64,000 nt of DNA from Eledone cirrhosa (Eukaryota): positions 15,676 through 79,675 of the forward strand of contig CAXHJY010000267.1 of assembly GCA_964016885.1 (NCBI GenBank), read 5' to 3'. The notes under the pieces were generated by a model that saw nothing but the letters and a program-made list of their open reading frames with translations, was not told the DNA's origin and did not search any database. This document shows, piece after piece, positions 1 to 64,000 of this stretch. The translations under genes were made by a program, and so were the position numbers. The number at the start of each line of letters is the position of its first letter. The stretch's first letter is position 1.

Positions 1-677
1 AAATACAGAGTAATGTAAATGTTATGTGAGGTAAAGCCTTTACTGTGAAAATACAATAGTATATATAGAGTAATGTAAATGTTATGTGAGGTATTATGTG
101 AGGTAAAGCCTTTACTATGAAAATACAATAGTATATATAGAGTAATGTAAATGTTATGTGAGATATTATGTGAGGTAAAGCCTTTACTGTGAAAATACAA
201 TAGTATATATAGAGTAATGTAAATGTTATGTGAGATATTATGTGAGGTAAAGCCTTTACTGTGAAAATACAATAGTATATATAGAGTAATGTAAATGTTA
301 TGTGAGGTAAAGCCTTTACTGTGAAAATACAATAGTATATATAGAGTAATGTAAATGTTATGTGAGATATTATGTGAGGTAAAGCCTTTACTGTGAAAAT
401 ACAATAGTATATATAGAGTAATGTAAATGTTATGTGAGATATTATGTGAGGTAAAGCCTTTACTGTGAAAATACAATAGTATATATAGAGTAATGTAAAT
501 GTTATGTGAGATATTATGTGAGGTAAAGCCTTTACTGTGAAAATACAATAGTATATATAGAGTAATGTAAATGTTATGTGAGATATTATGTGAGGTAAAG
601 CCTTTACTGTGAAAATACAATAGTATATATAGAGTAATATAAATGTTATGTGAGGTAAAGCCTTTACTGTGAAAATA
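1..677. repeat. Tandem array, 72-bp unit with a 60-bp deletion variant
   Basis: Unit GAAAATACAATAGTATATATAGAGTAATGTAAATGTTATGTGAG(ATATTATGTGAG)GTAAAGCCTTTACTGT, about 10 copies, running off the window start. Confidence 0.95.
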
Positions 678-3600
678 CCAGGTGAGGGTTTATATGTCCT
701 ATAGTACCGCCTACAGCTAGATAAACCCTGGTCAATACCAGGTGAGGGTTGTATATGTCCTATAGTATCTCCTACAGCTAGATAAACCCTGGTCACTACC
801 AGATGAGGGGGTGTATATGTCCTATAGTATCTCCTACAGCTAGATAAACCCTGGTCACTACCAGGTGAGAGGGTGTATATGTCCTATAGTACCTCCTACA
901 GCTAGATAAACCCTGGTCAATACCAGGTGAGGGGGTGTATATGTCCGATAGTACCAGGTTAGGGGGTGTATATGTCCTATAGGATCTCCTACAGCTAGAT
1001 AAACCCTGGTCAATACCAGGTAAGGGGGTGTATATGTCCTATAGTATCTCCTACAGCTAGATAAACCCTGGTCAATACCAGGTAAGGGGGTGTATATGTC
1101 CTATAGTACCTCCTACAGCTAGATAAACCCTGGTCAATACCAGGTAAGGGGGTGTATATGTCCTATAGTATCTCCTACAGCTAGATAAACCCTGGTCAAT
1201 ACCAGGTAAGAGGGTGTATATGTCCTATAGTACCTCCTACAGCTAGATAAACCCTGGTCAATACCGGGTAAGGGGGTGTATATGTCCTATAGGATCTCCT
1301 ACAGCTAGATAAACCCGAGTCAATACCAGGTGAGTGGTGTATATGTCCTATAGTATCTCCTACAGCTAGATAAACCCTGGTCACTACCAGGTGAGAGGGT
1401 GTATATGTCCTATAGTATCTCCTACAGCTAGATAAATCCTGGTCAAAACCAGGTAACAGGGTGTATATGTCCTATAGTACCTCCTACAGCTAGATAAACC
1501 CTGGTCAATACCAGGTGAGAGGGTGTATATGTCCTATAGTACCTCCTACAGCTAGATAAACCCTGGTCAATACCAGGTGAGGCGGGTGTACATGTCCTAT
1601 AGTATCTCCTACAGCTAGATAAACCCTGGTCAATACCAGGTGAGAGGGTGTATATGTCCTATAGTACCTCCTACAGCTAGATAAACCCTGGTAAATACCA
1701 GGTGAGGGGTGTATATGTCCTATAGTACCTCCTACAGCTAGATAAACCCTGGTCAATACCAGGTGAGAGGGTGTATATGTCCGATAGTACCAGGTTAAGG
1801 GGTGTATATGTCCTATAGGATCTCCTACAGCTAGATAAACCCGAGTCAATACCAGGTGAGTGGTGTATATGTCCTATAGTATCTCCTACAGCTAGATAAA
1901 TCCTCGTCAATACCAGGTGAGGGTGTATATGTCCTATAGTATCTCCTACAGCTAGATAAATCCTGGTCAATACCAGGTGAGGGTGTATATGTCCTATAGT
2001 ATCTCCTACAGCTAGATAAACCCTCGTCAATACCAGGTGAGGGTGTATATGTCCTATAGTATCTCCTACAGCTAGATAAATCCTGGTCAATACCAGGTGA
2101 GAGGGTGTATATGTCCTATAGTACCTCTTACAGCTAGATAAACCCTGGTCAATACCAGGTGAGAGGGTGTATATGTCCTATAGTACCTCTTACAGCTAGA
2201 TAAACCCTGGTCAATACCAGGTGAGAGGGTGTATATGTCCTATAGGATCTCCTACAGCTAGATAAACCCTGGTCAATACCAGGTGAGGGGGTGTATATGT
2301 CCTATAGTATCTCCTACAGCTAGATAAACCCTGGTCAATACCTGGTGAGGGGGTGTATATGTCCTATAGTATCTCCTACAGCTAGATAAACCCTGGTCAA
2401 TACCAGGTGAGAGGGTGTATATGTCCTATAGTATCTCCTACAGCTAGATAAACCCTGGTCAATACCAGGTGAGGGGGTGTATATGTCCTATAGTATCTCC
2501 TACAGCTAGATAAACCCTGGTCAATACCAGGTGAGAGGGTGTATATGTCCTATAGTATCTCCTACAGCTAGATAAACCCTGGTCAATACCAGGTTAGGGG
2601 GTGTATATGTCCTATAGTACCTCCTACAGCTAGATAAACCCTGGTCAATACCAGCTTAGGGTGTATATGTCCGATAGTACCAGGTTAGGGGGTGTATATG
2701 TCCTATAGGATCTCCTACAGCTAGATAAACCCTAGTCAATACCAGGTGAGAGGGTGTATATGTCCTATAGTACCTCCTACAGCTAGATAAACCCGAGTCA
2801 ATACCAGGTGAGTGGTGTATATGTCCTATAGTATCTCCTACAGCTAGATAAACCCTGGTCACTACCAGGTGAGAGGGTGTATATGTCCTATAGTATCTCC
2901 TACAGCTAGATAAACCCTGGTCACTACCAGGTGAGAGGGTGTATATGTCCTATAGTATCTCCTACAGCTAGATAAACCCTGGTCACTACCAGGTGAGAGG
3001 GTGTATATGTCCTATAGTACCTCCTACAGTTAGATAAATCCTGGTCAATACCAGGTGAGAGGGTGTATATGTCCTATAGTACCTCCTACAGCTAGATAAA
3101 CCCTGGTCAATACCAGGTGAGAGGGTGTATATGTCCTATAGTACCTCTTACAGCTAGATAGACCCTGGTCAATACCAGGTGAGGGGGTGTATATGTCCTA
3201 TAGTACCTCCTACAGCTAGATAAACCCTGGTCAATACCAGGTGAGAGGGTGTATATGTCCTATAGTACCTCCTACAGCTAGATAGACCCTGGTCAATACC
3301 AGGTGAGGGGGTGTATATGTCCTATAGTACATCTTACAGCTAGATAAACCCTGGTCAATACCAGGTGAGAGGGTGTATATGTCCTATAGTACCTCTTACA
3401 GCTAGATAAAGCCTGGTCAATACCAGGTGAGAGGGTGTATATGTCCTATAGTATCTCCTACAGCTAGATAAATCCTGGTCAATACCAGGTGAGAGGGTGT
3501 ATATGTCCTATAGTACCTCCTACAGCTAGATAAACCCTGGTCAATACCAGGTGAGGGGGTGTATATGTCCTATAGTACCTCCTACAGCTAGATAAACCCT

Positions 3601-6600
3601 GGTCAATACCAGGTGAGGGGGTGTATATGTCCTATAGTACCTCCTACAGCTAGATAAACCCTGGTCAATACCAGGTTAGGGTGTATATGTCCTATAGTAC
3701 CAGGTTAGGGTGTATATGTCCTATAGTACCAGGTTAGGGGGTGTATATGTCATATAGGATCTCCTACAGCTAAATAAACCCTGGTCAATACCAGGTGAGA
3801 GGTGTATATGTCCTATAGTATCTCCTACAGTTAGATAAACCCTGGTCAATACCAGGTGAGAGGGTGTATATGTCCTATAGTATCTCCTACAGCTAGATAA
3901 ACCCTGGTCAATACCAGGTGAGGGTGTGTATATGTCCTATAGTACCTCCTATAGCTAGTTAAACCCTGGTCAATACCAGGTGAGGGGGTGTATATGTCCT
4001 ATAGGATCTCCTACAGCTAGATAAATCCTGGTCAATACCAGGTGAGAGGGTGTATATGTCCTATAGGATCTCCTACAGCTAGATAAACCCTGGTCAATAC
4101 CAGGTGAGGGTGTGTATATGTCCTATAGTACCTCCTACAGCTAGATAAACCCTGGTCAATACCAGGTGAGGGGGTGTATATGTCCTATAGTATCTCCTAC
4201 AGCTAGATAAACCCTGGTCAATACCAGGTTAGGGGATATATGTCCTATAGTATCTCCTACAGTTAGATAAACCCTGGTCAATACCAGATGAGAGGGGTAT
4301 GTGTCCTATAGTATCTCCTACAGCTAGATAAACCCTGGTCAATACCAGGTTAGGGGGTATATGTCCTATAGTATCTCCTACAGTTAGATAAACCCTGGTC
4401 AATACCAGGTGAGAGGGGCTATATGTCCTATAGTATCTCCTACAGCTAGATAAACCCTGGTCAATACCAGGTGAGAGGGTGTATATGTCCTATAGTATCT
4501 CCTACAGTTAGATAAACCCTGGTCAATACCAGATGAGAGGGTGTATATGTCCTATAGTACCTCCTACAGCTAGATAAACCCTGGTCAATACCAGGTGAGA
4601 GGGTGTATATGTCCTATAGTATCTCCTACAGTTAGATAAACCCTGGTCAATACCAGGTGAGAGGGTGTATATGTCCTATAGTATCTCCTACAGCTAGATA
4701 AACCATGGTCAATACCAGGTGAGGGGCTGTATATGTCCTATAGTATCTCCTACAGTTAGATAAACCCTGGTCAATACCAGGTAAGGGGGTGTATATGTCC
4801 TATAGTATCTCCTACAGCTAGATAAACCCTGGTCAATACCAGGTGAGAGGGTGTATATGTCCTATAGTACCTCCTACAGCTAGATAAACCCTGGTCAATA
4901 CCAGATGAGAGGGTGTATATGTCCTATAGTACCTCCTACAGCTAGATAAACCCTGGTCAATACCAGGTGAGGGGGTGTATATGTCCTATAGTATCTCCTA
5001 CAGCTAGATAAACCCTGGTCAATACCAGGTGAGAGGGTGTATATGTCCTATAGTACCTCCTACAGCTAGATAAACCCTGGTCAATACCAGGTGAGAGGGT
5101 GTATATGTCCTATAGTATCTCCTACAGTTAGATAAACCCTGGTCAATACCAGGTGAGAGGGTGTATATGTCCTATAGTACCTCCTACAGCTAGATAAACC
5201 CTGGTCAATACCAGGTGAGAGGGTGTATATGTCCTATAGTATCTCCTACAGTTAGATAAACCCTGGTCAATACCAGGTGAGAGGGTGTATATGTCCTATA
5301 GTATCTCCTACAGCTAGATAAACCCTGGTCAATACCAGGTGAGAGGGTGTATATGTCCTATAGTACCTCCTACAGCTAGATAAACCCTGGTCAATACCAG
5401 GTGAGAGGGTGTATATGTCCTATAGTATCTCCTACAGTTAGATAAACCCTGGTCAATACCAGGTGAGGGGGTGTATATGTCCTATAGTATCTCCTACAGT
5501 TAGATAAACCCTGGTCAATACCAGGTGAGGGGGTGTATATGTCCTATAGTATCTCCTACAGCTAGATAAACCCTGGTCAATACCAGGTGAGAGGGTGTAT
5601 ATGTCCTATAGTATCTCCTACAGCTAGATAAACCCTGGTCAATACCAGGTGAGAGGGTGTATATGTCCTATAGTATCTCCTACAGTTAGATAAACCCTGG
5701 TCAATACCAGGTGAGAGGGTGTATATGTCCTATAGTATCTCCTACAGCTAGATAAACCCTGGTCAATACCAGGTGAGAGGGTGTATATGTCCTATAGTAC
5801 CTCCTACAGCTAGATAAACCCTGGTCAATACCAGGTTAGGGTGTATATGTCCTATAGTATCTCCTACAGCTAGATAAACCCTGGTCAATACCAGGTGAGA
5901 GGGTGTATATGTCCTATAGTATCACCTACAGCTAGATAAACCCTGGTCAATACCAGGTGAGGGTGTATGTCCTATAGTACCTCCTACAGCTAGATAAACC
6001 CTGGTCAATACCAGGTGAGAGGGTGTATATGTCCTATAGTACCTCTTACAGCTAGATAAACCCTGGTCAATACCAGGTGAGGGGGTGTATATGTCCTATA
6101 GTACCAGGTTAGGGGGTGTATATGTCCTATAGTACCTCATACAGCTAGATAAACCCTGGTCAATACCAGGTTAGGGGGTATATGTCCTATAGTACCTCCT
6201 ACAGCTAGATAAATCCTGGTCAATACCAGGTGAGGGGTGTATATGTCCTATAGTACCTCCTACAGCTAGATAAATCCTGGTCAATACCAGGTGAGGGGTG
6301 TATATGTCCTATAGTACCTCCTACAGCTAGATAAATCCTGGTCAATACCAGGTGAGGGGTGTATATGTCCTATAGTATCTCCTACAGCTAGATAAACCCT
6401 GGTCAATACCAGGTTAGGGTGTATATGTCCTATAGTACCTCCTACAGCTAGATAAACCCTGGTCAATACCAGGTGAGAGGGTGTATATGTCCTATAGTAC
6501 CTCCTACAGCTAGATAAACCCTGGTCAATACCAGGTTAGGGTGTATATGTCCTATAGTATCTCCTACAGCTAAATAAACCCTGGTCAATACCAGGTGAGG

Positions 6601-9600
6601 GGGTGTATATGTCCGATAGTACCAGGTTAAGGGGTGTATATGTCCTATAGTACCTCCTACAGCTAGATAAACCCTGGTCAATACCAGGTGAGAGGGTGTA
6701 CATGTCCTATAGTACCTCCTACAGCTAGATAAACCCTGGTCAATACCAGGTGAGAGGGTGTATATGTCCTATAGTATCTCCTACAGTTAGATAAACCCTG
6801 GTCAATACCAGGTGAGAGGGTGTATATGTCCTATAGTACCTCCTACAGCTAGATAAACCCTGGTCAATACCAGGTGAGAGGGTGTATATGTCCTATAGTA
6901 TCTCCTACAGTTAGATAAACCCTGGTCAATACCAGGTGAGAGGGTGTATATGTCCTATAGTATCTCCTACAGCTAGATAAACCCTGGTCAATACCAGGTG
7001 AGAGGGTGTATATGTCCTATAGTACCTCCTACAGCTAGATAAACCCTGGTCAATACCAGGTGAGAGGGTGTATATGTCCTATAGTATCTCCTACAGTTAG
7101 ATAAACCCTGGTCAATACCAGGTGAGGGGGTGTATATGTCCTATAGTATCTCCTACAGTTAGATAAACCCTGGTCAATACCAGGTGAGGGGGTGTATATG
7201 TCCTATAGTATCTCCTACAGCTAGATAAACCCTGGTCAATACCAGGTGAGAGGGTGTATATGTCCTATAGTATCTCCTACAGCTAGATAAACCCTGGTCA
7301 ATACCAGGTGAGAGGGTGTATATGTCCTATAGTATCTCCTACAGTTAGATAAACCCTGGTCAATACCAGGTGAGAGGGTGTATATGTCCTATAGTATCTC
7401 CTACAGCTAGATAAACCCTGGTCAATACCAGGTGAGAGGGTGTATATGTCCTATAGTACCTCCTACAGCTAGATAAACCCTGGTCAATACCAGGTTAGGG
7501 TGTATATGTCCTATAGTATCTCCTACAGCTAGATAAACCCTGGTCAATACCAGGTGAGAGGGTGTATATGTCCTATAGTATCACCTACAGCTAGATAAAC
7601 CCTGGTCAATACCAGGTGAGGGTGTATGTCCTATAGTACCTCCTACAGCTAGATAAACCCTGGTCAATACCAGGTGAGAGGGTGTATATGTCCTATAGTA
7701 CCTCCTACAGCTAGATAAACCCTGGTCAATACCAGGTGAGGGGGTGTATATGTCCTATAGTACCAGGTTAGGGGGTGTATATGTCCTATAGTACCTCATA
7801 CAGCTAGATAAACCCTGGTCAATACCAGGTTAGGGGGTATATGTCCTATAGTACCTCCTACAGCTAGATAAATCCTGGTCAATACCAGGTGAGGGGTGTA
7901 TATGTCCTATAGTACCTCCTACAGCTAGATAAATCCTGGTCAATACCAGGTGAGGGGTGTATATGTCCTATAGTACCTCCTACAGCTAGATAAATCCTGG
8001 TCAATACCAGGTGAGGGGTGTATATGTCCTATAGTATCTCCTACAGCTAGATAAACCCTGGTCAATACCAGGTTAGGGTGTATATGTCCTATAGTACCTC
8101 CTACAGCTAGATAAACCCTGGTCAATACCAGGTGAGAGGGTGTATATGTCCTATAGTACCTCCTACAGCTAGATAAACCCTGGTCAATACCAGGTTAGGG
8201 TGTATATGTCCTATAGTATCTCCTACAGCTAAATAAACCCTGGTCAATACCAGGTGAGGGGGTGTATATGTCCGATAGTACCAGGTTAAGGGGTGTATAT
8301 GTCCTATAGTACCTCCTACAGCTAGATAAACCCTGGTCAATACCAGGTGAGAGGGTGTACATGTCCTATAGTACCTCCTACAGCTACATAAACCCTGGTC
8401 ACTACCAGGTGAGAGGGTGTATATGTCCTATAGTACCTCCTACAGCTAGATAAATCCTGGTCAAAACCAGGTAAGAGGGTGTATATGTCCTATAATACCT
8501 CCTACAGCTAGATAAACCCTGGTCAATACCAGGTGAGGGGGTGTATATGTCCTATAGTATCTCCTACAGCTAGATAAACCCTGGTCAATACCAGGTGAGA
8601 GGGTGTATATGTCCTATAGTATCTCCTACAGCTAGATAAACCCTGGTCAATACCAGGTGAGAGGGTGTATATGTCCTATAGTACCTCCTACAGCTAGATA
8701 AACCCGAGTCAATACCAGGTGAGTGGTGTATATGTCCTATAGTATCTCCTACAGCTAGATAAACCCTGGTCACTACCAGGTGAGAGGGTGTATATGTCCT
8801 ATAGTATCTCCTACAGCTAGATAAACCCTGGTCAATACCAGGTGAGGGGTGTATATGTCCTATAGTACCTCCTACAGCTAGATAAACCCTGGTCAATACC
8901 AGGTGAGGGGTGTATATGTCCTATAGTACCTCCTACAGCTAGATAAACCCTGGTAAATACCAGGTGAGGGGTGTATATGTCCTATAGTACCTCCTACAGC
9001 TAGATAAACCCTGGTCAATACCAGGTGAGAGGGTGTATATGTCCGATAGTACCAGGTTAAGGGGTGTATATGTCCTATAGGATCTCCTACAGCTAGATAA
9101 ACCCGAGTCAATACCAGGTGAGTGGTGTATATGTCCTATAGTATCTCCTACAGCTAGATAAACCCTGGTCAATACCAGGTGAGGGTGTATATGTCCTATA
9201 GTATCTCCTACAGCTAGATAAATCCTGGTCAATACCAGGTGAGAGGGTGTATATGTCCTATAGTACCTCCTACAGCTAGATAAACCCTGGTCAATACCAG
9301 GTGAGGGTGTATATGTCCTATAGTATCTCCTACAGCTAGATAAACCCTGGTCAATACCAGGTGAGAGGGTGTATATGTCCTATAGTACCTCTTACAGCTA
9401 GATAGACCCTGGTCAATACCAGGTGAGGGGGTGTATATGTCCTATAGTACCTCCTACAGCTAGATAAACCCTGGTCAATACCAGGTGAGAGGGTGTATAT
9501 GTCCTATAGTACCTCCTACAGCTAGATAAACCCTGGTCAATACCAGCTTAGGGTGTATATGTCCTATAGTACCTCCTACAGCTAGATAAACCCTGGTCAA

Positions 9601-12600
9601 TACCAGCTTAGGGTGTATATGTCCGATAGTACCAGGTTAGGGTGTATATGTCCTATAGGATCTCCTACAGCTAGATAAACCCGAGTCAATACCAGGTGAG
9701 TGGTGTATATGTCCTATAGTACCTCCTACAGCTAGATAAACCCTGGTCAATGCCAGGTTAGGGGGTGTATATGTCCTATAGTACCTCCTACAGCTAGATA
9801 AACCCGAGTCAATACCAGGTGAGTGGTGTATATGTCCTATAGGATCTCCTACAGCTAGATAAACCCTGGTCAATACCAGGTGAGAGGGTGTATATGTCCT
9901 ATAGTATCTCCTACAGCTAGATAAACCCTGGTCAATACCAGGTGAGGGGGTGTATATGTCCTATAGTACCTCCTACAGCTAGATAAACCTTGGTTAATAC
10001 CAGGTTAGAGGGTGTATATGTCCTATAGTACCTCCTACAGCTAGATAAACCCTGGTCAATACCAGGTGAGGGTGTATATGTCCTATAGTATCTCCTACAG
10101 CTAGATAAATCCTGGTCAATACCAGGTGAGAGGGTGTATATGTCCTATAGTACCTCTTACAGCTAGATAAACCCTGGTCAATACCAGGTGAGAGGGGGTA
10201 TATGTCCTATAGTACCTCTTACAGCTAGATAAACCCTGGTCAATACCAGGTGAGAGGGTGTATATGTCCTATAGTACCTCTTACAGCTAGATAAACCCTG
10301 GTCAATACCAGGTGAGAGGGTGTATATGTCCTATAGTACCTCCTACAGCTAGATAAACCCTGGTCAATACCAGGTGAGGGTGTATATGTCCTATAGTACC
10401 TCTTACAGCTAGATAGACCCTGGTCAATACCAGGTGAGAGGGTGTATATGTCCTATAGTATCTCCTACAGCTAGATAGACCCTGGTCAATACCAGGTGAG
10501 AGGGTGTATATGTCCTATAGTACCTCCTACAGCTAGATAAACCCTGGTCAATACCAGGTGAGAGGGTGTATATGTCCTATAGTACCTCCTACAGCTAGAT
10601 AGACTCTGGTCAATACCAGGTGAGGGGGTGTATATGTCCTATAGTACATCTTACAGCTAGATAAACCCTGGTCAATACCAGGTGAGAGGGTGTATATGTC
10701 CTATAGTACCTCTTACAGCTAGATAAAGCCTGGTCAATACCAGGTGAGAGGGTGTATATGTCCTATAGTATCTCCTACAGCTAGATAAATCCTGGTCAAT
10801 ACCAGGTGAGAGGGTGTATATGTCCTATAGTACCTCCTACAGCTAGATAAACCCTGGTCAATACCAGGTGAGGGGGTGTATATGTCCTATAGTACCTCCT
10901 ACAGCTAGATAAACCCTGGTCAATACCAGGTGAGGGGGTGTACATGTCCTATAGTATCTCCTACAGCTAGATAAATCCTGGTCAATACCAGGTGAGGGGG
11001 TGTATATGTCCTATAGTACCTCCTACAGCTAGATAAACCCTGGTCAATACCAGGTGAGAGGGTGTATATGTCCTATAGTATCTCCTACAGCTAGATAGAC
11101 CCTGGTCAATACCAGGTGAGGGGGTGTATATGTCCTATAGTATCTCCTACAGCTAGATAAATCCTGGTCAATACCAGGTGAGGGTTGTATATGTCCTATA
11201 GTACCTCCTACAGCTAGATAAACCCTGGTCAATACCAGGTGAGGGTGTATATGTCCTATAGTATCTCCTACAGCTAGATAAATCCTGGTCAATACCAGGT
11301 GAGAGGGTGTATATGTCCTATAGTACCTCTTACAGCTAGATAAACCCTGGTCAATACCAGGTGAGAGGGTGTATATGTCCTATAGTACCTCTTACAGCTA
11401 GATAGACCCTGGTCAATACCAGGTGAGGGGGTGTATATGTCCTATAGTACCTCCTAGAGCTAGATAAAGCCTGGTCAATACCAGGTGAGAGGGTGTATAT
11501 GTCCTATAGTATCTCCTACAGCTAGATAAACCCTGGTCAATACCAGGTGAGAGGGTGTATATGTCCTATAGTATCTCCTACAGCTAGATAAATCCTGGTC
11601 AATACCAGGTGAGAGGGTGTATATGTCCTATAGTACCTCCTACAGCTAGATAAACCCTGGTCAATACCAGGTGAGGGGGTGTATATGTCCTATAGTACCT
11701 CCTACAGCTAGATAAACCCTGGTCAATACCAGATGAGGGGGTGTATATGTCCTATAGTATCTCCTACAGCTAGATAAATCCTGGTCAATACCAGGTGAGG
11801 GGTGTATATGTCCTATAGTACCTCCTACAGCTAGATAAACCCTGGTAAATACCAGGTGAGAGGGTGTATATGTCCTATAGTACCTCATACAGCTAGATAA
11901 AGCCTGGTCAATACCAGGTGAGAGGGTGTATATGTCAATACCAGCTTAGGGTGTATATGTCCTATAGTACCTCCTACAGCTAGATAAACCCTGGTCAATA
12001 CCAGCTTAGGGTGTATATGTCCGATAGTACCAGGTTAGGGTGTATATGTCCTATAGGATCTCCTACAGCTAGATAAACCCGAGTCAATACCAGGTGAGTG
12101 GTGTATATGTCCTATAGTACCTCCTACAGCTAGATAAACCCTGGTCAATGCCAGGTTAGGGGGTGTATATGTCCTATAGTACCTCCTACAGCTAGATAAA
12201 CCCGAGTCAATACCAGGTGAGTGGTGTATATGTCCTATAGGATCTCCTACAGCTAGATAAACCCTGGTCAATACCAGGTGAGAGGGTGTATATGTCCTAT
12301 AGTATCTCCTACAGCTAGATAAACCCTGGTCAATACCAGGTGAGGGGGTGTATATGTCCTATAGTACCTCCTACAGCTAGATAAACCTTGGTTAATACCA
12401 GGTTAGAGGGTGTATATGTCCTATAGTACCTCCTACAGCTAGATAAACCCTGGTCAATACCAGGTGAGGGTGTATATGTCCTATAGTATCTCCTACAGCT
12501 AGATAAATCCTGGTCAATACCAGGTGAGAGGGTGTATATGTCCTATAGTACCTCTTACAGCTAGATAAACCCTGGTCAATACCAGGTGAGAGGGGGTATA

Positions 12601-15600
12601 TGTCCTATAGTACCTCTTACAGCTAGATAAACCCTGGTCAATACCAGGTGAGAGGGTGTATATGTCCTATAGTACCTCTTACAGCTAGATAAACCCTGGT
12701 CAATACCAGGTGAGAGGGTGTATATGTCCTATAGTACCTCCTACAGCTAGATAAACCCTGGTCAATACCAGGTGAGGGTGTATATGTCCTATAGTACCTC
12801 TTACAGCTAGATAGACCCTGGTCAATACCAGGTGAGAGGGTGTATATGTCCTATAGTATCTCCTACAGCTAGATAGACCCTGGTCAATACCAGGTGAGAG
12901 GGTGTATATGTCCTATAGTACCTCCTACAGCTAGATAAACCCTGGTCAATACCAGGTGAGAGGGTGTATATGTCCTATAGTACCTCCTACAGCTAGATAG
13001 ACTCTGGTCAATACCAGGTGAGGGGGTGTATATGTCCTATAGTACATCTTACAGCTAGATAAACCCTGGTCAATACCAGGTGAGAGGGTGTATATGTCCT
13101 ATAGTACCTCTTACAGCTAGATAAAGCCTGGTCAATACCAGGTGAGAGGGTGTATATGTCCTATAGTATCTCCTACAGCTAGATAAATCCTGGTCAATAC
13201 CAGGTGAGAGGGTGTATATGTCCTATAGTACCTCCTACAGCTAGATAAACCCTGGTCAATACCAGGTGAGGGGGTGTATATGTCCTATAGTACCTCCTAC
13301 AGCTAGATAAACCCTGGTCAATACCAGGTGAGGGGGTGTACATGTCCTATAGTATCTCCTACAGCTAGATAAATCCTGGTCAATACCAGGTGAGGGGGTG
13401 TATATGTCCTATAGTACCTCCTACAGCTAGATAAACCCTGGTCAATACCAGGTGAGAGGGTGTATATGTCCTATAGTATCTCCTACAGCTAGATAGACCC
13501 TGGTCAATACCAGGTGAGGGGGTGTATATGTCCTATAGTATCTCCTACAGCTAGATAAATCCTGGTCAATACCAGGTGAGGGTTGTATATGTCCTATAGT
13601 ACCTCCTACAGCTAGATAAACCCTGGTCAATACCAGGTGAGGGTGTATATGTCCTATAGTATCTCCTACAGCTAGATAAATCCTGGTCAATACCAGGTGA
13701 GAGGGTGTATATGTCCTATAGTACCTCTTACAGCTAGATAAACCCTGGTCAATACCAGGTGAGAGGGTGTATATGTCCTATAGTACCTCTTACAGCTAGA
13801 TAGACCCTGGTCAATACCAGGTGAGGGGGTGTATATGTCCTATAGTACCTCCTACAGCTAGATAAAGCCTGGTCAATACCAGGTGAGAGGGTGTATATGT
13901 CCTATAGTATCTCCTACAGCTAGATAAACCCTGGTCAATACCAGGTGAGAGGGTGTATATGTCCTATAGTATCTCCTACAGCTAGATAAATCCTGGTCAA
14001 TACCAGGTGAGAGGGTGTATATGTCCTATAGTACCTCCTACAGCTAGATAAACCCTGGTCAATACCAGGTGAGGGGGTGTATATGTCCTATAGTACCTCC
14101 TACAGCTAGATAAACCCTGGTCAATACCAGATGAGGGGGTGTATATGTCCTATAGTATCTCCTACAGCTAGATAAATCCTGGTCAATACCAGGTGAGGGG
14201 TGTATATGTCCTATAGTACCTCCTACAGCTAGATAAACCCTGGTAAATACCAGGTGAGAGGGTGTATATGTCCTATAGTACCTCATACAGCTAGATAAAG
14301 CCTGGTCAATACCAGGTGAGAGGGTGTATATGTCCTATAGTATCTCCTACAGCTAGATAAATCCTGGTCAATACCAGGTGAGAGGGTGTATATGTCCTAT
14401 AGTACCTCCTACAGCTAGATAAACCCTGGTAAATACCAGGTGAGAGGGTGTATATGTCCTATAGTACCTCCTACAGCTAGATAAACCCTGGTCAATACCA
14501 GGTGAGGGGGTGTATATGTCCTATAGTACCTCCTACAGCTAGATAAACCCTGGTCAATACCAGGTGAGGGGGTGTACATGTCCTATAGTATCTCCTACAG
14601 CTAGATAAATCCTGGTCAATACCAGGTGAGGGGGTGTATATGTCCTATAGTACCTCCTACAGCTAGATAAACCCTGGTCAATACCAGGTGAGAGGGTGTA
14701 TATGTCCTATAGTATCTCCTACAGCTAGATAGACCCTGGTCAATACCAGGTGAGGGGGTGTATATGTCCTATAGTACATCTTACAGCTAGATAAACCCTG
14801 GTCAATACCAGGTGAGAGGGTGTATATGTCCTATAGTATCTCCTACAGCTAGATAAACCCTGGTCAATACCAGGTGAGGGGTGTATATGTCCTATAGTAC
14901 CTCCTACAGCTAGATAAACCCTGGTAAATACCAGGTGAGAGGGTGTATATGTCCTATAGTACCTCCTACAGCTAGATAAACCCTGGTCAATACCAGGTGA
15001 GGGGGTGTATATGTCCTATAGTACCTCCTACAGCTAGATAAACCCTGGTCAATACCAGGTGAGGGGGTGTACATGTCCTATAGTATCTCCTACAGCTAGA
15101 TAAATCCTGGTCAATACCAGGTGAGGGGGTGTATATGTCCTATAGTACCTCCTACAGCTAGATAAACCCTGGTCAATACCAGGTGAGAGGGTGTATATGT
15201 CCTATAGTATCTCCTACAGCTAGATAGACCCTGGTCAATACCAGGTGAGGGGGTGTATATGTCCTATAGTACATCTTACAGCTAGATAAACCCTGGTCAA
15301 TACCAGGTGAGAGGGTGTATATGTCCTATAGTATCTCCTACAGCTAGATAAACCCTGGTCAATACCAGGTGAGGGGTCTATATGTCCTATAGTACCTCCT
15401 ACAGCTAGATAAACCCTGGTCAATACCAGGTGAGGGGTGTATATGTCCTATAGTACCTCCTACAGCTAGATAAACCCTGGTAAATACCAGGTGAGGGGTG
15501 TATATGTCCTATAGTACCTCCTACAGCTAGATAAACCCTGGTCAATACCAGGTGAGAGGGTGTATATGTCCGATAGTACCAGGTTAAGGGGTGTATATGT

Positions 15601-18600
15601 CCTATAGGATCTCCTACAGCTAGATAAACCCGAGTCAATACCAGGTGAGTGGTGTATATGTCCTATAGTATCTCCTACAGCTAGATAAACCCTGGTCAAT
15701 ACCAGGTGAGGGTGTATATGTCCTATAGTATCTCCTACAGCTAGATAAATCCTGGTCAATACCAGGTGAGAGGGTGTATATGTCCTATAGTACCTCCTAC
15801 AGCTAGATAAACCCTGGTCAATACCAGGTGAGGGTGTATATGTCCTATAGTATCTCCTACAGCTAGATAAACCCTGGTCAATACCAGGTGAGAGGGTGTA
15901 TATGTCCTATAGTACCTCTTACAGCTAGATAGACCCTGGTCAATACCAGGTGAGGGGGTGTATATGTCCTATAGTACCTCCTACAGCTAGATAAACCCTG
16001 GTCAATACCAGGTGAGAGGGTGTATATGTCCTATAGTACCTCCTACAGCTAGATAAACCCTGGTCAATACCAGCTTAGGGTGTATATGTCCTATAGTACC
16101 TCCTACAGCTAGATAAACCCTGGTCAATACCAGCTTAGGGTGTATATGTCCGATAGTACCAGGTTAGGGTGTATATGTCCTATAGGATCTCCTACAGCTA
16201 GATAAACCCGAGTCAATACCAGGTGAGTGGTGTATATGTCCTATAGTACCTCCTACAGCTAGATAAACCCTGGTCAATGCCAGGTTAGGGGGTGTATATG
16301 TCCTATAGTACCTCCTACAGCTAGATAAACCCGAGTCAATACCAGGTGAGTGGTGTATATGTCCTATAGGATCTCCTACAGCTAGATAAACCCTGGTCAA
16401 TACCAGGTGAGAGGGTGTATATGTCCTATAGTATCTCCTACAGCTAGATAAACCCTGGTCAATACCAGGTGAGGGGGTGTATATGTCCTATAGTACCTCC
16501 TACAGCTAGATAAACCTTGGTTAATACCAGGTTAGAGGGTGTATATGTCCTATAGTACCTCCTACAGCTAGATAAACCCTGGTCAATACCAGGTGAGGGT
16601 GTATATGTCCTATAGTATCTCCTACAGCTAGATAAATCCTGGTCAATACCAGGTGAGAGGGTGTATATGTCCTATAGTACCTCTTACAGCTAGATAAACC
16701 CTGGTCAATACCAGGTGAGAGGGGGTATATGTCCTATAGTACCTCTTACAGCTAGATAAACCCTGGTCAATACCAGGTGAGAGGGTGTATATGTCCTATA
16801 GTACCTCTTACAGCTAGATAAACCCTGGTCAATACCAGGTGAGAGGGTGTATATGTCCTATAGTACCTCCTACAGCTAGATAAACCCTGGTCAATACCAG
16901 GTGAGGGTGTATATGTCCTATAGTACCTCTTACAGCTAGATAGACCCTGGTCAATACCAGGTGAGAGGGTGTATATGTCCTATAGTATCTCCTACAGCTA
17001 GATAGACCCTGGTCAATACCAGGTGAGAGGGTGTATATGTCCTATAGTACCTCCTACAGCTAGATAAACCCTGGTCAATACCAGGTGAGAGGGTGTATAT
17101 GTCCTATAGTACCTCCTACAGCTAGATAGACTCTGGTCAATACCAGGTGAGGGGGTGTATATGTCCTATAGTACATCTTACAGCTAGATAAACCCTGGTC
17201 AATACCAGGTGAGAGGGTGTATATGTCCTATAGTACCTCTTACAGCTAGATAAAGCCTGGTCAATACCAGGTGAGAGGGTGTATATGTCCTATAGTATCT
17301 CCTACAGCTAGATAAATCCTGGTCAATACCAGGTGAGAGGGTGTATATGTCCTATAGTACCTCCTACAGCTAGATAAACCCTGGTCAATACCAGGTGAGG
17401 GGGTGTATATGTCCTATAGTACCTCCTACAGCTAGATAAACCCTGGTCAATACCAGGTGAGGGGGTGTACATGTCCTATAGTATCTCCTACAGCTAGATA
17501 AATCCTGGTCAATACCAGGTGAGGGGGTGTATATGTCCTATAGTACCTCCTACAGCTAGATAAACCCTGGTCAATACCAGGTGAGAGGGTGTATATGTCC
17601 TATAGTATCTCCTACAGCTAGATAGACCCTGGTCAATACCAGGTGAGGGGGTGTATATGTCCTATAGTATCTCCTACAGCTAGATAAATCCTGGTCAATA
17701 CCAGGTGAGGGTTGTATATGTCCTATAGTACCTCCTACAGCTAGATAAACCCTGGTCAATACCAGGTGAGGGTGTATATGTCCTATAGTATCTCCTACAG
17801 CTAGATAAATCCTGGTCAATACCAGGTGAGAGGGTGTATATGTCCTATAGTACCTCTTACAGCTAGATAAACCCTGGTCAATACCAGGTGAGAGGGTGTA
17901 TATGTCCTATAGTACCTCTTACAGCTAGATAGACCCTGGTCAATACCAGGTGAGGGGGTGTATATGTCCTATAGTACCTCCTACAGCTAGATAAAGCCTG
18001 GTCAATACCAGGTGAGAGGGTGTATATGTCCTATAGTATCTCCTACAGCTAGATAAACCCTGGTCAATACCAGGTGAGAGGGTGTATATGTCCTATAGTA
18101 TCTCCTACAGCTAGATAAATCCTGGTCAATACCAGGTGAGAGGGTGTATATGTCCTATAGTACCTCCTACAGCTAGATAAACCCTGGTCAATACCAGGTG
18201 AGGGGGTGTATATGTCCTATAGTACCTCCTACAGCTAGATAAACCCTGGTCAATACCAGATGAGGGGGTGTATATGTCCTATAGTATCTCCTACAGCTAG
18301 ATAAATCCTGGTCAATACCAGGTGAGGGGTGTATATGTCCTATAGTACCTCCTACAGCTAGATAAACCCTGGTAAATACCAGGTGAGAGGGTGTATATGT
18401 CCTATAGTACCTCATACAGCTAGATAAAGCCTGGTCAATACCAGGTGAGAGGGTGTATATGTCCTATAGTATCTCCTACAGCTAGATAAATCCTGGTCAA
18501 TACCAGGTGAGAGGGTGTATATGTCCTATAGTACCTCCTACAGCTAGATAAACCCTGGTAAATACCAGGTGAGAGGGTGTATATGTCCTATAGTACCTCC

Positions 18601-21487
18601 TACAGCTAGATAAACCCTGGTCAATACCAGGTGAGAGGGTGTATATGTCCTATAGTACCTCATACAGCTAGATAAATCCTGGTCAATACCAGGTGAGAGG
18701 GTGTATATGTCCTATAGTACCTCCTACAGCTAGATAAACCCTGGTCAATACCAGGTGAGAGGGTGTATATGTCCTATAGTACCTCTTACAGCTAGATAGA
18801 CCCTGGTCAATACCAGGTGAGGGGTGTATATGTCCTATAGGATCTCCTACAGCTAGATAAACCCTGGTCAATACCAGGTGAGAGGGTGTATATGTCCTAT
18901 AGTACCTCCTACAGCTAGATAAACCTTGGTCAATACCAGGTGAGAGGGTGTATATGTCCTATAGTATCTCCTACAGCTAGATAAACCTTGGTTAATACCA
19001 GGTTAGAGGGTGTATATGTCCTATAGTACCTCCTACAGCAAGATAAACCCTGGTCAATACCAGGTTAGGGGGTATATGTCCTATAGGATCTCCTACAGCT
19101 AGATAAACCCTGGTCAATACCAGGTGAGGGGGTATATGTCCTATAGGATCTCCTACAGCTAGATAAACCCTGGTCAATACCAGGTGAGAGGGTGTATATG
19201 TCCTATAGTACCTCCTACAGCTAGATAAACCTTGGTCAATACCAGGTGAGAGGGTGTATATGTCCTATAGTATCTCCTACAGCTAGATAAACCTTGGTTA
19301 ATACCAGGTTAGAGGGTGTATATGTCCTATAGTACCTCCTACAGCAAGATAAACCCTGGTCAATACCAGGTTAGGGGGTATATGTCCTATAGGATCTCCT
19401 ACAGCTAGATAAACCCTGGTCAATACCAGGTGAGGGGGTATATGTCCTATAGGATCTCCTACAGCTAGATAAACCCTGGTCAATACCAGGTGAGAGGGTG
19501 TATATGTCCTATAGTATCTCCTACAGCTAGATAAACCCTGGTCAATACCAGGTGAGAGGGTGTATATGTCCTATAGTACCTCCTACAGCTAGATAGACCC
19601 TGGTCAATACCAGGTGAGGGGGTGTATATGTCCTATAGTACCTCCTACAGCTAGATAAACCCTGGTCAATACCAGGTGAGAGGGTGTATATGTCCTATAG
19701 TACCTCCTACAGCTAGATAGACCCCTGGTCAATACCAGGTGAGGGGGTGTATATGTCCTATAGTACATCTTACAGCTAGATAAACCCTGGTCAATACCAG
19801 GTGAGTGGTGTATATGTCCTATAGTACCTCCTACAGCTAGATAAACCCTGGTCAATACCAGGTGAGAGGGTGTATATGTCCTATAGTATCTCCTACAGCT
19901 AGATAAACCCTGGTCAATACCAGGTGAGAGGGTGTATATGTCCTATAGTACCTCCTACAGCTAGATAAACCCTGGTCAATACCAGGTTAGAGGGTGTATA
20001 TGTTCCTATAGTACCTCCTACAGCTAGATAAACCCTGGTCAATACCAGGTGAGAGGGTGTATATGTCCTATAGTATCTCCTACAGCTAGATAAACCCTGG
20101 TCAATACCAGGTGAGGGGTGTATATGTCCTATAGGATCTCCTACAGCTAGATAAACCCTGGTCAATACCAGGTGAGGGGTGTATATGTCCTATAGTATCT
20201 CCTACAGCTAGATAAACCCTGGTCAATACCAGGTGAGAGGGTGTATATGTCCTATAGTATCTCCTACAGCTAGATAAACCCTGGTCAATACCAGGTGAGA
20301 GGGTGTATATGTCCTATAGTACCTCCTACAGCTAGATAAACCCTGGTAAATACCAGGTGAGAGGGTGTATATGTCCTATAGTACCTCCTACAGCTAGATA
20401 AACCCTGGTCAATACCAGGTGAGAGGGTGTATATGTCCTATAGTACCTCCTACAGCTAGATAAACCCTGGTCAATACCAGGTGAGAGGGTGTATATGTCC
20501 TATAGTATCTCCTACAGCTAGATAAACCCTGGTCAATACCAGGTGAGAGGGTGTATATGTCCTATAGTATCTCCTACAGCTAGATAAACCCTGGTCAATA
20601 CCAGGTGAGAGGGTGTATATGTCCTATAGTACCTCCTACAGCTAGATAAACCCTGGTCAATACCAGGTGAGAGGGTGTATGTCCTATAGTACCTCCTACA
20701 GCTAGATAAACCTTGGTTAATACCAGGTGAGAGGGTGTATATGTCCTATAGTATCTCCTACAGCTAGATAAACCCTGGTCAATACCAGGTGAGAGGGTGT
20801 ATATGTCCTATAGTACCTCCTACAGCTAGATAAACCCTGGTCAATACCAGATGAGAAGGCGTATGTCCTATAGTATCTCCTACAGCTAGATAAACCCTGG
20901 TCAATACCAGGTGAGAGGGTGTATGTCCTATAGTACCTCCTACAGCTAGATAAACCCTGGTCAATACCAGGTGAGAGGGTGTATATGTCCGATAGTACCA
21001 GGTTAGGGGGTGTATATGTCCTATAGGATCTCCTACAGCTAGATAAACCCTGGTCAATACCAGGTGAGTGGTGTATATGTCCTATAGTACCTCCTACAGC
21101 TAGATAAACCCTGGTCAATACCAGGTGAGAGGGTGTATATGTCCTATAGTATCTCCTACAGCTAGATAAATCCTGGTCAATACCAGGTTAGAGGGTGTAT
21201 ATGTCCTATAGTACCTCCTACAGCTAGATAAACCTTGGTCAATACCAGGTGAGAGGGTGTATATGTCCTATAGTACCTCCTACAGCTAGATAAACCCTGG
21301 TCAATACCAGGTGAGGGGGTGTATATGTCCTATAGTACCTCCTATAGCTAGATAAACCCTGGTCAATCCCAGATGAGGGGGTGTATATGTCCTATAGTAC
21401 ATCCTACAGCTAGATAAACCCTGGTCAATACCAGGTGAGGGGGTGTATATGTCCTATAGTACCTCCTACAGCTAGATAAACCCTGGC
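673..21487. repeat. 62-bp satellite array (~20.8 kb, roughly 335-340 monomers) with higher-order duplications
   Basis: Unit CAATACCAGGTGAGAGGGTGTATATGTCCTATAGTACCTCCTACAGCTAGATAAACCCTGGT. Variants are 60-62 bp, plus ~30-bp truncated monomers. Identical ORF blocks recur at offsets of 1659, 2398, 6527 and 306 bp. Confidence 0.98.
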
Positions 21488-22437
21488 CAGAATTCTCTCA
21501 CTTCTATCTGTTCAAACCAGCTGTATCTGGCCAGAATTCTCTCACTTCTTTCTATTCAAACCAGCCAGAATTCTCTCCCCTCTTTCTGTTCAAACCAGCT
21601 GTATCTGGCCAGAATTCTCTCCCCTCTTTCTGTTCAAATCAGCTGTATCTGGCCAGAATTCTCTCCCCTCTTTCTGTTCAAACCAGCTGTATCTGGCCAG
21701 AATTCTCTCCCCTCTTTCTGTTCAAACCAGCTGTATCTGGCCAGAATTCTCTCCCCTCTTTCTGTTCAAACCAGCTGTATCTGGCCAGAATTCTCTCCCC
21801 TCTTTCTGTTCAAACCAGCCATATCTGGCCAGAATTCTCTCACCTCTTTCTGTTCAAGCCAGCCATATCTGGCCAGAATTCTCTCACTTCTTTCTGTTCA
21901 AGCCAGCCATATCTGGCCAGAATTCTCTCACTTCTTTCTGTTCAAGCCAGCCATATCTGGCCACAATTCTCTCACCTCTTTCTGTTCAAACCAGCTGTAT
22001 CTGGCCAGAATTCTCTCACTTCTTTCTGTTCAAGCCAGCCATATCTGGCCAGAATTCTCTCACCTCTTTCTGTTCAAACCAGCTGTATCTGGCCAGAATT
22101 CTCTCACTTCTTTCTCTTCAAACCAGCCATATCTGGCCAGAATTCTCTCACCTCTTTCTGTTCAAACCAGCCATATCTGGCCAGAATTCTCTCACTTCTT
22201 TCTGTTCAAGCCAGCCATATCTGGCCAGAATTCTCTCACCTCTTTCTGTTCAAACCAGCTGTATCTGGCCAGAATTCTCTCACTTCTTTCTCTTCAAACC
22301 AGCCATATCTGGCCAGAATTCTCTCACCTCTTTCTGTTCAAACCAGCCATATTTGGCCAGAATTCTCTCACCTCTTTCTGTTCAAACCAGCCATATCTGG
22401 CCAGAATTCTCTCGCCTCTTTCTGTTCAAACCAGCCA
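21484..22437. repeat. 44-bp satellite (~21 copies)
   Basis: Unit GGCCAGAATTCTCTCACCTCTTTCTGTTCAAACCAGCCATATCT; copies start at 21607 and 21651. Confidence 0.95.
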
Positions 22438-22440
22438 CTC

Positions 22441-22620
22441 GTAGGAAGGCTGCAGTAGAGGTAGACCTAGGTTTAAGAGGAATCTGAGGTGACGTGCAAG
22501 AGAGACGACTGATGAACGCCAGGTAAGAATGTGAAAGAAGCCATTTAAGGCTGTGTACTTCCTATAAGATCTCCCAAGGCCAGCTAAACCATAGTCAATG
22601 CCAGGTTAGAAGGTGAAAGA
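22441..22620 (+). mobile_element. Degenerate RTE-like LINE 3' end carrying a longer relative of the 62-bp monomer
   Basis: GAAGGCTGCAGTAGAGGTAGACCTAGG (EGCSRGRPR) is followed by ...GATCTCCCAAGGCCAGCTAAACCATAGTCAATGCCAGGTTAGAAGGTG, which aligns with the satellite unit. Confidence 0.55.
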
Positions 22621-22626
22621 AACGTT

Positions 22627-22715
22627 TTAACCCTTTAGCATTCACATTATATATACTATTCTATTTTCATGGTAAAGGCTTTATCTCCCATAATATCGAA
22701 TCTATGAGATTTTGA
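22627..22715. mobile_element. Terminal fragment of a TTAA/CCC (piggyBac-like) MITE; inverted homologue of the 72-bp satellite
   Basis: TTAACCCTTTAGCATTC end. 22641-22697 matches the reverse complement of the unit at 1-677. Confidence 0.55.
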
Positions 22716-22744
22716 AAGTATTTATTTTGAGAACACTACCTTAA

Positions 22745-22890
22745 CATCAGTATGAGCGACCAGTTACAGCAGAAAGAATAATGACTCTTGGGTGAAGATG
22801 TGCCATGAAATCCCAGTGGAAGGAAGTCACAGTAGAGGTAGACCTTGGCAGAGGTGGTGAGAGATGACCTCAGTAGAGGTTGCGAGGCTA
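22745..22890 (+). pseudogene. RTE-clade LINE ORF C-terminal remnant
   Basis: 22774-22860 reads KNNDSWVKMCHEIPVEGSHSRGRPWQRW*, resembling the RTE C-terminal VEG.R.RGRP..W motif. Confidence 0.65.
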
Positions 22891-23354
22891 TCACCTCATC
22901 AGTTGCGCACTCCATTGAGTGCTTTACAATGTAATTAACTAACATATACTCAAATTTATATATTTATATGGTCAGAAATACACATGCTTAAAAAGATCAA
23001 CAAAAATAAACCCTTGTACACTTTATTTCACTGCTCTGAATGGACCAACAACTAACACAGAGACACATGCTTATAGCTTCATACTTACACACACACTCTT
23101 ATACTTACATATCCTCTTAGCTCCGTACAGATGAATAATAAACCCACATGTACAGCCTTATATACTAAACAATTTGTCTTCCTTTTCAGCTAGACACGTT
23201 CAATCACTGCCTTTTAAAACAACATCATCTAACACAAAACGCCAGCATCAACGAGAGACGTGTTTTTTCTTTAGAAAATTTCTTATTTCATTTCTGCCAC
23301 TGACCAGTCTCTGCAATCTTTCTATATTTTCTTTAAATCTATGGTCAACATCTG

Positions 23355-23655
23355 GTTAGTAGACGATAGAAGCAGTTTAGGATCTACTACAGACAGTTAA
23401 ACCCTGGTCAATACCAGGTTAAAGGGGAGAAAGAAGCAGTTTAAGGGTGTGTACTTCTCATAGGATCTCCTCCGGCCAGCTAAACCCTGGTCAATGCCAG
23501 GCTAGAGAGTGATTCAAGCAGTTTAAGGGTGTGTAGTTGTCATAAGATATCCTACGGCCAGCTAAACCCTGGTCAATACCAGGTTAGAGGGTGAAAGAAA
23601 CAGTTTAAGGGTGTATACTTCTCATATGATCTCATACGGCCATATTAAGGGTGTG
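23355..23655. repeat. About 3.5 diverged 82-83-bp units related to the 62-bp satellite
   Basis: AAACCCTGGTCAATACCAGGTTA...AAGAAGCAGTTTAAGGGTGTGTAC...GGATCTCC, with ACCCTGG at 23401, 23484 and 23566. Confidence 0.85.
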
Positions 23656-24269
23656 TGTATATATTTATATATATATGTGTGTGTGTGTATATTGCCAAGT
23701 GGGCCTGGGACTATCTGAGTCGACACGTAGATGCTGGTCCGTCCCAGACCAACTTGAAGTTAATTCACAGACTTATTACTAAAAGAAAAAAAATGTTTTT
23801 GTTTTTTTTAATGTGACTTATCTCCCCTTGGATATTACCTCCCTTGATTCGAAGAACTCATGTTTTTTTCGACACGCCTTGGATTACCTTTGGTCTGGAA
23901 CTTCTCTGGGAGACTGGCCCGCCTAGTGTGGCCCTTCAAGGAGCAATATTTCCAGATGGATATTTACCTAATTAACCCACCGCCGACTACATTATCGAGC
24001 CCCATTTTTACAGCATTTATATTTTGGATATGTCTTCCTAATAAATGTAGCGAGACTGGTGTCAGTACGGAGGTAAGTAATCTATATTTTTAATTATTAA
24101 TTGAAGAAAAAAATATAAATGAAGTGAATGGATGTATTTCGTTCGGAATATAGATTTTCATGAGAAGATTGTTAGTTGTATATATAAACACTTGTCTTTG
24201 TTGTTCTGAGCGAAAGTCTGGAGAATAAGTGGAAGAAAAAAAGGGTTGATAGTGTAAAAATATACACAG

Positions 24270-24545
24270 ATGTACACCAGTTCCGAACACAGAGGAACCC
24301 AACGCCCACTGTCATCACATCTGTCTCTCCCCATCCCTCATGTACACCAGGTTCGAACACAAAGGAACCAAACTTCATCGCCTCTGTCTCTCACACCCTC
24401 CCCATCTCTCATGTACACCAGGTCCTAACACAGGGGAACCAAACTTCATCGCCTCTGTCTCTCACACCCTCCCCATCTCTCATGTACACCAGGTCCTAAC
24501 ACAGAGGAACCAAACTCCCACTGTCATCGCCTCCGGTTCTCTCAC
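24270..24545. repeat. Four ~70-bp tandem copies of a dispersed repeat end (another copy is inverted at 55230-55316)
   Basis: ATGTACACCAGGTTCGAACACAAAGGAACCAAAC...CCCATCTCTC starts at about 24270, 24340, 24411 and 24482. Confidence 0.85.
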
Positions 24546-24704
24546 TATGATGAGCAAATGGGGTCCTTTGCGTTGGCCGCCCCACAGCCCCGGAGGATGG
24601 TGTGAGAGATGCCCTGGAAGAGCCGTTCCAGCATGCGAGGCTCACACCTTGCGGCTGACCAGCTCAGTGCCTATAGTGTATATATAAATTTAGTAATAAT
24701 AATA

Positions 24705-24850
24705 AATATGAGGACTAAAATCTGAAGAGGGCTCGATAAGGATAAATATAGATATCAAATATATAAGAACCGTAGAATTTCAGAAGATCCCGTTAAGGGT
24801 GAAAACAGCGATTCTTTGCTTAAACTTTAATATGTTATTTTAATAAATAT
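24705..24850 (+). mobile_element. Short Penelope-like remnant (same family at 40430-40570 and 45500-45655)
   Basis: Shared GAGGGCTCGATAAGG...AGAACC and TTCAGAAGATCCCGTTAAGGGTGAAA.CAGCGATTCTTTGCTTAAACTTTAA blocks, flanked by (TA)n. Confidence 0.5.
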
Positions 24851-25559
24851 GTAAAAGTTTATATATATATATATGCACATGTACGTATATGTCTATATGC
24901 GTCTCCCTAATAAATGTAGCGGTCCTGGCGTCAGTATAGAGGTAAGTAATCTATATTTTTAATTATTTATTGAAGAAAAAAATATAAACGAAATGAATGG
25001 AGGTAATTCGTTCGGAATAGAGATTTTCATGAGAAAATTGTTAGTGCGTTGGTCTGAAGACGATATTTTTTATGAATATAATTTCATAATTTATAGAGAC
25101 AAAAAGGTTCAGAGGTCGAATCCCTCATCGTCTCAGTACCACCAATGCGCTAATAAGTTTCTTGTAGAAATATCTCTACTCAGAACCCCAAATTACCTCC
25201 CTTCGTTTCGTTTATTTTTTTTTAAACAAAAATTGTGAAAAGTACCTATAAGTATGTGTTTGGAACTCAGTAGAATTGCGGCCTTCGAGGTGGCGCGCGA
25301 GCTGCGTCTCGTATCGCCGGTCCCAGTGACTGACGTTCGTTTCGTAGTGGCGTGCGACTGCTAAAAGGGCCTGGGACTGTCTGGGCCGGTACGTAGATAC
25401 TGGCCCGTCCCAGACCACCTCGGAGAATTTTTTTGCTAAAAAAAACCTCGATTATCTCCCCTTGGATTTTACCTCCCTTGATTTTAAGAATTCATTTTGA
25501 TTTTAAGAATTGATTTAGATTTTTCGACTTTTCAAATAGATTTATTTTGGACATTTTGA

Positions 25560-26830
25560 ACGCATTTCACATGGAATTCTTCTTCTCGACTTTTCAGAAA
25601 CACTAATTTAATATAGAATTTGTTTTCGACTTTTCAAAAACACTCGTTTCATATAGATTTTTTTTTCGACTTTTCAAAAACACCCGTTTCATATAGATTT
25701 TTTTTTGACACTTTCAAAAACACTCATTTCATATAGATTTTTTTTTCGACTTTTCAAAAACACCCGTTTCATATAGATTTTTTTTTTGACACTTTCAAAA
25801 ACACTCATTTCATATAGATTTTTTTTTCGACTTTTCAAAAACACTCATTTCATATAGATTTTTTTTTCGACTTTTCAAAAACACCCGTTTCATATAGATT
25901 TTTTTTTGACACTTTCAAAAACACTCATTTCATATAGAATTTTTTTTCGACTTTTCAAAAACACCCGTTTCATATAGATTTTTTTTTCGACTTTTCAAAA
26001 ACACCCGTTTCATATAGATTTTTTTTTTGACACTTTCAAAAACACTCATTTCATATAGATTTTTTTTTCGACTTTTCAAAAACACCCGTTTCATATAGAT
26101 TTTTTTTTTCGACTTTTCAAAAACACCCGTTTCATATAGATTTTTTTTTCGACTTTTCAAAAACACCCGTTTCATATAGATTTTTTTTTTGACACTTTCA
26201 AAAACACTCATTTCATATAGATTTTTTTTTCGACTTTTCAAAAACACCCGTTTCATATAGATTTTTTTTTTCGACTTTTCAAAAACACCCGTTTCATATA
26301 GATTTTTTTTTCGACTTTTCAAAAACACCCGTTTCATATAGATTTTTTTTTGACACTTTCAAAAACACTCATTTCATATAGATTTTTTTTTTCGACTTTT
26401 CAAAAACACCCGTTTCATATAGATTTTTTTTTCGACTTTTCAAAAACACCCGTTTCATATAGATTTTTTTTTTGACACTTTCAAAAACACTCATTTCATA
26501 TAGATTTTTTTTTCGACTTTTCAAAAACACTCATTTCATATAGATTTTTTTTTCGACTTTTCAAAAACACCCGTTTCATATAGATTTTTTTTTGACACTT
26601 TCAAAAACACTCATTTCATATAAATTTTTTTTTCGACTTTTCAAAAACACCCGTCTCATATAGATTTTTTTTTCGACTTTTCAAAAACACCCGTTTCATA
26701 TAGATTTTTTTTTTGACACTTTCAAAAACACTCATTTCATACAGATTTTTTTTTCGACTTTTCAAAAACACCCGTTTCATATAGATTTTTTTTTTGACAC
26801 TTTCAAAAACACCCGTTTCATATAGATTTT
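25560..26830. repeat. ~40-bp satellite with two interspersed monomer types
   Basis: T(n)CGACTTTTCAAAAACACCCGTTTCATATAGA versus T(n)GACACTTTCAAAAACACTCATTTCATATAGA. Confidence 0.95.
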
Positions 26831-26834
26831 TTTT

Positions 26835-27330
26835 TTTTTTTAGACACTTCATTTAGTTTCTTGTTTTAGACACTTCATTTACATTCTTAATTTGTTTTCA
26901 GACACTTCATTTAGATTCTTAATTTCTTTTCAGACACTTCATGTAGATTCTTAGTTTCTTTTTTTAGACACTTCATTTAGATTCTTAATTTGTTTTCAGA
27001 CACTTCATCTAGATTCTTAATTTCTTTTCAGACACTTCATTTAGATTCTTAATTTGTTTTCAGACACTTCATCTAGATTCTTAATTTCTTTTCAGACACT
27101 TCATTTAGATTCTTAGTTTGTTTTCATACACTTCATCTAGATTCTTAATTTCTTTTCAGACACTTCATTTAGATTCTTAATTTTTTTCTTTTTAGACACT
27201 TAATTTGTTTTCAGACACTTCATTTAGATTCTTAATTTTTTTCTTTTTAGACACTTCATTTAGATTCTTAATTTGTTTTCAGACACTTCATCGAGATTCT
27301 TAGTTTCTTTTTCTAGACTCTTAATTTGTT
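26835..27330. repeat. 32-bp satellite
   Basis: Unit CAGACACTTCATTTAGATTCTTAATTTGTTTT; copies at 26899 and 26931. Confidence 0.9.
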
Positions 27331-27634
27331 CCAGGGCGACAACTCTTTAGTTTTTTTCAAGAGTTACCTCCCTTTATCCGAACTATGGAGTTACCTCCCT
27401 TACTTTGAAATATGATGTTGGAGTTACCTCCCTTACTTTGTTCGAGGGAGGTAACTCTTTATTTATTTTTTTTTTTTGCAAGTTACCTCCCTTTATACGA
27501 ACTATGATAATGGACTTAGATCCGTTTGCAATACGAATTATTACGTCTTACCCAGTTTAATAACTTCTTTTAAGGAGAATTGATTAGAAGCTATTCATGA
27601 GGCTTAATTTCTTCTTTTCACCGTCAAAATAGTA

Positions 27635-27800
27635 AACACAACTCGTATATAATATGTAAAGATTTCTTTATTCACGGCAAATTAAGCTGAACACAATTCA
27701 TATATAATATGTAAACTTTATTATTAACACAATTCATATATAATATGTAAACATTTTTATTAACACAATTCTTATATAATATGTAAACTTTTTTATTAAC
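27635..27800. repeat. Short ~36-bp AT-rich tandem
   Basis: AACACAATTCATATATAATATGTAAAC repeated about 4 times. Confidence 0.75.
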
Positions 27801-28935
27801 AGACAGTTCGTCAGGAAATTTCACAGCGGCAAACAACACAGCAAGTGACCGAGCAGGACATCTGTAACGAAAATGATATAAGAAAAACTATGAAAGTCAT
27901 TTATATACGTTGTCAATAAAAAAAAAAGTTAAACTTTATTAAATTCTTCCAGTTTTGTCTTTTATTATAAATATATACACATTCAAATATATATACATGT
28001 AAGCACATCAAAGGCTGAGGCCCCAGGTTACGACGTTGAGCAAGGCGTGGTGTTGGGAGGTCGAGCGAAAACATGCCAGACAGTCCTGGTCAAACCAACC
28101 TGTCCGGGTGGCATCAAAGAAGCCAAGTTGGTTCTATGTCACGTAGGTTAAAAGTTAAGCGATATCGATCTAGTTAACACCGATTGCGATGATGATATCT
28201 AAAAATAAAAATTCATTCAAAACTTAAAGATGCTGGTTAATATTAATAACCAGAATATAGCAACCAACATCAGGGTGAACACCTTCCAGTAGTTAGTTGA
28301 TCAACCCTGACTGAAGGAGGTACTGCTAACACTCACCCTGGTCACTTCTGCCAAAGGAGGTACTGCTAAGACTCACCCTGGTCACTTCTGCCAAGGTAAA
28401 GCTGAATATCTTATGGAAAAGAAACTCCATCAGTTTTCCAACAAAGCCAAATATTTAATTATTTCACAGGTAAAGTATGTCTTACATTTACAGGTAGAAA
28501 CAAACAATATTTAATATAGAAAATCTAACAAGATGTCATGAAAAGATATTGATATTATATAAATATTTATTGAGCAGTATCTAATAAAAACAAAAGCCTA
28601 TTCAATATATACAAAGTTTAATATATACACATGTGTTCATATATAAATAAATAGAAACAAAATACTCTATTAAAGGAACAGAAATGGAAAAAAGGGGATC
28701 CGCATCCAACGAAAGGGAGAGGGGGGACATTACAGTCTGAGTCGTTCCTCGCAGACAAAAGGGGAAAGGCTGAGCTGAAATATGTAAGAAACCTGATTCG
28801 AACACAAGTCCTTCAGAAGGTTGCTACGTGTGGTACCCCAGAAGGGTCTCTATGGTGACAACTAACTGCAGCAGTGGCACTACTAGTGGGGAACCACGTC
28901 TGGTTGCATTAGTGTCACCCCAAAGACAGGCTGCT

Positions 28936-31900
28936 AATATATACAAAGTTTAATATATACAAAGTTTAATATATACAAAGTTTAATATATACAAAGTTTA
29001 ATATATACAAAGTTTAATATATACAAAGTTTAATATATGCAAAGTTTAATATATACAAACTTTAATATATACAAAGTTTAATATATACAAAGTTTAATAT
29101 ATGCAAAGTTTAATATATACAAAGTTTAATATATACAAACTTTAATATATACAAAGTTTAATATATACAAAGTTTAATATATGCAAAGTTTAATATATAC
29201 AAAGTTTAATATATGCAAAGTTTAATATATACAAAGTTTAATATATGCAAAGTTTAATATATACAAAGTTTAATATATGCAAAGTTTAATATATGCAAAG
29301 TTTAATATATACAAAGTTTAATATATACAAAGTTTAATATATACAAAGTTTAATATATGCAAAGTTTAATATATACAAAGTTTAATATATACAAACTTTA
29401 ATATATACAAAGTTTAATATATACAAAGTTTAATATATGCAAAGTTTAATATATACAAAGTTTAATATATGCAAAGTTTAATATATACAAAGTTTAATAT
29501 ATACAAAGTTTAATATATACAAAGTTTAATATATACAAAGTTTAATATATACAAACTTTAATATATACAAAGTTTAATATATACAAACTTTAATATATAC
29601 AAAGTTTAATATATACAAAGTTTAATATATACAAAGTTTAATATATACAAAGTTTAATATATACAAAGTTTAATATATACAAAGTTTAATATATACAAAC
29701 TTTAATATATACAAAGTTTAATATATACAAAGTTTAATATATGCAAAGTTTAATATATGCAAAGTTTAATATATACAAAGTTTAATATATACAAAGTTTA
29801 ATATATACAAACTTTAATATATACAAAGTTTAATATATACAAAGTTTAATATATGCAAAGTTTAATATATACAAAGTTTAATATATACAAACTTTAATAT
29901 ATACAAAGTTTAATATATACAAAGTTTAATATATACAAAGTTTAATATATGCAAAGTTTAATATATACAAAGTTTAATATATGCAAAGTTTAATATATGC
30001 AAAGTTTAATATATACAAAGTTTAATATATACAAAGTTTAATATATACAAAGTTTAATATATACAAAGTTTAATATATACAAAGTTTAATATATGCAAAG
30101 TTTAATATATACAAACTTTAATATATACAAAGTTTAATATATACAAAGTTTAATATATGCAAAGTTTAATATATACAAAGTTTAATATATACAAACTTTA
30201 ATATATACAAAGTTTAATATATACAAAGTTTAATATATGCAAAGTTTAATATATGCAAAGTTTAATATATACAAACTTTAATATATACAAACTTTAATAT
30301 ATACAAAGTTTAATATATACAAAGTTTAATATATGCAAAGTTTAATATATGCAAAGTTTAATATATACAAAGTTTAATATATACAAAGTTTAATATATAC
30401 AAAGTTTAATATATACAAAGTTTAATATATGCAAAGTTTAATATATACAAACTTTAATATATACAAAGTTTAATATATACAAAGTTTAATATATGCAAAG
30501 TTTAATATATACAAAGTTTAATATATACAAACTTTAATATATACAAAGTTTAATATATACAAAGTTTAATATATACAAAGTTTAATATATACAAACTTTA
30601 ATATATACAAACTTTAATATATACAAACTTTAATATATGCAAAGTTTAATATATGCAAACTTTAATATATACAAAGTTTAATATATACAAACTTTAATAT
30701 ATACAAAGTTTAATATATACAAAGTTTAATATATACAAAGTTTAATATATACAAAGTTTAATATATACAAAGTTTAATATATGCAAAGTTTAATATATAC
30801 AAACTTTAATATATACAAAGTTTAATATATACAAAGTTTAATATATGCAAAGTTTAATATATACAAAGTTTAATATATACAAACTTTAATATATACAAAC
30901 TTTAATATATACAAAGTTTAATATATACAAAGTTTAATATATACAAAGTTTAATATATACAAACTTTAATATATACAAACTTTAATATATACAAAGTTTA
31001 ATATATACAAAGTTTAATATATACAAAGTTTAATATATACAAACTTTAATATATACAAACTTTAATATATACAAAGTTTAATATATACAAAGTTTAATAT
31101 ATACAAAGTTTAATATATACAAACTTTAATATATACAAACTTTAATATATACAAAGTTTAATATATACAAAGTTTAATATATACAAACTTTAATATATAC
31201 AAACTTTAATATATACAAAGTTTAATATATACAAACTTTAATATATACAAAGTTTAATATATACAAAGTTTAATATATACAAACTTTAATATATACAAAC
31301 TTTAATATATACAAAGTTTAATATATACAAACTTTAATATATGCAAAGTTTAATATATGCAAACTTTAATATATACAAAGTTTAATATATACAAACTTTA
31401 ATATATACAAACTTTAATATATACAAACTTTAATATATACAAAGTTTAATATATACAAACTTTAATATATACAAACTTTAATATATACAAAGTTTAATAT
31501 ATACAAACTTTAATATATACAAAGTTTAATATATACAAAGTTTAATATATACAAAGTTTAATATATACAAAGTTTAATATATACAAAGTTTAATATATAC
31601 AAAGTTTAATATATACAAACTTTAATATATACAAAGTTTAATATATACAAAGTTTAATATATGCAAAGTTTAATATATGCAGAGTTTAATATATACAAAG
31701 TTTAATATATACAAAGTTTAATATATACAAACTTTAATATATACAAAGTTTAATATATACAAAGTTTAATATATACAAAGTTTAATATATACAAAGTTTA
31801 ATATATACAAACTTTAATATATACAAACTTTAATATATACAAAGTTTAATATATACAAAGTTTAATATATGCAAAGTTTAATATATACAAAGTTTAATAT

Positions 31901-33614
31901 ATGCAAAGTTTAATATATGCAAAGTTTAATATATACAAAGTTTAATATATACAAAGTTTAATATATACAAAGTTTAATATATACAAAGTTTAATATATAC
32001 AAAGTTTAATATATGCAAAGTTTAATATATACAAACTTTAATATATACAAAGTTTAATATATACAAAGTTTAATATATGCAAAGTTTAATATATACAAAG
32101 TTTAATATATACAAACTTTAATATATACAAAGTTTAATATATACAAAGTTTAATATATGCAAAGTTTAATATATGCAAAGTTTAATATATACAAACTTTA
32201 ATATATACAAACTTTAATATATACAAAGTTTAATATATACAAAGTTTAATATATGCAAAGTTTAATATATGCAAAGTTTAATATATACAAAGTTTAATAT
32301 ATACAAAGTTTAATATATACAAAGTTTAATATATACAAAGTTTAATATATGCAAAGTTTAATATATACAAACTTTAATATATACAAAGTTTAATATATAC
32401 AAAGTTTAATATATGCAAAGTTTAATATATACAAAGTTTAATATATACAAACTTTAATATATACAAAGTTTAATATATACAAAGTTTAATATATACAAAG
32501 TTTAATATATACAAACTTTAATATATACAAACTTTAATATATACAAACTTTAATATATGCAAAGTTTAATATATGCAAACTTTAATATATACAAAGTTTA
32601 ATATATACAAACTTTAATATATACAAAGTTTAATATATACAAAGTTTAATATATACAAAGTTTAATATATACAAAGTTTAATATATACAAAGTTTAATAT
32701 ATGCAAAGTTTAATATATACAAACTTTAATATATACAAAGTTTAATATATACAAAGTTTAATATATGCAAAGTTTAATATATACAAAGTTTAATATATAC
32801 AAACTTTAATATATACAAACTTTAATATATACAAAGTTTAATATATACAAAGTTTAATATATACAAAGTTTAATATATACAAACTTTAATATATACAAAC
32901 TTTAATATATACAAAGTTTAATATATACAAAGTTTAATATATACAAAGTTTAATATATACAAACTTTAATATATACAAACTTTAATATATACAAAGTTTA
33001 ATATATACAAAGTTTAATATATACAAAGTTTAATATATACAAACTTTAATATATACAAACTTTAATATATACAAAGTTTAATATATACAAAGTTTAATAT
33101 ATACAAACTTTAATATATACAAACTTTAATATATACAAAGTTTAATATATACAAACTTTAATATATACAAAGTTTAATATATACAAAGTTTAATATATAC
33201 AAACTTTAATATATACAAACTTTAATATATACAAAGTTTAATATATACAAACTTTAATATATGCAAAGTTTAATATATGCAAACTTTAATATATACAAAG
33301 TTTAATATATACAAACTTTAATATATACAAACTTTAATATATACAAACTTTAATATATACAAAGTTTAATATATACAAACTTTAATATATACAAACTTTA
33401 ATATATACAAAGTTTAATATATACAAAGTTTAATATATACAAAGTTTAATATATACAAACTTTAATATATACAAACTTTAATATATACAAAGTTTAATAT
33501 ATACAAACTTTAATATATACAAACTTTAATATATACAAAGTTTAATATATACAAAGTTTAATATATACAAAGTTTAATATATACAAAGTTTAATATATAC
33601 AAAGTTTAATATAT
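28936..33614. repeat. 16-bp minisatellite (~290 copies) with an internal 1920-bp duplication
   Basis: Unit AATATATACAAAGTTT with TGC and AAAC variants. Lines from 29941 are repeated at 31861. Confidence 0.97.
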
Positions 33615-33889
33615 AATGTCTTTGAAATGCTCTGCATTATCGATTACTCAAAGGTTAGTGTGTATTAATTTTATATTTCTAATATGAATGTCCATAGGTA
33701 GCTGACATAACTTTAATCATTTATCAATGTTTTAGATCTCTGGAAGGAATACTTGGCTGTAGGCTCAGGTATGATGCAATCATTTGAAAACTTTCACAAA
33801 GGTCCTCCGTCTCTGAGAGGGAGGAGTTGATTGAAATAAAAAATTGCGAGCAATCGAGTGCGAAAAAGCATTTTGGGCACTACCATGCA

Positions 33890-34400
33890 ATTAAGTTTAA
33901 GTTAATTAGAAAACAAGTCATGGTTATCAAATCAAATTTTGTTCACCTACAGTGGAGTTAACTTAAATTAAAATATAGGTGACCCTTAAAAGGGCCAGAG
34001 TAGAAAACTAATTTAAGTTAATTAGAAAACTAATTTAAGTTAATTAGACAACAAGTCATGGTTATCAAATCAAATTGTTTTCACCAACAGTGGAGTTAAC
34101 TTAAATTAAAATATAGGTGACCCCTAAAAGGGCCAGAGTAGAAAAGATATTTAAGTTAATTAGAAAACTAATTTAAGTTAATTAGAAAACAAGTCATGGT
34201 TATCAAATGAAATTTTGTTCACCTACAGTGGAGTTAACTTAAATTAAAATATAGGTGACCCCTAAAAGGGCCAGAGTAGAAAACTAATTTAAGTTAATTA
34301 GAAAACAAGTCATGGTTATCAAATCAAATTTTGTTCACCAACAGTGGAGTCAACTTAAATTAAAATATAGGTGACCCTTAAAAGGGCCAGAGTAGGTGAC
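33890..34400. repeat. Four ~115-135-bp tandem units
   Basis: AAGTCATGGTTATCAAAT...ACAGTGGAGTTAACTTAAATTAAAATATAGGTGACCC..AAAGGGCCAGAGTAG occurs 4 times. Confidence 0.9.
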
Positions 34401-34484
34401 CCTTACATCGATATGCTTTAAAATTAGAAAACAAATAAATGGTTATCAAATTCTTTTCACCAACCCTTTACATGAAATTAATTG

Positions 34485-34600
34485 TTTCTAATTTAGGCAC
34501 AAGGCCAGCAATTAACCCAGTGTATTACTGGTACTTTATTTTATTGACCCCGTAAGGATGAAAGGCAAAGTTAACCTCGGTGGGATTTGAACTCAGAATG
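34485..34600 (-). mobile_element. tRNA-derived SINE, partial
   Basis: GGCACAAGGCCAGCAATT...CCCCGTAAGGATGAAAGGCAAAG...GGGATTTGAACTC; B-box GAGTTCAAATCCC on the minus strand. Confidence 0.85.
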
Positions 34601-34768
34601 GCATATATAATGAATATATAATGTATATATAATGAAAGGACTGAGACAGGTATATAATATATACATACATACAAGTATATTTATATGTTCATAGACAATA
34701 TATATGTATATATACACACATATATGTATATATATAATGAAATGATTGAGACATAGGTATATAATATA

Positions 34769-34800
<32 letters not shown>

Positions 34801-35070
34801 AATTATTGTGTACAGTGCTCAGGTGCACTACAACTCATCAAAGGTGCATGTATAATACATAGAATAATGTACAAATGTCAGGAAAATGAACAGTGTATGA
34901 GTCATGATATAATAACAATAACAATAATGAAATATTTGTACAGTGCCCAGGTGCACCACAACTCATCAAAAAAGTGCATGTACAGTACATAGGGCAATAC
35001 ACAAACATCAGTAAAATGAAAAGTGCACGAGTCATGATACACATGTGTGCATGTGTATGGAAGGGGTACA

Positions 35071-37902
35071 TCAGGTGTAGTTTTGGCGTATTTCGGGAAG
35101 CATAAGTGTCTTAAAGGATGCAGTGTCTCGGCAGCTAACAACTGACGCAGGCAGTTTGTTCCATGCTTCAGCAACTCTGAGCGTGAAAAAATGTCTACGA
35201 AAGTCATGGGAGCTGTGCTGTTTTCTGATCTTGTAGGCATGTCCACGTGTGTTAGACACATGGAGATCAAAGAGGCGCTCAGGGTTGCAGTTGGCGAGAT
35301 GGTTAAAAACTTTGTGGGTATTCACCAAGTTCATTGCCAGACGTCAGAGCTTCAATGAATCCATGCCCAGGGAAGCAAGGCGTTCAGAGTATGGTAGGTG
35401 TCTGATGGAGGGTATGCGCTTGGTTGCACGTCTCTGAACAGTTTCCAGGAGGTCAATGTTCCGAGCAAGATAGGGGTTCCAGACTGATGATGCGAATTCC
35501 AAGTGTGGTCGCACCATAGCTGTATACAGTTTTAAATAGATGGCTGGAGAGCGGCTAACAAAGGTCTTGCTGAGTGATGCCAAGACACCCTCGGCCTTCT
35601 TGACAATCTTAGAGACATGCTTTGTCCAACGCAAATCGTTGCTGACAGTAATGCCCAGGTCACGTTCACAAGAGGACTTTTTGATATCAGTGTTGTGGAG
35701 GGAGTATGTGGACGCTGGATTTTTCCTTCCAAAATGCATGGTGGTACACTTGTCCACAGCCAGCTTCAGTTGCCAGTCTGTGATCCATTGCTGCATTGTG
35801 TCCAGGTCTGATTGTAGGAAAGAGTTGTAAATTTCAGGATCAGCCTTTTTGATTTCAAGGTACAGCTTGATGTCATCTGCATATTTTAGTACCGTGGCAT
35901 TCTGTAAGTTGGCATCTATGTCATTAATATATGCCACAAACAAAAGAGGACCAAGAACAGATCCCTGTGGTACACCAGATGATATCGCATATGGTGAAGA
36001 ATGCTGTCCTAGAACCGTGACTACTTCCTTTCGGCTGAGAATGAAGGATTTCAACCAGTCGAAAAGATCATCCCTCACACCCATTGCAGAGAGTTTTGCC
36101 ATAAGTCTTTTGTGTGGCACAGAATTAAAAGCCTTAGCAAAGTCAAGGTAAACAACATCCACCCATGAGCCGCTGTCAGTGATCCGGGTGATGTCCTCAA
36201 GGAACTCGATAAGCTGATCACAGGAGCTGGAGTTAGGGATAAATCCAAACTGTGAGGGCCGGATGAGGCTGTGAGAGCTCCAGAAGTTCCAAAGTGTTTC
36301 TCTGACACAGGATTCCATCAGTTTGGCCATACAGCTAGTAAGACTGACTGGACGATAGTTGACAGGTGACATGCGGTTGCCCTTTTTGAACAGGGGAATG
36401 ACACTGGCAGTTTTCCACTGCTCCGGAGTAGCACCATTGTTGAGACAGTATTGAAAGAAGAAAGAAAGCTGGCGCAAAAGGAAATACCCGCCACGTTTGA
36501 GAAGCAGGTATGTCACACCATCAAGACCAGGGGAGGCATAGTTGCGCTTATTCTTAAGGTGACGTCGCAACATTGCAGGTGTAAATTCCATAGTTGTTAT
36601 GGAATTTGATGTTAGAGATGGTGGAGATGGTACATTCTGGTTTTCAACAGTAAAAATACTTGCATAGCACTCAGCAATGAGTTCTGCACATTCCTTGGGA
36701 TCGTCAGTGATCTGGTTTGTGTGGGGATTGCGAAGAGGACCAACTGGAGAGTGAGGTCTCTGCTTTGAATGAACATATTTCCAGAACACCTTACTGTCAG
36801 GATTGGTTGCGATGCACTGTTCAAATTCAAGCACTGCCTTCTTTGTCACTTGCTTGAGATGGTTAGAAGATTTATTCCACTTTTTTCTGTTGGCATCTGA
36901 TTTATGCAGTTTATATTCCCGTTCAGCGTTCCGACGTTCTTTCCTGGCAAGTCGGACCGCTGAAGTTTCCCAGATTGCACTTTTGGGGTGGTTATTTTTC
37001 CGCTTCCGTGGCATTGATGCTGCACATGCTATCCATATTGAGTCCAGGATGCTCTGGAGTATAGAGTTCACATCTCCAGAGTTATACATCTCATGCCAGT
37101 TTGAGCGCTGTAGCTCAGTGCAGTACAAGTTCCAATCCGCCCTCTTCCAATCAAAGCAAGCAGATTGGAGATGGCTCTGGTTTTTGTTGCTGCCCTCAAG
37201 TGCCAGATTGGCAATGATCATAGCATGATCATAGTCGCCTAGAGGTTCCTCAGTAGTACAACTGATAACCACTTCAGGAGTAGTGGTGAAGATCAGGTCC
37301 AAAGTGTTGTCACCTCTTGTTGGAGAGGTGACTACTTGTGACCAGTTTGAGTCCAGCACTAGTTCAAGGAAATCGTTTGCACCTTGTGGCCAACGAAAGG
37401 TTTCCCAATCGATCTCAGGATGATTGAAGTCACCTGCAATAAACACATAAGTGGCTGTTTTCTTGGCAGCAACTCTGAGGATATCGCAAAGCTGTGTGTC
37501 CTGATGGTAGTTTGGGGGACGATAAACAACACCAAGCAGAAGTGTTGACATGGTCATACGTATGTCACAGAAAAAAACTTCTTCCTGTGATTCGTTCAAA
37601 TCAACGCAAGGAATTACTGAAAAGTTTGAACGAACGTAGACCATCACACCACCACCACGGCGGTTAATGCGGTCCTTGCGGAAAAGGTTGTACCCAGTAA
37701 TGCTGAAAACCCCATCACAGAGTAAGGAATGTGCCCATGTTTCCGTGACTGTGATGAAGTCAGGGTCGATGCTTCTCACGTAGGATTCGAACAGATGTAT
37801 CTTGTTGCATAAACTGCGAGCATTTAAGGACAACAATTTGTACCCTGCTCGCAGTTTATGATGGTGTGTAGAGGGTGGCAGGTTGTTCTGGTTTAGTTTC
37901 CC
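35071..37902 (-). pseudogene. LINE ORF2 (AP endonuclease + reverse transcriptase) with one in-frame TGA at 35344-35346
   Basis: APE motifs LNARSL, VTETW, GDFN, LDLI and YDH. RT motifs YRPVSL, YLDFAKAF, GVPQGSVLGPLLF and YADD. ORF 35071-35334 continues the same frame past the stop. Confidence 0.92.
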
Positions 37903-38309
37903 AGAGTTGTAGCAGTTTTTACATTGCCAGTTATTGTGGGTAGATCACACTCAGACCAGCTGGTATCTCTCTTCCACGTTTCACCAGCCTTGACAAACCT
38001 CCAGATCTGCCCATCATCACGCAGACTAAAACTTTCATCTTGTGCTGAGTTCCGATTCAAGGAAGCTGCAGCACGTAGCTTTGGACGTACATGGGGTGGT
38101 AGGCCTGGGCGTGTTCGGAAGGTAATCCGATTTTCACGCCCAGCTTTAGCAGAGGCCAGATGATATGAGGTTGCCTCTGCGGGGTCCGAAAAAGACAGCC
38201 TGATGAGTCTGGGTTTTGGACCAGGTCGACCAAGGCGGAGAGCACCCGTTGGGGGAACACAGCCTAGGTCTTTGGCTGAGCTGGCAGCAAATGCCTGAAG
38301 ATCAGCCTT
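37893..38309 (-). CDS. LINE ORF1 C-terminal portion (truncated)
   Basis: [20 protein letters not shown] resembles the CR1-type ORF1 RRM segment and ends TLGN*. The upstream part of the tracked ORF is microsatellite. Confidence 0.7.
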
Positions 38310-38352
38310 GTATATATATACATACAAGTATATACAATAGACGTGTATATAT

Positions 38353-38385
<33 letters not shown>

Positions 38386-38692
38386 GAAATGACTGAGACA
38401 TAGGTATATAATATATATATATATATACATACAAGTATATACAATAGACGTGTATATATACACATATATATATATATATATATATATAATGAAATGACTG
38501 AGACATAGGTATATAATATATATATATACATACAAGTATATACAATAGACGTGTATATATACACATATATATATATATAATGAAATGACTGAGACATAGG
38601 TATATAATATATATATATATATATACATACAAGTATATACAATAGACGTGTATATATACACACATATATATAATGAAATGACTGAGACATAA
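38310..38692. repeat. ~95-bp compound minisatellite (also at 34605-34778)
   Basis: ATACAAGTATATACAATAGACGTG(TA)n...AATGAAATGACTGAGACATAGG occurs 4 times. Confidence 0.85.
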
Positions 38693-38815
38693 AGTGAGAT
38701 ATGTTGTATTGTAAACACAACTATCGTATAAACAATTGTTGCTGTCAAAATGGAGGGAAATAAAGAGAAAATGTTTCAATAAACCTCTCCAACATTAAAT
38801 AAAACTTTACTTTAC

Positions 38816-38966
38816 CTTCTTAAAAATGGTAAAATCCGAGTTTTTTAAAGTTTTTTTATTCAGCTTAGAAAATATCGACTTCTTCCAGCGGCCATTTTGA
38901 TTTTACTAAACAGAGTAGACTCAATTACGCATGCGCAGAATTTTGGTCCGCAAAGCGCATGCGCGA
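38816..38966 (-). promoter_or_regulatory. Candidate promoter/first exon: two NRF1-like sites, a YY1-like site and a splice donor
   Basis: GCGCATGCGC at 38955-38964, ACGCATGCGCA at 38927-38937, AAAATGGCCGC (minus) at 38888-38898, and AAG|GTAAAG donor at 38816/38815. Confidence 0.45.
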
Positions 38967-39029
38967 AGTATATATTATATTATATTATATTATAAACAAT
39001 TATATTATATTATATTATATAGTAATAAT

Positions 39030-39175
39030 AATTGTTTTTACTTTTGGCACAAGGCCAGCTATTACCCAGTGCATTACTGGTACTTTATTTTATCGACCCC
39101 GTAAGGATGAAAGGCAAAGTTAACCTCGGCGGGATTTGAACTCAGATCATACAGGGAGGTAACTCTGTGCTTCAA
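39030..39175 (-). mobile_element. tRNA-derived SINE, partial
   Basis: Same family core and B-box as 34485-34600. Confidence 0.85.
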
Positions 39176-39499
39176 AGCATATATAATTATTAATAATGTA
39201 TATAAATATGTATATATATATATATAATATAATTATTAATAATATATATACATATAAATATGTATATATATATATATATAATATAACTATTAATAATATA
39301 TATACATATAAATATGTATATAATATAATTATTAATAATGTATACACATATAAATATGTATATATATATAATATAATTATTAATAGTGTATACACATATA
39401 AATATGTATATATATACATATAAATATGTATATAATATAATTATTAATAATGTATACACATATAAATATGTATATATATATAATATAATTATTTATACT

Positions 39500-39630
39500 T
39501 ATGGCACAAGGCCAGCAATATACCAGTGTATTACTGGTACTTTATTTTATCGACCCCGTAAGGATGAAAGGCAAAGTCAACCTCGGTGGGATTTGAACTC
39601 AGAATGGCAAGGGCCGTAACTCAATGCGTC
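39500..39630 (-). mobile_element. tRNA-derived SINE, partial, preceded by an AT-rich minisatellite (39190-39500)
   Basis: Family core plus B-box. Confidence 0.85.
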
Positions 39631-39703
39631 AAAAATTCTTTCTACTATTGGCACAAGGCCAGCAATTAACTAGTACATTACTGGTATTTATTTTATAGTA
39701 ATA

Positions 39704-40349
39704 ACTAGCAGTAAAGCCCGGCGTTGCTCGGGGTCGCTCAGTAGCTGTGTTAAAGTTACAATGTTAAGTTTCTTTTTTGGCTTAAAGTCTGTCTGCACGA
39801 CTATCTGTCTGCACGACTATCTGTCTGCACGCCTAACGAAATTTACAGATACATATATTTTAAATAAACTTATATAATTTTTGCTTTTTTTAACGAAATA
39901 TTTGCTTGTTTTACGTAGTCTTTAAATAGACTTGTTTTCAAGTAAAAATATTGTTTTAAAAGGCTTTTAAATGGAAATGAAGCAAAACGGAAGCTTAGTG
40001 TTCGAACTGATGAATTTTGCTGGCTCGACAACTGTTCGTGTATTGTGGTAATGTCCTTTTAAACGCTGAGAAAGCCAGCGTAATTTATTTAATTTTTGCA
40101 CGCAGAAAATGTAAACAGAACGTAAGACGCTCAATGTAAACAGAACAAAGGGAAATAACTCGTCACTTACGCTCAAAAATCGATACATTAGATTCGATTT
40201 CGTCACATAGGGTGGGTCAATTTGAAATATTTTTTTCCGATGTCTTCGCTAGGGCTCAATGTACGAGTATAGCAATTTCGGTGCAATTCCGTCAGAGATT
40301 CTAAGAGGAGATGTGTGCCAAAAATCGATAGACAGACAGACAACCACAG

Positions 40350-40353
<4 letters not shown>
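39704..40353 (-). mobile_element. Non-autonomous Helitron/Helentron-like element
   Basis: The minus strand starts (TA)n-AAAGCTGTGGTTGTCTGTCTGTC and ends with hairpin CCCGAGCAACGCCGGG followed by CTAG/T. Confidence 0.6.
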
Positions 40354-40420
<67 letters not shown>

Positions 40421-40577
40421 TAATAAATTTGAAGACTAAACTCCAAAGAGGGCTCGATAAGGAAAATATATATCAGATATATAAGAACCCTAGAGCAAGT
40501 ATTTAATAAAATAACAGATTAAAGCAAAGAATCGCTGCTTTCACCCTTAACAGGATCTTCTGAAACTAGTTATTTTA

Positions 40578-40745
40578 ATAGTATCGGTAGAGGGTCGGAC
40601 GCCATGCTTTGCAGCGAAGAGTTACGTCCCTTTATGGTCTGAGTTCCAATCCCACCGAGGTTAACTTTGCCTTTCATCCTTACGGGGTCGATAAAATAAC
40701 GTACCTGTAATACACTGGGTATTTGCTGGCCTTGTGCCATAAGTA
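40578..40745 (+). mobile_element. tRNA-derived SINE
   Basis: AGTATCGGTAGAGGGTCGGACGCCATG...GAGTTCCAATCCC...GCCTTTCATCCTTACGGGGTCGATAAA...GGCCTTGTGCC. Confidence 0.85.
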
Positions 40746-41313
40746 TAAATAATTATATTATATATATATACATATTTATATGTATATATATTATTAATAA
40801 TTATATTATATATATATACATTATTAATAATTATATTATATATATATACATATTTATATGTATATATATTATTAATAATTATATTATATATATATACATT
40901 ATTAATAATTATATTATATATATATACATATTTATATGTATATATATTATTAATGTTCGATATAACACATACGTACATATGTATGTGTGTGTGTGTATAT
41001 ATATATATGCGTGTGTACATGTGCATAATTACATTTATGTATACATAAATAAATGTATGCATACATCTGTATACATATATACACACATATGTATGTTTGT
41101 ACACTATATATATATATATGGATGAATGCACATATTTATAGAGAGATAGACAAAGCTTTTTCTTTCTTTTCCTCATCATATTGCAGTTTGAGTGGTCTTA
41201 TACACGCATAACCTCGTAGGTAGCAACCTTATAGTCAAGGCTAGATAAACTCAACAGCAGAGGACAACCTTGAGGAGATTAATGTGGAAGTTGAAGAACC
41301 CCACCGCCAGTAG

Positions 41314-42066
41314 ACCACTTTACAGTGTGGACTGGGTACTTTTTGTCGTGACACCTACACAACCACTTTACAGTGTGGACTGGGTACTTTTTGTCATGAC
41401 ACCTACATGACCACTTTACAGTGTGGACTGGGTACTTTTTGTCATGACACCTACATGACCACTCTACAGTGTGGACTGGGTACTTTTTGTCGTGACACCT
41501 ACACAACCACTTTACAGTGTGGACTGGGTACTTTTTGTCGTGACACCTACATGACCACTTTACAGTGTGGACTGGGTACTTTTTGTCGTGACACCTACAC
41601 AACCACTTTACAGTGTGGACTGGGTACATTTTGTCGTGACACCTACACAACCACTTTACAGTGTGGACTGGGTACATTTTGTCGTGACACCTACACAACC
41701 ACTTTACAGTGTGGACTGGGTACTTTTTGTCGTGACACATACACAACCACTTTACAGTGTGGACTGGGTACTTTTTGTCGTGACACCTACACAACCACTT
41801 TACAGTGTGGACTGGGTACTTTTTGTCGTGACACCTACACAACCACTTTACAGTGTGGACTGGGTACTTTTTGTCGTGACACCTACACAACCACTTTACA
41901 GTGTGGACTGGGTACTTTTTGTCGTGACACCTACACAACCACTTTACAGTGTGGATTGGGTGCTTTTTGTTGTGTCACCTACACAAGCACTTTTCATGGT
42001 GGACTGGGTACTTTTTGTTGTGTCACCTACACAACCACTTTTCAGTGTGGACTGAGTACTTTTTGT
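41314..42066. repeat. 48-bp satellite (~15 copies)
   Basis: Unit ACCACTTTACAGTGTGGACTGGGTACTTTTTGTCGTGACACCTACACA; explains the 16-aa periodic ORFs. Confidence 0.95.
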
Positions 42067-42074
42067 CAGACATA

Positions 42075-42876
42075 TAATGATATAATAATGAAATTATTGT
42101 GTACAGTGCTCAGGTGCACTACAACTCATCAAAGGTGCATGTATAGTACATAGAATAATGTACTAATGTCAGGAAAATGAACAGTGTAACAGTCATGATT
42201 TACACACAGATACATGTATGCGTGTGTATGGAGGGGGGATCTCAGGAAGCATGGAGGTTTTAAAGGATGCAGTGTCTCAACAGCTAACAACTGATGCAGG
42301 TAGTTTGCTCCATGGAGGTTTTAAAGGATGCAGTGTCTCCACAGCTAACAACTGATGCAGGTAGTTTGTTCCAAGGAGGTTTTAAAGGATGCAGTGTCTC
42401 GACAGCTAACAACTGATGCAGGTAGTTTGTTCCATGGAGGTTTTAAAGGATGCAGTGTCTCGACAGCTAACAACTGATGCAGGTAGTTTGTTCCATGGAG
42501 GCCTTAAAGGATGCAGTGTCTCCACAACTAACAACTAATGCAGGCAGTTTGTTCCATGCTTCAGCAACTTTGAGCGTAAAAAAATATTTCCGAAAGTCAT
42601 GGGAGCTGTGCTGTTTTCTGACTTTGTGGGCATGTCCACGTGCGATAGACACATGGAATTCAAAAAGGTGCTCAGGATTGTTGTTGGAAAGATGGTTAAT
42701 CATTTTGTGGGTGTCTACCAAGTCAGTTGCCAGGCGTCGGAGCTTCAATGTATCCATGCCCAGGGCAGCAAGGCGCTCAAAGTATGGTAGATGCCTTATG
42801 GAGGGTATTCGCTTGGTTGCACGACTCTGAACAGTTTCCAGGAGGTCAATGTTCTGAGCAAGATAGGGGTTCCAGA
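42075..42876 (-). mobile_element. Second, 5'-truncated copy of the CR1/L2-group LINE with an internal 61-bp x5 tandem
   Basis: VWNPYLAQNIDLLETVQSRATKRIPSIRHLPY...VAEAWNKLP matches the ORF2 C-terminus at 35071-35490. The 3' UTR matches 34797-34905. Confidence 0.92.
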
Positions 42877-43179
42877 CAACCAAACATACACAACCCAATC
42901 ACAAAATATTTACAACAACAAATGTTAATAGTTTTATTTTGAAATTTGATATTTATTCAATTTTTTTGCCATATATGGTAATTTGTATATAGATATCAAA
43001 AAGAAAGAAAGAAATGAAAAAAAAAAGAAAAAGAAAAACAAGTTTTATTGAATGTATTAATAATACATTGATTGTTGTTGTTGTTGGATTAATTTAATAA
43101 TTTTTTTTTAGGTTTTTAAAAAATTTTTTTTATTGTAAACTGCTCCTGTGATATGACATAAAAAAACAGAGGTTATCTA

Positions 43180-44655
<1,476 letters not shown>

Positions 44656-45079
44656 CTAATCTTTTAGGCAAGCTTTATTTCAAAATGGTAACTAAAACTT
44701 TAGTTTTAATTATATCAAAAGATTAAAATCAACGTTGCATTGTGAAATATATATATTTTTTTCTAACTCATTCAAAACTATTTGAAAGGAAGCTGTGTTG
44801 TTGCTGTTGTTGTTGTTATTGTTAATGTTGTTCTTGTCCTTGTTGCTGTTGTTTAGCCAAAGGACAGTCCTTATCATGCAGGGTTTCTACAAGAGACTTT
44901 CCAGTCCATCAATAGGAATTTCTTGTTATGAGGGCAACATGTGAAAACATCTTCTCTATTGTGTCTGAGCCCCTTGTATTGTGTATTAAATATTTTTGGT
45001 GGTAAGGTTGTGTAATTTGAGGCAGGCATAGCTACCATTTCTAGCCACTCAATCCATTTACAGCATGGAGGCTTCCTCG

Positions 45080-45308
45080 TTATATATATGTGTGTGTATG
45101 TTTGTGTGTCTATACATGTGCATGTATCTATCCGTGTGTGTGTGTGTGTGTATCTATATATATATGTATATATAAATATATATATGTATATATCTATATA
45201 TATATATGTATATATAAATATATATATGTATATATATCTATATATATATATGTATATATAAATATATGTATATATATATATATATATATGTATGTATATA
45301 TAAATATA

Positions 45309-45340
<32 letters not shown>

Positions 45341-45832
45341 AATATATATATGTATATATAAATATATATATGTATATATATATATATATATGTATGTATA
45401 TATATATGTATGTATAAATGTATATAAATGCATAAATGTATATATATATATATGTATATATATAGATATATATATATATATACACATACATATATATATA
45501 TAAAACCGTAGAGCAAATATTTATTATAAGAACAGATTAAAGTTTAAGCAAAGAATCGCTGCTTTCACCCATAACAAGATCTTCTGAGTTTCAGAAGATC
45601 CCGTTAAGGGTGAAAGCAGCGATTCTTTGCTTAAACTTTAATCTATTCTTACAATATATATATATATATATATAACGAAGGAGGTGTGGTAAGGAACCAG
45701 ATGGACCATAACGCACCAGAGTACTCAATACTTAGGGTAGTAGAGTGGGTAATAGGAAAATGTTTGACACTGACGGAAAATGTTTGACCGTCGAAACGGC
45801 TTGAGCTCTGTTGTCGGGGTCAAACATTTTCC

Positions 45833-45864
<32 letters not shown>

Positions 45865-45876
45865 TATATATATATA

Positions 45877-45926
<50 letters not shown>

Positions 45927-45934
45927 TATATATA

Positions 45935-46009
<75 letters not shown>

Positions 46010-46105
46010 ATTTATATATATATATATTTATATATATATATATTTATATATATATATATTTATATATATATATTTATATATATATATATATATATATATA
46101 AATAC

Positions 46106-46201
<96 letters not shown>

Positions 46202-46431
46202 ATTGAATATAAATGTATACACACACATATATATCTGTGTTTGTGAGTGTATGTTTGCGTACTACATGCATGTGTGTGTGTATGTATATATATATATGTG
46301 CGTGTGTGTGTGTGCGGGAGGTAAATGATATTTCAAAGTGAATTGGAAAGGGAGTCATCGCGACCCGGGCAAGCAAATCGTCTTTTTATGTTCAGTATAA
46401 AAGAAATGTGTGTACACATGTATGTATATGA

Positions 46432-46491
<60 letters not shown>

Positions 46492-46532
46492 GTGTGTATG
46501 TGTGTGTATGCGTGTTCATATATACATATATA

Positions 46533-46580
<48 letters not shown>

Positions 46581-46676
46581 TATAAAAACGTATCTATATA
46601 CATATATGTATCAATATGCATACATATATATACATATATACATATATATACATATATATATACATATATATATATG

Positions 46677-46744
<68 letters not shown>

Positions 46745-47166
46745 CATATACACACATATATATACATATATATATACACACATATATATACATATATATA
46801 TATACATATATATAAATATACACATACACATATATATATACACAAACACATATACATATATATATACACACACATACATATATATATACACACATATACA
46901 TATATATATACATACACATACATATATATATATATACTTACATACATATATATATATAGACATACATACACACATACATATATATATATATACATACATA
47001 CATATATATATACATACATATATATATATATATATACACACATAGATACATATATATATACACACATACATATATATATATATACACACATACATACATA
47101 TATATATATATATATAAGAAGAGAAAAAACACATGAGGTAGAAATACATTCCTGTTGTTGTTGTTC

Positions 47167-47197
<31 letters not shown>

Positions 47198-47345
47198 CAG
47201 TCGTAATCCATAAAAAAAAAAAATCAACATTATTATATAGGTTCCCCGTAGTCACCGCCACCGCCACCATCACCAGCATTATCATCACCATCATCATCAT
47301 CATCACCAACATAGTCACCATCATCACCAACATCATCATCATCAT
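45080..47345. repeat. (TA)n-rich microsatellite region with short inserts, ending in (TTA)n/(CAT)n
   Basis: Low-complexity sequence interrupted at 45500-45832 and 46320-46420. Confidence 0.9.
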
Positions 47346-47414
47346 GTCCCTCGCAGTATTCTTCTATAAAATTATTGTAAAGCTGCTTTTTTTCCATTTA
47401 ATATTTAAAAAGGT

Positions 47415-48558
47415 GTAATAAATGTTTCTACTTTTGGCACAAGGCCAGCAATTACCCCAGTGTATTACTGGTACTTTATTTTATCAACCCTGTAATAATT
47501 GTTTCTACTTTTGGGGGCACAAGGCCAGCAATTACCCCAGTGTATTACTGGTACTTTATTTTATCAACCCTGTAATAAATGTTTCTACTTTTGGCACAAG
47601 GCCAGCAATTACCCCAGTGTATTACTGGTACTTTATTTTATCAACCCTGTAATAATTGTTTCTACTTTTGGGGGCACAAGGCCAGCAATTACCCCAGTGT
47701 ATTACTGGTACTTTATTTTATCAACCCTGTAATAAATGTTTCTACTTTTGGCACAAGGCCAGCAATTACCCCAGTGTATTACTGGTACTTTATTTTATCA
47801 ACCCTGTAATAATTGTTTCTACTTTTGGGGGCACAAGGCCAGCAATTACCCCAGTGTATTACTGGTACTTTATTTTATCAACCCTGTAATAATTGTTTCT
47901 ACTTTTGGGGGCACAAGGCCAGCAATTACCCCAGTGTATTACTGGTACTTTATTTTATCAACCCTGTAATAATTGTTTCTACTTTTGGGGGCACAAGGCC
48001 AGCAATTACCCCAGTGTATTACTGGTACTTTATTTTATCGACCCTGTAATAACTGTTTCTACTTTTGGCACAAGGCCAGCAATTACCCCAGTGTATTACT
48101 GGTACTTTATTTTATCAACCCTGTAATAAATGTTTCTACTTTTGGCACAAGGCCAGCAATTACCCCAGTGTATTACTGGTACTTTATTTTATCAACCCTG
48201 TAATAATTGTTTCTACTTTTGGGGGCACAAGGCCAGCAATTACCCCAGTGTATTACTGGTACTTTATTTTATCAACCCTGTAATAATTGTTTCTACTTTT
48301 GGGGGCACAAGGCCAGCAATTACCCCAGTGTATTACTGGTACTTTATTTTATCAACCCTGTAATAATTGTTTCTACTTTTGGGGGCACAAGGCCAGCAAT
48401 TACCCCAGTGTATTACTGGTACTTTATTTTATCAACCCCGTAAGGATGAAAGGCAAAGTCAACCTCGGCGGGATTTGAACTCAGATCATACAGGGCCGTA
48501 ACTCTGTGCTTCAAAGCATGGCGTCCGACCCTCTACCGATACTGCCAATCCACCGCTC

Positions 48559-48560
<2 letters not shown>
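47415..48560 (-). mobile_element. Full tRNA-derived SINE whose 3' 77/80 bp is tandemly repeated ~13 times
   Basis: Head GCGGTGGATTGGCAGTATCGG (A-box) at ~48535-48558 and B-box at ~48470-48482. Repeated unit TGTTTCTACTTTT(GGG)GGCACAAGGCCAGC...ATCAACCCTGTAATAA. Confidence 0.92.
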
Positions 48561-48597
<37 letters not shown>

Positions 48598-48733
48598 GAC
48601 TGTCCACACCATCGCTATGGCGACCATCACCATCATCATCATCAACATCAGTATGATCATCACTGGCATTTTCATTGCCTTTTTTTCTTTTAATCTTCAT
48701 CGACTGCGTCCCTCTCATTGTCTTCACATTCAT

Positions 48734-48771
<38 letters not shown>

Positions 48772-48919
48772 CAATCAGCAAGTAATGTTTTTTTTGTTTA
48801 TTTGTTTTTGTTATTATTGGTCTCTCTTTTTTTTTTTTTAAATTCGTCATCACCATGGTTACCACCATCTTCGTATAAAAAAAATTGTGTTTCACTATCT
48901 GAAAATGTGTGTGTATATA

Positions 48920-48924
<5 letters not shown>

Positions 48925-48962
<38 letters not shown>

Positions 48963-49470
48963 TTGTGTATATATATATATATGCTTGCGTGTGTGTGTAT
49001 ATATATATATGCTTGCGTGTGTGTGTATATATATATATATGCTTGTGTGTATATATATATATATGCTTGCGTGTGTGTGTATATATATATATGCTTGCGT
49101 GTATATATATATATATGCTTGTGTGTATATATATATATATGCTTGCGTGTGTGTGTATATATATATATGCTTGCTTGTGTCTATATATATATATATATGC
49201 TTGTGTCTATATATATGCTTGCGTATATATATATATGCTTGCGTGTGTATATATATTATATATATATATATATATATATGCTTGTGTGTATATATATATG
49301 TGATCAATCATTAATAAATTGCTCCGAAGAATCCAAACCTTGGTTTGGAGGAAACAATTGTAAGCATATAAATGATTTGAACAGAACTTTGATTCTTATA
49401 ACTTATATATATATATATATATATATTTACACACAAGCATATATATATATATATATATATACATGCAAGC

Positions 49471-49505
<35 letters not shown>

Positions 49506-49645
49506 TATATATTTATATATACACACACAAGCATATATATATATCTATATAGACACAAGCAAGCATATATATATATACACACACACGCAAGCATATATAT
49601 ATATATATACACACAAGCATATATATATATATACACACACAAGCG

Positions 49646-49676
<31 letters not shown>

Positions 49677-49860
49677 GCAAGCATATATATATATATACAC
49701 ACAAGCATATATATATACACACAAGCATATATATATATATACACACACAAGCGTATATATATATATATATACACACACAAGCGTATATATATATATATAT
49801 ACACACAAGCATATATATATATATATATACACACACAAGCATATATATATATATATATAT
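48925..49860. repeat. Two oppositely oriented (TA)n-GCTTG(C)GTGT minisatellite arms around a 100-bp unique spacer
   Basis: Left arm ATATGCTTGCGTGTGTGT; right arm ACACACGCAAGCATAT. Confidence 0.85.
49306..49377 (+). ncRNA. Type I hammerhead ribozyme-like motif (U4C core variant)
   Basis: TGCT-CCGAAGA-A-TCCAAACC-TT-GGTTTGGA-G-GAAAC-AATT-GT-A|AGCA; helix I is extended by AATCATT/AATGATT. Confidence 0.6.
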
Positions 49861-50106
49861 AATATACATATATATATATATACATATATATGATATACAT
49901 ATATATATATATATATATATACATATATATGTGTGTGAGTATAAGTATATATTTATGTATCCAAGTATACGTATTGAATTATGTAAACTGTATTGGGAGT
50001 GTGTGTATATATATATATACATATATGTGTATGTGTGAGGGTGTATATATATATATAAGTCCAGGAAAAAAGAGTGCTCTATGTAGGTAACAGAGCTTAA
50101 TAGTGA

Positions 50107-50148
<42 letters not shown>

Positions 50149-50584
50149 CATATGTGTATGTGTGAGGGTGTATAAATATATATATATATATAATGTGTGT
50201 GTATACAGCACTTTCAAAATGGTGTAAATGTGATCAACATGGTGGGTTCTCTTTCCCTTTTTTTATTTTCGTTCCCCTTTTTCTAATGAAGGACTTACAT
50301 CTGAAACATTTCCATGTCTCTAAACCATTATCCTTGTCCTTTGTGTTGTTATTTTTATTTGTAATCACACCTATATATATATATATATATATATAGGCGT
50401 ATATATATATGTGTGTGTGTATATATATATATACATATATGTGTGTATATATATACACATACTCTAACACGCTACACCATAACTTATAAGCATGAAAGCC
50501 CCATCCCAACACTTGAAAAGAACCTTTAAATATCCAGGTTCTGGGCGTCTGTTGCAGTGTTGCAGCAAAGAGAAGCATTGTGTC

Positions 50585-51013
50585 CATGTCTGATGACCCT
50601 GTGTATTGCAGGGTCATCAGACATGCATGTCTGATGACCTTGTGTATTGCAGGGTCATCAGACATGCATGTCTGATGACCTTGTGTATTGCAGGGTCATC
50701 AGATATGCTTGTCTGTTGACCCTGTGTATTACAGGGTCATCAGACATGCTTGTCTGATGACCCTGTGTATTGCAGGGTCATCAGACATGCTTGTCTGATG
50801 ACCCTGTGTATTGCAGGGTCATCAGACATGCTTGTCTGATGACCCTGTGTATTGCAGGGTCATCAGACATGCTTGTCTGATGACCTTGTGTATTGCAGGG
50901 TCATCAGACATGCTTGTCTGATGACCCTGTGTATTACAGGGTCATCAGACATGCTTGTCTGATGACACTGTGTATTGCAGGATCATCAGACATGCTTGTC
51001 TGATGATCCTGTG
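50585..51013. repeat. 41-bp palindromic satellite (~10 copies)
   Basis: TGTCTGATGACCCTG-TGTATTG-CAGGGTCATCAGACA; each unit is a hairpin of about 15 bp. Confidence 0.95.
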
Positions 51014-51043
51014 TGTACATAGGTGAAACTCCACGTAAACAAG
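50995..51043 (+). ncRNA. Type I hammerhead ribozyme-like motif
   Basis: CTTGT-CTGATGA-T-CCTGTG-TGTA-CATAGG-T-GAAAC-TCCAC-GT-A|A-ACAAG, with AATAAA at 51061. Confidence 0.6.
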
Positions 51044-51064
51044 ACTCATTACTTAGTCATAATA

Positions 51065-51145
51065 AAACATACACACACATATACACATATATATATATAT
51101 GTGTGTATATATATATGTATACATATATATACACAAAACACATGC

Positions 51146-51176
<31 letters not shown>

Positions 51177-51332
51177 TATATATATATATATATACACAAA
51201 ACACATGCATATATATATATATATACACACACACACATATATATATACACAGACATGTATATATATATACACACACACATATATATGTATACATATATAT
51301 ACACAAACACATGTATATATATATATATACAT

Positions 51333-51369
<37 letters not shown>

Positions 51370-51432
51370 CACACACACACATATATATATATATATACAT
51401 ACACACACACACATATATATATATATATACAT

Positions 51433-51475
<43 letters not shown>

Positions 51476-51643
51476 CATACACACACATATATATATATAC
51501 ATACACACACGTGTATATATATATATACATACACACACATATATGTATATATATATATATATATATTTACATATATATATATATATATATATGTAAATAT
51601 ATATATATACACACCACACACATATATATACGCACACACACTC

Positions 51644-51680
<37 letters not shown>

Positions 51681-52345
51681 TATTCATATATACATATATA
51701 ACTGTTATTTCTAGCAGGTCTAGCTACTATGTAGAGGCACATACACATATAATAAATACACACACATACATACAACAGAAGGATATGATTTGAGGAAAAT
51801 TTGGCTGCTATTTCTAACAGTTTTAGGCGAATACAGTGTTTGATGTGCGGGATGGTGGTGGTGGTTGCTGTTGTTGTTGGTGGTGGTGGGGTGCTGTGTG
51901 TGGTGATGGTGGTGGTGGTGTTTGGTGTGGTGGTGGTGGTGTTTGGTGTGGTGTGGCTGGTGGTGGTGTTTGGTGTGGTGATGGTGGTGGTGGTGGCTGG
52001 TGGTGGTGGTGGTGTTTGGTGTGGTGATGGTGGTGGTGGTGTTTGGTGTGGTGGTGTTTGGTGTGGTGGTGGTGTGGTGATGGTGGTGGTGGTGGTGGTG
52101 TTGGTGGTGGTGGTGTTTGGTGTGGTGATGGTGGTGGTGGTTTCGATGATCGGAGTGGTTGAGAGGGTGCTCTCTTCTGTGGTGATGATGGTGGCGGTGG
52201 TGTTTGGTGTGGTGATGGTGGTGGTGGTGTTTGGTGTGGTGTTGGTGGCGGTGATGTTTGTTGTGATGATGGTGGTGGTGGTGGTGGTGTTGGTGGTGGT
52301 GTTGGTGATAGTGGTGATGCTTGCTGTGTTGGTGGTGGTGGTCTT
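51065..52345. repeat. (TA/CA)n followed by (GGT)n microsatellites
   Basis: Low-complexity sequence. Confidence 0.95.
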
Positions 52346-52719
52346 TATATCACTTATGTGTGTTTATATCATTTGTGTGAGTGTCTGAGTGTGTGTGAAT
52401 ATATGTGTGTTTATGTCACTTGTGTGTGTATTTGTGAGTTTATATCTACATACTCATATACATGTATATACACACACCATGGTATTTCCTTGGCTATCTA
52501 ACTTAGTTGCAGATTGTTTAACTACAAAGAATTTTGTAAGAAAAGAATTATTAAACTAAAAACTTGGTTTTGTACCCATTTTACATATAAAATATTACAA
52601 TTATCCGGTATATTTGATGTCATGAGGCCAACTACTTAATAATAAAGGTGAAGGAACAATAAAATAGAACATGTGTTTTTCTTATTGGTAATATTGACAA
52701 CAGAGATCCAGGCCCCTTC

Positions 52720-54660
52720 AGTGCATAGCTCGGAGATAAGAGAGTCACTTCATGTAGAGCTGCTAATTCTCTAAATTGAGAGATCACAGCTCTGATACTA
52801 TGGACATGTGGTTAGAATGTCTCAGGAAAGAATCTCTGAATTGAGAGACCACAGCTCTGATACTATGGACATGTGGTTAGAATGTCTCAGGAAAGAATCT
52901 CTGAATTGAGAGATCACAGCTCTGATACTATGGACATGTGGTTAGAATGTCTCAGGAAAGAATCTCTGAATTGAGAGATCACAGCTCTGATACTATGGAC
53001 ATGCGGTTAGAATGTCTCAGGAAAGAATCACTGGATTGAGAGATCACAGCTCTGATACTATGGACATGTGGTTAGAATGTCTCAGGATAGAATCTCTGAA
53101 TTGAGAGATCACAGCTGTGATACTATGGACATGCGGTTAGAATGTCTCAGGAAAGAATCTCTGAATTGAGAGATCACAGCTCTGATACTATGGACATGCG
53201 GTTAGAATGTCTCAGGATAGAATCTCTGAATTGAGAGATCACAGCTGTGATACTATGGACATGCGGTTAGAATGTCTCAGGAAAGAATCTCTGAATTGAG
53301 AGATCACAGCTCTGATACTATGGACATGTGGTTAGAATGTCTCAGGAAAGAATCTCTGAATTGAGAGATCACAGCTCCGATACCATGGACATGTGGTTAG
53401 AATGTCTCAGGAAGGAATCTCTGGATTGAGATATCATAGCTCTGATACTATGGACATATGGTTAGAATGTCTCAGGAAAGAACCTCTGAATTGAGAGATC
53501 ACAGCTCCGATACTATGGACATGTGGTTAGAATGTCTCAGGAAGGAATCTCTGGATTGAGATATCACAGCTCTGATACTATGGACATGTGGTTAGAATGT
53601 CTCAAGAAAGAATCTATGGATTGAGAGATCACAGCTCTGATACTATGGACATGTGGTTAGAATGTCTCAGGAAAGATTCTCTGAATTGAGAGATCACAGC
53701 TCTGATACTATGGACATGTGGCTAGAATGTCTCAGGAAGGAATCTCTGGATTGAGATATCACAGCTCTGATACTATGGACATGTGGTTAGAATGTCTCAA
53801 GAAAGAATGTCTCAAGAAAGAATCTCTGAATTGAGAGATCACAGCTCTGATACTATGGACATGTGGTTAGAATGTCTCAGGAAAGATTATCTGAATTGAG
53901 AGATCACAGCTCTGATACTATGGACATGTGGCTAGAATGTCTTGGGAAAGAATCTCTGAATTGAGAGATCACAGCTCTGATACTATGGACATGTGGTTAG
54001 AATGTCTAGGGAAAGAATCTCTGAATTGAGAGATCACAGCTCTGATACTATGGACATGTGGTTAGAATGTCTCAGGAAAGAATCTCTGAATTGAGAGACC
54101 ACAGCTCTGATACTATGGACATGTGGTTAGAATGTCTCAGGAAAGAATCACTGAATTGAGAGATCACAGCTCTGATACTATGGACATGTGGTTAGAATGT
54201 CTCAGGAAAGATTCTCTGAATTGAGAGATCACAGCTCTGATACTATGGACATGTGGTTAGAATGTCTCAGGAAAGATTCTCTGAATTGAGAGATCACAGC
54301 TCTGATACTATGGACATGTGGTTAGAATGTCTCAGGAAAGAATCACTGAATTGAGAGATCACAGCTCTGATACTATGGACATGTGGTTAGAATGTCTCAG
54401 GAAAGAATCTCTGAATTGAGAGATCACAGCTCTGATACTACAGACATGTGGTTGGAATGTCTCAGGAAAGAATCGCTGGACAGATTTTATGGGCAAAACC
54501 AGGGATAGACCTCGAGCAAGATGGTTGGATAACATCCATGAGCTTTGTGGGTCTCACTTGGGAGATCTAGCTGGATCAGTTGGAGACAGTTGCTTCTGAC
54601 AGGACCCACTGGAGGGAGCGTTTAAGGACTCTGCCCCCATGACCCTCTCAGGAGAGTATC
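52720..54660 (+). mobile_element. RTE-clade LINE 3' remnant with an internal 65-bp satellite (~26 copies, 52775-54475)
   Basis: VHSSEIRESLHVELLIL*IERSQL*YYGHVVRMSQERI (repeated), then AGQILWAKP...RPRARWLDNIHEL...VASDRTHWRERLRTLPP. Confidence 0.88.
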
Positions 54661-54854
54661 GGCAACATGTCCAATCTCAAATATAACAATACTAATTATT
54701 TTATAATCAAGATGGTATTTATAATTTAGCAAAATATTTTCACATAAAATTATGCGGGAATATTTCAAAGTTAAATTGAAAGCCTTGGGTGGGTTTGTTT
54801 CATAGAACCAGAGCTGCTTTTGACCAGGTTGGCCTCAATACCTGGATTCAACAG

Positions 54855-56000
54855 TAGACTGAAATAAAGGACATGAGACCATCAGGAAGGGCAAACATAG
54901 ATGGACAAACCATGTCCCTTGTTTCAGAGACAACAGCTGGACAATTAGAGTGACATATTGGACACCACGGTGAAAAAGAACTAGAGGGTGGTCAAAGGCC
55001 AGATGGGCTGACTGGAATAAAGGACATGAGACCATCAGGGAGGGCAAACATAGATGGACTGACCATGTCCCTTGTTTCAGAGACAACAGCTGGACAATTA
55101 GAGTGACATATTGGACACCACGGTGAAAAAGAACTAGAGGGTGGTCAAAGGCCAGATGGGCTGACTGGAATAAAGGACATGAGACCATCAGGGAGGGCAA
55201 ACATAGATGGACTGACCATGTCTCATCTCTCACAATAGTGAGAGATGGGGGAGAGTGGGACAGACGGAGGCAGTGACAGTGGGAGTTTGGTTCCTTTGTG
55301 TTCGAACCTGGTGTGTATATATATATATGTAGATAAGAGAGAATGAGTAGATTTCTGGAGAACGGTTACAACCGTATTACTCCTGTTATTTTTGGACATT
55401 AGAGTGACATATTGGACAGCAAAGTAGCGGAGGGTGACCAAAGGTCAGATGGCCTGACAAGGTGAAAGATATAATTAAGACCATCGGGAAGGGCAAACAT
55501 AGATGGCCTGACCATGTCCCTTGTTTCAGAGACAACAGCTGGACAATTAGAGTGACATATTGGATAGCAAAGTAGCAGAGGTGGACCAGAGGGTGACTAA
55601 AGGTCAGATGGCTTGACAAGGTGAAAGATATAATTAAGACCATCGGGAAGGGCAAACATAGATGGTCTGACCATGTCCCTTGTTTCAGAGACAACAGCTG
55701 GACAATTAGAGTGACATATTGGACAGCAAAGTAGCGGAGGTGGACCAGAGGGTGACTAAAGGTCAGATGGCTTGACAAGGTGAAAGATATAATTGGGACC
55801 ATCGGGAAGGGCAAACGTAGATGGTCTGACCATGTCTCTTGTTTCAGAGACAACAGCTGGACAATTAGAGTGACAGAGTGGACACCAAAACAGTAGAAGT
55901 AAACCAGAGGGCAGCCAAAGGCCAGATAGCACAATGATCTGACCCACAAGGCCCAATATGGGCAAAGATAGGAAGCAGGAGAGATTAACTTGGGAGGGAT
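54855..56000 (+). mobile_element. RTE-clade LINE 3' remnant with 153-bp and 159-bp tandem units, interrupted at 55224-55395
   Basis: Unit reads TIREGKHRWTDHVPCFRDNSWTIRVTYWTPR*KRTRGWSKARWAD. Unit markers are at 54878/55031/55184 and 55480/55639/55798. Confidence 0.82.
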
Positions 56001-56248
56001 TCTTCATGAGGAATAAGAAGGCCCTGACATTTGGATTTGGGGTCTCAGAAGGGTTAAAGTTGCTGGACCCAATGGAAATGAAATGACAAAGGTACGCAAC
56101 TAATTGGCAAGAAACTGTGCAGTTGTAGACCTGTCCAACCCACGCAGACAAGGGAATGATGATGATGATGATGATGATGATGATTAAAGGTGGGGGTGGG
56201 GTGGGGGGGGGGTGTTGTTGCTGTTTAGCTTTTAGTGAAGGTTTGTTC

Positions 56249-56412
56249 ATGGCTCTGTGGTTAAGGTGTTCGGCTAATGATTGTAAGCATGTGAGTTCAA
56301 ATCCCGCGACTGTGTCAGCCTTGTTGCATGTATTGTATCACATTGGATCTCCCTGAGAACTATGTCCATGGAAAATGTGTCTGTGGAATACTCAGCCACT
56401 TGCACTTATGTT
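56249..56412 (+). mobile_element. tRNA-derived SINE, second family, degenerate
   Basis: A-box TGGCTCTGTGG and B-box GAGTTCAAATCC, with no complete cloverleaf. Confidence 0.6.
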
Positions 56413-56489
56413 ACTGGACCTGCTACCTTTTAAAATATCTATTGTATGTCTGTATGTGTCTATTATCTCTCTCTTGTTGATTCTTGTAC

Positions 56490-56491
56490 TG

Positions 56492-56523
<32 letters not shown>

Positions 56524-58264
56524 TGTATGTATATATCTATACATATATGTATATATATATATATACATACATATATATATACACATATGTATATATATAT
56601 ATATACATATATACATACATATATGTATATATATATATATACATATGTATGTATATATATATATATATATACATATATGTATATATATATATATATACAT
56701 ACATACATATATATACATATGTATATATATATACATATATATATACATATATGTATATATATATATATACATATATATATATACATATATACATACATAT
56801 ATGTATATATATATACATATATACATACATATATGTATATATATATACACATATACATACATATATGTATATATATACACATATACATACATATATGTAT
56901 ATATATATACACATATATATATACATATATACATACATATATACATACATATATGTATATATATATACACATATATATACATATATACATATATATATAT
57001 AGATACATATATGTATATATATATACATACATATATGTATATATATATACATACATATATGTATATATATATACTTACATATATGTATATATATATACAC
57101 ATACATATATACATATATAAATACACATACATATATACATATATAAATACATACATATATGTATATATACATATATGTATATATATATACACATATATGT
57201 ATATATATATACACATATACATACATATATACATATATAAATACATACATATATGTATATATATATACATACATATATGTATATATATATACATACATAT
57301 ATGTATATATATATACACATATACATACATATATACATATATAAATACATACATATATGTATATATATATACATACATATATGTATATATATATACATAC
57401 ATATATGTATATATATATACACATATACATACATATATACATATATAAATACATATATATATATATTTCAAATGAACTAGAATTAAACTGAAAAATAAAT
57501 TCGAAATTTTTATACTAAAATTAAATTAAATTAATATATATATATTATATATATTATATATATTATATATATATATATATATATATCAGGGAAAAAAAGG
57601 GAAAATAACAAAAACAAATTTATGAGAACAGAATAAAATTTTCAAAGAAATAAAAAAGAAATAAAAATAAAAAAACGAAAATGAAATTGTTTTGAAAATT
57701 TTAATTTTTTTTTTTGAAAATTTATTTTTTTAATAATTAATTTTTCTCTAAATTACCTTTAGTTAAAACAGATTTTGTTGTTGTTGTTGTTGGTGGTGTT
57801 ACTGTTGTTTTTGTATATGAGGTTGTTTTCTTTTGTGTGTGTATATATATATATACATATATATATATGGTTAAATAATTGCTATATATTATATATGTAT
57901 GTGTATATGTTTATATGTGTATATATATGTGTGTGTTTATATATGAGTGTTTTTAAATATATAAATATACATTTATATGTATATATTTATACATACATAT
58001 ATATATATATACATATATATTTATATACATATATATTTATATATATATTTTCATATACATATATATTTATATATATATTTTCATATACATATATATTTAT
58101 ATATATATGCATATACATATATATTTATATACATATACATATATATATATATACATATACATATATATACATATACATATATATACATATACATATACAT
58201 ATATATATACATACATATACATATATGTATATTTATATATACATATACATACATTTATATATAC

Positions 58265-58296
<32 letters not shown>

Positions 58297-58748
58297 ATAT
58301 TTATATACATATACATATATATATATTTATATATACATATACATATATTTATATATACATATATATATATTTATATATACATATATTTATATATACATAT
58401 ACATATATTTATATACACATATATATACATTTATATATATATATATATATACATTTATATATATATATATATATACTTTTTTTTTACATTTATATATACA
58501 TATATATATATTTATATATATATACATATACATATATTTATATTTATATATACATATACATATATTTATATTTATATATACATATATATATATATATATA
58601 TACATATATTTATATATATATATACATATATTTATATATATATACATATACATATACATATATTTATATATATAGATATACATGCATACATATATACATA
58701 CATATGTATATATATACACACATTTATATGTATATATTTATACACATA

Positions 58749-58779
<31 letters not shown>

Positions 58780-58870
58780 GTATGTATATCTGTATGTGTG
58801 TATCTGACTATGTTTGTATGCAGATATCTGTACATGTCTCTATTTGTTGCTGTTGTTGTTGTTGTTGTTG
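56490..58870. repeat. (TA)/(TACA)n microsatellite and low-complexity region
   Basis: Low-complexity sequence. Confidence 0.95.
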
Positions 58871-59074
58871 TTTAAGCCCCAGGCCAGATATCAACCTTAT
58901 AACCTTCACAGGCCTTCCAAACCATGACCATCTCATCTGAAATATTTTTCATCTTATTTATTTATTTATATATTTATTTTGCCTAATTTTTTTTTTTTTT
59001 TTTTTTTTTTTTTTGCATTCCGAAAAGCAGATTGTGTAATAATGATGATGATGATGATGATAATAACAATAATA

Positions 59075-60150
59075 ATAATAATTTCTACTATAAGCACAAG
59101 GCCAATTTTAAGGAGAGGGGAAAGTAGATTAAATTTACCCCAGTGCATTACTGGTACTTTATTTTATAGACCTCCTGGACGAAATAATAATTGTTTCCAC
59201 TTTAGCCACAAGGCCAGCAATTACCCCAGTGTATTACTGGTACTTTATTTCATCTACCCTGTAATAATTGTTTCCACTTTAGCCACAAGGCCAGCAATTA
59301 CCCCAGTGTATTACTGGTACTTTATTTCATCTACCCTGTAATAATTGTTTCTACTTTAGGCACAAGGCCAGCAATTACCCCAGTGTATTACTGGTACTTT
59401 ATTTCATCTACCCTGTAATAATTGTTTCTACTTTAGGCACAAGGCCAGCAATTACCCCAGTGTATTACTGGTACTTTATTTTATCTACCCCGTAATAAAT
59501 GTTTCTACTTCAGGCACAAGGCCAGCAATTACCCCAGTGTATTACTGGTACTTTATTTTATCTACCCTGTAATAAATGTTTCTACTTTTGGCACAAGGCC
59601 AACAGATTTGAAAAAGAGAGCGGAAAGTCGATTAAACCGACCCCCAGTGGGTGACTGGTACTTTATTTTATCGACCCCAGTAAGGCTGAAAGGCAAAGTT
59701 AACCTCGGCGGGATTTGAACTCTGAACGCAAAGGGACGCAACTCTATGCTGCAATGCAAAGCATGGTATCTGATGCTCTACCGATTCTGCCAATCCACCG
59801 CCTTTAATGATAATAAATGTTTCTATTTTAGGCACAAGGCCAGCAATTACCCCAGTGTATTACTGGTACTTTATTTTATCAACCCCATAAGGATGAAAGG
59901 TAAAGTTAACCTCGGCGGGATTTGAACTCTGAACGCAAAGGGACGTAACTCTATGCTGCAATGCAAAGCATGGTATCTGGTGCTCTACCGATTCTGCCAA
60001 TCCCCCGCCTTTAATGATAATAATGGTTTCTGGTTTAGACAAATGGCCAACAATATTTGGGAGGGGGAAAGTCGATTAAATGGACCTATATTTTATCAAC
60101 CCCATAAGGATGAAAGGAAAATCTAACCTTAGTGGGATTTGAACTCAGAA
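59075..60150 (-). mobile_element. SINE cluster: tail fragment, ~5 tandem 80-bp tails, two complete SINEs and a partial one
   Basis: Heads GGCGG.GGATTGGCAGAATCGG at ~59780-59802 and ~59988-60010, each with a B-box and the family core. Confidence 0.88.
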
Positions 60151-60167
60151 TATATATATATATATAT

Positions 60168-60295
60168 ATAAAGTTGTAGTTCCTGTCTGTTTGTTTGTTC
60201 ACGAACTCCTCCTATGGTTTTCGAGATAGACCCCCCATAACCATATATATTCTGAAAAATGGGTGAAACGCAGCAAGGTGCGGGTAATTCGGCTA

Positions 60296-60297
<2 letters not shown>
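60168..60297 (+). mobile_element. Very short Helitron-like element
   Basis: TATAAAGTTGTAG..TGTCTGTTTGTTTG 5' end; CGCAGCAAGGTGCG hairpin followed by CTAG/T at 60293-60297. Confidence 0.55.
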
Positions 60298-60338
<41 letters not shown>

Positions 60339-60586
60339 CAGGTACTATTGCAGTAAAAGGATGACAAATGAAACGAAACGAACTAATTTTTTCTTTAACC
60401 AGTATATTTCCACATAATATTTCTATGTTAATACCCCCTTTTCAAATGAAAAACGAAAAATGACGCGTTCTCCTCTAACTGATATTTCCTACATAGGAAA
60501 AGAGGGGTTTTACCCTGAAATATTATAATGAAATATACTGTGTAAAAAAACAACATTATTTTGTCATCCTTTAACCAAATACCCCC
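60339..60586. mobile_element. TIR MITE in (TA)n, Tc1/mariner-like
   Basis: Inverted pairs AAAGGATGACAAA/TTTGTCATCCTTT and CAGTATATTT/AAATATACTG, with TA flanks. Confidence 0.6.
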
Positions 60587-60619
<33 letters not shown>

Positions 60620-60943
60620 CTCTTTGTCTCTCTCTCTCTTTAATCATCTCTCATTTGTCTTTCGAGGCAACTACTAACTATATTATCCCATCAGCTGTCT
60701 CTTCCTCTATGCTTTCCTTTCTTTCCTCTTTCTTCAGTAGTTTAAAAAAATTTTTTTAACTGTTATATTGATGCCATGTATTTTTTCAAGCTGTATTACA
60801 TGCACCCTCTCTATTGTATGTTCTATATATTTTTCTCATGTTCTCAATATTAGGGTATAAATATTGAGTTTTTGTCATATATTACTCACTACCATGACTG
60901 AATCTTAACCATCTACTATATCAGGGTATGCCATGCATCATCT

Positions 60944-61010
60944 TATTTTATCTGATGAGGACGTACTGTTGAAGATAACTCAGTACCTCTGAAATATGTA
61001 TAATAAAATA
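60944..61010 (+). ncRNA. Type I hammerhead ribozyme motif (canonical core)
   Basis: TATTTTAT-CTGATGA-GGACGTACTG-loop-CAGTACCTCT-GAA-ATA-TG-TAT-A|ATAAAATA: 8-bp helix I and helix II with 9 of 10 pairs. Confidence 0.75.
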
Positions 61011-61050
61011 TACTTGATCACAAGAATATCTATTTTGTTAATATTTTGAA

Positions 61051-61086
<36 letters not shown>

Positions 61087-61182
61087 AAGTATTTCTGTAG
61101 AAAAGGTAAAGGGAATGGAAAGAAGAGTGCTCTATGTATAGTAAAGAGCTATTTAATTACATAATAAACAACATAATATAAT

Positions 61183-61240
61183 TATTCCATTACCAAAGGT
61201 TTCAGGAATCAAATATCTGGCCCATTCATCAGATGAAATA
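61183..61240 (-). ncRNA. Type I hammerhead ribozyme motif (canonical core)
   Basis: Minus strand TATTTCAT-CTGATGA-(imperfect helix II)-GAA-ACC-TTT-GGT-A|ATGGAATA. Confidence 0.65.
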
Positions 61241-61325
61241 GTTAAATAATGTTTCTGTAAAGATCGTCTAGTTTCATGAAATGTTTGGTAATTAAATAAT
61301 TATATTGTGTTGTTTATTATGTAAT

Positions 61326-61374
<49 letters not shown>

Positions 61375-61378
<4 letters not shown>

Positions 61379-62133
61379 GTTTCTACTTTAGGCACAAGGC
61401 CAGCAATTACTCCAGTGCATTACTGGTACTTTATTTTATCGACCCCGTAAGGATGAAAGGCAAAGTCAACCTCTGCGGGATTTGAACTCAGATCGTAAAG
61501 GGACGTAACTCTATGCTGGAAAGCATGGCGTCCGACCCTCTACCGATACTGCCAATCCAAAATAATTGTTTCTACTTTAGGCACAAGGCCAGCAATTACC
61601 CCAGTGCATTACTGGTACTTTATTTTATCGACCCCGTAAGGATGAAAGGCAAAGTCAACCTCTGCGGGATTTGAACTCAGATCGTAAAGGGACGTAACTC
61701 TATGCTGGAAAGCATGGCGTCCGACCCTCTACCGATACTGCCAATCCAAAATAATTGTTTCTACTTTAGGCACCAGGCCAGCAATTACCCCAGTGCATTA
61801 CTGGTACTTTATTTTATCGACCCCGTAAGGATGAAAGGCAAAGTCAACCTCTGCGGGATTTGAACTCAGATCGTAAAGGGACGTAACTCTATGCTGGAAA
61901 GCATGGCGTCCGACCCTCTACCGATACTGCCAATCCAAAATAATTGTTTCTACTTTAGGCACCAGGCCAGCAATTACCCCAGTGCATTACTGGTACTTTA
62001 TTTTATCGACCCCGTAAGGATGAAAGGCAAAGTCAACCTCTGCGGGATTTGAACTCAGATCGTAAAGGGACGTAACTCTATGCTGGAAAGCATGGGGTCC
62101 AACCCTCCACCGATACTGCCAATCCACCACCCT
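61375..62133 (-). mobile_element. Four near-identical head-to-tail SINE copies (189-bp period)
   Basis: AATTGTTTCTAC at 61375, 61564, 61753 and 61942; each copy retains A- and B-box. Confidence 0.95.
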
Positions 62134-62164
<31 letters not shown>

Positions 62165-62170
<6 letters not shown>

Positions 62171-62390
62171 GAAAGTGAACAACACAAAATATAACTACTC
62201 CATTACCAAACGTTTTAGGATCCCAGACAATATTAATATATGTCTGGATCGTTCATCAGACGTACATTATTATTGTCTGGGATCCAGAAACCTTTGGCGA
62301 TGGAGTAGTTATATTTTGTGTTGTTTACTTTCTAATTAAATAGCTCTGTTTTACACATAGAGCACTCTTTTTTCCTCCGCTTTTTCTTTA
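62165..62390. mobile_element. Penelope-like remnant with a ~70-bp inverted repeat and a degenerate hammerhead
   Basis: Arms at 62165-62232 and 62270-62338. Minus strand reads CTGATGA...GATCCAGACA/TGTCTGGGATC..AAAAC..GGTA. Same family as 61115-61330. Confidence 0.55.
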
Positions 62391-62402
62391 GAATTACCTA
62401 AC

Positions 62403-62434
<32 letters not shown>

Positions 62435-62435
62435 T

Positions 62436-62564
62436 TTTATTTTATAGAAGGAGCTTCTACAGGACTAGTACTGTTTCATTCAGATGAAATCTTCAGGAGC
62501 TTCCTGAAGATTTCATCTGAATGAAACAGTACTAGTCCTGTAGAAGCTCCTTCTATAAAATAAA
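62436..62564. repeat. Perfect 63-bp-arm palindrome (3-nt loop) containing a hammerhead-like core
   Basis: Left arm 62436-62498, loop GCT, right arm 62502-62564. Contains CTGAAGA-T-TTCA-TC-TGAA-T-GAAAC-AGTACTA-GTC. Confidence 0.9.
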
Positions 62565-63169
62565 CATTTTTTACTCTGCCATGTATTGAGTACCTTACTT
62601 ACTGTGGTTATCCCCGACTCAACCCGGGACCTACGTATATATATATATATATATATATTCTCAACCTGATTAGTTCTATCGTTGCTTTGGTATATTATTG
62701 TGTGTTAGTTTCGCCTACCACAATGTTCGATTTGTCAAGCTATTTAAACGTATACTATTACTCTAAGGCCCTATCTTATTGAGTGCTTTGCTAACTCATC
62801 ATTTCATATAAGTAGGCCGAATTTACTTGCAAACCGCCAGAGATTCGATTTTACTGATTTCCAATTATATATATATATATATATAGGTATATATAGGTAT
62901 ATATTACCACAGCAGAGGTCCAATGAGCTTTTGATTCCAGAGTCGGGCCAGATCAATACTGATTGGATGTGGAGCTGATCAATAGCGAAATGCACGTCAC
63001 TACTCAGTAAACATAATGAAGGCATAACAATTCGTCCTTTTAATATTATATTTACACTCTGTTTAGTTCTACACCTCGTTTCAGACGGGAAACTAATCAT
63101 TAAGTGCTCACCTAGGTCAACCTACAGTAACAGCATGTTACACTCCCTGGATATATATATATATATATA

Positions 63170-63800
63170 CTGAGGATGAAGAACTCAGAGCTGTACGGGA
63201 GCCTCCCAAAAGTCAGCTCGAGAGTAGCCCAGAGAAGACTGAGGTTAGCTGGACATGCTCACCGACATCCAGAGTTGACATTGCCCTCAGTGCTCCTGTG
63301 GGAGCCCCTACACAGACACACTAGGTTAGCTGGACATGTTCACTGACATCCAGAGTTGACATTGCACTCAGTGCTCCTGTGGGAGCCCCTACACGGACAT
63401 ACTAGGTTAGCTGGACATGCTCACCGACATCCAGAGTTGACATTGCACTCAGTGCTCCTGTGAGAGCCCCTACACGGACATACTAGGTTAGCTGGACATG
63501 TTCACTGACATCCAGAGTTGACACTGCACTCAGTGCTCCTGTGGGAGCCTCTACACGGACACACTAGGTTAGCTGGACATGCTCACCGACATCCAGAGTT
63601 GACATTGCACTCAGTGCTCCTGTGGGAGCCCCTACATGGACACACTGGAAGGGGAAGACCAAGGTTAACGTATGTTGATGCCCTAAGGACAGACACTGGT
63701 CTGTTGGAGACGCAGGACATGGCAGCGATAATGGGGGACAGAGACTGCTGGAGAGAACTCGGGAATTTTACCCGCCTTAGGGACATGACCAGCAATTTGA
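63170..63800 (+). mobile_element. RTE-clade LINE 3' remnant with an in-frame 81-bp x5 tandem
   Basis: MKNSELYGSLPKVSSRVAQRRL[RLAGHAHRHPELTLHSVLLWEPLHGHT]x5GRGRPRLTYVDALRTDTG...GDRDCWR. Units start at 63242, 63323, 63404, 63485 and 63566. Confidence 0.88.
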
Positions 63801-63871
63801 AGGGATACGGGGGGGGGGGGCGCAGTCCAGTGAATCAACCCCAATGTGTAACTAGTACTTAATATAATATA

Positions 63872-64000
63872 ATATAGGCACAAGGCCGGCAATTTGGAGG
63901 AAGGAGATAGTTGATAGTTGGTACTCTATTTATTGACCCTGTAAGGACGAACAGCAAAGCTAACCTCGGCGGGATATGAACTCAGAACGTAAAGGGCCGT
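63872..64000 (-). mobile_element. tRNA-derived SINE, running off the window end
   Basis: GGCACAAGGCC...GTAAGGACGAACAGCAAAGCTAACCTCGGCGGGATATGAACTC. Confidence 0.75.

Follow-up and report, generated by a model that had tools for sequence, protein, structure and literature searches.

The array of 41-bp hairpin units at positions 50587-50996 of the window, by which we mean the whole 64,000-nt stretch of DNA analysed, is a single-locus minisatellite and not a satellite family. It is probably a ten-unit minisatellite derived from the centre of a head-to-head, hammerhead-bearing retroelement end and grown by tandem duplication at the DNA level. An earlier interpretation of this region, made from the letters alone (the sequence-only reading), had described a palindromic 41-bp satellite; the array is real, with ten units from 50587 and a period of 41 by TRF, but the word satellite has to be given up, as the exact unit occurs at 5 places in the array and at 1 place elsewhere in the 3.0-Gb assembly. 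A relaxed unit motif was found 8 times in the array, once at a locus discussed below (L042) and once in a look-alike (L238), which we discarded as a relative of the array because it stands outside any family context. No other long array was found genome-wide by exact-motif searches and scoring of the best candidates, an approach that decayed arrays may escape.

The units lie head-to-tail with starts at 50587+41n, and TRF reported 50587-51014 with 10.4 copies and 95% matches. Each unit has the layout TGTCTGATGAC-CCTG-TGTATTG-CAGG-GTCATCAGACA followed by a 4-nt spacer, which is TGCT in 8 of the 10 units, TGCA in 2 and AGCA in none, and the mean pairwise difference among the ten units is 4.8%. 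Folding of two units gave hairpins of 16-18 bp with z values of -7.1 and -7.8, equalled by 0 of 200 shuffles. None of the ten units contains GAAA, helix III or the cleavage site; the 11th unit start, at 50997, is the only one that runs into GAAAC-TCCAC-GTA-AACAAG and so forms a hammerhead-like arm, referred to below as the last arm. Within the likely centre of the parental junction (Table 1) the order is antisense helix II, antisense core, centre, sense core and sense helix II, and the two helix II copies form a direct repeat, 41 bp apart. Junctions 1-9 of the array carry a G/C pair and the last junction an A/T pair of the subfamily-A type, a change that is compensated in both hairpin registers. 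The array begins at the very axis of symmetry of the centre palindrome (CAGACATG/CATGTCTG in the perfected centre), and the left, antisense tail of the parent is absent.

Table 1. Features of the array locus (positions are those of the window)
Feature	Position	Strand	Remark
Flank Y, not of the retroelement family	50444..50584	+	one other genomic copy (C19)
Ten 41-bp units: sense core, helix II with antisense-type loop, antisense core, asymmetric centre	50585..50996	+	
Likely centre of parental head-to-head junction	50967..51023	+	subfamily-A type
Degenerate type I hammerhead	50995..51043	+	
Its helix I, 5' strand	50995-50999		
Its CTGATGA	51000-51006		
Its helix II	51008-51023		6 bp, flanked by T/T
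Its GAAA	51025-51028		
Its damaged helix III	51028-51036		
Its extra A	51038		
Its helix I, 3' strand	51039-51043		
Element 3' end	51044..51067	+	has the shorter of the two ends seen among family copies
(TA/CA)n microsatellite, likely insertion target	51068..51700	.	like context in most family copies

The 64-kb window consists mostly of tandem repeats. Its other arrays are a 62-bp array of about 300 copies (674-21486), a 16-bp array of 293 copies (28935-33615), an 80-bp array of 13 copies (47414-48443) and a 65-bp array of 26 copies (52768-54478). The 80-bp array comes from the end of a common dispersed repeat, which also adjoins many copies of the hammerhead family, and is a second TE-derived minisatellite near the hammerhead array.

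The left junction (50551-50616) is present in short-read contigs with 0 differences, and inner and variant units are found there exactly, at a depth about 4-5 times that of single-copy sequence; both observations come from one sample, which may itself be the source of the assembly. The array locus was not covered by the RAD-seq runs. Among the listed short-read pieces none covers 50960-50994 and none bridges 51014-51037 exactly, so that unit 10 and the damaged helix III are without independent confirmation. Palindromes are prone to fold-back chimeras during assembly or library construction, and the first of these two stretches lacks read support, yet we assign a negligible probability to an artefact of this kind: the substitutions are unit-specific and follow a five-unit pattern, the left junction and variant units are exact in the short-read contigs at multi-copy depth, and a chimera would not give units of uniform polarity.

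The proposal that the unit comes from the 5' half of a hammerhead was borne out, since the core plus helix II runs into GAAAC in 506 genomic copies (exact-motif matches; control, 0). The hairpin was also checked as an independent MITE terminal inverted repeat; it has 1 exact occurrence outside the array and is not dispersed, and the hammerhead origin stands. A search for a single-copy parental element, as had been suggested, led elsewhere: the last arm belongs to a dispersed family (596 candidates, the best at 81-89% identity), and flank Y has one other copy. The family shows the type I hammerhead order, with CUGAUGA, GAAA and UA at the cleavage site. In 128 arms from the fetched loci CTGATGA was intact in 101, GAAA in 99 and the cleavage-site TA in 110, counts that are partly circular because the search pattern allowed one change per core part; helix I, which lay outside the pattern, is paired in 88, 80, 82, 75 and 67% at positions 1-5. 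Helix I has 5 bp, helix II 5-6 bp and helix III 4 bp with a 2-nt loop, and the helix III 10-mer is predicted to pair with itself at -7.2 kcal/mol. The G10.1-C11.1 closing pair of helix II is found in only 2 of these 128 arms (GC), the others including CC in 50, TT in 43 and CT in 23. A pyrimidine-pyrimidine mismatch flanks helix II in at least 3 hammerhead-like families of this genome, the two others, judged by eye, having T/T.

Two main subfamilies, A (helix II of 16 nt) and B (helix II of 15 nt), are 75% identical over the arm. The majority differences between them lie in loop II, in the two flanking pyrimidines and downstream, with none in helix I, the core or helix III, and no compensatory pairs were seen between A and B. 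Most family copies are arms of only 80-140 bp; judged by eye, their ends fall at either of two positions separated by about 50 bp, mostly next to (TA)n or (CA)n. The two starts of reverse transcription given in PMC11167929 would match these two end points. The A/B family may already stand in the consensus files of PMC8557442 and PMC4209133. Rfam gave nothing in the window at the gathering score and, at E values up to 10, generic hairpin matches only, with no hammerhead for the window's copy. Loose CTGANGA...GAAA matches also occur in the window at 22509 (+), 60952 (+) and 61232 (-).

Over 50995-51065 the last arm is on average 82.5% identical to 42 A arms vs 75.1% to 72 B arms, and by this comparison we class it as A-like. 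The sequence-only reading was right that only the last unit continues into GAAAC...AACAAG; that it thereby completes a ribozyme is doubtful in view of its helix III, its extra A and its paired core. The family has GAAA-CTC-CA-GAG-TA-ACAAG where the last arm has GAAA-CTCCAC-G-TA-A-ACAAG; CUGAUGA, GAAA and helix II are kept, helix III is cut to 2 bp and an extra A follows GUA. The dimer surface is lost, the self-duplex being predicted at -2.3 kcal/mol in another register vs -7.2 for the family 10-mer, and the folding prediction gives the core an unpaired probability of 0.00 when 25 nt of the array upstream are folded with it. The last arm is therefore probably inactive as a ribozyme, both helix III and the cleavage site being damaged and the core being predicted to pair with the antisense copy upstream. 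Such locking of the core by an antisense copy would hold in principle for every head-to-head copy of the family.

The sequence-only reading overlooked that a head-to-head palindrome is a common form of the parent, and that such a palindrome already contains helix II as a direct repeat, spaced by about one unit. Of the first 30 consecutive exact matches on one contig (C1), 16 lie next to an inverted arm, another 3 have an inverted match that is short and distant, and the remaining 11 have neither; an inverted 5'-truncated copy beside a direct copy, a trait of EN+ Penelope elements, is thus present. Exact matches to the head-to-head centre number 31, of which 5 belong to the array and 26 lie outside the window. 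As the reverse complement of the helix II hairpin differs from it only in the loop, each such palindrome contains helix II in two direct copies; the spacing of this repeat is 36-57 bp in 40 centres from the fetched loci, and 41 bp in two loci, L043 and L050. The 41-bp unit is the interval between the helix II copies, that is, helix II, antisense core, centre and sense core. The loop comparison that had been proposed places the unit loop nearer to the antisense arm: it is 2 edits from the antisense form of both subfamilies and 3-4 from the sense forms, including that of the array's own last arm. The unit loop thus appears to be of the antisense type, by a small margin of 1-2 edits.

In 37 centres from the fetched loci, found with a search pattern that admitted centres up to 26 nt, the match to native upstream sequence before the core never exceeds 10 nt, and the turn points peak at 6 and 9 nt before the core, at the A of TTAGTTC. 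This motif we take to resemble both an initiator and a 3' splice site. The sharp turn point may mark the end of the template in the formation of Penelope palindromes.

Other palindromes were also noted. At 62436-62564 the window contains a second hammerhead family, as a 129-bp palindrome (126/129) in which two arms meet head-to-head beside (TA)n; L029 has near-identical copies, related ones occur in L007, in L016 and near Penelope RT fragments, and this family looks younger than the A/B family. Long, near-perfect palindromes (87-99%) unrelated to A/B occur in 3 of the first 30 loci (L002 1-686, L007 108-832 and L025 248-487). Inverted structures seem to be common in this genome.

The polarity of the units bears directly on how the array grew. 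All 10 loops point one way and 0 of the 10 centres are reversed. The sequence-only reading had proposed that a fold-back at helix II was iterated about ten times, and a reverse transcriptase or polymerase might be imagined to have done so in one event, as all units are hairpins with helix II at the closed end and self-priming has been proposed for Penelope elements (PMC3846280). However, iterated fold-back predicts alternating centres and paired loop polarity; in a symbolic simulation the loops came in pairs (++--) and the centres alternated strictly. Derived changes are, moreover, common to all units and absent from the last arm, and variants recur at a five-unit step. Ten rounds of fold-back are contradicted by these observations unless later homogenisation wholly erased the polarity, and we consider them highly improbable. 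The five-unit step is seen in the variant pair C13T/G22A, which occurs in units 3-4 and again in units 8-9, and is typical of block duplication.

Candidate early stages of such growth are present in the same genome. With the unit as query we obtained 43 matches and 22 candidates. Two of these loci, L040 and L042, retain the left arm and carry two extra units and one extra unit, respectively; a third, L041, carries one and has its left arm truncated. Within L040, and likewise within L042, a derived mutation is common to all units, and the duplication therefore came after the mutation, in DNA. From their sequences L040-L042 appear to be independent intermediates.

We envisage the following course of events. 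Insertion of a Penelope-like element into a (TA)n tract would have brought in only its 3' end and, with it, an inverted copy whose turn lies immediately 5' of the ribozyme, a structure that is seen in the family and is postulated for this locus. The helix II hairpin inside the palindrome gives a direct repeat of 15-16 bp, as seen in the family. Slippage or unequal exchange, to name the likely enzymology, would then have duplicated the interval and afterwards blocks of units. Template correction within the hairpins may have produced the paired change from A/T to G/C and the perfected TGCA centres, although conversion from a B copy could also have supplied the G/C pair. In what is the weakest step of the scheme, a break at the axis of the palindrome, perhaps via a cruciform, would have removed the left arm, and the new end would have been joined to flank Y. 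The predicted product is an inactive relic. Head-to-head Penelope palindromes and duplication between short direct repeats are each known (PMC3846280 and PMC3389668, respectively). Against a palindromic parent it must be said that the left arm is missing here, so that the parent is reconstructed and not seen, and that the B-like junctions 1-9 beside an A-like last junction need either a paired change or conversion.

The left end is where a second route has to be weighed. The copy of flank Y on C19 is 95% identical over 152 bp, with homology stopping at 50595, 11 bases into unit 1, and CATGTCTGATG at the left end of the array fits an origin from either the array or flank Y. On C19 (L062 1346-1775) the 140 bp of flank Y are bordered on both sides by a 136-bp stretch, in direct orientation and with 97% identity between its two copies; microsatellite sequence and 4-base overlaps form the joints, and this copy of flank Y reads as a templated insertion that may have been taken from the array locus or from an unassembled third locus. 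Flank Y was rejected as native upstream sequence of the element, as it has one other copy only and the sequence that natively precedes subfamily B is another, C-rich region. The start of the array on the centre axis would fit a break at a hairpin tip. Locus L071 has a like left end, with sense core, antisense loop and no left tail, in a single unit that is joined to another repeat via a short shared stretch; its sequence fits either loss of an arm or a single template switch at helix II, the latter equally well. A single fold-back at helix II may thus have been the seed.

One switch at helix II and one at the centre would turn a solo arm into a small inverted triplication, sense-antisense-sense, with a direct repeat of 26-28 bp that then expanded in tandem; the copier, a DNA polymerase or the element's own reverse transcriptase, would have folded back once and not ten times. 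Under this scheme the missing left arm needs no deletion, L071 provides an example of such a left end with one unit, and 11 of the 30 sampled copies lack an inverted arm. Template switching between strands at a quasi-palindrome would also invert the loop, as observed. Yet the rightmost centres keep the family's CTTGT where the left end has CATGT, which demands one more mutation, no clear microhomology that would serve the second switch is seen in flank Y, the intermediates L040 and L042 keep the left arm, and the exact helix-II hairpin occurs 1 time outside the window vs 26 exact head-to-head centres. We therefore hold the triplication to be unlikely, if worth retaining as an alternative. Tandem expansion is common to the triplication and to the palindromic parent that we prefer. 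More speculatively, helix II may be a recurrent turn-around and slippage point, with single fold-backs by the element's own copying machinery yielding L071-like seeds and thousands of palindromes forming a nursery of palindromic minisatellites, some of which might perhaps yield hairpin RNA against the family; we regard this as a doubtful extension.

The link to Penelope-like elements comes from longer B copies, which reach upstream via the C-rich region (present at 307 candidates) to a decayed reading frame with a Penelope-endonuclease-like end. A (TG)n tract upstream of six exact B copies was considered as native sequence and shown to be target sequence. The endonuclease-like 3' end gave 47 matches, from which 18 loci were fetched; in 8 of these 18, picked for that 3' end, a B ribozyme lies 0.6-1.8 kb downstream on the same strand, and in 3 of the 18 an inverted tail piece lies upstream. 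Several of the 18 show RT or endonuclease similarity to other Penelope-like ORFs of the same genome, the tblastn E values being 3e-28 for L221 and 6e-14 for L220. All ORFs linked to a B ribozyme are decayed, and these fragments, that of L221 included, had no Pfam match above the cut-off; a search for homologues of the L221 ORF returned 2 proteins, both without Pfam matches. The longer copies have the order RT, Cys linker, endonuclease-like region, which fits the Neptune or Nematis clades as described in PMC8557442. These data, gathered for B copies, suggest that the subfamily B arm ends a Penelope-like retroelement. The label Neptune-like for the longer copies is our assumption, drawn from motifs and not from a tree.

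Starting from a Penelope RT fragment near L090, we obtained about 3000 candidates and came to intact RT+GIY-YIG ORFs. Eight long-ORF Penelope loci were inspected as carriers of the A/B ribozyme; none carries it, and they are other families. Locus L182 carries the A/B ribozyme family without a long ORF. A young Penelope family with near-intact RT and GIY-YIG frames was noted at L183 2445-5012 and at L184-L189; the frame of L183 is open for 856 aa, with Pfam RVT_1 and GIY-YIG, and the family has its own hammerhead-like ends, in an inverted arrangement in L186.

The family structure resembles the head-to-head inverted pLTR junctions of Pen2a_Av, Pen2_Av and Pen3a, endonuclease-bearing Penelope-like elements of Adineta vaga (PMC3846280; scheme in PMC8557442), in having an inverted 5'-truncated copy beside a direct one, a palindrome at the junction and an AT-rich target, and in that longer copies have, upstream, an RT, a Cys linker and then an endonuclease-like C-terminal region. 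Unlike those junctions, the centre of the array is amplified in tandem and its left arm is gone, and most family copies are short arms. The ribozymes are like the minimal type I hammerheads of dimer type from metazoan PLEs (Cervera and de la Pena 2014, PMC4209133) in their CUGAUGA/GAAA/UH core, 5-bp helix I, long helix II and very short helix III, whose near-palindromic sequence would allow pairing in a dimer; the same source describes hammerhead pairs on opposite strands 100-700 bp apart, and the dimer background is treated in PMC6765202. They differ in the pyrimidine-pyrimidine flanks of helix II in place of the conserved G10.1-C11.1 and, in the window's copy, in the loss of the dimer surface.

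Minisatellites started between short direct repeats are covered in PMC3389668, with the model of Haber and Louis and the Alu case of Jurka and Gentles. The array shares with the TE minisatellites there its single locus, its origin from part of a transposon, its seed in a short direct repeat and its local duplication; its unit is bounded by a short direct repeat in the parent family and its polarity is uniformly head-to-tail. It is unlike them in that the direct repeat arises by symmetry and the unit is a quasi-palindrome with two hairpin registers. Tandem repetition, a hammerhead sequence and a PLE origin are also features of non-LTR retrozymes and hammerhead satellites (bioRxiv 10.64898/2026.07.22.740005 and PMC6765202), but retrozyme units contain a whole ribozyme in one orientation, whereas the array units contain half a ribozyme locked by its own antisense copy. 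The array is accordingly neither a retrozyme nor a MITE repeat nor a satellite family. The accessible part of PMC9659126, on TE-derived tandem repeats, makes no mention of Penelope or hammerhead, and in the literature searched, which left most subscription papers outside, we found no account of a hammerhead palindrome whose centre had grown into an array.

Both hairpin registers as DNA are at about -18 kcal/mol, and from this folding energy formation of a cruciform or of dsRNA by the array is possible. A retained functional locus making small RNAs against the retroelement family might be supposed, as the fold predicted for a read-through RNA is a long duplex with interruptions (-342 kcal/mol), the longest perfect inverted match is 28 nt and the core is common to hundreds of copies. 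Such a role is nevertheless very unlikely, given that there is one locus only, on an unplaced contig that is mostly tandem repeat, that mismatching mutations build up in the stems, and that no Rfam family is reached at the gathering score. The array remains one decayed locus with no sign of function, for which a function is unlikely.

Its interest lies in how it came about. According to PMC3389668, no more than about 6% of the tandem repeats derived from TEs are accounted for by known mechanisms, and a worked case therefore has some value. The turns within 10 nt of the ribozyme core bear on how Penelope head-to-head junctions form, and that result may outweigh the array itself. A hairpin placed within a palindrome necessarily forms a direct repeat, so that Penelope palindromes with a ribozyme bring a seed for slippage with them, and the intermediates in the same genome show one way in which minisatellites start, by a locally recurrent route.

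Follow-up and report, generated by a model that had tools for sequence, protein, structure and literature searches.

Tandem arrays in RTE-type LINE copies of Eledone cirrhosa share joints across separate insertions and may have spread by gene conversion

Tandem arrays within LINE copies of the window

The window, a stretch of 64,000 nucleotides of the Eledone cirrhosa contig CAXHJY010000267.1, holds array-bearing RTE-type LINE copies of three families (A, B and C), all on the forward strand. The family A copy (52720–54652), assigned from its translation, its mapping to the long copy L045 and its protein relatives, is 5′-truncated and has lost its tail. TRF detected in it a 65-bp unit repeated 26 times (52768–54478; one unit is of 80 bp), which covers nucleotides −33 to +31 around the GH codons. 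The family B copy is split in two: its 5′ piece (54835–55222) holds a 153-bp ×2.4 array (54857–55222), and its 3′ piece (55391–56184) a 159-bp ×3.0 array (55430–55911) and a (GAT)n tail (56156–56184). The spacer between them (55223–55390) is unrelated to family B, as it matched no family B reference. The family C copy (63165–63780), also 5′-truncated, sits after a (TA)n run and contains an 81-bp ×5.0 array (63242–63646) that spans −9 to +71 around the GH codons; a stop codon is common to units 2 and 4. Arrays broadly comparable to those of the LINEs, but derived from SINEs, lie at 59185–62126 on the forward strand (77 bp ×5.4, 207 bp ×2 and 189 bp ×4), with a further one at 47414–48443, and complex arrays occur throughout the window at 32.8 per 100 kb.

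A preliminary description of this DNA had recognised three tandem-amplified LINE lineages lacking obvious nucleotide similarity, and there is indeed no meaningful nucleotide match between their units, the best being 8–19 nt long. The array peptides quoted there agree with our translations, in which the LINE reading resumes, as had been stated, 3′ of the 65-, 159- and 81-bp arrays. All arrays had also been placed over an R(W/L)xGH segment upstream of RGRP; the location in the C-terminal GH region is correct, but the 153- and 159-bp units include the RGRP equivalent and read RWxDH, not GH. These two units are 82% alike and have five common states that are absent from four other family B copies, so that the window contains three lineages but four arrays. 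From their sequence, the 153- and 159-bp arrays are of one lineage, and they are probably parts of one interrupted insertion. The same back-joints were found in short-read contigs of run X1, which may be the source sample; an assembly artefact was thus ruled out as the origin of the joints. No back-joint was found among the matches listed for run X5, a minority of all its matches, and runs X11, X12 and X14 were left out because they contained too little element sequence. No RNA data set was among the matches listed, which speaks neither for nor against expression.

The LINE families

A reverse transcriptase domain (PF00078, E 5e-23) was detected in the family C copy L024 and is also present in protein relatives of families A and C. 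The closest relatives of family C, which are up to 75% identical to it, and one relative of family A combine PF14529/PF03372 with PF00078 in proteins of 893–1,092 residues, a feature of the relatives and not of a full-length copy here. In families A to C the C-terminus has the motifs RxxGH and RGRP and lacks a cysteine finger; a very short 3′ UTR follows, and the tails are simple repeats of (GAA)n, (GAT)n and (TA)n, respectively. Elements of the RTE clade carry a reverse transcriptase, joined to an AP endonuclease in one ORF of about 1,000–1,100 residues; their C-terminus has RxxGH and RGRP and no cysteine finger, and is followed by a very short 3′ UTR and a simple-repeat tail. The nearest named proteins of family A are fish reverse transcriptase proteins, and we take this family to be Rex3/Expander-like. 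Family C has at least 5,604 copies with both search motifs. An expansion of RTE-BovB in cephalopods is described in a published study (PMC10294476).

The same joints at separate insertions

The joint class of the 81-bp array in the window was found at 55 of the 70 family C array loci genome-wide, and that of the 65-bp array at 64 of 80 family A loci among those listed genome-wide (read by eye). An upstream 111-bp joint belonged to a single class in 21/21 matches. In a fourth family, D, 11 unselected copies were counted by hand as having an 80-bp class (automatic element calling merged some family D loci in one run). In family B, one joint is common to the loci L374 and L375, which lie 470 kb from each other; the sample for this family is thin and consists of 34 unselected copies, none arrayed, and five array matches chosen separately. 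Counts from pattern searches are lower bounds, as exact motifs were required within set period ranges, and one search rests on 100 of 243 matches.

The insertions that carry these joints differ in their ends. Among 68 family C array loci there are 56 distinct 5′ ends, and a whole flank is common to only one pair (L179/L180) of the 70 loci, with seven more pairs partly alike (86–95%). Segmental duplication was ruled out, since the flanks differ apart from those of L179/L180. Joint classes within one family have common breakpoints and co-occur in single arrays; microhomology at the joints is only 0–3 nt. The reading frame is lost or interrupted by stops in many units. Selection in frame, by which active elements would have kept a repeated C-terminal domain, was rejected because of these stops and because units of 65, 70, 80, 83, 100, 107, 136 and 148 bp are not multiples of three; those of 81, 96, 111, 123, 153 and 159 bp are. 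SINEs and other repeats behave like the LINE arrays. Recurring classes make up 62 of the 147 arrays in 600 kb, most of them not LINE, and most SINE arrays begin at the SINE 5′ end.

Position along the elements

Among 5,604 family C copies holding both motifs, 70 loci had a duplication in the GH region (period 65–95) and 2 had one at a motif 110 nt further 3′. Unselected family A copies were arrayed in 8/32 and 8/37 cases in two GH bins and in 0/46–50 in the 3′ bins (element calling for the position bins broke one D array into six, missed two arrays of family C and did not separate the 81- and 96-bp classes, which inflates the locus-level P value). Amplification is thus non-uniform after coverage correction, as the preliminary description had expected, at the level of loci; most loci, however, are not separate births, and because a few joints are common to many insertions the number of loci reflects spread. 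The alternative raised there, that only 3′ ends survive truncation, accounts for the broad C-terminal location (median 5′ ends of copies lie 24–137 nt upstream of GH) but not for the shortage of arrays in the last ~130 nt. A shared RNA structure at GH, also proposed, was not borne out: in 80-nt windows starting at −40 and 0, with 25 shuffles each, z was −1.6 or higher and the four families had no common fold. A second joint site, 100–210 nt upstream of GH, has also spread. Given this upstream site, the lack of a shared fold and the like behavior of SINEs and other repeats, the data do not prove that GH is a special hotspot of birth, and the earlier interpretation as a whole is partly supported.

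Regional sorting and foreign units

Chromosome C27 (22 Mb, 0.7% of the genome) holds 41 of the 70 family C array loci, a count of loci and not a rate per copy; none of the first 100 family C copies on C1 had an array. Joint variants sort by region as well. On C27 the 111-bp joint has variant A in 7/7 matches at 3–13 Mb and G in 11/11 at 19–22 Mb, and one family A joint variant occurs at 22/22 loci on C25 vs 18/42 elsewhere. Complex arrays reach 21–31 per 100 kb on C21, C25 and C27 vs 2–4 inside C1 and C3, the enrichment extending over small chromosomes and the distal ends of C1 and C2. Divergence of 81-bp units increased with distance over the whole of C27 (rho 0.24, P 0.026) but not detectably within its 3–13 Mb core (rho 0.05, P 0.26); this weak decay at a fine scale counts against conversion.

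Among carriers of the young 3′ haplotype, allele 1459C was present in 10/11 arrays vs 0/29 single copies (Fisher P 1e-8), and among copies young on both sides in 5/5 arrays vs 0/19 single copies. Old-type units are thus found between young-subfamily flanks, and such two-sided chimeras are present in three joint classes. Array-bearing copies carry 3′ haplotypes from old to youngest, and in the family A flanks they form no clade. When 19 arrays and 21 single copies of family A were compared with the search motifs masked, the 65-bp units diverged between loci by 0.095 vs 0.149 in single copies (permutation P 0.006), and the 3′ flanks by 0.157 in array copies vs 0.149 in single copies. Units within one locus were most alike (0.021–0.038). 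Two further results speak against conversion: the 123-bp class of family A showed little homogenisation between loci (0.139 vs 0.163), and the units of family D agree with their own subfamily, the flanks of its array copies being similar as well (0.044–0.068).

Origin and spread of the arrays

The same joints in separately inserted copies of different subfamilies, clustered by chromosome region, suggest to us that inter-locus gene conversion carried a rare founder duplication from array-bearing copies to single copies nearby, where it expanded in place, a course of events that we consider probable. Each family would have had one founder or a few, arisen at 0–3 nt of microhomology by slippage, repair or reverse transcriptase switching. 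A break in a resident copy may then have been repaired out of register from an array-bearing copy, although the same product would result if a circle of units were reintegrated through homology; unequal exchange would expand and homogenise the array. The winning joints probably lie near GH for geometric reasons, having room for shared 3′ sequence and yet surviving 5′ truncation: in each of the four families measured, GH lies 220–245 nt before the 3′ end, which would give the joint about 230–320 nt of shared sequence on its 3′ side. The 117- and 136-bp units have shorter 3′ sides, which argues against this geometric step. Small chromosomes and chromosome ends, which presumably recombine at a high rate, may be where the process runs fastest. 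Among the loci compared there was neither a donor–recipient pair nor a new event, and no function is implied for the arrays.

Alternatively, a few source elements with an internal duplication could have retrotransposed it, their daughters expanding locally. Identical joints in many insertions would fit, as would the predominance of one subfamily among family D arrays. Array-bearing family C copies are also shorter than the single copies sampled on C1 (P 1e-4), and 6 of 68 have their 5′ end within a unit, which counts against conversion; both are expected from retrotransposed array-bearing RNA. The human LTR12 case, ascribed to transposition (PMC3389668), is a precedent. Array-bearing copies, however, span the 3′ haplotypes from old to youngest without forming a clade in family A, include the chimeras of three joint classes and have many units that are out of frame or contain stops, and foreign units between young flanks weaken the source-element explanation further. 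Nor are new LINE insertions expected to remain within one chromosome region, and the joint variants sort by region. We regard such source elements as unlikely.

It is still less likely that GH is a true birth hotspot, each copy having independently undergone re-priming by reverse transcriptase, or DNA slippage, at identical points. GH falls within the winning class of each of the families A, C and D and within the arrays of two more single-array lineages (90 bp and 107 bp). Of the classes, 6/8 include it vs 1.4–1.6 expected (P about 0.001), and 11/12 listed back-joints in read contigs fall there; outside the three discovery arrays, however, a hand count gave only ~4/11 founders with GH vs ~2 expected. 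The match of family D units to their own subfamily is consistent with local births, and the start of most SINE arrays at the SINE 5′ end suits template jumping. Against independence, classes share breakpoints and co-occur in one array, with hardly any microhomology and no common fold. Repeated re-priming during reverse transcription, which the preliminary description had offered, fails to explain the regional clustering, the region-specific variants and the foreign units in young copies. That nothing special has happened, 3′ survival being combined with a generally unstable region or with segmental duplication, seems very improbable. The 5′ ends close to GH, a ten-fold regional excess of all arrays and the mostly non-LINE recurring classes speak for it, but the best covered last 130 nt are almost free of arrays, flanks are not shared and exact joints recur. 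As a full explanation it is contradicted; as a contributing factor it has a place.

Returning to gene conversion, it is conceivable, although we would lean slightly against it, that tandem joints are selfish, non-transposing replicators that infect dispersed repeats by local conversion, in regional waves on small chromosomes. The length of homology needed for repair would then set the position of the winners, ~230–320 nt from the 3′ end, which would make the same coding segment the point of convergence for unrelated RTE lineages. If so, the arrays would provide thousands of markers for the range and rate of ectopic conversion in a genome.

Relation to known systems

Studies of satellite DNA evolution have yet to settle how a single unit reaches numerous scattered loci. 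LINE subfamily markers flanking the arrays act as built-in tags, by which conversion, transposition and repeated birth become separable locus by locus. Array counts per consensus position overstate birth hotspots, and repeat ages and subfamily trees in array-rich regions are those of mosaics.

In open main texts we found no LINE-ORF arrays spreading between insertions, in cephalopods or elsewhere (the sSat supplements may bear on novelty), and no precedent for internal duplication in the accessible part of PMC2718515. The nearest known system, as far as its accessible passages go, is the SINE-derived satellites sSat1–3 of squamate reptiles (PMC10702118). There, as here, an internal part of a retroposon forms arrays that are still joined to the element ends, one or a few unit types occupy many loci and vary less between loci than the parent element does, and sub-variants alternate. 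The reptile satellites have a bias to chromosome ends; the arrays here are enriched on small chromosomes and the distal ends of C1 and C2. In our arrays, too, the unit is internal, element sequence resumes at the array end, and few dominant unit types, more uniform than the parent, occur at many loci. Unlike in sSat, the parent is LINE coding sequence of several RTE-type lineages, so that the system works like sSat but is not one. The sSat passages invoke unequal recombination and concerted evolution, with no test of how units arrive at new loci; foreign units between resident flanks, recognised by subfamily haplotype, and region-sorted variants are found here and not in those passages.

On the Drosophila X, Rsp-like repeats have invaded 1.688 clusters (10.1101/846238); as here, a tandem repeat colonises existing dispersed repeats, with inter-locus conversion and circular DNA as proposed routes, but Rsp-like is a foreign satellite inserting at microhomology, whereas our unit is part of the recipient itself. 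Among human TE-derived tandem repeats, 185 of 5,932 clusters are multilocus without a genomic hotspot (PMC3389668), and, as here, there are positional hotspots in element consensus sequences and one repeat may recur at several loci. The maize repeats CRM1TR and CRM4TR derive from retrotransposons (PMC3648361). Unlike the arrays described here, they come from LTR elements and occupy few loci with little or no inter-locus movement; as here, similar regions of two related elements independently gave rise to tandem repeats, and conversion shapes the arrays.

Structure and identity of the arrays

Tandem Repeats Finder (TRF) detected four LINE arrays in the window, which corresponds to G000:C294:15676-79675 in a genome of 3.0 Gb: 65 bp x26 in family A (52768-54478), 153 bp x2.4 and 159 bp x3 in family B (54857-55222 and 55430-55911) and 81 bp x5 in family C (63242-63646). 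LINE sequence resumes beyond the arrays and the peptides quoted in the preliminary description are actual translations; its statement that the elements lack obvious nucleotide similarity was borne out by comparison of the units, in which the three lineages had no real match. The 153- and 159-bp units are 82% alike and have in common five states absent from four other family B copies, so the two arrays probably belong to one insertion interrupted by a 170-bp spacer. An apparent coding exon adjoins another family B copy (L373, minus strand, about 30-270), so that some arrays may be intronic.

A reverse transcriptase (RT) domain is present in a long family C copy, and protein relatives of families C and A combine AP endonuclease and RT within about 1,000 aa and terminate in RxxGH and RGRP motifs. 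The families studied have short 3' ends and tails of simple repeats. Together, these features fit RTE-type LINEs. Most copies retain a few hundred bases, through 5' truncation. Six of 31 single family C copies (L131-L160) are truncated within 6 nt of each other (reference 1381-1386), perhaps through microhomology with (TA)n targets. In each of families A-D, 220-245 nt separate the conserved GH codons from the 3' end, so a homologous segment and a common distance from that end are inseparable within RTE.

Position of the arrays

Among 5,604 family C copies in which both the GH motif and a second motif, 110 nt further downstream, are present, GH-to-GH pairs of period 65-95 numbered 549, in 70 loci (one-match-per-locus pattern), against just 10 pairs in 2 loci for the downstream control. 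Family A gave 80 loci at period 51-81 and 243 matches at period 106-136, part of them two 65-mers. In 270 copies unselected for arrays, duplications were most frequent in the two bins around GH; duplicated family A copies amounted to 8/32 and 8/37 in the GH bins, then 0/46-50. A survey of 600 kb, comprising arbitrary small-chromosome DNA and locus flanks, revealed arrays of other RTE lineages. Those with units of 80 bp (hand-counted at 11 loci), 90 bp and 107 bp include GH, and those with units of 117 and 136 bp lie directly downstream of it. In read contigs, 11 of 12 back-joints (boundaries between tandem units) fall in the GH region, the 12 being among 15 listed of 506 rows. From these locus counts, unselected copies, other lineages and read contigs, we conclude that the positional bias per locus is real.

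An upstream 111-bp joint of family C gave 21 matches. Just some 38% of copies extend that far, and the resulting rate is comparable in order of magnitude to that of the GH region. This second site lies 100-210 nt upstream of GH (L184, L216, L229 and others), and some elements have both arrays.

Shared joints in separate insertions

The position had been proposed as a hotspot for satellite birth. The bias per locus stands, but array loci are mostly not separate births, and GH as a birth hotspot is unproven. The window's 81-bp class was found in 55/70 family C array loci and the 65-bp class in 64/80 family A loci (scored by eye); a single class accounts for all 21 upstream 111-bp matches. The insertions carrying shared joints are themselves separate, since 56 different 5' ends occur among 68 family C array insertions and only one pair of loci shares a flank, with seven partial matches. 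The 65-bp joint (L042:1300-1690) also occurs in five contigs from sequencing run X6 labelled another organism, which may reflect a shared old joint or admixture.

Different joint classes occur within one array (L200, L208, L214) and classes have common breakpoints, suggesting that one class may have descended from another. A class-level test (6/8 classes with GH, P about 0.001) thus overstates the case; with discovery arrays excluded, about 4/11 founders held GH by hand count, against about 2 expected. Microhomology at joints is 0-3 nt, no common RNA fold was found around GH, and the reading frame is not kept across arrays.

Probable spread between existing insertions

Three results point to copying of joints between existing insertions. 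The 3' haplotypes of array copies range over old, intermediate and youngest; among family C copies with the young 3' haplotype, the old allele 1459C occurs in 10/11 arrays but 0/29 single copies and, among those young on both sides, in 5/5 arrays and 0/19 single copies. In family A, homogenisation across loci affects the 65-bp units (divergence 0.095, against 0.149 for single copies) but does not extend to the 3' flanks, where arrays diverge by 0.157 and single copies by 0.149; for this comparison, P is 0.006. Finally, joints are geographically structured. Chromosome C27 holds 41/70 family C array loci, C887 seven and C1-C9 one, as locus counts unadjusted for C27 copy number; the first 100 copies on C1 included no array. 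On C27, one 111-bp variant occurs in 7/7 proximal and another in 11/11 distal matches. One family A variant is found at 22/22 C25 loci against 18/42 elsewhere, clusters on C20 and C28 have their own variants, and two family B loci 470 kb apart have a joint in common. Divergence is lowest within loci (0.021-0.038); this likeness, with a stop codon common to units 2 and 4 of the window's 81-bp array, argues for later expansion in place.

On these sequence comparisons, the best explanation is fairly probably a founder duplication inside a LINE copy, after which local inter-locus conversion would carry the joint into existing insertions and the array would expand in place. Circle reintegration could replace conversion as the spreading route and cannot be told from it here. 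Several results speak against copying between insertions: in the C27 core, the likeness of units does not decay with distance, single copies on C1 are longer than array copies, 6/68 array copies begin within a unit, and family D and a 123-bp class have little sign of foreign units. The spreading route resembles that proposed for Rsp-like in 10.1101/846238. The arrays work like the SINE-derived satellites of reptiles described in PMC10702118, but their parent is a LINE ORF, and they are therefore not members of that class. No prior report of such spreading for LINE coding regions was found in the literature searched, subscription papers and supplements aside.

Regional context

The LINE arrays are one case of a regional, family-wide process. 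Complex arrays number 21-31 per 100 kb on small chromosomes but 2-4 in each of two stretches of 100 kb sampled from large ones, and 62/147 arrays belong to classes seen at least twice in the sample, mostly non-LINE. Units of 48, 61 and 44 bp in the window (41314-42067, 42250-42558 and 21483-22437) recur elsewhere, in 41, 15 and 2 arrays, respectively; non-LINE repeats may therefore be affected by the same spreading. The window's 62-bp satellite (674-21486; about 330 copies with higher-order structure) is not among the classes recurring at other loci. In G000:C27:9.2-9.4 Mb (L291-L310), tandem repeats make up 56% of the sequence; one array there spans 7 kb, and its 117-bp unit derives from the RGRP region of a further RTE lineage. 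SINE arrays in the window (47414-48443 and 59185-62126) have many periods (70-222 bp) and mostly begin at the SINE 5' end, which indicates that template jumping may be the founder step.
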